A stretch of 64,000 nt of DNA from a virus (lineage: Duplodnaviria > Heunggongvirae > Uroviricota > Caudoviricetes): positions 1 to 64,000 of IMG/VR virus record IMGVR_UViG_3300033463_000007; one strand, 5' to 3'. Numbering within the stretch: position 1 is the first letter of the stretch; every line of letters begins with the position of its first letter. Shown in pieces: positions 1 to 64,000 of this stretch. The notes below the pieces were generated by a model, which was not told the DNA's origin, made no database searches, and saw only the letters and a list, made by a program, of their open reading frames with translations. The position numbers and the translations under genes were made by a program.

Positions 1-1
1 A

Positions 2-97
2 TACTTTATAGAAAATAATGCAAGTTTAAAAAGTTTAACTGATGAAAACGCAAGTATTATAGCTCACTTACGTGCCGAAATTAAAAAGTATAAATAG
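2..97 (+). CDS. 3' end of a hypothetical protein (truncated by window start)
   Basis: Open frame YFIENNASLK...IKKYK ending in TAG at 95-97, overlapping the AGGAG RBS of the next gene. Confidence 0.55.
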   Translation, partial: YFIENNASLKSLTDENASIIAHLRAEIKKYK

Positions 98-110
98 GAG
101 ATAACTGATA

Positions 111-866
111 ATGAGAGCTAAAAAAATTATTACAAATTTAGATAAATTACGTACAGCTTCGGCACCTCTTGAGTTTATTCAAGCAGATGGCACAACAGAT
201 AAAACTGAGGGATTAGAAATCATAGAGCAATTAAAAGCTATTTTACAAAAAAATGATAATATTTTAGCTATTGCAGCTCCACAGATAGGTATAAATAAAA
301 GAATTTTTTGTATTAAATTTACAGATACTATAAAGACATTTATTAATCCTATTATTACTAAAAAAAGTAATTATATTGTTGCGCCTGAAACATTTAGTAG
401 TATGCCCGGCAAAGAAATTTTAATTTGCCGGCCAGAAGATATTACAGTTGTTTATTATACAGATGAATTTAAGTATGAAGATAATAAGCTATTAGGTCCT
501 GCGGCTAGATTATTTGATCAGCAAATTCAGTTGTTAGATGGTGTTTTACCAGATGAACTCGGACTAATTTCAACAGTAGAAACAGATGGTTCTATAGCTG
601 ATATGACACAAGAAGATATTAATGAATTAATGAAAATATATAAAAAATATATTTCCATTAAAACAACAAATATACAGCAGCAAATAGAGCAGGATACACA
701 AGCATCAGAAGAATTAAAAGAAGAATATAGAAAACTCAAATTTACGGAAGATGTTATTAATAATCGTGCTCAAGTAATTAAAGATAATGATGAAGTTAAA
801 ATGAATCGAGCTCAACGACGAGAAGCTGCTAAACTTGCAAAAAGAATAGCTAAAAAGGGAATGTAA
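111..866 (+). CDS. def: Peptide deformylase-like protein, probably catalytically inactive, with C-terminal helical extension
   Basis: PDF-fold motifs AIAAPQIGINKRIF, FINP and RPEDITVVY are present. EGCLS is replaced by ETFSS and QHExDHLxG by DQQIQLLDG. Confidence 0.8.
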   Translation: MRAKKIITNLDKLRTASAPLEFIQADGTTDKTEGLEIIEQLKAILQKNDNILAIAAPQIGINKRIFCIKFTDTIKTFINPIITKKSNYIVAPETFSSMPGKEILICRPEDITVVYYTDEFKYEDNKLLGPAARLFDQQIQLLDGVLPDELGLISTVETDGSIADMTQEDINELMKIYKKYISIKTTNIQQQIEQDTQASEELKEEYRKLKFTEDVINNRAQVIKDNDEVKMNRAQRREAAKLAKRIAKKGM

Positions 867-868
867 TT

Positions 869-1084
869 ATGAAGGAAGAGTATATTAAAACATTTAATAA
901 TCAAATTATTGGTATTATTGAAACATATCCAAATGGCGATCAAGCTGCTCGTGCTTTTCCGAGCAGACAGGTATTAGGATATTATAGAGCCATTTCTAAC
1001 ATAACTACTGATTTTTATGGCAGAATTTTAGCCCGTGGTAATACTGTAGTATCTTTAATTTATAATCAACAAAATAAAAAATAG
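869..1084 (+). CDS. Hypothetical protein (71 aa)
   Basis: Compact ORF tightly packed between the def-like gene and topA. Confidence 0.7.
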   Translation: MKEEYIKTFNNQIIGIIETYPNGDQAARAFPSRQVLGYYRAISNITTDFYGRILARGNTVVSLIYNQQNKK

Positions 1085-1093
1085 GAAAATTTT

Positions 1094-2932
1094 ATGCTAA
1101 TTTCGGAAGCAAAACATATTTTAATGCTGGTTGAAAGTCCTAATAAAGTAAAAAAAATTACTGAAATATTAAAGCAACTTGGTTATAATAATATTTTAGT
1201 TATGGCTACTATGGGGCATACCACTAATATTAAAGATAATAGAAAAAGTTATAAAAACTCTGGTATTTGACCAGATCAAGAATTTAAAACTGAATATGCA
1301 ATTATTCCAGATAAAGAGAAGCTAGTAGCCAGTATTCGTGCTCAAGCAAAGCAAGCTGACTTAGTATTAATAAGTTCAGACCCCGACCGCGAGGGCGAGA
1401 ATCTTGGAAATCAAATTAAACAGTTATTAAAACTGTCTGATGATAAATATTATAGAATTAAATATCAAAGTATTACACCAACAGCTATTAAATATGCTTT
1501 AGAACATCCAGAAAAAATGGATACTAATTTAATACAGGCTGCAGAAACAAGACAAATATTAGATAAACTTGTTGGTTATACACTATCACCACAAGCTAAA
1601 GCTTATCTTGGTACAAAGTCTGTCGGTCGCTGCCAAAGTGCTGCATTAAAAATTGCAGTTGATAGAGAAAAAGAAATTAGAGATTTTATTCCTGAACAAT
1701 ATTATGATGTTTATTTACATTTTGAAAAAAATAATGCCCCGTTTACAGCAAAATATATTGGGACGGATGATCAAAAAATAATACATTTAAAAAGTGAGGC
1801 TGAAGCTAAAACTGTTAAATATAATTGTAATTCTGATTTTATAATCACTGAAATAAAACAAAACAAGAAAACAGAATCTGCTAAGCCCCCATTTAATACC
1901 TTAGCACTACAGCAGGAAGCTTCAAGATATTTAAATTTAAAAGTAAAAGATATAATGTCACTTGCAATAAAACTTTTTGAAAATGGTGATATTACATATA
2001 TGCGTACAGATGCTCAATTTTTAGCCGATGATTTTTTAAATGAACTTTTACAGTATATACAAACTCAATTCAATATTACAGCGACTAAAAAAATAAATAA
2101 TAAAGCATCAACCAATGCACAAGAAGGTCATGAAGCAATAAGACCAACAAATATTAACTATACACCTGAACAATTTAAAGAACAAACTAATAATCAATTA
2201 TTATATAAACTCTATAAATTAATTTGACAACGAACAGTTGCAAGTGTACTACCTGATGCAGTTTATTCAGAAACACAATATATTATTACTAATAACAATC
2301 AAAAATTTAGCTTTAATACTTCTGAGGTTTTAAAATTAGGTTTTAAGCAAATATATAATATAGAAGTAATTGAAGAAGATACTCCAGCAAAAACTTTAAT
2401 CACTTTTAATAAAGATGAAAAATTACTAAAATGTGAACTTGAAGCTGTGGCAAAACAAACACAACCACCAAGTAGATATTCAGAAGCAAGTTTGGTAAAA
2501 GCATTAGAAAAATATGAAATTGGTAGGCCCTCTACAACTGCATCTATTATAGAAACTGTATTGGATCCAACTCGTGGCTATGCAACTTTAGTAAATAAAC
2601 AAATTATTCCAACTGAACGCGGAATTCAACTTAGTAATTTTTTGGATCGTGCTTTTAATACCGTTATTAATTTAAATATGACTAAAGAAATGGAAAAGAA
2701 TCTTGATCAAATAGCTCAAGGAAAGCTTTCTAAATTAGACTTTTTAAATTCATTCTTTAATATTTTAAAAACAGCTGTTGCCCAAAATAAAGAAGTTGTA
2801 CAGTTAGATAAAACTATAAAAACCTGTCCAGAATGCGGAGCAGCTTTAACAGTTAAAAGAAACCGATTTGGTACACTATTTTACGGTTGTTCAAATTATC
2901 CACAATGTCATTATACAGAAACAATGCAATAA
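1094..2932 (+). CDS. topA: DNA topoisomerase IA (612 aa, code 4)
   Basis: One frame after reading TGA at 1268 and 2225 as Trp. Motifs: TOPRIM LVESPNK and SDPDREGE, SVGRCQS, active-site ITYMRTD, HEAIRPT, LYKLI(W)QR, GRPST, C-terminal Zn ribbon CPEC..FYGCSNYPQC. Confidence 0.95.
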
Positions 2933-2938
2933 AATTAC

Positions 2939-2971
2939 AAAATAAAGGAAAGTACACTTTCCTTTATTTTT
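2939..2971 (+). terminator. Intrinsic terminator hairpin after topA
   Basis: AAAATAAAGGAAAGT / ACTTTCCTTTATTTT inverted repeat with T tail. Confidence 0.8.
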
Positions 2972-2982
2972 ACTATAAAATC

Positions 2983-2998
2983 TGCTAAATTAATTGAT
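2983..2998 (+). promoter_or_regulatory. Putative phage late promoter motif (TGCTAAATTAATTGAT)
   Basis: One of 10 intergenic copies of GCTAAATTA upstream of genes. Confidence 0.7.
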
Positions 2999-3070
2999 TA
3001 GTGAAAATTTTAATAAAAACACTAAAAATAAAAAATTATAAAAATATAAATAGAATTTAAGGAGTATATT

Positions 3071-4123
3071 ATGGCAACATTACGTCCAGACCAAATGGAG
3101 GCAGCAAAAGCCTGATTATATGATTTGCTTGTAAGCAGCAAATTAATTAAAGTTACCAAAAAAATTCGTGATGATTGGTATTATAATAATGATTGATACT
3201 ATTCAAAATCTGATGCCCAGCAAATAGTAAGCACTATTATGGGTGACCGAACTGTTGGATATCAAAAATTTCTTGATTTAGATAAAACGTTAGAAGCTCT
3301 TTCAAAGAATCGTTTTACACCAAGTTTAACAAATCCACAGGCAAGAACAGTTAAAAAATCTGCAGATGTAATTGCAACTTATATTGCATATTTTTGTAAT
3401 TCTAAACAAATTTATTGAGATAATTCTCTATGTACACCTTTTGAGATGGATGAAATCAAAAAAACTAAACTCGGTAGTGCACTTTGGGACTATAACTGTT
3501 TTACTTCACAATATGGTACAACGTCAGCTATACCAAGTAAGGTAAAAACTGCTTCACCTTCTGCAAGTAGCACACGAACAGCTCCAACAGTCGGCTATAA
3601 GGCTTTAGGTGGCTTATCTAATATTGTTCCAAACCTTATATCACGTGGAAAAGTATATCCGGGCTCTACAAATTCTTTATTATATTGTATAGAAGCTGAT
3701 AAGCTTGGTGCTAATACTCCATGTATTTTTATTACCCCTGTACGTCAAGATGGTACACAAGTAAGTGCTGCAAATGCCAGCGCAGTTAAAGTAGGTAGTG
3801 GTAATGGTTATTCTGATTGTAAATTATGGTGGGAAGACCTTAATGTAGCACAAGATTTCTTAAATAAATGTCAACAAAAATTTAGTAATAGTAAATTTGG
3901 AAACTTACATATAGCCAAAGGTAGAAATGATAGCAATGGTTATTTTGAAGTTTCTACTGAATTTGGTAATGCTTTTATTAAAGCCTCTCGTTTAAATGAG
4001 GAAATTGTAGAAGCTATAGAAAATGAGCAAGAAATTGAAAATCCAGTACCTAAAAAACGCGGTGGCTATACTATTAAAAATATTGATGTTTATGATGAAG
4101 CATTTGATAGGTGTTTAAATTAA
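3071..4123 (+). CDS. Hypothetical protein (350 aa, code 4), possible internal head protein
   Basis: AGGAG RBS and ATG at 3071; 3 in-frame TGA join it to the 3446..4123 ORF; RLNEE site near the C-terminus. Confidence 0.8.
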
Positions 4124-4145
4124 ATAAATAGAGAGGTTAAAATAA

Positions 4146-5570
4146 ATGAAACTTAAAAAATTAGTTGAAGCTAAAACAAAATTAACTGAAGCTGATGAAT
4201 TTGAAGATAGAGCTACTGATCAAAATTTATCAGATATAAATCCAGCAACAGCTTCTGAGGAAACTATTGCAGCTGCATTACAAAATAATGTTGAAGATGC
4301 TACAGATGGAAATATTACTATACCAGATGATGCGGCTAAAAGAGCAGCTAGTGAAATTTCAGATACAGCTAAAGCAATAGATGCCGATGGTGTTGCAATG
4401 GCACCAGATGGCATACCCGGTATGAGTGATGATGAAGTATTAGGCGTAGAAAATGATATAACACGAACCCTAGATGATGCTCTTCGTATTGCACGTAAAG
4501 GTAAGCGTCAGCATCAAAAGAAAAACGCAAATGTATTAATTACAGGTTTACCGGGCTCGGGCAAAACTGCTATTGTAGAAGATTGAGCACACTCAAAAGG
4601 TATATACCCACGTACAGTTGAAACAACAGACCCAAATTTTAAAGAGGCTGTTTATGGTTTAACCTTAAGAGATATTACAAAAACTGATGTAAATAAAACA
4701 GCAAAAGCAGCTTCAAACTTCTTTGATGACCTTGACGAAAATGGTGAATGTATTTTATTTTTAGATGAGTTTAATAGAGGTGAAGAAGACTTAAGACGTG
4801 CAATTTTAACACTTGTTAATGAACATTGAATTCCAGATCCAAATTATCCAGAAGGACACAGATATTTTAATAATTTATTATTTTCTGTGGCTGCTATTAA
4901 CCCAGGTGGGCTTAGGTGAGATAGGAGCGCTGGAATACTTAATGATGCTGAAAAGTCAAGATTTTCTCAGCATATTGATTTTGATTCAAATGTTGAGACA
5001 ACTGTAGATTATTTTCAAAAGCATTGAGATAATGCCATTAAAAAATTAAATAAAAATGACCCATATTATTTAGAGGATCTTGAAGAGTATTTAAAAAGTC
5101 AACATTTGGGTTTATTTATTGTTCAAAATAGAAAATTTAAATATGATACAGCAGCTGATCAAGAAGAATTACATGAACTTTCTAAGGTAATGCTTAATCA
5201 GCGCGAATTAACAATAGGTATAAATTTCAGTGAAGGTGATGTAGACCGCTTTAAATTTTGAGTTGAAAAAAAGTCAAAATTTTTACAAAGAGATATTGAT
5301 ATGTTACTTGCAATATTAGCTCAATACCAGCAACCAACATTAGAACAACTTATTAAACTAAAAAATAGAGCACTTGGAATTGATTTATCACCCTCTGCGG
5401 CCTCTATGCAGCAAAAAGATACAGAAACTACTAAACCCGCAGTTCAAGATGATGATGAAGAGGATGATGCCAGTCATTTATTTATGGGAAATGGTAGTAA
5501 AGCCCCAACATTATCTCAGGCTGATGTAGAACTCATTCTTAGTGATGTAATAGACAATTTAAATTTTTAA
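4146..5570 (+). CDS. MoxR-like AAA+ ATPase (474 aa, code 4)
   Basis: Walker A GLPGSGKT, Walker B ILFLDEFNR, sensor-1 AAINP, Arg finger AEKSRF. Acidic N-terminal leader with LVE and LTE sites. Confidence 0.88.
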
Positions 5571-5593
5571 ATAAGTAATAAGGTAATTCAGCA

Positions 5594-6748
5594 ATGAAAA
5601 AAAGTTTACACTCAAATTTACTAAAAAAACCATTAGAAGAGGCTGATCTTAAGGTTTATAAAACAAAAAAAGAAGAAGAAGTAAAACAATGAATACTTAA
5701 AATGCTACGAGATGATGGTCATGGGCATCATTATCCTAAATTTGCTAAAAGATTTGAGGACTTTCTTTTTCAAATTGTTCGACAGCCAACAAATGAAGCT
5801 GATGATCCAGAGGCCTATTGGTTTACGGCTGCAACTAACTTTGAAATGCGTACTATCTGAATAGGCGAAGGCTTTCTAAAAGATGAATCTCTTCTTTATC
5901 AGGTAAGTGTTTTAATGCGTCATGAACTTCTTCATAATTTATTGATGCATGAAATTAGAATGATGCATAAAATTGGAGAAAAATCTTGAGCTCATTTTCA
6001 ATATAGTCAGTCTATTCAAAGTTTATTAAATATTATTGATGATTATGAAATTTCAAATGATATTGATGATGATCATCCAGGTGGTTACAGTAAAGAAGAT
6101 AAAATTATAGTAAAAAATATGACACTTAATGGTAAAGTAATTGGTGGCTTAGTTACTGAATTTGACCGACCAGATTGAGCCCGAATGAGTGTAGAAGAAA
6201 TGTATGATGCAATGACACAAGAAATTGCAGCTATTAAAGCTGGTATGGCAAAATCCTTAAGAAATTATTTGGGTCAATATATACCAGATAGTAAAGATCC
6301 GCTAAGACGTGAAATTGCATCAGCTAAAGCTAAGTATTCAGATATTACTTCGCCTAGTGCAATTCATATGCCAATAGGTGATTTTATAAATAGTCGTCTT
6401 TACAAGAGATACCCAAAAGTTATACAGGATGTAATTTCACAATTATATAAAGCTCTAGTATTAGAGCCAGATAGTTCATATGAAATGGCAAATTTCGATA
6501 GCTATTTAAATCAAATTGCTAATTCTGATCTTATGGAAGTTATAACATTACTAAGTCCTCAAAATAAAACAATAGTAGAATTACATACACCAGAGGAAAA
6601 GCAGCTGGCAATTGAGGTATTAAAAAATATAAGAGACTTTGACTGGGCAGCGGAATGACATAAAAGAGTTGTTAATGGTTTAGCTAATAAAACAACATAT
6701 TCAGATGCAGATATTCAGACTATCTTAGATGCTCTCGAAAATGAATAA
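5594..6748 (+). CDS. Putative zincin metallopeptidase, DUF2201_N-like (384 aa, code 4)
   Basis: FTAATN...VLMRHELLHNLLMHEIR...LLNIIDDYEISN pattern (HExxH); lies between the MoxR and vWA genes. Confidence 0.8.
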
Positions 6749-6762
6749 AAAAGGATATAAAA

Positions 6763-8418
6763 ATGAAAAAAAAGATATTATTTAAAACTTTAAATGAAGA
6801 TATAAATTCTAATGATACCACTTCTATACTTGGTGATTTAATTGATCCAGCAATTCGTGGTAAAGCAAAGGAAAGAATTCGTATTTTAGATCGGACGGCA
6901 TCTTTAGCAAGAAGGGCAGCCAAGAAAGCTAGAAAAAATAATGATTTTGAAAAAGCAGATGCGTTAGAAAAAAGAGCGGATGAATTAGAAACGCTAAAAA
7001 AACAAGCCCAGGAAGAATTGGCTGGCATCGAAGTACTGCCTGGTAAGAGTAGTACTAAAAATTCTGATGGTGAAGGTAACAAAGAAGACACCAGTGAAGA
7101 AGAAAAAGATAAGAAAGAAGATAAAGAGGGAGAGACTAAAGAAGAAACTACAGAAGAGGAAGATAAAGAAAGTAAAGAAAGTGATAAAAAAGAAGAAAAT
7201 AAAGATAAAACTGATAGTAAAAAAGGTAAAAGTAAGGATAAGGATAAAGATAACGAAGATGACGACGAAGATGATGATGACGATGAAGAAGATGACGACG
7301 AAGATGATGACGAAGATGATGACGAAGATGATGATGATGAAGAAGATGACGACGAAGAAGTTGAAATAGAAGTTAATCCTTTTGAAGATCCTAATGATCC
7401 AAATAAGAAACAAAAGAAAGGCAAAAAAGTAAAGCCAAAAGATCCAAGCGTTGAAAAACTTATTAGTATTTTAAAAAAAACACCTAAAGAAGCGCGACAG
7501 GGCGTTTTAGATGGTTTAAGAGATGTTTTAGATATTAGAAAAGGTACAAAAACGGAGTCTATACATGAAGCATTAAAACCTATGCCAACTGAAAGTTTAT
7601 TAGATTTATCTGATGATAGTTTTAATGATATGATAAATAATGTAATAGACGAGGTTAGTACTGTTATAGGTCTAGACATCGAAGACCCTGATGAAAATCG
7701 AGCAAAAATAGATCAAATCAAGGCTGATTTAGTTGATCCTATCGCACAGCAAGAACTTCAGCAAGAAGTTGAATTTAATCAACAAAAAGACTATCAAAAA
7801 ATTAAAGCTCGTGAACAGGAATTAGACCAATATAGGCATAAAGGTGCTTTTAAGAGTATAGCAGATTTTAAAATAAATTTTTGACGTGCAATTAATGATC
7901 AAGTAGATAAATGCAAAGTTAAAAAAGAAACTCCAACCCGTATTAATCCAAATTATGAGGGTGAAGATATAATTATACCGGGTACATATCACAGAACAAC
8001 TTATGATCCCAAAAAACCAAAAGTTGCAATTTTCTTTGACCAATCTGGTTCTTGGGGAGATAAAGAAATTGAAATTGGTGAAAAAGCTGTTTCTGTAATT
8101 AATGGTTTTAGAGATGCAGGTGAAATAGACTTAGAAATTTATTATTTTGCAGAAAAATTATCTACTAGAGCACATGATCCGTATATACGTTCTGGTACAA
8201 CTGCATGGCCATTAATTTTAAATCAAATAAAAGCTGATAACATTAATAATGTAGTAATAATGACAGATGATGATATGAATAGGTTGAGTATGGATTATGG
8301 AACCTGTAAAGTTGATGGTTGTGTTTGATATATTTGAAAAGACGGTGAACAAGCAGCAAACTTACCCCAAAAATTATTTGGTAAGCTTGGTACATACCAA
8401 TATGAATTTCATGTTTAA
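6763..8418 (+). CDS. vWA (MIDAS) domain protein with long charged/acidic linker (551 aa, code 4)
   Basis: C-terminal VAIFFDQSGS (DxSxS), SGT and VIMTD MIDAS motifs, reached by reading TGA at 7882 as Trp. Confidence 0.85.
7255..7359 (+). repeat. Low-complexity GAA/GAT/GAC tract encoding 35 consecutive Asp/Glu
   Basis: EDDDEDDDDDEEDDDEDDDEDDDEDDDDEEDDDEE; imperfect 12-nt units GAAGATGA(T/C)GAC. Confidence 0.9.
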
Positions 8419-8435
8419 TTAAGGAGTTAAAATTT

Positions 8436-8933
8436 ATGGTAATTAAAAAATTAACAGAAAACAAAAAAGAAAAACTACCTATAGATTTTTTAACTTCTAG
8501 TGCAAGTCAAGGCTGAAGTGAAGTTGGAAATTTAAAAGCCAGTTTAGATGGAATTAAACAAAATTTTTCTGGAACCACCAAAGTTGAGCAAATTCTTCAA
8601 GATCTTATCGATGCATATTTGGTTTATATTGGGCAATTAGAATTACTGATAGATAAAAAAGATTATCTTGAATTACCGGATGAAACTGATTTAAAATCAA
8701 AGTTAGCAGAAGACTTAGAAATTATAGTTAAACCTGAAAATAATAAAGTTGTTTTGGATATTAAAACAACAGAAGATGACGCAATAGCAGCTGAAGAACC
8801 TGAACAAATTATAGTCGCTAATGCAGATAAATCAGCTCCTTTTGAATATTTTTGCGATTTTGATGATCCAGTAGTTACTCAAGAAGAATCTTCTCCATAT
8901 AAAGCATGAACAGCATATACTAATAATATATAG
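8436..8933 (+). CDS. Hypothetical protein (165 aa, code 4)
   Basis: AAGGAG RBS; starts MVIKKLTEN; 2 in-frame TGA; ends in TAG before a terminator. Confidence 0.8.
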
Positions 8934-8959
8934 GACTTAAACAAGTAGATAATTAATTG

Positions 8960-8990
8960 AGAGCACATAAATTAATTTATGTGCTCTTTT
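8960..8990 (+). terminator. Intrinsic terminator (palindromic)
   Basis: AGAGCACATAAATTAATTTATGTGCTCT followed by TTT. Confidence 0.8.
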
Positions 8991-8993
8991 ATT

Positions 8994-9009
8994 TGCTAAA
9001 TTATACGAT
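8994..9009 (+). promoter_or_regulatory. Putative late promoter motif (TGCTAAATTATACGAT)
   Basis: Copy of the GCTAAATTA motif immediately after a terminator. Confidence 0.7.
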
Positions 9010-9091
9010 GGTGCGGCTGATTGTAGCTTATCCTTTCACTATTTTTGGCTGCACTCATCATTTAGATATAAGGAGAATTGGATTTATAATA

Positions 9092-11017
9092 ATGAATATT
9101 ACAGAACTTAAAAAAAGAAAAAAATCAAATGTAACACAAACTGTTACTACTGGAAATATTCCATATAATATAAAACAATTTAATAAACATATGGGTACAG
9201 ATTCAAATAATCCGAGTACTGCTGAAGCACAAAAAGCTGCAAAAGCAGCTGCTAAAGAAGTTGGAACTATTGCTGCTGCTAGCCCAGATGGAGCTAATAC
9301 TATTATAACTTCTAATGAAGGTGGTACCATGTCAGAAAATTTAAAATTAACAGAAAGTTCAATAGTTAAAAAATCTATGGAATTATCTCCAGATAAGCAT
9401 TTAAGATGAGGCTGGGATAAAGGTGATATTTTTTGAGTAGAACAAATATCTAAAATGCCTGATAGCGAATTATTTAAGACAGATTTTCGTAAAATATACT
9501 CTTCTGAAGATGCCGCGGAAAAAGCTTTTAATAAATATGCTAAAAGATTAAAGGAATCAATCGCACTGAAAGAAGATAAAATGTATGCTGCAAGATTTGA
9601 TCAAACTTTTGACCTTCCGGATGATATTCATATTATAGATAAAAATACAATAGAAGATGAACTAGAAAAATTAGAGCCTGAAGAAATTTTTGAAGTTGGC
9701 TATATTACACCTATTTATTTTTATGCTGACCTTTGGGATAAGTTCACTCTTCTTAAATGTACACAATTAAAAGGATATACCGGTGTAGACTATATAGAAG
9801 CTAGGGCTAATGATGATGCAAATAAACAAGCAAGGATTGACATATCAAAACAAAATATTGCAAATGGCTCCGGTATTCATTTAAATAGACAGCCACTAGC
9901 TGGTAAAATTGGTGACTTTTCTGCTGATTATGCTAGTACAAATAAAACGGTATATCGGAAATCTATACTAACAGATGATTATAATACTTTACTATTTTAT
10001 CCAGAGGTTGGATCTAGGCCAACTGTAAAGTATTATATTGATTTACACAATGGTATGGGTTATTTACCAGTAAGACGTGATCAACTTGAACGTACTATTA
10101 TAAAGAAGGTCTCGGAATTTGCAGATCAACTTGCCTCATGAACAACAAAAGATGGTAAGTTAAAAACACAAAAACGTAGATGGACGGAAGCTCAATTAGC
10201 TGATAAAATTAGAAAACAAATAGCTGCAGATGCTGCAACAATTAATTCTGTTACATTAGATGCAACAAAAAGTATTGAAACACGTTCGAGAATTTCTGGA
10301 ACAGAAAAAAATACAACAGTAGAAAAGCCACAAGTTAGAGCTTTATATACAAATCAAATATACTTTTTAAAAACGCCTTATAGACAAATTGGCCAAATGA
10401 TTACAGAAAGTTTAAAATTACAAGAAGATAAACGTTATGTAAGACGTTATTATATTAGACCTCAAAATGTATTTTGTAGTAATAAACAGGATATTTTACA
10501 AGCATTAATTCAATTTGCCGATCAGAATTGTACTATTTATACATTAAACAATTTAGGTGATGAAAAAGATGTTACAAAATTAACAAATAATGATATAATT
10601 TATTATTATGATGATGGTATTCTTTTTGATAAAAACCATATTCGTATCATGGATTATGATTTATATATTAAACATGAAGAGGAACGTAAAAAGATAGACC
10701 CCGAAACAGTTTCTGATGCTACTTTTATAAATGTATACCAAGATAGAATTACAGATTCAACACGTACCGATGAGGCATTTAATCTAGACTTTGTAGATGT
10801 TAATGCATATGGTGAAATTTTAACTGAAGGTAAAGTTATTAATTTAACTTGTTGTATTTGTGGTGAACCAATTGAAGGTTATGGAAATAATCCAGAACCA
10901 TATATGTCTGCAGAACATGGTGAAAAATGTTGTGATAGTTGTAATATACATTACGTTATTCCAGCTAGGCTTGATCAGTTAGATACAAATGAAGAAGTAT
11001 CTTTAAAAGATAGATAA
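9092..11017 (+). CDS. Multi-domain hypothetical protein with C-terminal Cys zinc-finger (641 aa, code 4)
   Basis: ORFs 8957, 9455 and 10397 share one frame joined by TGA. Segments are bounded by LTE/LKE/ITE/LQE sites; CCICGEPIEGYGNNP...CCDSC. Start placed at ATG 9092 after AAGGAG. Confidence 0.8.
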
Positions 11018-11031
11018 AGAGGTTATTTATA

Positions 11032-13047
11032 ATGCAAAAAGAAATTACTATTCTTAATAATGATTTATTTGAAGATCTTACCTCTAAGTATCCAGATTTT
11101 GATTTTCAGCTTTGTATACCAACAGAAGAAGATTTTAATAAAATAACAACTAGATTTTTAGACTATAAAACAAATAAAGAAAATGCTGATTATATTAGTA
11201 CTCCCTGAGGGTTAGCACGTAGTGTCAAAAATAAATATAAGCAAATTAAATATTTTATAGTCGCAAAACTTATAGGATATGATGAATTAGTATTTGCATT
11301 ACAAAAAGAACTTAAAAAAAATTTTGTCAAAGACGATATAGTTGAAATTTTTAATTATATTAAATTACATTCTAATGAGCTTGCTAATTATGCTAATGCT
11401 GCTAAAAAATATATAGGTATGAAAACAGAGCCATTAACAGAAGCTAGTAATAATATGTCACCTTATGATAAGATGAAAGCTTTTGATCAGGGACAACGTA
11501 GAGAAAATGTTAAAGCTTGTGGTGAAGTAAAACTTTGTGATTATTATCGACTTTGTGCAAATTATAATTTTGAAAATGCCCGGCAGCAAATAGGTGCGGA
11601 ACTAATTAAACGTGGCCTAGGTAGATTTTTATTTATAGGCTCTTTAACAAAACTTCCAGATTTACAACCCACAGATTTTAAAAATTTAGATGCCTTTAAT
11701 GTTAATAATAAAACCGCTGTAGAGTTAATTCGTGATTTTGAAGAAAATCCAATACCAATTGAAACAGCCATAATTGGATTAATTAAAACTTTAATGCTTG
11801 CTTTATGTCTTAGAAAGACTGATTATGTAGAAGAATTAAAAAATTATTTAGTTGGTAAAGGCTTACTTAAGGGTGATTTTTTAAAAAATTATATCAAAAT
11901 TGCAATAAATAATCCACAAATTAATCTTGCTATTTCTAATATACTAAAAGATAATTTACATGAAGCTATAGAAAAGCATGATAAATTAAACCCTAAGCTA
12001 TGGAATGTAGATGCTACTTTAAAATCAGAAGTTAAAGATAAGATTTTAGAAATTGTTAAAGAGTTTGAAACTAACTTAGCTGAAGACAATATTAAGTTTA
12101 ATGTAAAAGATATAATTTTAGTTGGTTCAAATGTTAATTATAATTATACAAAAGATAGTGATTTAGACATTCATATTATTACAGATACTAGCTCATTAAA
12201 TTGTCCGGATAATTTATATCCTGCTTTATATTCTGCTTATAGAAGTTTATTTAATAAAAATCTTGATATTGAATTTTATGGAATTCCTGTAGAAATCTAT
12301 ATTGAAACAGAAGAATCACCAAGAGTAAGTAATGGCTGCTATTCAGTATCTCAAGATAAATGAATTAATGAGCCTAAAATTGAAAATATTCCAGACTATG
12401 ATGAAGAACAACTCAATAATTTAATTATGGAATGAGAAACTAAATATCATGAACTACTAAATAAAGATAATTTAACTGCTGATGATATTAACTCATTTAT
12501 TGAACAAATTTATGAGCTTAGAAAAGAAGGTCTTGCATCCGGCTCCGAATGAGATGTTAAAAATTTAACCTTTAAAGAATTTCGTAATAGAGGATACTTA
12601 GATCATCTTAAAGAGCTTAAAAATGAAATTAGGGGAAAAGAATTATCTTTGGAAAGCCTTGCAGAAGATACTGAAAAAGTTAAAGATCATAAATGAGTGA
12701 ATAAAGGTAAAGAAGGTACTCATGGAGAATTTAAAACTAAAAAAGAAGCAGATGCTCAAAGAAAAGCGATGTTTGCAAATGGTTTTCATGAAGATTATGA
12801 TACGATAGAACAATATAAAACTAAATTAAGACAAATTACTCATTATATTCCAATGATTCAAGAAAATGGATTGTTTGAACTTTATAATATTCCTGAGACA
12901 GATGTTTATTCTATAATGAATAAACTCAATCAATTGTCAGAAGTAGAATGAGTTCAAAAAGCACAATCTTCATTTGATTTTAATCATTTTACAATGAGTG
13001 GTCAACCAAAATCAAGATATAAAATTTATGGTCAACTAAAATTTTAA
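11032..13047 (+). CDS. Multi-domain protein with a Pol-beta-superfamily nucleotidyltransferase domain (671 aa, code 4)
   Basis: DIILVGSNVNYNYTKDSDLDIHII (hGS..DxD) and third acidic residue in GIPVEIYIE; single frame across in-frame TGAs. Confidence 0.85.
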
Positions 13048-13076
13048 TAAAATAGATTAAATAAAAAGTTCATAAG

Positions 13077-13110
13077 AAGAGAGAATTTAAATAATTCTCT
13101 CTTTTATTTT
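13077..13110 (+). terminator. Intrinsic terminator
   Basis: AAGAGAGAATT-TAAAT-AATTCTCTCTT followed by a T-rich tail. Confidence 0.75.
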
Positions 13111-13240
13111 TAAAAGACATGCTATTATGAGATATTTAAGTTTAAAACAATGTCCTATCTTTAAAGAAAATGGATTTTTTTGATTACATCAGAATATAGT
13201 GAACAAATTTATCTAACAACTTTTGAAAAATCATTTCATT

Positions 13241-13268
13241 AAGAAGTGGCTTATAAGCCGCTTCTTTT
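13241..13268 (+). terminator. Intrinsic terminator
   Basis: AAGAAGTGGCTT-AT-AAGCCGCTTCTT followed by TT. Confidence 0.7.
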
Positions 13269-13281
13269 ATAAAAAAATATT

Positions 13282-13297
13282 TGCTAAATTATACGAA
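13282..13297 (+). promoter_or_regulatory. Putative late promoter motif (TGCTAAATTATACGAA)
   Basis: Copy of GCTAAATTA upstream of the AGGAG RBS of the Nudix gene. Confidence 0.7.
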
Positions 13298-13322
13298 TAA
13301 TTAAAAAGTTTAGGAGTATTTT

Positions 13323-14690
13323 ATGATACTTAATATAGAAAAACGCCCATGAACAGAAGAAGATATTGAATATTGATTAAATACTTCTGATGGCACAATA
13401 AATGAATTAATAAAATTTAATGATAAATATACTAGACTTCGTGCTGGGATTATTGTTATAAAAGATAATTTAATTCTTTTAAGTAGAGAACGTGATAAGC
13501 CAGATGAATTTGCAATTCCTGGCGGTGGAATTGAACCTGGGGAAACCCCAGTAGAAGCAGCTATACGTGAGGCGGCAGAAGAGGTAAATATTCTTATAAC
13601 TAATCCACAAGAAACTGGTTATGATTATTGCTTATGTGAAGATGAACCTTATGATTGAGTAAAAAATAATGTACCAAAAAATAAATGATGGTATAATTAT
13701 TATACTTGTTTGATTATTGGTAACTATGCTGGTCCATATAAAGGACAAATTGATAAACAAGACCTAGATCCAGCGATGAAGAATAATGCAAAATGGTATA
13801 AAATTACTGAGGTGATAAATGCCCCAACCTTTAAAGAGCAGTGAAAAAGAGCATTAATTAAATTTGGTTATTATAAAAGAGCTCTACAAGAAGACACCAG
13901 GTCTCAATTGATAGGAGCTTCACGAAATGCAGGTGCTTACATAAATCAAAGTCGTGGAAAAAACCGTTGAGATAGAAAAAAGTATTCTAAAGTTGCTAAT
14001 TCTGTAAAAAACTTTAACCAAATAAATATGGATCAGTTTTTTAAGCAAGATTTGCTTGAAATCAATATTCCAGTACAAGGTGAAACTAATGCCTATACAG
14101 TTACTATGAAGCTTAATGGTGTAGTAGCTGAAATTGCTAAAAATATTAAAAATAATTCTAATAAATTTGAATATCGCACAGTATTACAAGCTTTAACAAA
14201 AATATTTAATACAACTAATGTTTATATTAGCTGTAGCTGCCCCGACTTTCAGTTTACTTATAAACACTATTCAATTATTAACAATTGAGGTACAGAGGAT
14301 ACAGCAAGTGATCCAGGTCCGGGGAAGGGTATTAAAAATCCAAATAATGATAAAGGAAAAGGTTGTAAACATTGTCTTTTGGTTCTAAATAATCAGAGTT
14401 GATTAATGAAACTTACTTCCACAATTTATAATTATATAAATTATATGTCAACTAATATGCCAAAACCTTTTCAAAAACTTATTTTTCCTAAATTATACGG
14501 AATACCTTATGATGATGCCATTGAAAATAACCTGGTCCCAGAAGATACTAAATTAGAGTCTGAAAAACATATTATAGATGTAATTAATGATTGAGCTAAA
14601 AATAGAGGTAAGTTTAAACCAGGTACTAATAAGAATCCGGTAAGCAATGCTAATAAGGATAAAAAAGAAGATTCTACTGAAAATAAGTAA
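13323..14690 (+). CDS. Nudix hydrolase fused to a SWIM-type zinc finger domain (455 aa, code 4)
   Basis: Nudix box GGIEPGETPVEAAIREAAEEVNI; later YISCSCPDF...NP....GCKH. Mostly absent from the code-11 ORF track. Confidence 0.85.
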
Positions 14691-14698
14691 TGTAATTA

Positions 14699-14715
14699 AA
14701 TATTGTATAATATAA
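14699..14715 (+). promoter_or_regulatory. Putative TATAAT-type promoter (AATATTGTATAATATAA) upstream of terminase
   Basis: Identical 17-mer at 25990-26006 upstream of fhs. Confidence 0.45.
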
Positions 14716-14746
14716 AGAAGATTTATATAAATTGAGGATTAAACAG

Positions 14747-17700
14747 ATGATATCTGATAATTTAAATATAGAAGCTTTTAATAATTTATCAGAACAAGAA
14801 AAACAAGTTGCCTTGGAAATATTAAAACAGTATTCACAAGAAGGTAATTCTGAATTATTAGAGCAACTAAAATATTACGATTTTGAAGAAATACCTGTAG
14901 ATATTACAACATTTCTTCATGATAGACGATATCTTGGTAATGGACTTTATGATAATGAAGGACGCTTTACAGTCTTTCCGTATTGAGAAAAAACATTACA
15001 AGATATTTTCCCAGACAATTTAACAACAAAATATAATACTATTATTCTTCATGGTGCTATAGGTATTGGTAAAGCCCAACCATTAGATTCTTTAGTATTA
15101 ACCGAATTTGGATTTAAAAAAATGGGAGAGCTCTCTTTAGTGGATAAAGTATTTGGACGTGACGGGAAATTACATAATATTCTCGGTATTTTCCCGCAGG
15201 GTAAAAAACAAATTTGCAGAGTAACCTTTACAGATAATACTTCTACTCTTTGTTGTGATCAGCATCTTTGGACGGTCTATAACACTAAAAACAAAGCATG
15301 AACTACTATTGAGACTCGACAATTACTAGATGGAACTAGAAATTTAAACCATGCGACGGGACATCGTTATAAAATTCCAATGACAACTCCAGTCGCATTT
15401 AATAGTCAATCGGTTAGCATTGATCCTTATGTTTTAGGTGTTTTAATAGGAGATGGCTCGTTAACTACCAATGCTATTACATTTGCAAGTGCAGATAAAG
15501 AAATTATAGAAACTGTTCGTGCAAAATTAGCTACAGGCTATGAACTGCGTAAACTAAGAAATAAATATACTTATAGTATTTGCAAACAAAAAAACACAAC
15601 TTATTATAACAAAGAAACTAACACTCATATACCAACAAAAAATATATATACGGAAGCAATACAAAAACTTGCTTTAAACACTAAAGCTCAATATAAACAT
15701 ATACCAACTGAATATTTAATAAATGATGTTGAAACACGTATTGCATTACTTCAAGGTTTGATGGATACAGATGGTTCTATTACTAAAGATGGATCAGTAA
15801 TAACTTTTACAACCACTAGTGCTGCTTTGAAAGATGATTTTGTATTTTTAGTTCAATCTTTGGGCGGAATTTGTCATATAAGAACAAAAACACCAAAATA
15901 TTTTAATAAAAAATATAATGAATACCGCCAAGGCTTATTAACTTACAATATTGGAATTAAATTACCAAAAAGTATTAGTCCATTTAAGTTAACTAGAAAA
16001 GTAAACAGATTAAATACGAAGGCATTAGAACCATTTCGTTATATCAAAAATATTGAATATGTTGATAAGCAAGAATGTCAGTGTATTTATATTGATAGTG
16101 AAGAGCATCTATATTTAACAAATGATTTTATTGTCACACATAATACTTTAGTGGCTGTGCTTTGTGTACTATATATGCTATATAGACTTTTATGCTTAAA
16201 AGATCCATATACTTATTATGGCATGCAGTTAATTGATAAACTATCAATTTCTTTTATGAACATTACACTTGAAAATGCAAAAGGTGTAGCACTTGATAAA
16301 ATGAATCAATTAATTTTATCAAGTGAATGATTTTTAGCTCATGGAGAAATGTCTGGTAAAACAAACTTAATATATAGACCAAATAAACATATAGAATTTG
16401 TTACTGCTTCTAGTAACAACCAAATAATTGGTCGTGCAATTTTCTGTCTTGATGGAGAGACTATTATAAAGACAACTGAGGGCTATTCTAAATTAGTAGA
16501 TCTAGTTGATAAAGATATTAAAGTTATCTCAGTTGATGATATGGGTAAAAAAGTTATTAGTGATAGGTGTACAGTAAAGCCGACTATTAAAACTTCTGAA
16601 GAATATCAAATTGAGCTTGAAGATGGCACTATTATTAAATGTACATCAAACCATAAATTATTGCTTAAAAATGGTTCATATAAAGAGGCCCAAAATCTAA
16701 CAGAAGAAGATGAATTAGCTGAGATCCAAGTCACTTATGAAGAATTTATAAGTAGTATGAAGATTAAATCAATTAAAAAAGTTATACTAGCTGAGCCTAA
16801 ACAATACTATGATATAATAGAAGCTGCGCCATATCATAATTTTATTATTAAAACAAATAATTCTGAAATTATTTCACATAATTGTAATTTTAGTGATGAG
16901 GTTAACTTTGCAATATTCAATGACCCAGAGAAACAAAAGAAAAAAATGATGAAACTACTTACACAAGTAGATGCTCGTCAAAGATCGCGTTTCTTAAGAG
17001 GTACTTATTTACCTACATTAAATATTTTAGCTTCATCTGCAGATACACAACAATCTTTCTTACAAGCATATATTAAACAAAAAAGAGAAGCTGAATCTAC
17101 TACTACTTTAATTGTAGAAGAGCCTCAATGAGTAGTTGATAGTAGAAAAGATACTCCTGAAAAGTTTTATGTAGGAATTGGAAATAGATTACTTCCAAAT
17201 GAGCTATTTCCATTAGATGTAACTGAAGCGGAAATTGATGTAGCTCGAAATAAAGGTTATCAAATTTGGAAAGTTCCTATGGGTTATTTAGAAACTTTCC
17301 AACAAAACCTTGATGAGGCAATTTGTTCCATTATTGGTATCTCAACAGATAGTTCTTTAAAATATATTTCCGGTGACAGACTACAACAAATAAAGGTTAA
17401 CACCTATTTAAATCCATTTATAAAAGATATTATTGAAGTTGGCAATGGAAAAGATGATTTTTTACAATATGCTAATTTCTTTGATAAGAATCGAATTAAT
17501 CCAGATGATGTTGGAAAACCGTTATTTATTCACTTAGACTTATCATTATCTGGTGACAAAACAGGCATTGCCGGTACTTGAATTACAGGTAAGAGACCAA
17601 CTATTGTACAGCAGTCATTATTAACAAATGGAGAAGAAAATACTGTTGATTATTCACTTGATTTACAGTATAAACTAGCTTTTTCTGTTTCAATTAAGGC

Positions 17701-18319
17701 TCCCAAGGGTACTCAAGTATCTTTTGAAAAAACAAGAACCTTTATTAGATGGTTACGAGATCAGGGTTTTGCAATAAAAGTAATATCTGCAGATACTTAT
17801 AATTCCGCACCAATATTACAAGAATTAAAAGCTGATGGTTTTAGAACAGAAATTGTTTCTGTAGACCGTGTAGATGCAAGAACAAAAATACAACAACAAT
17901 ATGCTTATTTTAAATCAGCTATCTATGAGCGACGAGTTGAAATTTATGAAAAATGTGATTTACTAACGGAAGAAATTCTTCAGCTTGAGCGACTTGGAAA
18001 TGGTAAAATAGAGCATGAAGATGCAGGTAAACGTGGCAGTAAAGACCAATGTGATGCATTTTGTGGAAGTTTATGATCAGCAAGTAGATTTGCAGAAGAA
18101 TATTCCTATTCATATGGCGATAATTTATCTGTATCATTAGATGCAAATTCAGATGCTATTGATAATTATAATAAACAGCAATTTATTGCAGCTTTTGAAC
18201 AGGAACTACAATCTATACAAAATGAATTTACTAAAGTAAATAAATTAAAAGATCAGCAACAACAAGAAGAGTGACAATACTATCAAGATATATCAGATGG
18301 CATAATTGTTATTAATTAA
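14747..18319 (+). CDS. terL: Terminase large subunit with two inteins (1190 aa precursor, code 4)
   Basis: Walker A GAIGIGK|T, Walker B AIF|CNFSDE, RNase H-like nuclease IHLDLSLSGD and SKDQCDA; directly upstream of portal. Confidence 0.92.
15074..16144 (+). mobile_element. Class 3-type intein with LAGLIDADG homing endonuclease (357 aa) in TerL Walker A
   Basis: Starts AQPLDS (Ala1); block B DQHLW; block F ECQCIYID; ends IVTHN|T. LAGLIDADG motifs LGVLIGDGS and LQGLMDTDGS. Confidence 0.92.
16445..16882 (+). mobile_element. Mini-intein (146 aa, class 1) at TerL Walker B
   Basis: Starts CLDGET; block B CTSNH; block F YYDI; ends ISHN|C; no endonuclease domain. Confidence 0.92.
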
Positions 18320-18397
18320 AAATAAATAATTTAAATTATTTATGTATCTATAATAAACAAGATTTGTATAAAGTCTTATAGGAGAAAACAGTAAAAA

Positions 18398-20332
18398 ATG
18401 GCAGATAATAAAATTAAAATTAATAATCCATTAATTGGTGCACAAGCAGTTCCAACAGTGTTGGATAAAACTACAAAAATAGATATCGATGTAGAAAAAC
18501 AATTTGTAGATAATATTCTAGAGGCTGGATTAACAGGACATTTAGATACTACCGCATTGGAAGAGTTTACATCAATTTCTAATGCAAGAGATCAAATTTA
18601 TCAATTAATAGATATTATGATGAAAGATGCAACAGTATCTTCTATTGTACGTACTTATGCAGAAGAAGTATGTGAAACAGCTGATAATGGTCATATTATA
18701 TGATGTGAATCCAATGATCCAAAAATAAGTAAATTTGTAAACTATTTGCTTAATGTTATGAATATTGATAAAAATATTTTTAGATGGGCTTATAGTTTAA
18801 TTGAATATGGTGATGTTTATATAAGACTTTATCGTGAATCTGATTATAAAGATAATATATTTAAAAAAGATAATGTTGATAAGGCTGAAACTGCCTTTCA
18901 TAGAACAACTTTAAATGAAGATTTAGAAAAAACAAATGAATCTGTTTATTTAAATATTCATGCACTTAATGATCCATATAGTTATTATGTTGAAATGGTG
19001 CCTGACCCTGGAACTATGTTTGAGTTAACCAAATTTGGTAAAACTTATGGTTATATTGAAACACCAAACATGGAATCTAAGATAGATAATCTTAATACAT
19101 ATTTGAATAACAACTTAACAGCAGGTACTTATAATTATAAATTAAAAACAAATGATGTAAATGTATATCAAGCAGATGATTTTGTTCATGCTTGCTTAGA
19201 TGATAACTTTACCCGGTATCCAGAAAGAGTAGATATCTTTTTAACTGATGATGATTATAAAGCAGGTCTTAACTCCCAATCATATTCTGTTAGACGCGGT
19301 AAATCAATGTTATATGACATTTATAAAGTATGAAGAGAAAAAACATTATTAGAAAATTCAGCTTTACTAAATAGAGTAACACGTTCAAGTTTGGTACGTA
19401 CTATTCAAGTAGAAGTTGGTGATATGCCAAAATCTCAGGTTAAAAATACCTTAAGACGTGTAAAAGAATTAATGGAACAAAAATCAGCTATAAATACTGA
19501 TCAAGGCATGATAGAATATACTAATCCAGGACCTATCGAAAATAATATTTATTTAGCTACTCATAATGGACAAGGTGCTGTTACTATTGGTCAAGTTGGT
19601 GGTGATGTTGATGTTAAAGGTTTAGCAGACCTAGATTATTGAGTAAATAAATTTTATGGTGCTTTTGGTATTCCAAAACAATATTTCTCTTATACTGATG
19701 ATGGTGCTGGTTTTAATGGCGGAACTTCATTAACAATTTTATCTAGTATTTTTGCACAAGGTGTTAAGCGCGTACAAAATGCTTTATTACAAAGTATTAC
19801 TGATATTATTAATTTAATACTACTTAATAAAGGATGTAAGTCTTATCTTAATAATTTTGTGTTAAAAATGAAAACACCTATGACTCAGGAAGAAAAAGAT
19901 TATCGAGAGGATTTAACAAATAGAATTTCTGCAATTAGCAATATGCAATCTTTATTTGCTGATATTGAAAATCGTGGAAGAAAATTAGAAATTTTAAAAT
20001 CACTTGTTACAACATTAAATTATGGTGATGATATATTAGATATTATTGATGCTGAAATTGAAGCTGCTAATAAACAAGCCGAAGAAGAAGTGAAAGCGGC
20101 TGCTGCGGAAGCAGAAGAAAGCACAGAAAATCCTGAAAACTCTGAAGCACCTGAAAACTTTGATGATTTATCATTAGGAACGCCAGAAGAAGTTGGCTCA
20201 GCAGAAGAAAGTTTTACAGCAACTAGTGATAATATTTTATTAGAAGAGGCTCAAGATTTTTTAGTAGAAGATGATATGCTACCAACACCAGAGCAGCTAG
20301 ATCCACATAAAGATTTTTCACAAAATAAATAA
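18398..20332 (+). CDS. Portal protein, T4 gp20-like (644 aa, code 4)
   Basis: GKSMLYDIYKV(W)REKTLLENSALLNRVTRS..RTIQVEVGDMP and DLDY(W)VNKFYGAFGIPK resemble gp20 motifs; follows terL. Confidence 0.88.
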
Positions 20333-20352
20333 TAAAATAGGAGTAATGTAAT

Positions 20353-20829
20353 ATGCTTACAAGAAATGATTGTTTATCAATCTTGGTAAAATTAGAAGAT
20401 AACGGAATTAATATAGATTCTTATATGAAAAAATTATTAATCTCACCAGATATTCCACTAGAAGTATTACAGTTTATTATACAAAATCAAGGGGTTGAGG
20501 TAACTAATTTTTATGAAATGTTAAGAAAAAAACATAACAAAAATAGATCACCATTATATACAAATATCTTAAAAGAAAAAAATAGTCTTAATGATGTTAC
20601 AACTACTTTGGTTTGTTTATTAACACAAATTGTTTTATATAGTAATAAACTAACTGATACAAAAGATTCCTTTTTAAAAGAAGTTAGAGCGGAGGAAATT
20701 TCTAGAGTTTTAAATACTTATTTTAAAACAAGCGAAATTACTGAGTGTATTGAACTTTTAAGATTAATCAAAACTGATATTTTAGTTTTAGAATATTTAA
20801 ATAATAAACGAGAATTAACTGTAGACTAA
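20353..20829 (+). CDS. Hypothetical protein (158 aa)
   Basis: AGGAG RBS; uninterrupted ORF between portal and a terminator. Confidence 0.8.
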   Translation: MLTRNDCLSILVKLEDNGINIDSYMKKLLISPDIPLEVLQFIIQNQGVEVTNFYEMLRKKHNKNRSPLYTNILKEKNSLNDVTTTLVCLLTQIVLYSNKLTDTKDSFLKEVRAEEISRVLNTYFKTSEITECIELLRLIKTDILVLEYLNNKRELTVD

Positions 20830-20852
20830 AATAAATCTAGAATAAATAATAT

Positions 20853-20891
20853 AAAACCAGAAAGTAAAAAATTAACTTTCTGGTTTTTTTT
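20853..20891 (+). terminator. Intrinsic terminator
   Basis: AAAACCAGAAAGT...ACTTTCTGGTTTT followed by a T run. Confidence 0.8.
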
Positions 20892-20901
20892 ATATTTTTA
20901 C

Positions 20902-20917
20902 TGCTAAATTAATTGAT
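20902..20917 (+). promoter_or_regulatory. Putative late promoter motif (TGCTAAATTAATTGAT), head operon
   Basis: Exact copy of the 2983 motif, upstream of the protease and capsid genes. Confidence 0.75.
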
Positions 20918-20976
20918 AGATTGAGAAATCTAAAAATAAATAATTAATATATTTATTATTTGAGGAGAAATAAATT

Positions 20977-21219
20977 ATGTTACTTTATACAAAAGTTATT
21001 GATGGGGTTAGAAAGATTTACGGTACTACAGCGGATATTCCTGCAGATACTGATGTAGAAATTACTTGTAAGGATACTGATGGTAATATTGTTACTCCTG
21101 TTGCTGGTGATTCTTTTGTAGATGCTGGTAATGGTGGTATTCTTTGAATAGCTGCTAATGGAGAGAAGAAAGAAATTACTGTCTCAATTGCAGATACAGA
21201 GGTTATTCCTCAGGTATAA
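20977..21219 (+). CDS. Small protein (80 aa, code 4), possible head decoration/accessory protein
   Basis: GAGGAG RBS; MLLYTKVIDGVRKIYG...; one in-frame TGA; first gene of the head operon. Function is inferred from position only. Confidence 0.75.
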
Positions 21220-21249
21220 AATAATTGTTCATAAGGAGAAATAAAGCAG

Positions 21250-23019
21250 ATGAATAATAGAGATATTGTAGAAGCTTTTCATTTAACTCCTTTAAGTGAG
21301 GAGGAAAAAACTTCTAAGCATATATTAGGCAGGCTTTATGGTCCCATTGCAACCTGTACAGAAAGTACGCGTAATGGCAGGCGCTATAATAAAGTACTTT
21401 GGGAACGAGCATTAAGTGATGAGTTAATGCAAGAAAAAATTAAAAATAAATGTTTATTTCTTGAATTAGGACATCCTGTTGATCGTGAAGAAGTTGATAT
21501 GACTAAAGTATGCGCTTGCATTCCGGAGTTACCTAAAATTATAGATAATGATTTATATGCTTATGTTGATATACTAGATACTCCAAATGGTAAAATCTTA
21601 AAAACACTTTGTGATTATGGTTTTACCCCTGGAATTTCCTCCAGAGGCTCTGGTGATGTTGATATAAATAATGATGTAGACCCTGAAACTTTTTATTTAG
21701 AAACATTTGATATAGTAAATCTTCCAGCAGTTAAAAAAGCAAGACTTGCAATGTGTGAAAGTTTAAATAATAAGAAAACTTTAAAACAAGCTCTCACAGA
21801 GTCCTTAAAAAATGCCGGAGAGAAAGATAAAGAGATTATGAAAGAAGCGTTAGATAATTTAGATATTAAGGTTGAAGAAACTGATGAAAAGGATATTCCC
21901 TGGGCTGCTGATGAGGAAGAATCATCAGTATTAGTAGAAGCTAATGATGAAGTTGATGAAGAGTCCACAGAAGACACCGATGATATAGAAGCTGAAGAGT
22001 CTGATGAATATTCTGATTTTGATATTGTTAGTGACGCTGCTACAGTTGGAGATCTTATTAAAGAATTTGAGGACTATGATAAAGATTTACAACTTGAGTT
22101 TGCTCCAATAGATATTAATGGCCAAGAAATTAAAATAAATGGTTTAGGGTTTGATCCTTCTGAAGAGGGAAAATTAGTACTTTCAATTGGTTATTCCCAA
22201 GAAATTGGTGATAATATAGATGATGCTGAAGTAACTGATGAGGCTACTGATGAAATTGAGTCAGAAGAAACTGAAGAAAATTCAGAGACAGTCGATGATG
22301 TTGAGGACACTGAAGTTGATGAGGTTTTGGAAAATTTAAAAGAAGCAATTCGTCAGAAAAATTTATTTGAACAAGAGCTTAAAACTTTAAAGAATGAACA
22401 AACAGTCCGTGATACAGAAGTAAGTACATTAAAAGAAGAAGTTAATCGTTATAAAACGGCTTTCGCTAGAACAAGTAAATTAGCTGCAGATGCTACAAAG
22501 CTCAGAGAAAAAATACAACATAAAGATGTAGAAATTCGAAAATTAAAAACTGAAGCTTCTACACGTTTAACTGAAAGCATTGAAACAAATACCTCAACAA
22601 TTAATATGCTTTCTGAAAAGCTCAAAGCTAGTCAAGCTGAAATTGAGAGTTTAAATGCTAAACTTGAAGAACAAGCAAACACTTATAATAAGAAATTAAA
22701 TTCTTATATAAAAACAGCTAGGTCTTATCAGGCTAAGTATAATGAAGCAATGGACAAATATATTGAATACAGAGCTTCAATGCTGGGAGTTAGACCTGTA
22801 GAAATTAAAAATAAACTAACTGAAAACTTCACTCCAGCTGATATTGAAACCGCTTGTGATGCAGTATTAGATGAGAGTATGAATTTAAGTAAGCTTCCAT
22901 TTGGATTAGAGAAACATTCTAGAATTCAGATAAATGAATCCAAGTCAGCTAAGAAATCCACAGTTGAGGGTGGTTATGATATTGATGATTCATTATTAGA
23001 GCTTGCTGGATTAAAGTAA
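21250..23019 (+). CDS. Prohead protease (T4 gp21-like) fused to acidic/coiled-coil scaffold
   Basis: TRNGRRY, LELGHP, GISSRGSG, ETFDIV..PA; C-terminal two-thirds acidic then coiled coil with many L/I-x-E sites. Confidence 0.9.
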   Translation: MNNRDIVEAFHLTPLSEEEKTSKHILGRLYGPIATCTESTRNGRRYNKVLWERALSDELMQEKIKNKCLFLELGHPVDREEVDMTKVCACIPELPKIIDNDLYAYVDILDTPNGKILKTLCDYGFTPGISSRGSGDVDINNDVDPETFYLETFDIVNLPAVKKARLAMCESLNNKKTLKQALTESLKNAGEKDKEIMKEALDNLDIKVEETDEKDIPWAADEEESSVLVEANDEVDEESTEDTDDIEAEESDEYSDFDIVSDAATVGDLIKEFEDYDKDLQLEFAPIDINGQEIKINGLGFDPSEEGKLVLSIGYSQEIGDNIDDAEVTDEATDEIESEETEENSETVDDVEDTEVDEVLENLKEAIRQKNLFEQELKTLKNEQTVRDTEVSTLKEEVNRYKTAFARTSKLAADATKLREKIQHKDVEIRKLKTEASTRLTESIETNTSTINMLSEKLKASQAEIESLNAKLEEQANTYNKKLNSYIKTARSYQAKYNEAMDKYIEYRASMLGVRPVEIKNKLTENFTPADIETACDAVLDESMNLSKLPFGLEKHSRIQINESKSAKKSTVEGGYDIDDSLLELAGLK

Positions 23020-23071
23020 TTTGTTAATATTTAAAAATTAAAAATCAAAAAATTATAGGAGAAAATTCACA

Positions 23072-24385
23072 ATGAGACAAAATTTACTTGAAACTTATTC
23101 AAGACAGCTCTCAGTTGCAGAGGCCTATGTTGCTAAGAATTTTGACGGACGTCAGATTTCTAATAACACCAAGCTTGCTACTGCAGTTCTGCTTGATAAT
23201 ACTAATCGTTGGATTACAGAGTCTATTAATGAGTCTGTAGCAACTTCTCGTGCAGACCTCGGTTCTTGGAAGAGATTCTGCCTTAATCTTACAAATATTG
23301 CTGTTCCTTCCCTTATCGCTAATGACCTCGTTATTGTTCATCCAATGACTTCTTACAGCGGTTCAGTTGCATACTTAAAGTATGTTTCTAAGACTGAAAA
23401 GGGTGACATTCACAATGGTACAGAGTTTAACAGTGTATTCGGTCTTGGAAAGATGACTGATGCTCGTAGAGATTTCACATCTCAGGTTATTGTTGAGTCT
23501 GTTGGTTCTGGTGGAGCAGTTCCTACTCTTACTCCTGTTGAGGGTGGACTTTCCTATGAGGAAGATATGGCCATTAAGAGAGCTACTTATAAGTCTGTTC
23601 TTGCTGATGGTACCGCTGTTTATGGTGATTCTGTAGATCCTGCAGCTGTTAAGTTTGCTTATGTTTCTAGAGAATTCCAGATGGAGCAGGTTCCTGCAGA
23701 AGATATTCCTACCATTGGTCCTAAGATGGAGCACATTGCTCTTGTAGCTGAGCCTCGTAGAATTGCTGTTCGTTATGACCAGATCACTGCATTCCAGGCT
23801 AAGACCGACTATGGCTTCTCTCTTGATAAGCAGATTGCTGAGCAGGCTTGTGGCGAGCTCGCTTATGAGATCGATACTGATATCGTAGACATGCTCCGCG
23901 AGGGTGCTGGTGAAGCTAATGAAGAGCTTGTTTGGTATAAGACTCTTCCTGTTGGCGTTTCCAAGTTTGAGCATTACAATGGCTTCCTCGAAGTTATTGA
24001 AAAAGCTCGCGCTATCATCTATAACAGAACTCAGAAGTTCCATCCTAACTTCATGGTTATTGCAGCTGATGTTCTTCCTGTTCTCAGATTCGTTAACGGC
24101 TTCTCCGCTGTAAAGAATCCTAAGATGAATGGTCCTTATAAGGTTGGTGAACTTGACTCCCTCGGAGTTTATGTATCTCCTAGACTTGGCTCTGGCGAAT
24201 TCTTCTTCGGCCTCAATGGTTCCGATATGATGAGCTCCGCTGGTGTGTATGCTCCTTATATGGCAATCGTTCCTACTCAATTACTTGGAACTCCTGACGG
24301 CGGCTTAGCACAGGGCTTCAGTACTTGGTATGCCAAGGCTCTGCTTAATGCTAACCTCCTAGTTGCCGGTAAGATTGTTGCTTAA
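23072..24385 (+). CDS. Major capsid protein, T4 gp23-like
   Basis: LIANDLVIVHPMT..SG, LAYEIDTDI, GVYAPY motifs; codon bias typical of highly expressed genes; followed by a strong terminator. Confidence 0.93.
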   Translation: MRQNLLETYSRQLSVAEAYVAKNFDGRQISNNTKLATAVLLDNTNRWITESINESVATSRADLGSWKRFCLNLTNIAVPSLIANDLVIVHPMTSYSGSVAYLKYVSKTEKGDIHNGTEFNSVFGLGKMTDARRDFTSQVIVESVGSGGAVPTLTPVEGGLSYEEDMAIKRATYKSVLADGTAVYGDSVDPAAVKFAYVSREFQMEQVPAEDIPTIGPKMEHIALVAEPRRIAVRYDQITAFQAKTDYGFSLDKQIAEQACGELAYEIDTDIVDMLREGAGEANEELVWYKTLPVGVSKFEHYNGFLEVIEKARAIIYNRTQKFHPNFMVIAADVLPVLRFVNGFSAVKNPKMNGPYKVGELDSLGVYVSPRLGSGEFFFGLNGSDMMSSAGVYAPYMAIVPTQLLGTPDGGLAQGFSTWYAKALLNANLLVAGKIVA

Positions 24386-24405
24386 TTAATTAGCAGAAAT
24401 TATTT

Positions 24406-24439
24406 AGAAGGCCTGCCCAATTGGGCAGGCCTTCTTTTT
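24406..24439. terminator. Terminator between the converging capsid and endonuclease genes (probably bidirectional)
   Basis: Perfect palindrome AGAAGGCCTGCCCAATTGGGCAGGCCTTCT followed by a T run. Confidence 0.88.
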
Positions 24440-24444
24440 ATTTT

Positions 24445-25857
24445 TTATTTATTCCAAATATATGTTGCTTGCCCGCAGTCAAAAATTTCAACAAAACCAG
24501 CGTCTATCATAAGCTGTCTATTATTATTTGTAGACAAATCATCTTGTTTAGCATCACAATGATGAATTAATCTAGAAAAACCTTGCTGGCGAAGAAGGGC
24601 ATCAGTATAATGTTGCTTTGTCTTAATATTGTACCAATGTTTTGAGGGGGAAGAGTCTCTTAAGAGAGAAAATCCTAATTTTAAATAAGTTTGTCCAGAA
24701 AATTTACTTAAATCACAATAACTAATAACTGAATTTGGAGAATAATTAATTTTAAAATAATTAAATAATTTTTCAGCTCCGCCGATTACTTTTTGACAAG
24801 AGCAATATCTAATAAGTTCCCATTCATAATTTTTATTATATCGTGGTTTTCCAAAAGTCATAACAGAAACTAATTTGTTGTTATAAAATAATCCTAAATA
24901 AATTTGTGCTTTAGCTGTTCCCTGTAAATGATACTGTATTAAAAAAGTATCTGCCTCTTGCTTTGAAATATTTTTTACTTCACTTAAACGCCCATAAAGA
25001 ATTTGTTGATCAGCTTTTAATAAATTTAAAACTTTTTGCTTGTCATCCCAATCAAAAATATGAATACATCTAAAATTATATTTTTGAGCTATTTTGGACT
25101 TATTTTTATGATAGTTTTTAGTTAGTGGAGTATTGTACTCAAAAGGAGTAAATGTAGAATTATGTGTAAAGGATGGATCAATCTCAACTAGTATATCATT
25201 AATTTTAAAATCAAAAAATTTATGATCTAAGCAAAATTCACGCTCATAATTAAGCTGAGCAGCCTCTAAAAGCTGTTTAAATTCTAAATTAGGTAAACTA
25301 TCTTTTTGATTATAAGTTTTACCATTTTGAAATCTTTTTTGTAAGATCTTTTCTTTTTCTTCAGGCGTTAAATTTTCCCACCAGTTTTTCATAGACTGGC
25401 TTCTTAAATTATTTTGTCTTTGTTCTTCTTCTGTGGGCAATGTTGCTCTATATTGTTTATTTGCTTGAGCTTTATATAATGCATAATTAGGTGTAGAATG
25501 AGCAAGACTTTGTTTAATTGACCATTCCTCTTTTTCTTCCTCTGACTTAGCCGCCCAAGATTGTTTTTGAGTTTCACTAGATTTTTGTCCACCAGCTATA
25601 TAACTTTCATGAGATCTAGCAGCAGTTTTTCCCTTAAATCTTGAAGGCTTAGGCTTAGAAAAATCATAATTAAAAAGTTTTAAAATTTTAGTTAACTGCT
25701 TAGTAGTTCTAAGACCAAATTCATCCATAGTTTCTTTTTGATTGTGGTAGGTATAAAATTCAATAAATTTATCGGCTCCTACATTATCAATAATATTTTG
25801 AATAATTTCTTTATTTAATTTTTCAATTTGTAATTGTTGTTCATATTTTTCTGACAT
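24445..25857 (-). CDS. Hef-like free-standing homing endonuclease (PD-(D/E)xK/Vsr-like domain)
   Basis: FDFKINDILVEID..FTH...YHKNK....RCIHIFDWD nuclease-like segment, then LGLFYN..LVSVMTFGKPRY..WELIRYC..VIGGAEKLF..ISYCD. Only - strand gene, inserted after the capsid gene. Confidence 0.75.
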   Translation of the reverse strand: MSEKYEQQLQIEKLNKEIIQNIIDNVGADKFIEFYTYHNQKETMDEFGLRTTKQLTKILKLFNYDFSKPKPSRFKGKTAARSHESYIAGGQKSSETQKQSWAAKSEEEKEEWSIKQSLAHSTPNYALYKAQANKQYRATLPTEEEQRQNNLRSQSMKNWWENLTPEEKEKILQKRFQNGKTYNQKDSLPNLEFKQLLEAAQLNYEREFCLDHKFFDFKINDILVEIDPSFTHNSTFTPFEYNTPLTKNYHKNKSKIAQKYNFRCIHIFDWDDKQKVLNLLKADQQILYGRLSEVKNISKQEADTFLIQYHLQGTAKAQIYLGLFYNNKLVSVMTFGKPRYNKNYEWELIRYCSCQKVIGGAEKLFNYFKINYSPNSVISYCDLSKFSGQTYLKLGFSLLRDSSPSKHWYNIKTKQHYTDALLRQQGFSRLIHHCDAKQDDLSTNNNRQLMIDAGFVEIFDCGQATYIWNK

Positions 25858-25869
25858 AATTTTTAATCT

Positions 25870-25885
25870 CCTAATTAATTTAGCT
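25870..25885 (-). promoter_or_regulatory. Putative late promoter motif (AGCTAAATTAATTAGG) of the endonuclease gene
   Basis: Minus strand reads AGCTAAATTAATTAGGAGATTAAAAATTATG: motif, RBS, then start codon. Confidence 0.65.
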
Positions 25886-25989
25886 TAACTTATCACAAAT
25901 ATCCTTGAATTAATCTACTATAATATATACAATTTTTTAATTGAAAATATAAACTTTATTAAGTATATTTTTATTAATAATATCTAAAT

Positions 25990-26006
25990 AATATTGTATA
26001 ATATAA
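25990..26006 (+). promoter_or_regulatory. Putative TATAAT-type promoter upstream of fhs
   Basis: AATATTGTATAATATAA, identical to 14699-14715. Confidence 0.45.
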
Positions 26007-26039
26007 TTGAAATTTATTATACTTTGAAAGGATGTTATT

Positions 26040-27644
26040 TTGAAAAATATACTTGATCTTTGTAAAGAATTATCTATACCACAAGATAAAATTCAGCCTT
26101 ATGGTTGGGATAAAGCTAAAATTGATTTAAGAGCAGAAGATTTAATAGATAAACCTAGTGGAAAGCTTGTGTTAGTTACTGCTTGTTGTAATGCTGAAGT
26201 AGCAGGTATGGGTAAAACATCTACGGAAATTGCTATTAACCAGTCTTTAAATTATTTAGGTGTTAAATCTATTGCTTGCCTAAGAGAGCCCTCTCTTGGT
26301 GTTAGTGTTAATGGTAAAGGAGGAGCTACAGGAGCATTAAATGCACAAGTAGAACCAGCTGATCAGATTAATCTGCACTTTCTAGGAGATATCCATGCGT
26401 TAACTTCTACAATAAATCTTATTGCTGCACAAATTGATAATGTAATTTATCAAGGTAATGAATTAAATATTGATCCTAATAAAATTGTCTGGAATAGAGC
26501 TATTGATATTTGTGATAGATCTTTAAGAAGTGTTACGGTGGCACAAGATGATAAAAAGGCTACTCCACATCACTGTGAATTTGTTATAACTGTTGCGCAT
26601 GAATTATCTACTATTATGACATTAGCTACCGATGAAGATGATTTTATTAATCGAACTGAAAAAGCTATTGTAGCATATACTTATGATGATAAACCTATTA
26701 CGGTTGCTGATTTACATATGAGTAAATGCATTAGAAAATTAATGCATGAGGCTTTAAAGCCAAATATTGTAATGTCAACATCTGGAGCTCCCTGTCTCAT
26801 CAGTGCCACACCTTTTGGAAATATCTCGGTTGGTTGTTCAGCGACAAGAGCTACTAAACTTGCATTAAAATTAGCAGATATTACTTTTGTAGAAAATGGT
26901 TTTGCTAGTGAACTTTCTTGTGAAAAACATCTAGATTTAGTTTTACCAAGTGCCGGCTTAATTCCTGATGCTATTATGGCTGTTATTTCCTGTAGGTCAT
27001 TAAAGTATCAAGGTGGCCAACCTAATGATAAGTTAAGTGAAGAAAATGCTCGGGCGGTACAAGTAGGCTTAGTAAATATGGCTGCTCATATTAAGCATTT
27101 AAGAAACTATAATATCCCAATTGTTATTGCAATAAATAAATTTAGTTGTGATACAGATGCAGAAATTAAAGTCGTTACTGAGTATCTAGATTCAGAAAAA
27201 CTTCCTTATGCAATAAGCGAAGGCCCTCTAAAAGGTGAAATAGGTAGTATAGATTTAGCTAAAGTACTATTACAAACTTTAAACGCTACAAAAGTTACTA
27301 CATATAATACTTTGTATCAATGGAATGAACCTATTAAAACAAAGATAGAAAAAATTTGTACAAAAGCTTATGGAGCTACTGCTGTTGAATATTCAGAAGA
27401 AGCCCTTAAACAAATTGAAAATTATACAAATAGAGGCTATAATAATTTACCTATAGTAATGTGTAAGACACCAGCATCAATTACAGAAGACCCGAAAATC
27501 CTTGGAATGCCCAAAGAACATACTATTCATATAAGAGAAGTTCGACTTTTTGCCGGGGCGGGCTTCTTAGTCCCAATTTCAGGTTCTTTGCTTATGCTTC
27601 CAGGCCATGTTAAAAACCCTAGACTTTTAGACAGTTATAAATAA
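26040..27644 (+). CDS. fhs: Formate--tetrahydrofolate ligase (FTHFS), divergent
   Basis: PYG..KAKID, GKLVLVTA..GMGKTS, LREPSLG..KGGA, INLHFLGDIHA, AINKF..DTDAEI, LPIVMCKT, IREVRLFAGAGF..LPG; TTG start after AAAGGA. Confidence 0.92.
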   Translation: MKNILDLCKELSIPQDKIQPYGWDKAKIDLRAEDLIDKPSGKLVLVTACCNAEVAGMGKTSTEIAINQSLNYLGVKSIACLREPSLGVSVNGKGGATGALNAQVEPADQINLHFLGDIHALTSTINLIAAQIDNVIYQGNELNIDPNKIVWNRAIDICDRSLRSVTVAQDDKKATPHHCEFVITVAHELSTIMTLATDEDDFINRTEKAIVAYTYDDKPITVADLHMSKCIRKLMHEALKPNIVMSTSGAPCLISATPFGNISVGCSATRATKLALKLADITFVENGFASELSCEKHLDLVLPSAGLIPDAIMAVISCRSLKYQGGQPNDKLSEENARAVQVGLVNMAAHIKHLRNYNIPIVIAINKFSCDTDAEIKVVTEYLDSEKLPYAISEGPLKGEIGSIDLAKVLLQTLNATKVTTYNTLYQWNEPIKTKIEKICTKAYGATAVEYSEEALKQIENYTNRGYNNLPIVMCKTPASITEDPKILGMPKEHTIHIREVRLFAGAGFLVPISGSLLMLPGHVKNPRLLDSYK

Positions 27645-27651
27645 TTAATTT

Positions 27652-27682
27652 AAGAAGCTCTTAAATAAGAGCTTCTTTTTTT
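27652..27682 (+). terminator. Intrinsic terminator
   Basis: AAGAAGCTCTT-AAAT-AAGAGCTTCTT followed by a T run. Confidence 0.85.
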
Positions 27683-27693
27683 ATGTATTGTTC

Positions 27694-27709
27694 TGCTAAA
27701 TTATACAAG
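27694..27709 (+). promoter_or_regulatory. Putative late promoter motif (TGCTAAATTATACAAG)
   Basis: Copy abutting the AAGGAG RBS of the glycan-modification operon. Confidence 0.7.
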
Positions 27710-27719
27710 GAGATGAGCA

Positions 27720-29582
27720 ATGCAATCATATATAGCTATTAATAATGATTTAAATATTCGTCAACAGAGTTCTTCTGGAGGAATTTTTTCAGCTCTTGCT
27801 ACTTATGTATTACAAAATCAAGGTGTAGTTTTTGGAGCTGCTTGAAATTCAGAATGACTTGTTGATATTATTAGTATTACTGATCTTAAAGATTTATCTA
27901 AATTAAGAGGAAGTAAATATATTCAAGCAAATATTAAAAATACTTATCAAGAATGCAGAAACTACTTAGAGGCCGGTAAATTAGTTTTATATAGTAGTAT
28001 TCCATGTCAACTTCATGGACTTAAAAAATTTCTTAATAAAGATTATGATAATCTTATTTTAGTAGATATTGCTTGCCATGGCTTAATGCCAATAAATATT
28101 TGAAAAGATTATTTAAAAACAATTCAACGCCCGAATGTTCCGATTACGGAAATCAATTTTAGGTATAAAGAACCGACTTGAGAAGATTATCATGTTTTAG
28201 TTAAGTATTTTGACGGCCAGGTTTTAAAAGAACATCACAATAATAATAAGTATTTACAAACATTTTTAAGCGATAAATATTTAAAAAGTTCTTGTTATGA
28301 CTGTAAATTTAAAAATAATTATAGTATAAGTGATTTAATAATTGGAGATGCTTGAGGTACAAAAGCTCCATATAAATCTCAGTATGGAATTAGTTTTATA
28401 CAAGTATTAACGAATAAAGGTCAAGAATTTTTATCTAAAATAAACACTATTTCTAAAATATTACAAGAACCTAATTATCAAGCAAATGGTTGTTTTAAAA
28501 ATAAAATAAATATAACTCCTGCAAAATTTACTTCTGACCTAATTCAGAAAAAAATTGGAATCATTACTTTACATTTAATTGATAATTATGGAGGAACCCT
28601 TCAAGCGTGAGCATTAAATAAATATATTACAGAATTAGGCTATAAAGCCGAAACACTTACTTGAAAAGATTCTCGTATTTTAGACTTTGCAAAAAAGAAT
28701 ATTCCATTAAGAACATTTAATAATTCTAAAGATTTAAAAAATATTAAACCTTCTGATTATGATATTTTAGTAGTTGGCAGTGATCAAATTTGACGACATA
28801 GATTTATTACAGGTGATTTTGAAGAGGACTATATAAATATTCCATTTTTACAATTTACTAATGGTTGAAATAAAACTAGGCTTTCTTATGCAGCTTCTAT
28901 TGGAGTTGCAGGAAAGGATTGGGAATATTCAGAAATAGAAACTAAAAATATTAGTAGATTATTACAAAATTTTAATGCAGTTTCAGTCAGAGAAGTACAA
29001 TCAGTACAAGACTGTAAAGATAAATTGAATATCAACGTAAGTAATTGTGTAGATCCGACATTATTAATTTCAAAGCAGGAGTATTTAAAGCTATGTGAGA
29101 ATGAACCCAAGTATACGCAGAATATATTTATTTATTTACTTGATGAAACCTCCGATAAATTAACTGAAATAATTAATTATTGTAATACTAATAATCTAAC
29201 ATTTTTTAAAATAAGAGAAAAAACAGTTGAGTCCTGACTGGCTGCATTTCGTGATGCTGAATACATTATTACAGATTCATTTCATGGCTGTATTTTTTCA
29301 CTATTATTTAATAAACCATTTATTTGTCTTTATAATAAATGGCGTGGAAATGCTAGATTTGATTCCTTAATAAAATTATTTAATATAGAGGCTAATATTA
29401 TATATAATATTAATGAATTACAATGGCATTCCTTTTATAGGCCTAAAGAAATTCAGCAACAGGAAATTTTAAAATCAGAACTTTTCCTAAAAAATTCTTT
29501 AGCTTTACCCTCAAAAATAATGAATTTTATACCTTATAAAAAACCAGACCCACAAAAATCAAAACCTTATTTATATTTTTAA
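27720..29582 (+). CDS. FrhB/FdhB-like (F420 hydrogenase beta-type) domain fused to a polysaccharide pyruvyl transferase family domain (620 aa, code 4)
   Basis: N-half SSSGGIF, RGSKYIQ, PCQ, DIACHG, SCYDC, GDA(W)G. C-half KIGIIT..NYGGTLQA(W)AL, VVGSDQI(W), SYAASIG, VSVRE, DPTLL, TDSFHG..FNKPF. Confidence 0.88.
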
Positions 29583-29596
29583 AGGAATTATATATT

Positions 29597-30526
29597 ATGG
29601 AAGAAAAAAGAGCTTGGTTAATGTTTTTAAGCTCAAGTAATTATTATTTATATTTAACTATAGGTTTATATAAAAATCTATTAGACATTCAAACCAAATA
29701 TCCAATTTATTGTGGTGTTACACCAGATGTAGATACTAGAACTAGAAATATCTTAAAAACTATTGGACTTAATTTAATTAACTTAGATACTAGCGTAATT
29801 AGTCCAACGGTATTAGCAAATAGTAAGCATAAAAATATAGAACACTATCATCAAGCTTTTACTAAACTTACTTTATTTGATACGCCAGTTGAAAAAATAT
29901 TTGACAAAGTAGTATATATTGATACAGATGTACAAGTATTTGAAAATATTGATGAATTATTTGAATATCCACACATGAGTGCTATTATCGATGTGTATCC
30001 CTGGCATGATACTACGACTACACCCTATATTGAAGGCTGCTCTAAATTCTGTAGTGGATTATTTGTATGGGATTTTAAAAATAATCCAGGAAAAGGCCAT
30101 CAAATAATTCAAGAATTACCTAATTTAAATCCTAAAATTATCTGGCATGATCAAAATATTTTAAATTATTTTTATCAAGATTGAAGAGAAAAACCTGAAC
30201 TTCATATACCGCCCGAATATGGAGTTATGAACTTTAAACCAAATATAGATAAGCTTGAAAAGCCAATAAAAGCTATTCATTATACAGGTAGATTAAAATC
30301 CGGTTGGCCTTTTTTAGAAGAAAAAATTATACCGGAGCGTAGCTGAAAATATAATAATATTCATTTTAAAGAGTGGGTGACATCTTTAAGTGAAGCTGTA
30401 AAATATTTTAATCTTAGATATAAAGTAAATATTCCGCGATTATATGCAGAACATCTTATTTTAAGCTCACCGGAATTAAAAAAACCAACTTATGTTGGAC
30501 AACGTAATGCATATTTATACTTTTAG
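29597..30526 (+). CDS. Glycosyltransferase family 8 (glycogenin-like) (309 aa, code 4)
   Basis: FTKLTLF, FDKVVYIDTD (DxD), NIDELF, FCSGLFV, DQNILNYFY, IHYTG. Confidence 0.88.
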
Positions 30527-30530
30527 TTAT

Positions 30531-30559
30531 AAAATAGGCCTATTAATAGGCCTATTTTT
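30531..30559 (+). terminator. Intrinsic terminator
   Basis: AAAATAGGCCTATTAATAGGCCTATTTT palindrome. Confidence 0.8.
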
Positions 30560-30599
30560 AATTAAGTAATAAGGTTCCTTAATTATTTATATTTTTATT

Positions 30600-30615
30600 T
30601 GCTAAATTAATTGAT
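30600..30615 (+). promoter_or_regulatory. Putative late promoter motif (TGCTAAATTAATTGAT)
   Basis: Exact copy upstream of the neck operon. Confidence 0.75.
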
Positions 30616-30657
30616 AAATTAAATTTATTAAAAACTTTAAAGGAGGTAGCTATTACA

Positions 30658-31383
30658 GTGACTTTAACAGAAGCGCTAGAAGAAGTTAAGCTAGAAGTTA
30701 CTGGCGGGATTTTGACGCTTGAAATAAATGATGATATTTTAGCAACTGTTATAAAAAAAGCATTACGTGAGTTAGAGCGGTTCTGAGATGAAACTACATT
30801 AGTTACTGTTCCTTTTGCTTCTTGCATTGATTTACAGAATTCAGAATTAGACCTCAAAGAAAAAGTTAGTTCTATAGTTAATGTATATCGAACCGAAGCA
30901 GCTGGTGATACCTATAGTGGTGATGGTCTTTCAGACCCAATGTTTGCACAACAGTGAATGCTATTTAGTAATGCCGGAACAATGTATAATTTAAATGATT
31001 ATATATTAAATTATGCTTCTTGAAATACTTTATTACAAGTAAAAAATACAATGTCTACAGACATGTCTTTTAAAGAAGATCGACACAATAATAAATTATA
31101 TATTAATCATTATTTAGATACGCCACACCAAGTAACTATTGAGTATATTCCTAAATTAAAAGATATTGAACAAATTCAAAGCGATTATTGAATTGATATT
31201 TTAATTAGACTCAGTGTTGCATTAACTAAAATTGCCTTAGGCAGAATTCGTTCAAGATTCACACAATCTAATGCTTTATGGAATCAAGATGGTGAACGGA
31301 TGCTTGAAGAAGGCACAACTGATTATAAAGAATTACGTGAAATATTAAGAAACAACAGTCAAATGATTTATCCAATTGATTAA
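30658..31383 (+). CDS. Neck protein, T4 gp13-like (241 aa, code 4)
   Basis: GTG start after AGGAGG; Y(W)IDILIRLSVALTKIALGRIRSRF...DGERMLEEG..ELREIL resembles the gp13 C-terminus. Absent from the ORF track because of 4 TGAs. Confidence 0.75.
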
Positions 31384-31416
31384 GAGTAATTTAAAAAATA
31401 AGGAGAAAATTTATTT

Positions 31417-33861
31417 ATGAAAGAACGTGTAACTCAATTTGATTTAGATGCTGCTTTCAAAGCCTTAGATGACATAGAAATTCCAAAGGTTAGGGGAGTT
31501 AGAGCTAATCGTGTTGATTTATCTGAGGCTACTAAAAGAGTAGACCGTACGTCTATGCTAATAGAAGATTATTATGATCTTGGCAGTAAGGAAGATCTAG
31601 AGAATGCTTCTGAAGAGCGTGATGCCGAAATAGCAAAAGCAAAGTTAGCAAAGATTGAAAAAATAGTTGACCTTAATGCTGAGTCAGAAGAAGACATTCT
31701 TCCATCTTATGTTGGTAAAGTCATTATTCAATGTCCACAATGTATGACTTTATTCTATAAAGATGAAGCAGATTTAGAGAGATCCGAAGAAGATCCTAAT
31801 ACTGCTAATGTTGGTGAAATTTGTCAGCATTGTGGAAATGATACCGGTTATACCATAATTGGTAAAGTTGCAGAAGAGGAAGTTCCTGAAACAGAAATAC
31901 CAGAAGAAGAGCCGATATCTGCTGAAACTGAAGAAGAATCAGCTGAAACTAATACAGAGGAAGTTCCAGAGTCTACAGAAGGTGAAGAAGATATTGATTT
32001 AGCAGCTATTGATTTACCTAACCCAGAAGAATCTGCAGAAGAGGAAGAGGAAAATAAAGAGGAATCTGAGGAAGAAAAGAACGAATCATTAAATAATTCC
32101 AAGCTTCTTAAAGACATTAAAAAGAAAAATGAACTAGCTTCTGAAAATACCTCTGAAAATCTTACTTTAAATGAGTCTATTGATGATGAAAATCTTGCTT
32201 TTGATCATCCAATAGTTATTAAAACTGTAAACTGTAATAAAATTAAAGTAGAAGCCCGAGATAAAGAATTAGCTAGGAAAGTTGATAAACTTGCATCTGA
32301 AGCTTATGCAAAAAGTGATGAGCTATCTGGCTGAGAATACTTTGATGAAATTGCAGAAAAACGGGGATTAAAATTTGAAGTTGTTTTTGATGAGTCTATT
32401 GATGATGAAAATCTTTTCTTTAATAGACCTTTGGTTGTAGATACTGTAAACTGTAATAAAATTATGGTTGAGCTCGAGGATGAGGATTTAGCTAAAAAGG
32501 TTGACGAGCTAGCTTCTGCTGCTTATGCAAAGAGCGATAAGTATTCCGGTTGGGAATATTTTGACAGATTTGCAGCTAAATATGGATTAAAATTTGAAGT
32601 TATTTTTGATGATGACGATGATTTTAATGAGTCCGTTAAAAAGACTAAATTACAAGAAATAACGTCTACTTATGATTTTATTATTTATGCTGTAGATAAA
32701 AACGGTGACACAGTAATTGAAAAAGATTTTCATGGAAGAGTTAAAGACGCAAAAGCAGAAATGCAAGCAATTTTAGCTAATGATTCTGATGAAAATATTA
32801 CCGATGTATTTATTTCTAAAAAGAATGGTCGTGAAGAAATTCCAATGGATCATCTTACATTAAGCCGTTCTGAATATATTGATGATGACGCTTTAGATGC
32901 AGCCCTTGGACTAAAAAAGACAGAAGAATCTTTAAAAGAAGATCTTGATACTGATATGAGTAAATATAATGCTTATATTGATTATATTCAGGCTCAAATT
33001 AAGGCGGATGAAGAAGAACTTAAAAAAGCTGGTGATAATCAATTAATTAAAGATGCTATTCAAAAGAAACTTGATGCTCATAAAGCTGACTTAGAAAGTG
33101 CACTTCCACCCGCAGTTAAAGATGCCCAGGCAGTAGAAGAACTTCCAACTCCTGAAGAAGTTAATACGCTAGAAGATTCGGAGACTGAAAAAGCTAATGA
33201 AAATAAAGAAGAAAAAGAAAAAAATGAGTCCTTAAATAATTCTGAGCTTCTTAAAGATATTGAAAAGAAAAATGAGTTAGCCACTGAGAATGCTTCTGAA
33301 AATACTACTTTAAATGAATCTTTTAATGCCGAAAGCACAAAGTGCAAAAAGTGTGGTAAAGAAATCTGTGAATGCGATAAAACATTAACAGAGGATAGTG
33401 AAAGTGAAGCTGCTATTGACGCTATGTTTAATAGTAAAGAATTTAGAACTCCTATTAGTGATGCAGAAGTCCAAGGTTATTTAGATCAAGGAATTAATGA
33501 AAAATTTGATTTAAATGAACTAGAAAGTGTCCATGATAAGACTATTAATGAGTGCATTACTAAATACTTTACTAATGTTTATGGTAATGTTAATTCCTTT
33601 AAGATGACAGATTGTCAAGTTGGAAAAAATAATACTTTAATTATTGAAGGTTTAATTAATTTTAAATCTGGTAAATCTAAGAAAACCATTTTTGAATTTA
33701 CCAATAATAATGGTATTTTGGAAGGTTATAATAAAACTATTACTAGCACAAAAGCATTTAGATTAAAAACTAACCTTGAAGACAGCGGAAAAACTTTAAT
33801 AACCGAGGGTATGGTTTATAATTATAAAGTTGGTACTAAGGAAATTAAGGGTCGAGTTTAG
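31417..33861 (+). CDS. Large acidic protein with Zn ribbons and internal duplications, probable prohead core/internal protein (814 aa, code 4)
   Basis: CPQC..CQHC and CKKC..CEC; many (L/I/F)xE sites; TGA at 32332 joins two ORFs. Confidence 0.8.
32074..33321 (+). repeat. Dispersed 105-nt duplication (32074-32178 and 33217-33321)
   Basis: EKNESLNNS(K/E)LLKDI(K/E)KKNELA(S/T)EN(T/A)SEN(L/T)TLNES. Confidence 0.85.
32173..32610 (+). repeat. Tandem duplication, 2 x 219 nt (73 aa)
   Basis: ESIDDENL...TVNCNKI...AYAKSD..SG(W)EYFD...GLKFEV.FD occurs twice; the Trp is TGA in copy 1 and TGG in copy 2. Confidence 0.92.
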
Positions 33862-33899
33862 GCATTAAAATTATTTAATTACGATGGAGGTTAATTATT

Positions 33900-34421
33900 T
33901 TGAATAATATACCAGAACAAATAAATAATGACTATGGTCTATTAATAAATCAGAATATTAAACTCCATCGTGATTGATTTAAGGAGATGGGCCGGCTTAT
34001 TGGTATTAAATTTATTTATAGAGCACCAAGAAAAAGTAAAGAATTTGATATGCATGGTGATTTAGATACCAATTATGAAACGCCTATAACCTTTTATGGT
34101 ATTTTAGAAGAACATCCAAATCAATATTCATTAAGAAAAGCTGGCTGAGTTACTGAACTACAAGATAATTCATTATTATTACATGTACCATATGATCTTC
34201 CTGGACTTGAACAAGGTGGTTTATTTATGCTCCCAGCTGGATTAGATGGTGCAAAAAGTAGATGTTTTAGATTACTTAATTTACAAAATATTATGATTTA
34301 TCCAGCTTCAATTGTTTGTGAAATTGCACCTGAATACGAAGATACTTCTCCTCGTGATGAAATATTAGATTTTCAACAAAATAATTTTACAAAATTATTA
34401 GATAACGAGGAGGATGATTAA
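33900..34421 (+). CDS. Putative neck/head-closure protein (gp14-like position; 173 aa, code 4)
   Basis: TTG start after GGAGG; 2 in-frame TGA. Function inferred from synteny. Confidence 0.6.
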
Positions 34422-34424
34422 TTT

Positions 34425-36419
34425 ATGTATCTTATAAAAAGATTACCATTAAGGGAAGCTGATGAGTCCTCTAATACTACAGCTCTATTACCAAGTACTA
34501 TTTTAACGGATATTATTTCTAAAAATATAGACATAATCCTTAAAAATGAAACTAATTTTGAATCAAATGGTATTAAAAAAGTAGAAGAACAAATTCAACA
34601 AATAATCACTAATATTAACACTATTAATTCTACTATAGATAACTGTCAAAAAGAAAATGAACAAATTAGACAACAATTAACTGCTAATTATTTTAAATGA
34701 GCTGATTTACTTATTAAAAATAATGAAAAATATTTACCAGCTATACACAAATATATAACTCTTATTTTACCCTTTTTTATACAGAAGGATTATACAGAGC
34801 TTGCAGTTAAAATACAGCAGGCAATTAATAGTATACATGATTTTTTACAAGATCAAGTCAAAAAACAATGGCTTATAAACAAAGACCAGGTTAAAATTAA
34901 AGACTTTATTGAACAATTAGATTTAGCAGATATAAATAATAAATTTAATTTAATAAATAAAGGTGATGGTGACGCTACAAAAAGTAGAGCTAATATAACT
35001 AAAGAAATAAATGATAAACTTAAAGATAATAGCATTACAGAATTATTAAATACCTATAAAAGATTATCAGATAATTATTCAACATTTAAAACTTTCTTAA
35101 CAACACAAGAAGAAACTTTAAAAAAGAAAGAAAAAACAGCTAGTAAAGATTTAATTGAAATTATTAATAATTTTAACACAACCAATAATTGAATAGATAC
35201 AAAAATTGGTTGAAGCACTATTGCTAATCAACAAAAAGAAATTATTGAAGATTTAAAAAAAGAACCGATTCAAATTTTAGATGTCGCTGAGCACACTAAA
35301 GATAATAATTCTACAATAGCAAAATTAGATACTAGTGTTATTAATTTAGTTAGTCAATTAAGAATTTTATTTGCATCAACTTCAAAAACTGAAGTTGATG
35401 ATGAAGTAAAAGATATACAGGAAAGTGAAAATTGACAAAAAAAATTTAGGGTAGCTGCAAATAAAGCAGGTAATGGTGGTAAAAATGTTGTGGCTATTGA
35501 TAAGGTTTGAAATGAATACTTAAAAACAGAATGAAAAGGCTTTAATTTAAAAGCACTATTATCTATTTCTGATGCTTTTATACCTGAATTATCTGCCTAT
35601 GGTTATACAAAAGGTGCAAATCCTTTTATTGATTTTCTAAAATTTAAGTTAGCAGATCCAACTTTTGAAAAAATTATTATAGAGCATCCAGAAAATTATA
35701 CCTGTTTACATAATGCAGTAGCAAATAGATTAGTACCGCTAGAAGACCTAAGAAATGGTGGTTTTATTGGTCGTGAAGTTAATATTATTTTTAATAATAA
35801 TTTATATAATATAGATAATGTATCAACTGTTTTAGAATATTTTGAACAAAATAGTGCTATACTTAAAGCATTGGAAAAAAATGAATATGATAATGCACTA
35901 TTAATTCAAAAGTATCCAAAAAATGATGAAAGTAGTAAAAAAAGTTTTTATGAAAATATTTTTTATGAGCCAGGTAATCCGCTAGATCAAAAGCAAATAA
36001 TTATTACAGACCACACTAAATTATGAGATTTGGCCCATGTAGATGCCTATCGAAAAAAATGTTTTATAAATAATAAATTATACTCAGAGAAAGCTAAGGA
36101 GAAAGCAGCTAGCAAAGAATTTGAAATTACAGATGAAAATGAAATATTTGATATCTTTAAAGAGTTTGAGCAAGAAAATATAGGTATAACAAAAAAAGAA
36201 ATACAAAAAATTATAGATGCTTTTATTATAACACATAAAGATTTACTTGGAAATATTGTTGTGCAGAAAAATCAGCCAACAATTAACTATACACCCGATG
36301 CTGCTAAAAATATTTTAGAACAATACTTTGATACAAATTATAAATTTAAGTCAGCTATTTTAGCTGAGAAATTCTTAAATAGATTATTAAATATAAAATC
36401 TGGTATAAAAGAACAATAG
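34425..36419 (+). CDS. Hypothetical helical protein (664 aa, code 4)
   Basis: Single frame across 7 TGAs; N-terminus MYLIKRLPLREAD (LxE-type leader). Confidence 0.8.
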
Positions 36420-36428
36420 GTTAAATAA

Positions 36429-36767
36429 ATGTTTTTTACAATTATAAATACATTTGATGAAACAATAGAAGAAAAAAAAATTTTTATTAGAGATTGAGCA
36501 ATGTTCAGAGTTATTAATTATCCTATGCGAACTAACGAACAAAAACTTTCTCAATATTTGATGGAAAATTATCAAACAGACTTAAAAAGTATGTGTAAAA
36601 AAATTATTAGAAATGCTTCAATTACTACTGAAGATGTAGATAAAACTTTTATAGTAACTTTTTTAAATCCCGAATTGGATAAACTTGCAACACTTATTAC
36701 TTATGGTAATGAGCAAACACCTGGCAGTAATATTTTAAGAGCAGCATTTACTAAACAAAATTATTAG
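36429..36767 (+). CDS. Hypothetical protein (112 aa, code 4)
   Basis: ATG 36429 is in frame with the 36501 ORF through one TGA. Confidence 0.7.
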
Positions 36768-36778
36768 GAGAAAATTTA

Positions 36779-37426
36779 ATGGCAGTTAGATATTATGATG
36801 ATGCTATTATATATAAATTAAAAAAATGATTGCCAGAAAATTCACCTTTAAGAGTTTTAAGGCCAGAAGAATCTAAAAGATTATATACTTTAATGGCAGA
36901 TGATAAAGCTGACAAAGCTTTTCAGCTACCGTTTATTGCATTATCTAGAAGTAATGATATTGAGCTAATATTAAATATTAAAAATAGTCGTTCATTTGAT
37001 GGCTTAAAATTTTATGGAACTACAGAGCAAACAGCACATTTAAATGTAATTCCGATTAAGTTAGAATATCAATTAGATATTTATACTAAAACTGTTGATG
37101 ACGGTGATGAATATTTACGTAATTTTCTATTTAAATTAATAAATAATCCGCTAATTCATATTGATATTCCATATAATGGGGCAACTATAAAGCATGTTGC
37201 AAATATAAGAGTTTTATCAACAGTTGCAAATACTAGTGATATTTCTGAACATATATTTCCTGGGCAATTTAATAGATGAACTATTCAATTTGAATTACAA
37301 GATGCATTCTTCTTTAGTATTCCATATAAGAAAAATTGGTCTATTGAAGGTATTCTTGTTGAGGTGCTTGATAAAGATACTTTAGAAGTTGTTGAATCTG
37401 ATGAAATTAAAATAGAGGATTCTTAA
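36779..37426 (+). CDS. Tail terminator/sheath stabiliser, T4 gp15-like (215 aa, code 4)
   Basis: LPFIALSR and IPIKLEYQLDIYTKTVDDGD; directly upstream of the sheath gene. Confidence 0.65.
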
Positions 37427-37455
37427 ATAAAATTAAAAATATAATATATAAGATT

Positions 37456-37471
37456 CGCTAAATTAATTGAG
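37456..37471 (+). promoter_or_regulatory. Putative late promoter motif (CGCTAAATTAATTGAG)
   Basis: Copy upstream of the tail sheath and tube genes. Confidence 0.7.
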
Positions 37472-37544
37472 ATTTAGAAAAATCTTGTAAAAACAAAAAT
37501 TAAAATACATAAACTAGTAGTTTATAAAGGAGAAATTATTCATT

Positions 37545-39092
37545 ATGCCAAAAGTTGTTATAAGAGAAATTGATAAAACACAACCTGGTTTTGCACCTGC
37601 TAGTAATTTCACTGTAGCTATTCCTGGTTTTGTTACAGATATTACGTATACATTAGATAATCCAACACCATTTGATGAGAATGATATTGCGTATATTACT
37701 TCAACAACAGAATTTATACAGAAAATTGGTATGGTACAAGATACTGATATTCCTGCATCATTTGCTATTTTAAGTAATATTCCTGGCTCCGAAGTAACTA
37801 TGGGGCCTGTCACTTATGAAGCTTACTATAATCCAGATAATCAGGAACAATTTTTTACAGGTACAGAAATTACTCAGTCAGAGGCTGGTCAGGGTGGTTA
37901 TTTAATAGCTGCTAGAACTACTGGAACTGATACACCTGTTACAACATATTATAGATTATCTTTTGCAAACAAGCTTAATTCAAGTAAGCCAAGTGGCTAT
38001 GAGAAAGATTGAGATGAGGCAACAAATTATTTTTATGTAACCCCAGATCATCGCGGAAATGATGCACAAATAGGCGCAGTTCAATATGGCAATCAAATTG
38101 CATATTTATTATTAACTCAAGGATATTCTATTTTCTATAAAAAGATATCTGATGTTTCCGAATTAAGTGATGCTTCAACATGAGAGGCTTTCAAAGATAA
38201 ATCATTATATGATTTTAGATATGTATTATCTGGTTTAAGAAGAAGTATTCCAGGCGTTGTACAAATGTCAGAAGTTAATACAAGTATGCTGGGTTTAGTA
38301 AGTGCTGAGGAAGCTGGTAATCCTGGCCGTGGTGATATAATTGTATTATTAGATATTCCTGAAGATGCTTATGAAAATGAAACTACACAAGAAAATAAAA
38401 TAAGTGCTATTCAAAGTGCAATGACAGTATCAAGTCAATATGCTGCTTATTTTGCACCAACTGTAACATATGATGGTATCACAAATGATGTTTATACGAA
38501 TACAACACTCCCTGGATCATTCCATTATTTAGCTTGTGCATCTAGGGCTTTTAGTAGCTATAATGAATGGTATAGTGTATCAGGTTATACGCGTGGCATT
38601 TGTCCATTTAAGGTTGTCGGTGTTTCAGCTAGACTTGGAGAAAAGGCTGTTAATGCTCTGCAAACAAGAAAAAGGGAGTCTGTAAACTTAATTATTCCTA
38701 TTAATAATAGCTATTATCTTTGGGGTAATAGAACTGCTTATAGAAATGAAGCTGGATTAATTGCTAGTAACTTCCTTAATATTAGACAACTCTGCTGCAC
38801 CCTTAAAAAGACTATTTATCAAGCCTGCCGTACTTTAATGTTTGATCCAAATGATGAAATTTTATGGACTAATTTCTGCAATGCTGTTCGTCCAACACTT
38901 GAAATCATGAAAGCAAATCAAGGTATTAATGATTATAAGTTTGAAAAGAAAGAAACTAGCTTAAAAGCAAAACTTTTTGCAGCCGTTAGAATTATTCCAA
39001 TTGAAGCCGTTGAAGATTTCGAAATTGCCGTTACTCTTGAGGACAATTTTGATGAGACAACAATTTCAATAGAAGAAAAATTAGTTGGCTAA
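37545..39092 (+). CDS. Tail sheath protein (515 aa, code 4)
   Basis: MPKVVIREID start; EWYSVSGYTRG, LWGNRT, LNIRQL, FDPNDEILW, IIPIEAVEDF sheath motifs. Confidence 0.92.
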
Positions 39093-39130
39093 TTTATAGT
39101 ATAGAAGTATAAAATAAGGAGAAAATATAA

Positions 39131-39838
39131 ATGCGTAAAGATTACGATATTGTATTAAATAAGGCGCCAGATAATGTTCTTAATACTTCTCATATTTCTA
39201 GCAATTTAGAAAATTATGAAGCTGCACGGTCAGGTTTCTTTATATTCATGCCTGCAAATGCACAAGATCCTGTATTAAGATTAATTGCCAATAAAATTAA
39301 AGAATTTAATTCTGAGAGTGTTTGGACAGCGGCCCAAGTCCAAGAGTTACTTAAGCTTAATGTTGTTAAAGCTAAAGTTCCACACTTTTCAGTTGAAGCT
39401 CTCAGTTACAGACGTGGTAATGAGGTTGTAAAGTTTGCAGGTGTTCCAACATTTGAGTCTGGTTCTATTGTTATCGATGATATTGTTGGTGTTGATACCA
39501 AATCGTTAATTCAGGCTTGGCAAGAACTTACATATGACCTTAAGACACGTACTGGCGGTCGTATGTATGAGTATAAAATGGATTGTCTCTTAATCGAGTA
39601 TACCCAAGACTATCGTCCAATTAGAACATGGACACTTACAGGTTGTTTCCCATCTGCATTATCAGAAGGTGATTTTGATAAGAATAGTGATACGGGTCCT
39701 CGTCAAATTGATGTCACTATTGAATATGATAGAGCCACAATGCTTAGAGGTACATCTGGTAGAGCTTCTGAGACCGAAAAAATTGCTGGTATCAGTGGTG
39801 GTGCCGGCGGTGGATCCAATGTTATGATGACAAGATAA
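39131..39838 (+). CDS. Tail tube protein (gp19-like)
   Basis: YRRGNEVVKFAG, W......GGR..YK, RTWTLTGCFP, IDVTIEYD; follows the sheath gene. Confidence 0.88.
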   Translation: MRKDYDIVLNKAPDNVLNTSHISSNLENYEAARSGFFIFMPANAQDPVLRLIANKIKEFNSESVWTAAQVQELLKLNVVKAKVPHFSVEALSYRRGNEVVKFAGVPTFESGSIVIDDIVGVDTKSLIQAWQELTYDLKTRTGGRMYEYKMDCLLIEYTQDYRPIRTWTLTGCFPSALSEGDFDKNSDTGPRQIDVTIEYDRATMLRGTSGRASETEKIAGISGGAGGGSNVMMTR

Positions 39839-39860
39839 TAAATAATAATAAAAATATATA

Positions 39861-39897
39861 AAAATAAAAAGGCTTCTAAAGAAGCCTTTTTATTTTT
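39861..39897 (+). terminator. Intrinsic terminator
   Basis: AAAATAAAAAGGCTTCT-AA-AGAAGCCTTTTTATTTT. Confidence 0.85.
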
Positions 39898-39928
39898 ATT
39901 AAATTTTTAATAAAAATATATTATGATT

Positions 39929-39944
39929 TGCTAAATTAATTGAT
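39929..39944 (+). promoter_or_regulatory. Putative late promoter motif (TGCTAAATTAATTGAT)
   Basis: Exact copy upstream of the chaperone/tape-measure operon. Confidence 0.75.
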
Positions 39945-39977
39945 AAATAAATTTTATCAGCATGAAAGGAATATATT

Positions 39978-40142
39978 ATGGGTAGACAAAAATTAGATCG
40001 TAGTGATAAAGTTATTCAAACTTTTGAATCTACAAAACCACTTAAACAAAGGCTCTCTGAGCTGGCCAAAGAAAAAAATATAACAATATCTGCCTTAATT
40101 AGAGAGATATTAGAAAAACATTTTGAAAATCGTGAAATTTAA
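39978..40142 (+). CDS. Ribbon-helix-helix (CopG-like) DNA-binding protein (54 aa)
   Basis: AAAGGA RBS; VIQTFESTKPLKQRLSELAKEKNITISALIREILEKHF fits the RHH pattern. Below the ORF-track size cut-off. Confidence 0.7.
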   Translation: MGRQKLDRSDKVIQTFESTKPLKQRLSELAKEKNITISALIREILEKHFENREI

Positions 40143-40162
40143 TTTGAAAGGAAATTTAAAAC

Positions 40163-40927
40163 ATGTCTGATACTAAAACTTTTACTATTGCAGAAACTTA
40201 TAAGCTCCCTTCTGGCGGGCTTATTTATGAAAAGCCTGTTGCTGAAAATATTACTCTTAAAAGTATGACTGCACGTCATGAAATGCAAAGATTAAATGCT
40301 ACAAATATGCCTTTAAAAACTCTTGCAGATATTATTGAAGACTGCATGATTGATAAGCCAGCTACACATGTTTATGACTTAGCAGTTGGTGACTATGAAT
40401 TTTTACTTCACAAATTAAGAATTGTTACTTATGGCTCTGGCTATAAAGTTAATTTAATCTGCCCTTATTGTGAGGAGTCTATTGAAGCTATTGCTCAATT
40501 AGATGACTTAGAAGTAAAACCTTTTAATAGAGAAGAGTTTGAGACCCTTAGAACTATAACGTTACCTTCTTGTGGAAAAACTGTTACCCTTAAAGTTCAA
40601 ACTCCTAGAATGCTAGATAATCTTGAAACAAAAACTAAAGAACTTAAAAAGAAAGCTCCTGATGCAAAGATTCATTTTGAAACATTTGCACAATTACTTT
40701 TAGCGATAGATACTGTAGATGATCAAAAGCTAAATTCAGTGGAACTTGAGTTCTTTATAAATGATCTTTCTGCAAGAGATTTAAACAAGCTTATGAATAC
40801 AATAGATAAGCTAAATAATTATATTGGTCTTAATAATAGATTTATTATACCTTGTCCATCTTGTGGTGAACCCGTAAGTACATTTTTTCGCTTCGGACCA
40901 GAGTTTTTTAGACCCACAACGGACTAG
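40163..40927 (+). CDS. Tail/baseplate-hub assembly chaperone (T4 gp26-like)
   Basis: YKLPSGG, LKSMT, FLLHKLRIVTYG, CPYC, CPSC, FGPEFFRP; lies between tube and tape measure. Confidence 0.8.
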   Translation: MSDTKTFTIAETYKLPSGGLIYEKPVAENITLKSMTARHEMQRLNATNMPLKTLADIIEDCMIDKPATHVYDLAVGDYEFLLHKLRIVTYGSGYKVNLICPYCEESIEAIAQLDDLEVKPFNREEFETLRTITLPSCGKTVTLKVQTPRMLDNLETKTKELKKKAPDAKIHFETFAQLLLAIDTVDDQKLNSVELEFFINDLSARDLNKLMNTIDKLNNYIGLNNRFIIPCPSCGEPVSTFFRFGPEFFRPTTD

Positions 40928-41135
40928 CGATGGTAAACCGTATGGCCCAAAACGTTTTAAAGAAATTGTAAAAGAATGCTGATATATTAGTGATAATATT
41001 CATACAAGCTATAATGAAGTTCTAGATCTATCAGTTACAGAACGTATAGAACTTGTTAAACTTATTAATGAAAAAATAGAAAACACTAATCAGGCAATGG
41101 AAAATCTAAGAAAAAATAGTAAGTCAAGACGTTAG
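40878..41135 (+). CDS. Start-less ORF, probable frameshift extension (GT-type) of the tail assembly chaperone
   Basis: Open in the +1 frame from 40878 to TAG at 41133, with no ATG/GTG/TTG until near its end; overlaps two TTT-TTT sites (40883, 40904). Confidence 0.7.
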
Positions 41136-41166
41136 TAAACTAAACAGAAAAAGGAAATCATAAGCT

Positions 41167-44100
41167 ATGGCCATAAAACCTCAACGCTTATATGGAAGAG
41201 ATCAAAGTTCTGAGTATCAGGATCCAACAGATGCCTTAAGAGAAGCTTCTCAGTCTCTTAATACTTTAGTTAGTAATCTTTTAAATAAAACTAAGGGAGC
41301 TACAACTAGTAGTATAAAACAGGCTGAGCAGCTTCTAAATGCTCTTATTGCAGGTAATGAGGCAGCAATTAAAAATTATGTTGAAACTGATAAAATTGCT
41401 ATAGAAAAAATAAAAGAATTAAAAGCAAAAATAGCAAAACAAGAACAAGCACAATTAGAGGCATATGCTGTAAGTGGGGCTAAAAAGAAAGAACTTTTAG
41501 AGACACAGACTGCTCATAATATAGCATTAGCACGTGGTAGAATTCTTGAACAAGAATGAGAAGCTGAACGTAAAAAAATTTCTAGGTCTGAATTAGCAAA
41601 TATACAAGCTCTTGAAAATATTGCCAGACAAAAAAGTAGCCTAGAAGATAAAAGAATACAAACAGAACAACTTTATACTAATAGAGCTGAGCAACTTGGA
41701 ATTGCTTCTGAGAGTAGAATTGCAGATTTAAGATTACAATTAGCTCAAAAACAATTTGATATAAATTTACAATATCTTAATCAAGAAGAAATTGCCAGGC
41801 TTGAAGTTGAAAATAAAGTATTTGAAGCTGCAACACAACACGCAAGAACAGTTAATGAGATTTATAAATTACAAACTTATAAAGATGAATTAGCTTCAGC
41901 TGCAGTTAGTGCTTCTTATGATACTATTCTTAAACAAATTCAAGAAGAAGCAATAAAACTAGAGGCCGCTAAAAAAGAAGCTGCTGGATTTACACGTGTT
42001 GTAAAAACTCATGAATATGTAGATAAAAAAACTGGGCGGGGAGTTGACTTAGAACCAGGGCAACGAACTACTAAATCTGGTAGAATTAAAGATGCGGCTG
42101 GTAATTATGTTAAAGAAAATGGTAAGGTTAAAGCTGTCAAAAAAGCAGATAAGGCTAAAGGTGAAGGCGTTGAGACAGAACAAGTCTCTGCTCAGGAAGT
42201 TTTAACTGCAAAACTTAATCTTAGTACAGGTGCTTTACAAAGTCAAACACAAGCTCTTCAGAATGAAATTAGTCTTATTGAAGCACAAACAAACTCAACT
42301 GACTACTTAAAAGCTGTTACAGAAAATGCTACTAAAGCTTTAAATAAACAAAGTGCACAATCTGAAGTAAATGCAGCAACATATAGGGCAGAAGCTACTG
42401 ATGCCAAATATCTTGCTCAAGCTGTTCAAACAGCTACAAGTGCTCAAAATGAACAAGCAGATGCAGCTAATAAAGCTGCAGTTATACTCCATGAGCAAGC
42501 TAATTCACAAGAATTTTTAAATAGTGCTGTTTCTTCTGCAATAGCTGCGCTAAAGCAGCAAGCTAGTCAGTCAGAACAAAATGCAAATATTTATTTAAAA
42601 GAGTCCCAAAATATAGAGTATTTAACTAAAACAACGGAAGTTGCTACTAAAGCTCAACGGGAACAGGCTACACAGGCTGAAAGAGATGCCGCTGCTATTA
42701 GACAGCAAGCTAAAGACCAAAATTTCTTAAGAGAAGCTGTTAACAATGCAACAGCCAACTTAGCTAAACAAAATGCTGAAACTGAAAAAAATGCAGCTAT
42801 TAATAAAGCACTTAGCAAATCTGAAGAATATTTAAATGAAAAGCTAAAAGAAAACTTATTTGCTACTAAAGAACGCATAAGTGCACTTGAACTAGAAACT
42901 GCTATACTACAAAAAATGGCAAATTCTACTGGGGATTTGCTTGAACAAATTGAAGAGGATTTTGCAAGACAAGCTAATGAAAATGCGAAAGACCGTTTAA
43001 AAATTCAAAAACAAGACTTAATATATAGTCGTAAAGATCTTGCACAAAGAGACCTTGCTTTAAGAGGTGAGGCAAAAGCAAACAGAGAAAGGATAGCTCA
43101 GCAAGAGGCTCTTAATGATAGGCTTGTTGATTTAGGCGTTGATGCAACAAGTTTTATGGGTCAAATAGCTAGAGAAAACTTAGAACGAAAAGAAGCTGAG
43201 GATGAGAGTGGTGAATATTTTAAGAAAAATATTTTTGCTGCTGGGCTAACTTTTAAAGAAAGGTTAGAGGGTCTTTCAAAAGCATTTTCTTATAAAGATG
43301 CCGAGGGCAAAACACATTCTCTTGCCGGGGCTCTTGCAGCTAAAAAAGAAGCTCAAGCACGACTTGCTGGACATGAAAATGAAAAGGGTGCCAAAAAGGT
43401 ACGTGAACTTGCAGAAAATGGTGATACCGCATCTTTAACTAAACTTGATGCCTATAAAGCTAGAAAAGCAGAGGCTGCAGCTGCTCAAAAAGCTGCTACT
43501 GAAGCCACAATAACTGATGCTGCTACTAGACAATTAGCTGAAGATGCTAAGAGAAAACAAGACCAAGCACAACAAAATGGTACTGAAGCTAATTTAAGTG
43601 CTGAAGAAACATCAGCACTTAAGGCATTAATGGCTGAGGAAACAGCCAAAGCTAACGCAACTGCTGCACAGCAACGAGAAACTAATGCTAAAGCTGAGGC
43701 TATGCAAGCTTTAGATCTTCAACCAAATGAAGAAGCACAGTTGGAAGTTGCAGAAGCTCAGTTAGAAGTTCAAAAAGCTACTGCTGAAAGTTCTGCTTCC
43801 ATGAAGCAAGGCCTTGCTAATATGACTAAAGCTCTTGCAAATATTGCGAGAAGTATTGATAATTTAATGGATACTATTGGAGCTACAAAGGGTCCAATAG
43901 ATACTAGATTGTATGGTTCGAGAACTAATAAGCAACGAATGGGGTCGTATTTTAGTCAAATTCAATTTGACTTTGCGGCTGCTATGGTTTCTCCTCTTGT
44001 TAGACTCGAAGATTTAAATAAAAACACTATAGTTGCAATAGAAAAAGGTATTTCCAAAGATGTTGAACAAATTGGAATGCTTGAAACTATGCGAGAACGT

Positions 44101-45414
44101 ATTGCTACTACTTTTGATACCTTTGATGGTAATATGCGTCGTTTAATTCGTATTCAAGATGAAAATACAACAGCTGCACGTCTTGGTATGGAAGCCGCTT
44201 TAAATGAGCTTCTTAATCAAATGTATGAAACATCTGAATATCTTTCTGATATTGCTTCAAGTGTTCGTGGAAGTTTAACTGAAGCTGAAGCTCTTATGGG
44301 AGCTAAAGAAGCTGTTAGCTTTGAATATCAAGTTCAAGAATGACTGGGCTCTCTCTATTCAGTAGGTGTTTCACAAGGTGGTATAAATTCTATTGCTGAA
44401 TCCTTGGGCAAATTAGCTGCTGGTGATATTGAGGGTATTGTTAATGGCGGAGCGGGTAATTTACTTATTATGTCTGCTAATAATGCTAATTTATCAATCT
44501 CTGATATACTAGCAGATGGCCTAGATGCTTCACAAACTAATGACTTACTTACTCAAATGGTTAAGTATATGGAAACATTAGTTGAAGAAGCAAATGGAAA
44601 TAAAGTTGTACAACAGCAATTAGCTAAAGTATTTGGTTTAACTGCTTCAGATTTAAAAGCTGCTACTAATTTAACAGGAACATATAATAATCAAGCTAGC
44701 CTAATAGAAAAATTAACCAAAGATTTGAGCGGCTATGATCAAATGTATAGTAATTTATTTACTATGGCTAATTCAATGTATGACCGCATTAGTATTGGTG
44801 AAATGCTCAATAATATGTGAGCAAATATTCAGTATGGTGCTGCTGCAGGTGAAGCATCTAATCCTGTTTTATATCTTATAAATAAAGCTGCTGACCTACT
44901 TGACAATTTTGCTGGTGGTATTCCTATTCCAAGTATTTCTGTTATGGGTAACTCCGTAGATACTAAATTAAAAGTATCTGATATTATGAAAGCTGCTGCT
45001 ATGGTTGGTGGCTTTACAGAAAGCTTATTCTCAGTAATTGGTGGTTTATTTAGTGGTTCAGATGGTGGTTTTACTGGGCAGGGCTTATTAAGAATGGTTG
45101 GTTTAACAGGTTCCGGTCAAAAGAAAACTGGTACAAGTACCTCTTCAAGTGGTACAGGGACAGTTGTAAATGGTAGCATGGATGATATGACCAGTAGTGC
45201 AACAGCCTCTAACAAAGAAGAACAGGAGAAGCAAAAAGTATCTGCTGCTGAAGAATCCGATGAAGTAGATAATAAGACATTAAATCAGAGTATCTTAAGT
45301 ATTTATAACTTACTTGAAACAGTTATAATTGATGGCGTATTAAAAGTTGATGTTGCAAGTTTAAGCTATAATCCTGTTGAAGCCGCAACTGCTGGAACAA
45401 GTCCGTTTAATTAA
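41167..45414 (+). CDS. Tape measure protein (1415 aa, code 4)
   Basis: Long Ala/Gln/Glu-rich helical ORF after the chaperone; 3 in-frame TGA; ~35-aa periodic repeats at ~42301-42840. Confidence 0.85.
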
Positions 45415-45430
45415 GGAGTGGGCGTTTTAA

Positions 45431-47125
45431 ATGTTTAAGTTTAATAATAATCATATATTTACTGGATATCTTAAACAGCTATTAAATAGTGTAAATTTAC
45501 CTAACTATAAAGTATATACACAAGAACAAGCTAGAATTAAAGAAAGTACCGGTAAAGAAGCTAATACTATTATATCAAGTGTTGATAAGGCTACTTGAGA
45601 TATTCTTACAACAGAAGATATAGATAAAAAAGAAAAAGCTATCTATAGCAGAGCAAAACAAAGACATATTAGATATATTAAAGGGAATCAAATTTGTGAA
45701 TATATTGATGCTGTATATAAAGATAATATTCAAATAGCGCCGGCTCACTGAAATGTTATTGACTATTATTATGAAAATAGAAAAACCTTAAATGGCATAG
45801 ATAACTTAATTATAAAAAATACACTATATGATAATGATACACATGAATATTTAGGCAGATATCTAAGATTTTTACGAGATTATTATAATGTAAATTTAAT
45901 GCCTTTATATAACTGTTTTGGAAATCATTACTGTAATAATTTAAAATTAAGCAACTTACCACAATTTAATTCCTACGATGCTGCATATAAAATTTATATG
46001 TTACCTGTAAAATTTTGTCAACAATATACAATTGCTATTGATTGCCTAGAACCAGTTGAAGTTTTTTGTGGGTTATATGCTACAAATATTATTGAAAATA
46101 CAGCGGCTGCTCAAAATTTACAACTAGCTACGTATCAAAAATTTGTTGATATGCATTTTAATCAGCCAGTATTATATGATAAATTAAAATCAGATGATTT
46201 TATAAATAAATTTTTAAAAATTAATAATACTAGAGAGGGTGAAATTGCAGATAAAGAATCCCAATTAAAATTATTTATTAAATTACCTACAAAAAATGCT
46301 TCTTCTATAACAATATTAGAAGGCGATTATAGAAATTGCCAATTTGGTTGAGTTGGTAAAATTAAAAAAACAAATAATACAACAGTAGCTAATGCAGAAG
46401 AAGGAACTGAAGGCAACGATATCACAACAGAAGAAGATACTACACCTAAAAAATTAACTTGATATCAAAATTATATAGTTACCAATTTTGAAGATAAGCA
46501 ATTATCAGAAACGGGTATTCCACAAATTATATCAGCCGAAAAATTTTCAGCTACAAGAACTTTTAATCCAATAACGCCACTTCAATTATTAAAATATAAC
46601 ACAGGAATAAGTTATCCATTTTCAGATAATTTAATTGCATACTTATTAAATAGTAATATTACACCGCTTGATCCATGTGGAGATAATATTGAACGTGCTC
46701 AGAAAATTGTAAATGGTGCGCCCTCTGCAAGTTTAACAGTTACTACAAAAATATTAAAGCTTGGAGAACCTTATTGAGATCCAGAGGGAGAACCACAAGA
46801 CCCATCAGAATGACCAAAAAAATACTATCTTAAACCATCATCTATTGATCCATATGAATATGAAACCAAAACGGTTACAGCTGCCGGCATAGTTACAAAG
46901 CAAGATGGAATATGAGATAGTCGTATGTCGCCACTATTTTATAATTTTTATCAAAATAATAGAGATTATAGTGAAATAAACTATGATAACTTAGGCTATA
47001 TTGATAAAGAATTAGAAATTAGATATATTGGAACTGTTTGAAATGATGCACATAAAAAACTTGAAGTGTGTTCTATTGCTAAAAGTGATATTTATCCTGA
47101 AATGTACAAAGCTTCTAAACAGTAA
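45431..47125 (+). CDS. Hypothetical tail/baseplate protein (564 aa, code 4)
   Basis: AAGGAG RBS; single frame across 8 TGAs; lies between tape measure and baseplate genes. Confidence 0.75.
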
Positions 47126-47145
47126 TTTTATGGAGAATATAGAAT

Positions 47146-47805
47146 ATGCCAGATCTTATTAGACGAGAACAAGCGGCTTTACGAGATAGCCGCCTTAAAA
47201 AATTTTTAACAAATCCTGTTGTATTACAAGAAAATTATTTATATATTTCACATTTAGGTGAAAAAGTTAGATATTGAAAGTTACCTTGTGTTCCAGACGA
47301 ATTAACAGATAGTATGGGATCTACATTCTCAGAAAGTACAGCGCTTGGACGTTCTGCACCTGTACAAACTTATAGCAGTTCAGGACCACGAACTGTTCAG
47401 ATTGGCTTTAAAATGCATAGAGATATGATGGAAGATGTTAATATGAACTGGAGTAATGCAGAACTTGGTTATGGCGAAGATTATGTTGAAAATTTACTGC
47501 ATGCTTTACAGGCTATAGCATTACCAAATTATGATATATCTAATAAAGCTATAGAACCACCATTGGTTGCTGTACGTTTAACTAATGAAATTTTTATTAA
47601 AGGTATAGTATCGGCTCCTATTGGCGTTACTTATGGAAAGCCTATTTTATCAAATGGTAAATATGCACAAATTTCCCTGGGTATTACTATTACTGAAGTA
47701 GACCCATATGATGCTAATTCTGTATATACAAATGGTTCCTTTAGAGGTATGGTAAATACTATGAAAAAAGTGAACGAACAAGATTTTAGGATGGGAACTT
47801 GATAA
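47146..47805 (+). CDS. Baseplate tube-initiator-like protein (219 aa, code 4)
   Basis: LPCVPDELTDS..F.....LGRSAPVQTYSSSGPRTV, LPNY, PP pattern; ends TGA-TAA. Confidence 0.65.
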
Positions 47806-47808
47806 TAA

Positions 47809-48132
47809 ATGGATATTTTAACACAAAAAATATATGTACAATATAATTACTTAAATAGATATACAGACACGCCATACTATTATAATAGTGTTGATAAAAG
47901 GTATATTTATGGTATTGGATCACAGATGAAAAAAACATCATCATATGTTTTACATAAAGTTGATAGCACAGATACATTAGATAATCTAGCCTTAAAATAC
48001 TATAATAATCCGACTTATTGATGGCTAATTGCATATTTTAATGACATCCAAGATGCTTTTATAGTATTATCTGATTTTTATACAGAATTAAAGATACCCA
48101 ATATGACTAGTATTACCTTTGAGGAGATATAA
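47809..48132 (+). CDS. LysM-like baseplate protein, gp53-like (107 aa, code 4)
   Basis: HKVDSTDTLDNLALKYYNNPTY(W)WLIAYFNDI..LKIP. Confidence 0.8.
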
Positions 48133-49562
48133 TGTATAAATATAATCGATTAAGTCTTGCTTCATCTGAAGCTCGTATACAGGTACCCTGGGTAAAGGTA
48201 ACTTTTAAAAGTAGTACTGGCGATTATACATTTGGTATTTTCACCAATCAAACTAAAGCGGCTTATAAAGATGATAGGGGCGTTTTTTATAAAGATGTTT
48301 ATGGTGTCAGATATCCTAACTATATCCAAAAACTACAGGTTACTAAAATTAATGGTCAAGTAAATCAGTATGTTTTAACTATTAAATATCCAATTACACA
48401 AAATGATGACCCTAACTTCTTTGAAAAAATTTTTAGCAGTGTAAGTACAACCAGAAAAATTATTTTTACATATGGTGATGCTGCTACTCCTGCTTTTGTT
48501 TATAAAGATGAAGAAGCTGTACTTACTACTATTCAACAAAGCTTTGATTTACAAGGCTCTGCAATTACATATACTATAAATGCTATTTCTGGTGCTGCTT
48601 TAAACACACCGGCATGCTTAAGCTTTGGAAAAAGGGTTGCTAAACCAAGTGATGTTATTAAAGAGGTTTTTTGACAATATAATCTTAGATCAATTTTTTC
48701 TGGTATGGATGCTTCTAATTTAAATAAACTAATTGATGGTAGAGATGCTACGGTTGAATTGGAAGCAAAAACAAATATTTCAGCACTTGATTATATTATG
48801 TATTGTGTAAGTTGTATGTATTCATCAAGCAATAGTAATAAAAATGATCCGAAAAGTATTTTTGTATTAACAATACATGATGCATCAAGCTATGATAGTT
48901 TTTATACATATAATGAAAATTTTGGTGATATACGTGGTACTGATAAAGATGGTAATGCAGTAGAAGTTGGTGGTCCATATTTTAAGGTATCTCAAATTAG
49001 TTATAATACTGAAAAAAGTGATGCTTATGAATTAAATATTGGCTATAATACACCAGCTATTGTTACACAATTTAGTTTAGATAATAATGAAAATTATGCG
49101 CTTTATTATGAGCACCAAATGGAATTAGCGCCAGATGAATATGTAAGACGTATTAATAATGATGGCAAGTGGGAAGATGTATATGCTCCAACCTTATCAT
49201 CAAAAAATAAACATTATTTAGCTGAACCAAATGATCAAACATGGTGAACTAAAATTACACAATTTCCAGTTAATGCTACTGTCACAGTCCAGGGTCTTTT
49301 ACGACCAGCACAATTATTAACATATATAAGATTAAATATTATTTTTCCAGGTGGCCATCAGCATATTGGTTCTGGACTTTATATTATTACAAAACAAATT
49401 GATACAATAGATGGAATGGGATATAGAACGCAACTTAATATGACAAAAGTAGGTGGTGCTTTATTGACTAAAACTAGCGGTACTACCCAAAATAGTTCTA
49501 AAACTACAAATAGCCCACAAAATATGAGAAATCGTACATACGTTAGAGCTGAAAATTTTTAA
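48132..49562 (+). CDS. Baseplate hub protein, gp27-like (476 aa, code 4)
   Basis: C-terminal SGLYIITKQIDTIDGMGYRTQL pattern; position before the spike gene. Confidence 0.7.
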
Positions 49563-49577
49563 ATAGGAATATTTAAA

Positions 49578-50375
49578 ATGATAACTAAAGGAATTATAGA
49601 AACAATAGATTTAACTGGTAATACCTGTGCTTTAAGAATTCCACTTTTTGAGACTGCAGGTACCAAAAACAAAATAGTTATGCAGAGTACTTTTTCTGTA
49701 CCACCAGGTGTTTATAATGCCTATAATGTAGGAGATATTGTTTGAGTTGCATTTGAAACAACAGGCGTTAGTGATCCTGTTGTAATAGGAAAATTATATT
49801 TAGGTGCTGCCGCTGAAAAAAATACAACCGGAGGCGCTGGTAATTATACAGATATGGTAGTTAGCAATTCTTTAACTATTCCATCTACCACTAAAATTAT
49901 TTTTGATCCAACAAGTAATACAGTTATAAAAAATAATGAAATTACATTAAATAAATATAATTCTATACAAAATATTATTAAAGCGGTTCAAGCTAATAGC
50001 CAACAAATTTTAGATTTAAAAAATACAGGACATGTATTTTTTAATACAGAAAGCACGGTTGGAACATGACATAATGGTAAAGTACTTTATCAACGCGTTT
50101 TAACATATGCTCCAAGTAATAACAATGATCCTGTTGAAATTAACCTTCCGGAATTACCGGATTTAAATCAAGAAGTAGCTTATGATGAAGCATTTATTGA
50201 TACTAGTCATTCTTATTATTTTGAAAATACTGATACTGTTGCAAATATAGCTACTGGAACTATAAATTTAAACACTAAAAAAATAACAATACCTGCGACA
50301 GTAGGAAAAAATGGAACAATTACTATTCTTTATACAAAAAAATATCCGACATCACAAAATTCAAATGAAAATTAA
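49578..50375 (+). CDS. Baseplate spike gp5/gpV-like OB-fold protein (265 aa, code 4)
   Basis: LRIP...VGDIV(W)VAFE....PVVIG OB-fold signature; C-terminal GT(W)HNGKVLY...LYTK domain. Confidence 0.7.
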
Positions 50376-50388
50376 GATATAAAAAATA

Positions 50389-50436
50389 TTTATTTTAAAG
50401 AGGCTGCTTATTTTTAAGCAGCCTCTTTAAAATAAA
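50389..50436. terminator. Perfect 22-bp-arm inverted repeat / terminator
   Basis: TTTATTTTAAAGAGGCTGCTTA-TTTT-TAAGCAGCCTCTTTAAAATAAA. Confidence 0.75.
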
Positions 50437-50472
50437 CTTATTAAATATTTAATAAAAATATATATAATAATG

Positions 50473-50488
50473 AGCTAAATTATATGAC
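50473..50488 (+). promoter_or_regulatory. Putative late promoter motif (AGCTAAATTATATGAC)
   Basis: Copy immediately before the AAGGAGG RBS of the gp25-like gene. Confidence 0.65.
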
Positions 50489-50503
50489 AAGGAGGTTATA
50501 ACA

Positions 50504-50893
50504 TTGCGTAGTTTAAAATTTCCTAATATGTTTAATAAAAATTCAACCAATGTATGAAAAGAAGAAGAGCATAAACAAGCTACTATGCAAAATTGTCTTA
50601 CTTTGCTACATACAACACGTGGCGAGCTTATAGGAGATCCATATTTTGGATTGTTACTAAAGCATTATTTATTTGAACAAAATACTATAGCACTTGCAGA
50701 TATAATAATTGATATTATATATACACAATTAGCTATTTTTATACCACAATTAAAAATAAATAGAAATAATATTGAAATACTACAAGACCAGGAAATGGGC
50801 AGATTAATTTGTAGTTTTATTGCTCTCGATAAAATTGATTATACTATTAATACCTATCAATTAGTTTTATTTAAATTAGAAAACAATGTTTAA
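50504..50893 (+). CDS. Baseplate wedge/sheath initiator, gp25-like (129 aa, code 4)
   Basis: TTG start; LLHTTRGELIGDPYFG..L..YLFE motif. Confidence 0.85.
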
Positions 50894-50907
50894 GGAGTAC
50901 TATATAA

Positions 50908-53900
50908 ATGATTACTCAAAAAGAAATTGAGTCCACAAAAATCTCTGAAATTTCAAAAGACTATTATCAAATATGAAATGATTTACTAGAAGTATCAAGT
51001 AAAATTTCTGAAAGGTGGGATCCTACATCTACTAATGAGTCTGATCCTGGTATAGTTCTTCTTAAAGTACTAACGGCCTGCTTAGATAAATTAAATTATA
51101 ATGTTGATAAAAATACCTTAGAAGCCTTTATGCCAAGTGCTGCACAAGAGGAATCTATGCGTAAATTATGTGATATGATGGGATATCGCATGAAATATTA
51201 TTTATCTGCTACCGCTAATATTACTGTCTATTTTAAAGGTGATGAATGAAGTGCAGATCCAGATAAAGCAAGTAACCTTATTATTCCTAGGTATACAAAA
51301 TTTACAAATACAGATGGAGATATTGTTTATACATCGATAGAAGATGTCAATATTTCTGATCAAAATCCAGTTGTTAATATTAAATGTATAGAAGGTATAA
51401 TAAAAATTTGTGAAGAAAATACTGGTGGAATTATAAATCTTGAATTAATAGATAGCGCTAATAGATATTATCTACCAACTGAACATATTGCCGAAAATGG
51501 TATTTTTGTATACTCTGCATTGGCAAATGGTACTGCTAATTTAAATAGCAGTTGAGAAAAAGTTGAAAATCTTAATACTGAGGCAAAAGGCGCCCATGTA
51601 TATAAATTTGGATATGATTCAAAAAGATTCATGCCCTATATAGAGTTTCCAGATGATATTGGCGATATTATAGAAAATGGTTTAATTATTCTTTATACAT
51701 TAACTAATGGCTTAAATGGTAATATTTCTGCAAGAACTATTACAAAAATTGATACTACTCCAATTCAATGAAATCTTGAGGATTATGGAGAAAGCTCTTA
51801 TAATACTACAGGAATTTCACATACAGCGGACGAATTTGGGTGCTATAATGCACTGGAGATAGTTAATGGGGCAGATAAAGAAAGTATTACAAATGCATAT
51901 AAAAACTTTAAAAAAACTATTGGTACTTTTAATACTTTAATCACTTGCCGTGATTATATGAATAAAATTTATCAATTAACATACAGAACAAATGATAGTA
52001 TTGAAGCCACAGATATTCCAATGGTTTCTAATATTATTGTTTCAGATATTAGAGATGATATTAATAGAGCCGTTACTATCTGTTCTTTTGAAAGCGGTTC
52101 TGGTATGACTTATATTGATAAACCATTAACTGTTGAAACTACAGCGTCTTTAGAGTATGACTATGGACCAGATGATAATCCACTAGCTGATTATGAAAAT
52201 TTAAATAAAATTTGATTTAAAAACGATAAATATTATATATGTACTGTAACACCAGCTCCAGCTAGCGACTATATATGGGCTGAGCTAATAAATACTACAT
52301 CTAAAAATCTAATAGATCATTTTGATTTAGTATTTTATCCATTTTATACATATAATAATTTCCATACTACTAATGATTATAAAAATTCATTTAGATTTAA
52401 TGAAAATATAATAAATACTATTGCAAATGAAATAAAAGACTATAAAACAATATCTCATAATATACTATCTAAGAATGAAATTGATAGCAATGATATTGTT
52501 TGTATTAAAAACTATCTGAAATTAAATAGCAAAATCACTACTACGGCTAAGGTTACTGATGCTGAATGAAAGTCTATAAAAGAAGATATTATTAAAGCTA
52601 TATATAAAACTTTTAATATGAGACAACTTGACTTCAGTGAAGAAATTCCATATGATGATATTCTAAATACTATTAAGGGGGCAAATCCAAATATTAAAAA
52701 TGTTGTATTAGATGATCCTGACTTATATACTGCTGTAGTAGTAAAAGAATTAGACCTTAATCCGGGCATGAAAAGTTCCGCCGTAAAAAATGTTGAATAT
52801 TTATTTGTACCGGATAATGCTGATGAGGAAATAAAAGCAAAATATACACCAGCTGAAAAAAATTATATTAAAAGCGAGGGCCTAACTGAGGCAGACTATC
52901 TAGAAGAAAAAAAATTAAAAGCAAAGCAGTTTTATAATAAGTTAACTTTACGAAATATTTTAGCAGGACGTATTGAATTTCTAAAATATGATACAAATTT
53001 TGCACAAAAAGTTGATGAAGTAATACCTGATGACGCTTTTATGGATACTGATGCAGCGCCAAATTATGCATCAAATACTACATACGTAGCCGGGGACTAT
53101 GTTACTTATGATAATCAAGTATATCAGGTTCTTAAAAATATAGCAGCAGAAAATAATAATGAATTTTCAGATTTAACTACCCAGCTATATGAGCCTGTTA
53201 TACTCCCAGAATTTAATAACATATTACCTAAATTAGAAATTAGTAATCAAAATGGTTTTACGGTACAAAAAGATATTACATTAACTGAAAATCAATATAT
53301 TCAATTTAGAGCCCCAAATTTAAGAACTATAAAATCATATCCAGCCTATGTAAATTATTATCTGCACTTAAATCAAAGCAGTGAGGGTGATGCTATTCCA
53401 GCAGAAATGCAAACATTGTTTGATTATTTATCTGGGGATAATTTTGCAAAATTTAAAGACTTCCTAAACGACCTTGTTCCTGAACCAGGTAGTATAACAC
53501 CTACACTTTCAGCACCATGAATCACTTGTTCCCCTGAAAACCCTAATAAACAACAAATTTGAACCCAAGGATTAAATAATTACTCTGCTTGATTTTATGT
53601 TACTTCTGATGGCACAAATTATACTTGAAATGCTATTACATCACCTATTATACCATCAGATTCACAAACATATTATCAATATCCAATAAATGCTGAAACT
53701 TTTGGTACCTGAAACGAGTGGCTTAAAACACAAGAAAAGGTGGCTGAAGGAGATAATAAGTATAATGATGCTATTGCTGGTTTATATAAAAATTTAGGAT
53801 ATAATGTAACAAATATTCCTGGCAGGGGCATTGATGAAAATAAAAATAAATATCAGCATCTTATTGCTTGATATCCTGTTAATACTACAAAATTCTTGCA

Positions 53901-56028
53901 GTATTTTTACTTAAGAAAAACAAGTAATAGTGGCAATAATCAAGATGGCCTTGGCAGAGACCAAACAGCGGCTATTATTCCAAAAGATACAGAGTATGCC
54001 TTAAAAGATGGTGAATATTTATGTATTAATTATACAGATGCTAGCAGCACACCTGAAGTTGGAGCTAGTGGAGTAACATTAGCTACATCTAGCTCGGTTG
54101 TAAATATAGTGTATAAAAAAGGCGATTTTATTAAACCTAATTTTGATTTACAAGATTCTACTGCTAAAAATGAAACAGGTTCTAGATGAGCTAAAACAAC
54201 TGGTTTTACTTTTCCAAATACCTATACTATTCCTGGTATGTTTTCATTAGGAACAAGTGAACAAATTGATATTCGTGAAATAGTGCAAGTGTATGTGTAT
54301 GAACCTTCAAATTCATCAAAAAATAGTAATTTACCAATAAATGTTTATTTTAATTTACAAGATGAGCCACAAGATGGTGATTTTTGAATTCCTTTTAATG
54401 GAACTGATGGTAAAGCTGGTAAATATATACTAAAAGAGGGGGAATATTTTTGGTATACAGATGCCAAAAAGACTACTATTACATATATAGGTGCTGGAAC
54501 GGAGATTGAAAATTATACCAGTCAAAGAATTCAAAAAGATGCTAATACAAAACGAATATCGACTGATGAAATTTTAGAGAATGGTCTTGCTGATATTCCG
54601 TGAATTTCACTTGCAGGACTTTTTGTTGCTGATGCTAATAATCCTGGTGGCGAAAATGATAAGTATCTCAAATGAACTGAATATCAAACAGTTACTTTAG
54701 GAGAAGGCGATACAATTAGAACTATTTGTGGGCGTGATAGTACTGCCAGTGGAATTGAACTTAACTTAGATAATGAGTGAAAACCATGTGCAGATGTTAA
54801 TTATACAGTAAAAGATGCTACATCGGAGTCTAAATTACCTGATATTAAACTCGGTGGTGATTGAGGTTGAGAAGTCCGTACTTACCTTGGAATCAGTACA
54901 AGTGCAAATATTGGGCAAACTTTAAAAACTGACTATATAGATGAGCAAAATGACAGGTATTACTCAAAAGAAACTATTAAACTTGAATTAAAAGATGAGG
55001 CTTTACCAAAGCCTGTATATTCAGATTGCATTATTAAAAGTAATTATTTAATTAATTTGCTATGAGATAAAATTCCAAATCAACAGGATTATTATTTAGA
55101 AAATTATTCTGAATTAACTGATAAGGACATTGGTCCACATTTACTTAAAAGATTTGTTAAAAAGGATCTTTACTTAAATGAAGATACAACAGACACCTTA
55201 ACTATAAATAATTTTAGTGGTAATGCTGAATCCAATGCTAAAAATTATACATTAGTATCATTTGAGGATTATGTTTGTACGAAAGAAACATTTAACTCAT
55301 TCTTTACATTAAACTATATAATTACAAATCCTCAAAAAACATATGGTTTAGTTATGTTTTATTATGATACAGAATCTACCAGTATTAATGATTATGCTAT
55401 GATTAAACTAACTGCAAAGAATATTGCAGGTAATGAAGAGGCATATACTCCAAGTATTTTTAATAATGGCACTATTAACAATGAAACTTGATGATCTGGC
55501 GATTATGTTAAAACTCCAGCTGGCTTGAGTGCATTTTATGTACTTAAACCAGGATTAAATATAATTAGACTAAAAAATAATTCTTATTATAGTTATGAAC
55601 TATCTGTTTATCCACCCTATATAAATGATAATGGAATTAAGCCAAAAGAAAATAGGGATGATAATTTATATTTTAGTGATCTATCTATAATAGATAATAG
55701 TGACGAAAATTTGGGCATTGATCAAGATTTAATTCAATATTATGGTGTAGATGATAATGGCCATGGCGAAATACTAACGGGACCACAGCAATTATTTAAA
55801 GATATTAATTTAATGGATCCAAATCATCAATTCTATTATAATTTTATTCCAGAACAAAGTTTACAAATTGATATTAATACAAAGATAAATGAAAATTTAA
55901 AATTATCTAAATTAAATTATGATTATAATAATATTAATAATAAATTTGTAATCTCTGAAATAGATGCTGATTATTTAGACAAGGGTATTATGCTGGCATC
56001 TTCCTCTAGTAAAGGAGATAATAAATAA
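50908..56028 (+). CDS. Baseplate wedge protein, gp6/baseplate J-like, greatly extended (1706 aa, code 4)
   Basis: W....NESDPGIVLL, EAFMPSA.Q..S...L...MGY, TNGLNGNI, NGADKESI, LITCRDY; single frame over about 22 TGAs. Confidence 0.85.
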
Positions 56029-56030
56029 TT

Positions 56031-56774
56031 ATGTTACAAATACAAAATTTAGCTCCACCAGTATATTATAATCATTCTCGGGATTTTCAATTAATAGGTC
56101 ATTTGTATGAATTAATATTAAACTCTGCAAAAACTAATTCAGAAATATTATATAATTTACCCTTTAATGAAAATATAGATACAAAATTATTAGACCTGGT
56201 TACTAGTACTCTTGGATTTAAATCTCTACATAATTATAATATTCAAGCACTGGTTGCTGCTTGTACCACATTTACTGAGCTATTAAGAAATAAAGGCACT
56301 GAGCAAGGTATGGACCTTTTAGTCACTACTTTAGTTGCGGCAGAAGGACTGGATACTAGAACAGATATTTCTCATATAATAGAAGGTAATATAGTTACTA
56401 TTTTTGTTCCATTAGAATTTAGATCTATAGCCTTGCTCAGAGATTTATTAGACTATATTTTACCAGCAGGTATGTCTTATAAAGTTAATAGGCATGTAAA
56501 TATACAAAAGAATCAAAAAACTACAATTATCTCTAAAGATAGATTACTAGTTGCAAAAGTACCAAACATAGACCCTGCAAACTATCTTATTCCGGATACT
56601 TTATTATCTGTTATTACAGATAATCCTGGTAGCTGAGATGATACTGTTGATGATTTACGTACTATGCAAGGTAAACTTTATAATAGTACAATTGCAAGTG
56701 CTGAACGTCCAATGTCTGACAATACTATTTCATGAATAGTAGACAATAATGAAAATGAAGAAAATAATGATTAA
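56031..56774 (+). CDS. Baseplate wedge protein, gp7/P2 gpI-like (247 aa, code 4)
   Basis: LLDL...LGF, LRNKGT..G, ILPAGM.Y. Confidence 0.7.
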
Positions 56775-56804
56775 GCTTTAAAGTTTAATTAGGAGATGCT
56801 TTAA

Positions 56805-57434
56805 ATGAAAAATAAAAAAATACAATCAAAAGTATCAACAGGCTGTATTCAATATGAGGGAATTGTAACGGCCACTATTAAAACACATGGCCAAATAATT
56901 TTAACTAAAAAATTTAAGAATCATGGAAATCTTCCGCTATTTAATTTCCTAAGCCAGTGCCTATTAAATGCTAAACCCAGTGCAGGGGATGCCCCATGAT
57001 ATCTTAGATTATTTACTTTTGAGGGCGAAGCACCAACTCCGTCTGCAAGTGCAGCTATAGTACCAGGTACTTCAGTACCAATTATAAGTGCAACATATTT
57101 TGCAACAGCACAATTACTAAATTCCAATGAAGTAGAAGCTAGCACAAGTCAAGTAAGTGGCGTAAAATTTATATTTAATATTCCAGCAGCTCTTGCTGTA
57201 AATGCCTTTAGTAATGGTGCTTCAAATATTACTGTATATCAAGCCGCCTTATATAGTCAAAATAATAGTCCTAGAGATAGTTTAGAGAACTATAGTACTG
57301 TATATAATTTTCTAACTGCAGGTGGTGAGTGAGATCATTCATTTAGAATAAATAAAGCAGACTTAGCTGATACTAATATTTATATTGAATGAGATTTAGT
57401 ATTTAAAAATGAAGAAAATGTTAATCAAAATTAA
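56805..57434 (+). CDS. Hypothetical baseplate/fibre-attachment protein (209 aa, code 4)
   Basis: AGGAG RBS; 3 in-frame TGA; C-terminal IYIE(W)DLVF. Confidence 0.7.
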
Positions 57435-57447
57435 GGAGATTATATAA

Positions 57448-58821
57448 ATGGCGGATTCAACTATCTTCTATTTACCAAGTAACTATATAAAAATTTTTCC
57501 ATGTGCAAATCGTGGAGCGGCTAATATAGAAGCAAAGCTAAGTACTGAATATAATATTAGAAATATACCGGGTAAGTTAGCCAGTAATTATCTTGTAGAA
57601 AAAAATACAAGTACATCTGGATATAAAATCATTATCAGTCTTGTACTTGCAAGCTATTTTATTGAAATTAAAATACCAAGTACTGCTGGTGATATAGCCA
57701 ATCCTTTTTTAGAAGGGTATGCTAATGACTTATTTTGTGGAATTCGGCTAGCAGATAAACCTTTAACTGCTGATGCTCAAAAGACTCAGGTATTAGCTTG
57801 TGTAGATACTGGTGATACAACCATTTTAGATGTGAATGATTACTTTAAAGGTATTGCTTTCTGGACTAACAGCAATGATGCCCCTAGCGGTGATGATATA
57901 ATAACATTTACACTTCGTACAAGATCAGGTTCATCATCAGCCGCTACATGAATATCTGATAAAGCAATTGACCCAAATACAATACCAATAGCAACAAATG
58001 AAACTTACGGTGTAATAAAATTAAATACTGATGATATAATTTCAAATGATTTTTCAGATGTTGGCTCTCTTAATACTCAAACTTATCAAATTCAAATTCA
58101 ATCAAAGAATGGTTCAGACCCTGTACTTGGTGTTAAGATTCCGTATTCTGAAGCTGATACTACTACAAGTTCGGCTGGCTTGGGTATATTAATGGGAAAA
58201 TATAATACTAATCATTCAAAATTTAGTTTTATACCATATACTGGTCGAATAGCTGGTAAATTTTATAGTGGTACTGCTAATCCAACTTCTAGCACAAGAC
58301 TAAATTATGATGGACAATTTTATGCTACAGAAGTATATGCTGAAGGAGCTCGTACTGTAGTTGATTGGGAATTAGCGGCTGCTGAGGCTCGTATAACTGT
58401 TTTAGAATCTAGTCCTATGCTACCTTCAGATAATATTACGTTAGGTGCTATGTTTTATTGTAGTAATGTTGATGATAAAACTATTTCTAAATTAGATATT
58501 GGAAATACTAATTATATTATGGCATCAAGTGGAACAGCTCCAAAGTGAATTAATCTAGTTAGCGGTAATGGTATAACAATAAATAAGAGTTCAAGTCAAT
58601 TTACAATAACTACTAAAGCTAAAACTAATGGTGGTGTAAGTAATACTTCCGATGGCCTTGCTGTTCAAATAAAAACTGATGGCGGCTTAGTGTGTGATGA
58701 TAATGGTATATGAGTAAAGCTTGCAGAAGGTGGTGGTATTGTATTTGATTCAACAGCAACAGATCCCAGTAAACGTGGATTAAAACTTGATATTCAAGAG
58801 GCGGCTGGACATAGCTTTTAA
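57448..58821 (+). CDS. Tail fibre-like protein (457 aa, code 4)
   Basis: ATNETYGVIKL fibre motif; C-terminal Gly-patterned shaft-like repeats (KTNGGVSNTSDGLAVQIKTDGGLVCDDNGI). Confidence 0.7.
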
Positions 58822-58835
58822 AGGAGTACTATAGA

Positions 58836-59444
58836 ATGCCTAATAATGAAACAGTAAATGAATATATTTATTCAGCATCAAAAGCAGAATTGTCTGGCAT
58901 TGCAGATAGTATTAGACAAAGAGCTTATAATACGGATGATCTAAATTTTGCAGACAACTATATAGAATTAATTAATAAATTGCCTATTAGAGCTATACCA
59001 AATCAAACTTATACTATTGTAGGTACAAATGCAGCAAATCAAACCATTTACACAGGACAACTAATTTTAATTAAACAACTAGCAAGTACAAGTTTTGAAT
59101 TCTATTATTTAAATCCAAAAAGCTTATCCACTTGCTTGGAGTTAGAATTAAATAATTTTAGTTATTTTATTGGCTATGCCCTTGAAACAAGTAATAATGG
59201 TGATACAAATGTTTCCATTTGTAAACTGCTTCAAGTTAATAATCAATTAATAAATAATAAAAAATATAAAATAGACTGAAAATACAAAAATAATACTGTA
59301 AAAACAGAGTATTATTTACCTAATAGTATTCCAAACCCAACGAGTGAACCTATAGCTATTGGTAAAACTTTTTCAACTTGAACTCCTGCAATAGCTGAGG
59401 CTACAGAGGATACAAGTTATACTGCAACTTTTACAGCAAATTAA
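58836..59444 (+). CDS. Fibre-associated protein with a C-terminal Listeria-Bacteroides (InlB B)-like repeat (202 aa, code 4)
   Basis: N-terminal LSGIADSIRQR; C-terminal P..IGKTFST(W)TP.....DTSYTATF. Confidence 0.65.
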
Positions 59445-59461
59445 AGGAGCTATCTTTTATT

Positions 59462-62400
59462 ATGGCAGATACAACAAAATATTTAGTACAAAAAAATGAT
59501 TTAAATAGAATCGCTCAAAGCATAAGGGATAAGCAAAGAGCTCGAAGTGGGCAAGACCTTAGTTTATTAACTTTTCCAAATGAATTCAGACAGGAAATAA
59601 AAAATTTAGCTCCAATAATTTCTATTAATTCTACTACGCCAACTACAAATACCTGTGCTCTTGGAAAAATTTCACCTGGAGATTTAGTTAAGTATAATCT
59701 AATAGATGAACCTGTTTTTGAATCCTACGATGATAGTGAATTTTCTAACGGTTGAGTTGCTAAAGATACTGAGACTCAAAAAATGATTTGAGGCGGACCA
59801 AATTGTCAATATTTAGCGCTGCTACGTGCAATTTCAAATGATAATACTTTTTTAGAACTTTTTAAACTTAATACAGATACACTTGAGCTTAAAAGTATAA
59901 ATACGGTTTTTAAAGTTCCTAAAGCAAATGGTAGTTATGATGATACTTTATATAATAACCTTTATAAAGATCAAAATCACTATAAAGTAATAAATATTTG
60001 TTGAGCCAATGATACCTTATTGATCTTAATGAAATGGTCTAATGGTAGTAATATTTATTTACATTTATTTAGTGCAATTTTTTCAGCAGACTCAGAATAT
60101 ATAATAAAATATACAAGACTTTCAAGTAGTAAATTTAATCCAACTTTTTCTGAAATTAGTTTTGGTAAAACTGGTAACTTGAGAACTTCTTATAATAGCT
60201 CTGTTTTAGAAAGTACTAGAATTAATGAAAATAAAAGTATTATTTTACTTTGAAGCGGATTAGGTGGCAGTACTTCTGATAAACAAAGTTGCTTTTTAGG
60301 TGTATATGATAAAGCGCAAGATCTTTTATCCAGTAGTACTTCAGTTATTTCTGGTATAAATTTATCTAATAATGATATACTTCGAGATACGGATGCTGGT
60401 AATAAAATTTTGGGGGCTATTGGAAATATATATCAGAAATCTGGTTCATATTATTATTTTAATGTTGCACTTTGATCCGATTATGAAATTCAATCACAAA
60501 CAGAACTTTGTGATCTAAAAGTTTCTACATTTGTAATAGAACCACAAACAAATAGTATAAGCTTCGATAGAAGTACTCATTTTGATGAAGACTGCCCTGG
60601 ACCACTTGCTGGCGGTACTTGAATTAATTCGCTATCTTGAGATAACTCTGGTTGTTTACTGACTGTATGTACAAATGCTTTTATAGATAGCACTGATCAA
60701 CATTCTTATGTTGGAAAAATTTTAGCTGTAACAATCCGTAACGTAGAAGATACTTATTTCTATCTTGACCTACCAACAGTAGACAATATTCAAAATCCGG
60801 GCAACGAATTAAGTAAAAATACATTTTGCAAATGAAGACCCTGATCTTTAACAATGCAAAATAAATATAATACTCAAATTACAGCAAATCAAAACACTAT
60901 AGTACAAGAACATTTAACAATGTGTATTGACGGCATTTTTTATGATTATCTTGTTGAATGAACAGGTAATTTAATAAATTATACCAAAAGTGCTTATACT
61001 AATACTTATTATATTAAATCATTCGATACAGGTGCATTAACACAATTAAATATGCCTGATACAGATTATTCTACAGATTTATTTATTTGAGATTTTTATC
61101 ATGCTAATAATTCTTTATCTGGTTCTATTTTAACTATAGGCACTTGTGGTCAACAAAATACAAGTGGCCAAGAACCATTATTATATCGCGGCTGATATTG
61201 GAGACTTTATTCTTGAAATAATGATTCATATAAATTAGCCACTAAAGTATATGATCTCTCTACATTTAATTGTGATAAAATTGGTATCGGATATTTACCA
61301 CTTGAAAAAGATATAATTCAATTTGGAGAATTAGATAATTCAACTATTGAATATTGTACTTATATAAATGATTTACAAGAAAATGATGTTATTAAATTAG
61401 TGTTAGACCCCACAATTCTTGGTGCTGATTTTGGATACTACAATAATACCGAGCAATATGCTTTAGTTAGATTTTCTAGTAATAAAGCTTTACAATTAGA
61501 AATTAAAAATCAATTAATTACTATAACTAATATTACAAAACTAGCATATAGAAAAGTTTTATTTACAGTAACTTTTAAAACTAATGATGGCAGTGAAACT
61601 ATTGCAATATTAGAACATGTTATACCTGGTAGTGATATAACTTTTTCAGGTGATACACCTACAAAAAATCCTGCTATAATAGATCATTATATTGAATATT
61701 ATGAATTTAATGGCTGGAATAAAAAACCAAATACAATTACAAACTATCCTGATTTCGGATTAGTTATTTCTGAGGTTGCAAGTAACTTAATATTATATGC
61801 TTCTTTTAAAATTTTATCAGCTACTGCAGGTGGACATATCCCGGTACAATATACTATTATACCTCCAACTGTACTTAATGGACGTGTAGCATATTATAAT
61901 AATCCAACACAAGAAATACCACCAATTTATACGGGTGCTTATAATACTCTTGTATGTAGACTAATACAACCAGATGAAGGCTATTATACAACTCAGACAA
62001 ATCCCCGAATTATAAATTTAGATGAAAATAATTTTACTTTCGGTACAAACCCAGAAGATCCTCCGATAACACCCGAGAATCCCTATGGCAAGGCTTGACC
62101 AAAAGAAACTATACCTGGCTGTCAACGAATGATGGGATTACTTATGCAAGGTACATTACCAACTGGTATAAGTATTTTGCAAACATATCGACAAGCCTGA
62201 AATACAACCGGAAATACATTTTCACCTGTTGATTATAATACTGTTATATATTATGGTGATAAATTTTATTGGCAAGCAGCTGCAACAGCTGGCTACTCAC
62301 AACCCTCTATTACATATGATAGTATTAATAATTATTATACTTGAGAGCCTGCTAGTATTAATATTAATAATCTAAATAGTGTCGAAACTTCTGGCGTTAA

Positions 62401-64000
62401 GAGTGGAACAAAAGTAAATTATAAAGTAAACTTTCCAGAAAGTTTACTTTGACTAGACAGTACTGATGATACACAATTAGCAGATGTTAGCAATGTAACT
62501 ACTCAAATTGGAGATACAATTTCATTATATTTTCAACCTGTAGAGCTCGATACTGGAGATATTAATGGTGATGGCCAAATTGATACTGAAGATGTAAGTG
62601 CCCTATTTAATTATTTGGCTAATGGTGATACTACTTTAAATAATGCACTCGCGGATATTAATAATGATGGTAAAGTATCAGTAGGTAATATTGGCTGAGC
62701 TGCTTATGCTGATCCAGACTATAATGCTTTAGACTGATTAACTAGCCAAGTAAATATAAATTATAATGATTATATACATAATCATGCATATCATAAAGTT
62801 CTGGTTTATTGCTCTGGAAAACGTGAAGGCGATACTCAACCAAGAATTATATGAAGTTATATAGCAAAACCAAAAAGTCCAAATACCACCCCAAGAGACC
62901 AAAGTATAATTGGGCAATTTCCATGAGATACTGATTATGAATATGATTTAACTTATAGTAATAATTTAATAGAAGAAGATTATTTTCATGAATATATAAA
63001 TATTACTGCAAATAGCATAAGTAATAACTCATATAATTTAACAATTCTTGGTCAGGCTATTTCACAAAGAGCTTCTTATCCAATAACTTTTATAGCTGAT
63101 CCTGGTATTAATTATATTAGATATAAACAATATAATAGTGGCTCTGGTACATGAGATAGTAATTGAACTATAGCGATCACAAATTCTAATTATACAACAA
63201 CTAAAAAGACTATACTTTTTCCAAGCACTGATAAACTTCAAGTCTATGTGACTCCAAAATCTGGCTGAACACTTAAGGGTAATTGGGCTGGTAATAATGA
63301 AAATAATCCGTATCAAATTAATAAGATATCAGATAATGATTTTTATGGCTGCAGGCTAGCACCACAAACACAGTTTATTATTAAATATCATTGTCATATT
63401 TATGAAGCTATGCAACCTGATGCCTCAACTTGATTACCAAAAGAAACTAGAGATGTTGATATATTTTTTGATCCAAAAAATTCAGATACCAGCTATGGTA
63501 CATATATAGAAAATGCGCCTACTTTAGTAGATGCTGCACCAATAATGGGTGATTTTGATGTTTATGAAAATAATTTAATGAGTGTTTCAACAGGTAATAA
63601 GGCTATTTCTATGAATAGTCATAGATCGGATGTTTGAGCTTCAAAATATCAATATTCTACTAAATACACTGTCTATTTTTCATTTGATACAGAAATAATA
63701 GATACTGCATTTGTTTGCACACAAATAAATGGCAACGGTGAACACTATTCTTCTGGTGAAGGTTTTATACAAGGCACAAAACTTTATAAATTTATTCAGT
63801 TGAAGAATGATACTAATATTTATAATTATACTTTACCAAATTCTGCCACACAAATATCAGGCTTACTCTATAGATTAGAGGATACTGCGTATACTATAAG
63901 TACAACTATAACTAATAATCTAGGTAGCTTTACTTCTGGCATTTCTAAAGCACTAAGAAGTTTTACATATACACAAGATAGTATTAATAATGTAGAAAAT
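59462..64000 (+). CDS. Large receptor-binding/adhesin-like protein with InlB B-like repeat and dockerin-like domain (>1500 aa, runs off window)
   Basis: Single code-4 frame to the window end. N-terminal LNRIAQSIRDK..LTFPNEF; FTVTF....PTK....YEFNGW...LYASF repeat; GDINGDGQIDTEDVSALFNYL..ADINNDGKV. Confidence 0.8.

Follow-up and report, generated by a model that had tools for sequence, protein, structure and literature searches.

The locus analysed here raises the question of whether three adjacent phage genes, coding for a MoxR-type AAA+ ATPase, an HExxH zincin and a protein with a MIDAS-containing vWA domain, encode a machine that is addressed to the phage head, as the initial annotation had proposed. 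The genes lie within a window of 64 kb, by which we mean the whole stretch of DNA analysed, of a 232-kb jumbo phage genome from cattle gut in which TGA is read as tryptophan. Under translation table 11 the three ORFs are interrupted, by in-frame TGA codons only. When code 4 (TGA=Trp) was applied, the three genes were complete at 4146-5570, 5594-6748 and 6763-8418, as was the next one at 8436-8933, and a Shine-Dalgarno-like site was found at each of the four starts. The in-frame TGA codons aligned with invariant or near-invariant Trp columns of standard-code homologues, for instance at W147 of the ATPase and W195 of the zincin. The description of 4146-8418 as three intact and adjacent genes was therefore right, since the coordinates are exact under code 4 and the catalytic motifs are all present.

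The first of these genes (4146..5570, + strand) encodes a 474-aa ATPase consisting of a short leader, an acidic N-region, the AAA+ core and an acidic C-tail. Its Walker A (GLPGSGKT, aa 134-141) and Walker B (LFLDEFNR, aa 204-211) motifs, as well as AAINP with the sensor-1 Asn and EKSRF with the Arg finger, were all invariant columns in an alignment of 33 homologues. The AAA model of Pfam (PF00004) was matched above its cut-off with 26.2 bits, and AAA_5 (19.1) and AAA_3 (13.8) were below theirs; most of the approximately 120 ATPase homologues have precomputed PF07726/PF07728 matches. The best solved-structure relative of the family profile was the MoxR protein 2r44 (E 5.9e-5). No match was obtained by tblastn of the window ATPase, the fused homologue P0180 and P0225 against 50,697 phage records; P0057 produced only P-loop-level matches in that set, in RSL1, BCSR5 and HHTV-2. 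Single-protein scans of IMG/VR with P0001 and P0180 also gave no match, the scans of this database that did being alignment-based.

The second gene (5594..6748, + strand) encodes a 384-aa zincin of the DUF2201_N kind with an additional C-terminal helical domain. Its active site, HELLHNLLMH, is at aa 110-119 (nt 5921-5950), and the pattern RHExxHxxxxHxxR was invariant in its homologues. The structural model (pLDDT 86.6, residues 1-20 disordered) matched zincins consistently, the minigluzincins with a moderate Z of 6.3-6.9 and M48, SPRTN and Wss1 more weakly. With 13.9 bits (E 0.043) the window zincin stayed below the PF13203 cut-off of 23.2 bits, but the model was found in 9 of 31 family members, with a best E of 6.4e-12; these members are linked to the window zincin at E values down to 5e-18. 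The third gene (6763..8418, + strand) encodes an acidic 551-aa protein with a poly-D/E tract (nt 7255-7359) and a C-terminal MIDAS vWA domain, in which DQSGS (aa 426-430, nt 8038-8052) and MTDDD (aa 500-504, nt 8260-8274) are invariant columns among the homologues. No Pfam match was found for this protein, and one fused homologue matched PF09967 (E 1.2e-4). The top Foldseek match of its model was NorD of the NorQD complex, followed by integrin I domains, at an E of only 3e-3 and with other Rossmann folds interleaved. Searches against NCBIfam gave marginal matches only.

The position of the vWA gene differs between clades, as it is two genes 3' of the ATPase gene here and directly 3' of it, fused to the zincin, in a sister clade. 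Such fused HExxH+vWA homologues, together with cultured analogues in RSL1, BCSR5 and Staphylococcus phage DC4, bear out the proposal that the trio is the split form of proteins fused elsewhere. On sequence grounds, the locus is a split three-gene form of the MoxR plus peptidase-vWA pair of jumbo phages. To call it an undescribed system was an overstatement, because the MoxR AAA+ and metallopeptidase-vWA pair had already been reported from jumbo phages of group 2.2 by Iyer, Anantharaman, Krishnan, Burroughs and Aravind (Iyer et al., 2021; PMC7824862). Both loci have the same three domains in side-by-side genes of phages with T4-related heads. However, peptidase and vWA are here separate genes with conserved (L/I)xE leaders, and the clade of the window is uncultured, with hosts that are probably Firmicutes of the cattle gut, and has only remote sequence similarity to the cultured examples. 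No description of a split form with (L/I)xE leaders was found in the literature.

Three further comparisons delimit the system. The DUF2201 arrangement (PF13203 DUF2201_N and PF09967 VWA-like, with an adjacent MoxR-like ATPase) likewise combines an HExxH domain at the N-terminus, an acidic linker and a short vWA with a MIDAS, and both of its Pfam models are matched by fused relatives of the window proteins; the window proteins themselves, however, are below the Pfam thresholds, and ~170 aa of additional helical domain are found at the C-terminus of the zincin. In vB_SauM-UFV_DC4, an acidic AAA+ ATPase (UFVDC4_00011) is followed by a protein with HExxH, acidic linker and DTSGS vWA (UFVDC4_00012), but this partner is a fusion protein lacking an (L/I)xE leader, and the similarity is marginal (E 5e-4 to 0.02). 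LC-MS of purified virions detected the DC4 ATPase, a result which its authors call provisional (PMC10638138). Acidianus two-tailed virus (ATV) also encodes a MoxR-vWA pair, p618/p892, of which p618 acts in particle morphogenesis, is a major virion component and binds the vWA protein (PMC4124505). This is a likeness by description to an archaeal spindle virus having no peptidase, head protease or leader.

The trio is included in a five-gene unit (3071-8933) with a terminator at both borders, one hairpin after topA (2939..2970, strand not assigned) and another at 8959..8988 (+ strand). Behind the first there is a promoter-like motif, GCTAAATTA (2984..2992, + strand), and the next copy after the second is at 8995. 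This motif had been taken for a late one. It does precede the unit and structural genes, being found 5' of head, sheath, tube and baseplate genes, and it occurs 10 times in the 64-kb window against 3.1 expected. However, the 31 copies found genome-wide extend to non-structural regions, and because some of them lie in replication and metabolism regions the late-promoter reading could not be confirmed; late timing of the trio is no more than plausible. Downstream of the unit come the genes of a T4-type head module, which code for a portal similar to gp20, an S77 protease of the gp21 family and a capsid protein similar to gp23. In two clades, approximately 40 contigs of related uncultured jumbo phages had the unit in synteny beside terminase, portal, protease and capsid genes, and in the sister clade the module of ATPase and fused partner lies between capsid and neck genes. 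The prohead protease (21250..23019, + strand) is fused to a scaffold-like tail and is presumed to be the leader-cutting enzyme. Its assignment to the T4 gp21 family, already implied in the initial annotation, was confirmed by a Peptidase_S77 match above the cut-off (E 1.2e-11) and by phrog_207 (E 5.7e-34).

The N-termini of the trio bear on its putative destination. The four Lys-rich N-termini quoted in the initial annotation for the trio and the following gene were exact: MKLKKLVE/AKTKLTE/AD in the ATPase (nt 4146-4190; strokes follow the Glu of each site), MKKSLHSNLLKKPLEE/AD in the zincin (nt 5594-5641), MKKKILFKTLNE/D in the vWA protein (nt 6763-6798) and the leader-like MVIKKLTE/N in the 8436 protein (nt 8436-8459). 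A fixed leader rule was satisfied by 5 of the 229 ORFs of the 232-kb genome, four of which are these consecutive genes, and in simulation such a run of four had a chance of ~5e-6. An (L/I)-x-E site within the first 15 residues was present in 114 of 119 AAA+ homologues, against 54±4.9 expected from shuffles, and in 36 of 40 zincin homologues, against 14.2±2.9, at least two sites being present in 107 of the 119 AAA+ homologues (68±4.8 expected), figures that overstate independence because the homologues are related by descent. In the AAA+ leaders P3 was L or I in 114 and the Glu was at residue 8-12 in 107; in the zincins P1' was Ala in 33 of 39. Both families have a conserved basic leader of 8-16 residues, which ends in (L/I)-x-E and in many cases includes a second such site. 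The leaders of the vWA and 8436 proteins are conserved only in the near subclade of the window, and in a large standard-code clade the vWA protein starts with MDIKDILDS, which has no Glu site. A position matrix built from the ATPase leaders (MKI[KN]K) missed those of the zincin and vWA proteins; the predicted leaders are of a common form and have no single common sequence.

An AT-rich genome rich in K, L, I and E could generate such sites by composition, and ~45-60% of shuffled N-termini do hold the motif by chance. However, the observed frequencies were 95-100% against 45-62% expected and were reached in 0 of 500 shuffles, the position of the site is fixed at residue 8-12, the homologues without extension are depleted in it (2 of 16 against 6.6 expected) and four consecutive genes comply with the leader rule. 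We consider a compositional accident extremely improbable. (L/I)xE is a short motif, which weakens the targeting reading, and its whole-protein counts showed no enrichment, whether in the trio, in the scaffold or in the capsid protein; as a consequence whole-protein density is uninformative.

An N-terminal extension was present in 62 of 79 split forms, 59 of these 62 with the site, and in 1 of 32 fused HExxH+vWA forms (Fisher p = 4e-14, a nominal value given the common descent of the homologues). In the sister clade only one partner carries a leader: the ATPase has it and the fused partner does not, this being reversed in L066. These data agree with what had been anticipated for the leaders, as relatives keep them and fused or standalone homologues start at the conserved domain. 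They also bear on the possibility that the trio is a cytoplasmic assembly chaperone or processing system which is never incorporated, its leaders serving, for example, translation initiation through A-rich codons, or regulation. For the fused pair, a role in virion assembly and peptidolytic processing was in fact proposed (Iyer et al., 2021; PMC7824862). MoxR-vWA pairs in general act as chaperones in maturation, morphogenesis genes surround the module and MK(I/K)KK starts are rich in AAA codons. However, an effect on initiation leaves unexplained why P3 stays L or I and P1 stays Glu, at residue 8-12, as the other leader residues vary, and it accounts neither for the gain of leaders on gene splitting and their swap between partners nor for the same site in the capsid propeptide. 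For these reasons we regard this explanation as rather unlikely.

The capsid site is found in the gp23-like major capsid protein (23072..24385, + strand), which has a conserved W(I/L/M)TE/S near residue 50. Furthermore, the neighbouring conserved protein (9092..11017, + strand) starts with MNITE/LKKRKK, and its relatives begin with the same leader type (MKINKTPITEE, MIINKPALIEA). Both observations argue against the leaders being zymogen-type propeptides cut by the HExxH peptidase of the trio itself, with no part for the head protease, since an unrelated family and the capsid protein carry the same kind of site. Such self-processing would be in keeping with the intact active site of the zincin, with the production of the minigluzincins, its nearest folds, as zymogens and with the clustering of leaders on the trio and its neighbours. 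However, we know of no zincin of this DUF2201_N-like family with a known specificity, and for the gp21 family a specificity for (L/I)-x-E is documented (PMC9026906). Self-processing of the trio is, in our opinion, very unlikely.

Taken together, the enrichment of the leaders, the contrast between split and fused forms, the leaders on one partner only and the capsid site indicate that the leaders are most likely T4-like prohead targeting and processing signals. In T4, the cleavage site of gp21 follows L/I-X-E, and no more than the first 10 residues of IPIII are needed to target a protein to the head (PMC9026906). The targeting sequences of T4 IPI-III and Alt are likewise N-terminal leaders of ~10 residues in which a Glu at around position 10 is preceded, three residues earlier, by L/I, and both phages have a gp21-family protease and a gp20/gp23-type head. 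The leaders described here have no sequence similarity to the T4 leader, their cleavage and packaging are putative, and the cargo would be a three-part ATP-driven machine of acidic proteins instead of small basic proteins or a single enzyme. That the trio, located amid morphogenesis genes, carries T4-like prohead targeting leaders which are removed by the prohead protease seems to us somewhat probable, and the sequence data suggest that the machine may be loaded into the phage head. A DNA-filled head does not usually carry very acidic proteins or a hexameric ATPase, which counts against packaging.

According to this prohead-targeting reading, the leaders would tie the trio proteins to the prohead core, as the T4 capsid-targeting sequences do, and the prohead protease would then remove them. 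Where zincin and vWA are fused and able to bind the ATPase, one leader per complex would be enough; after the gene split, each polypeptide would require its own. The MIDAS site of the vWA protein would grip an acidic residue of the target, following the usual MoxR logic, the AAA+ ring would remodel the target using ATP and the zincin would cut it; conserved acidic-aromatic tails with FDF motifs are candidate ligands of the MIDAS site. The target could be either a part of the maturing head or, after ejection, a protein of the host. A protease-site leader that tracks gene fission and swaps partners is a concrete and cheap handle on where such a machine acts, at a time when an assembly role of the jumbo-phage pair and, since 2026, an anti-defence role of a phage MoxR ATPase are under discussion. 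It carries the concept of T4 capsid targeting over to a large clade of uncultured jumbo phages of the gut and, if confirmed, such leaders could list head-packaged proteins straight from metagenomic phage genomes.

The second of these targets corresponds to a further possibility, in which the trio, once processed, remains inside the mature capsid, is ejected together with the DNA and takes apart defence proteins of the host. All the support for prohead targeting counts here too. In addition, only the N-terminal sites are conserved and internal (L/I)xE is not enriched (4 in the vWA protein against 8.6 expected); in T4 an N-terminal-only pattern is typical of head-retained proteins and not of scaffold proteins. 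Between genomes with capsid proteins of 73-79% identity, the trio proteins have 30-36%, as an arms race predicts, but low constraint on the acidic linkers also fits their fast evolution. As precedents, phage Bas54 needs its MoxR ATPase to overcome the defence system DS-28, and a T-even protein with a leader blocks McrBC (PMC13716836). However, Bas54 belongs to a different phage group and the likeness of the ATPases is by description only, and the PADLOC defence models gave only marginal P-loop matches (E 1e-3 or weaker), none of them significant. Retention and ejection of the trio against host defences is thus, as we see it, unlikely. The complete proposal, an ATP-driven machine of MoxR hexamer, MIDAS adaptor and zincin that would be addressed to the prohead by its leaders, matured by the protease, kept, ejected and used to dismantle host defence complexes, is slightly more doubtful still. 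If it were true, no AAA+ machine would have been known before this one to be injected by a phage as cargo, and the leader rule (one per complex, and one per polypeptide after fission) could serve generally to predict packaged effectors in uncultured T4-like jumbo phages.

The outer genes of the unit differ in their N-termini. The first (3071..4123, + strand) encodes a protein of 350 aa and pI 8.4 with no leader and no family match, and it is syntenic in all relatives. The last (8436..8933, + strand) encodes the small acidic protein of 165 aa and pI 4.3 that begins with the leader-like sequence given above, and its C-terminal PFEYFCDFDDP motif is conserved.

The window forms the first 64 kb of a contig of 232,051 bp with overlapping ends, from a phage found in bovine gut metagenomes of several studies. 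Translation with table 11 left the region fragmented: the ATPase frame ended just past Walker A and topA fell into three pieces. The in-frame stops were all TGA, the true gene ends being TAA or TAG, and the TGA codons sit at Trp columns invariant in standard-code phage homologues (e.g., W147 in the ATPase, W195 in the zincin). Reading the window with code 4 gave a compact gene array, nearly all on the plus strand, in which a MoxR-type AAA+ ATPase (P0001, 4146-5570), a HExxH zincin (P0002, 5594-6748), a MIDAS vWA protein (P0003, 6763-8418) and the next gene (8436, named by its start coordinate) are complete and lie exactly where the initial annotation had placed them. Two observations are relevant to how this phage reads TGA as Trp. 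Outside the window, a class-I Trp/Tyr-type tRNA synthetase (PF00579, E 1e-71) adjoins a class-I peptide release factor with PCRF and RF-1 domains (G000:C1:177006-179060; locus L042:507-2558). The tRNAs that ARAGORN detected in the 232-kb genome were those for Lys, Leu, Gln and Pro, along with a tmRNA (209640-210045); no UCA suppressor tRNA was among them.

P0001 carries Walker A (GLPGSGKT), Walker B (LFLDEFNR), sensor-1 Asn and Arg finger, all invariant in its family. Against Pfam, AAA scored above threshold and AAA_5/AAA_3 below it; the closest solved structure to the family profile was the MoxR protein 2r44, and the majority of the homologues (at least 145, of 440-560 aa, on contigs of up to 233 kb) have precomputed MoxR-family domains. 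The RHExxHxxxxHxxR motif of P0002 is invariant, and the N-domain of its model (pLDDT 86.6) matched minigluzincins with Z of 6.3-6.9 and, more weakly, M48, SPRTN and Wss1 zincins. P0002 itself was below threshold for Pfam DUF2201_N, a model hit by 9 of the 31 members of its family (best E 6e-12). P0003 is very acidic (pI 4.6) and includes a D/E run of 35 residues; in its short C-terminal domain the DxSxS and TDxD columns are invariant. The best Foldseek match of its model was NorD, the vWA partner of MoxR-type NorQ, with an E of just 3e-3 and other Rossmann folds interleaved. In some relatives, the zincin and a P0003-type vWA domain lie within one protein. Acidic-aromatic FDF strings, which may be short docking motifs, e.g., for the MIDAS site, were seen in several of the unit's proteins: PFEYFCDFDDP close to the end of 8436, (E/D)FDFDE in the linkers of related vWA proteins, and DFDS..FG ... 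FDFSL at most ATPase C-termini among the relatives.

As no terminator separates the hairpin at the end of topA (2939-2970) from the next one (8959-8988), 3071-8933 is a single five-gene unit. The genes after it encode a protein with a nucleotidyltransferase domain, a NUDIX protein, a large terminase bearing an intein and a T4 gp20-type portal and, further downstream, a gp21-family protease (Peptidase_S77) with a scaffold-like tail fused to it, and a gp23-like capsid protein. The supposed late motif before the trio, GCTAAATTA at 2984, does recur upstream of head, sheath, tube and baseplate genes, but its 31 copies genome-wide include non-structural regions; co-regulation of the unit with structural genes is therefore plausible, and the unit may be expressed late. 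Nearly all copies are intergenic and oriented as the downstream gene, and their two types of 3' extension, ATTAATTGA or ATTATA(C/T)GA versus ATTAATTAG or ATTAATAAA, might mark two promoter classes. An intein carrying a LAGLIDADG homing endonuclease (Intein_splicing E 1e-9, LAGLIDADG_3 E 1e-10) splits the large terminase gene (14747-18319); the terminase genes of relatives, of about 680 aa, lack it. Within the head gene cluster, 26208-27644 encodes a full-length formate-tetrahydrofolate ligase (PF01268, E 1e-154) and has no TGA codons.

Sixteen IMG/VR loci (contigs up to 233 kb, mostly standard code) keep a common order around the trio: PDF-like, TopA, 3071, ATPase, zincin, vWA, 8436, 9092, NTase, 13323, terminase and portal. 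Identity among these genomes was 73-79% for the capsid protein and 55-65% for terminase and portal, and just 26-36% for the trio. A second set of 24 loci, retrieved with a profile of fused forms, belongs to a sister clade with capsid proteins 42-49% identical that shares the neck, sheath and tube genes; here the capsid genes on one side and the neck genes on the other flank the ATPase gene and a fused zincin-vWA gene. In both clades, then, the module sits amid morphogenesis genes. The Pol-beta-type nucleotidyltransferase-domain protein (phrog_36119; 11032-13047) accompanies the module in both, even though the module's place within the structural region differs between them.

Each of the three proteins and 8436 had been credited with a short Lys-rich leader ending in LxE. 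Under a fixed rule (L/I-x-E, Glu at residue 6-16, at least two K/R and no D/E before it) all four fit, in a genome where only 5 of 229 ORFs do so; the chance of such a run of four consecutive genes (4146-8933) is about 5e-6 by simulation. The site is kept in the ATPase and zincin families. [LIVMF]xE fell within the first 15 residues in 114 of 119 ATPases (shuffles 54±4.9; none of 500 attained the observed count), with L or I at P3 in 114 and Glu at residue 8-12 in 107, and 107 of the 119 had at least two sites within the first 45 residues (shuffles 68±4.8). Among long zincin forms the count within 15 residues was 36/40 (shuffles 14.2±2.9), compared with 2/16 (shuffles 6.6) in distant leaderless ones; P1' is Ala in 33/39, the site stands right before the domain's first conserved block, and residues 1-20 of the model are disordered. 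The neighbouring, unrelated 9092 family also has leader-type starts (MKINKTPITEE or MIINKPALIEA). Near residue 50 the capsid protein retains a site (I/L/M)-T-E|S, in the sister clade L-x-E|A, followed by a variable stretch and the conserved body. In the large standard-code clade the vWA protein begins with MDIKDILDS, which contains no Glu, and conservation of the 8436 leader is confined to the near subclade. No leader sequence common to all families was found, and whole-protein motif density was uninformative. In an ATPase subgroup of about 545 aa with GTG start codons (L002, L012 and L014, e.g., L002:9713-11347; P0042, P0055, P0090), a domain of about 80 residues is inserted right after the first leader site; it opens with (A/F)YIDQSGSL, a MIDAS-like DxSxS, in a stretch too short for a vWA domain.

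T4 gp21 cleaves after L/I-X-E, and the first ten residues of IPIII are enough to load foreign proteins into the head (PMC9026906); propeptides of giant-phage head proteins often have several sites (PMC10052503). This phage shows a pattern of four elements: a basic leader of about ten residues, L/I and Glu fixed in position and often joined by a second site, a genome-encoded gp21-family protease, and the same site in the capsid propeptide. A T4-like targeting and processing signal would be expected to look this way, and we prefer prohead targeting and cleavage of the leader-bearing proteins as the best explanation, with a slight leaning in its favour.

A scan of 1.84 billion representatives gave 479 zincin family members at E 1e-3 or better. 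Among the best 147 of these, 31 of 32 fused zincin-vWA proteins begin right at the domain, whereas 62 of the 79 split forms are extended at the N-terminus, 59 of these 62 with the site (Fisher p = 4e-14 for the extension, a nominal value given the relatedness of the sequences). In the sister clade the leader is usually on the ATPase (MKIRKVLNEA, MKVDKNLLEA, MKIRIVES and others) and the fused partner has none; L066:8643-11632 is reversed, with the leader (MIKNKNLKINNSIIE|S) on the fused protein and none on the ATPase. The rule might be one leader per complex and, after fission, one per polypeptide, which would follow naturally if the vWA-zincin protein rides into the head on the ATPase. MoxR and vWA partners are known that bind strongly, e.g., ATV p618 and p892 (PMC4124505). 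If it enters the head, the machine may take part in head maturation, the role suggested by Iyer et al. for the fused pair (PMC7824862), or may be kept in the capsid and then ejected. Retention is favoured, though only by arguments indirect for this locus, by conserved sites that are N-terminal only, the T4 pattern of proteins that stay, by the fast evolution of the trio and, from other phages, by a MoxR ATPase that is an anti-defence factor and leader-bearing T-even proteins that block restriction (PMC13716836).

The initial annotation put the trio forward as its best candidate for an undescribed system; however, this combination of domains, and its occurrence in jumbo phages whose heads are T4-related, was already described in 2021 (PMC7824862). 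Virion-borne MoxR ATPases have been reported for ATV (PMC4124505) and, provisionally, for phage DC4 (PMC10638138), and our literature search found no paper joining capsid targeting with MoxR. What is new is that the system is split over three genes, that leaders with a protease site are conserved in it, that these are linked to gene fission and that they swap between partners: the pair of Iyer et al. has the same domains with peptidase and vWA fused, while here they are split and bear leaders. No close cultured phage was found; analogous pairs of two genes, of only marginal similarity, occur in RSL1, BCSR5 and Staphylococcus phage DC4. RSL1 ORF092 (L027:6206-7918) and BCSR5 QRE00206 (L028:6383-8191) keep the layout of N-domain, acidic linker and vWA and have lost HExxH (e.g., LLHMCQHLLSGH), so that their peptidase is probably inactive.
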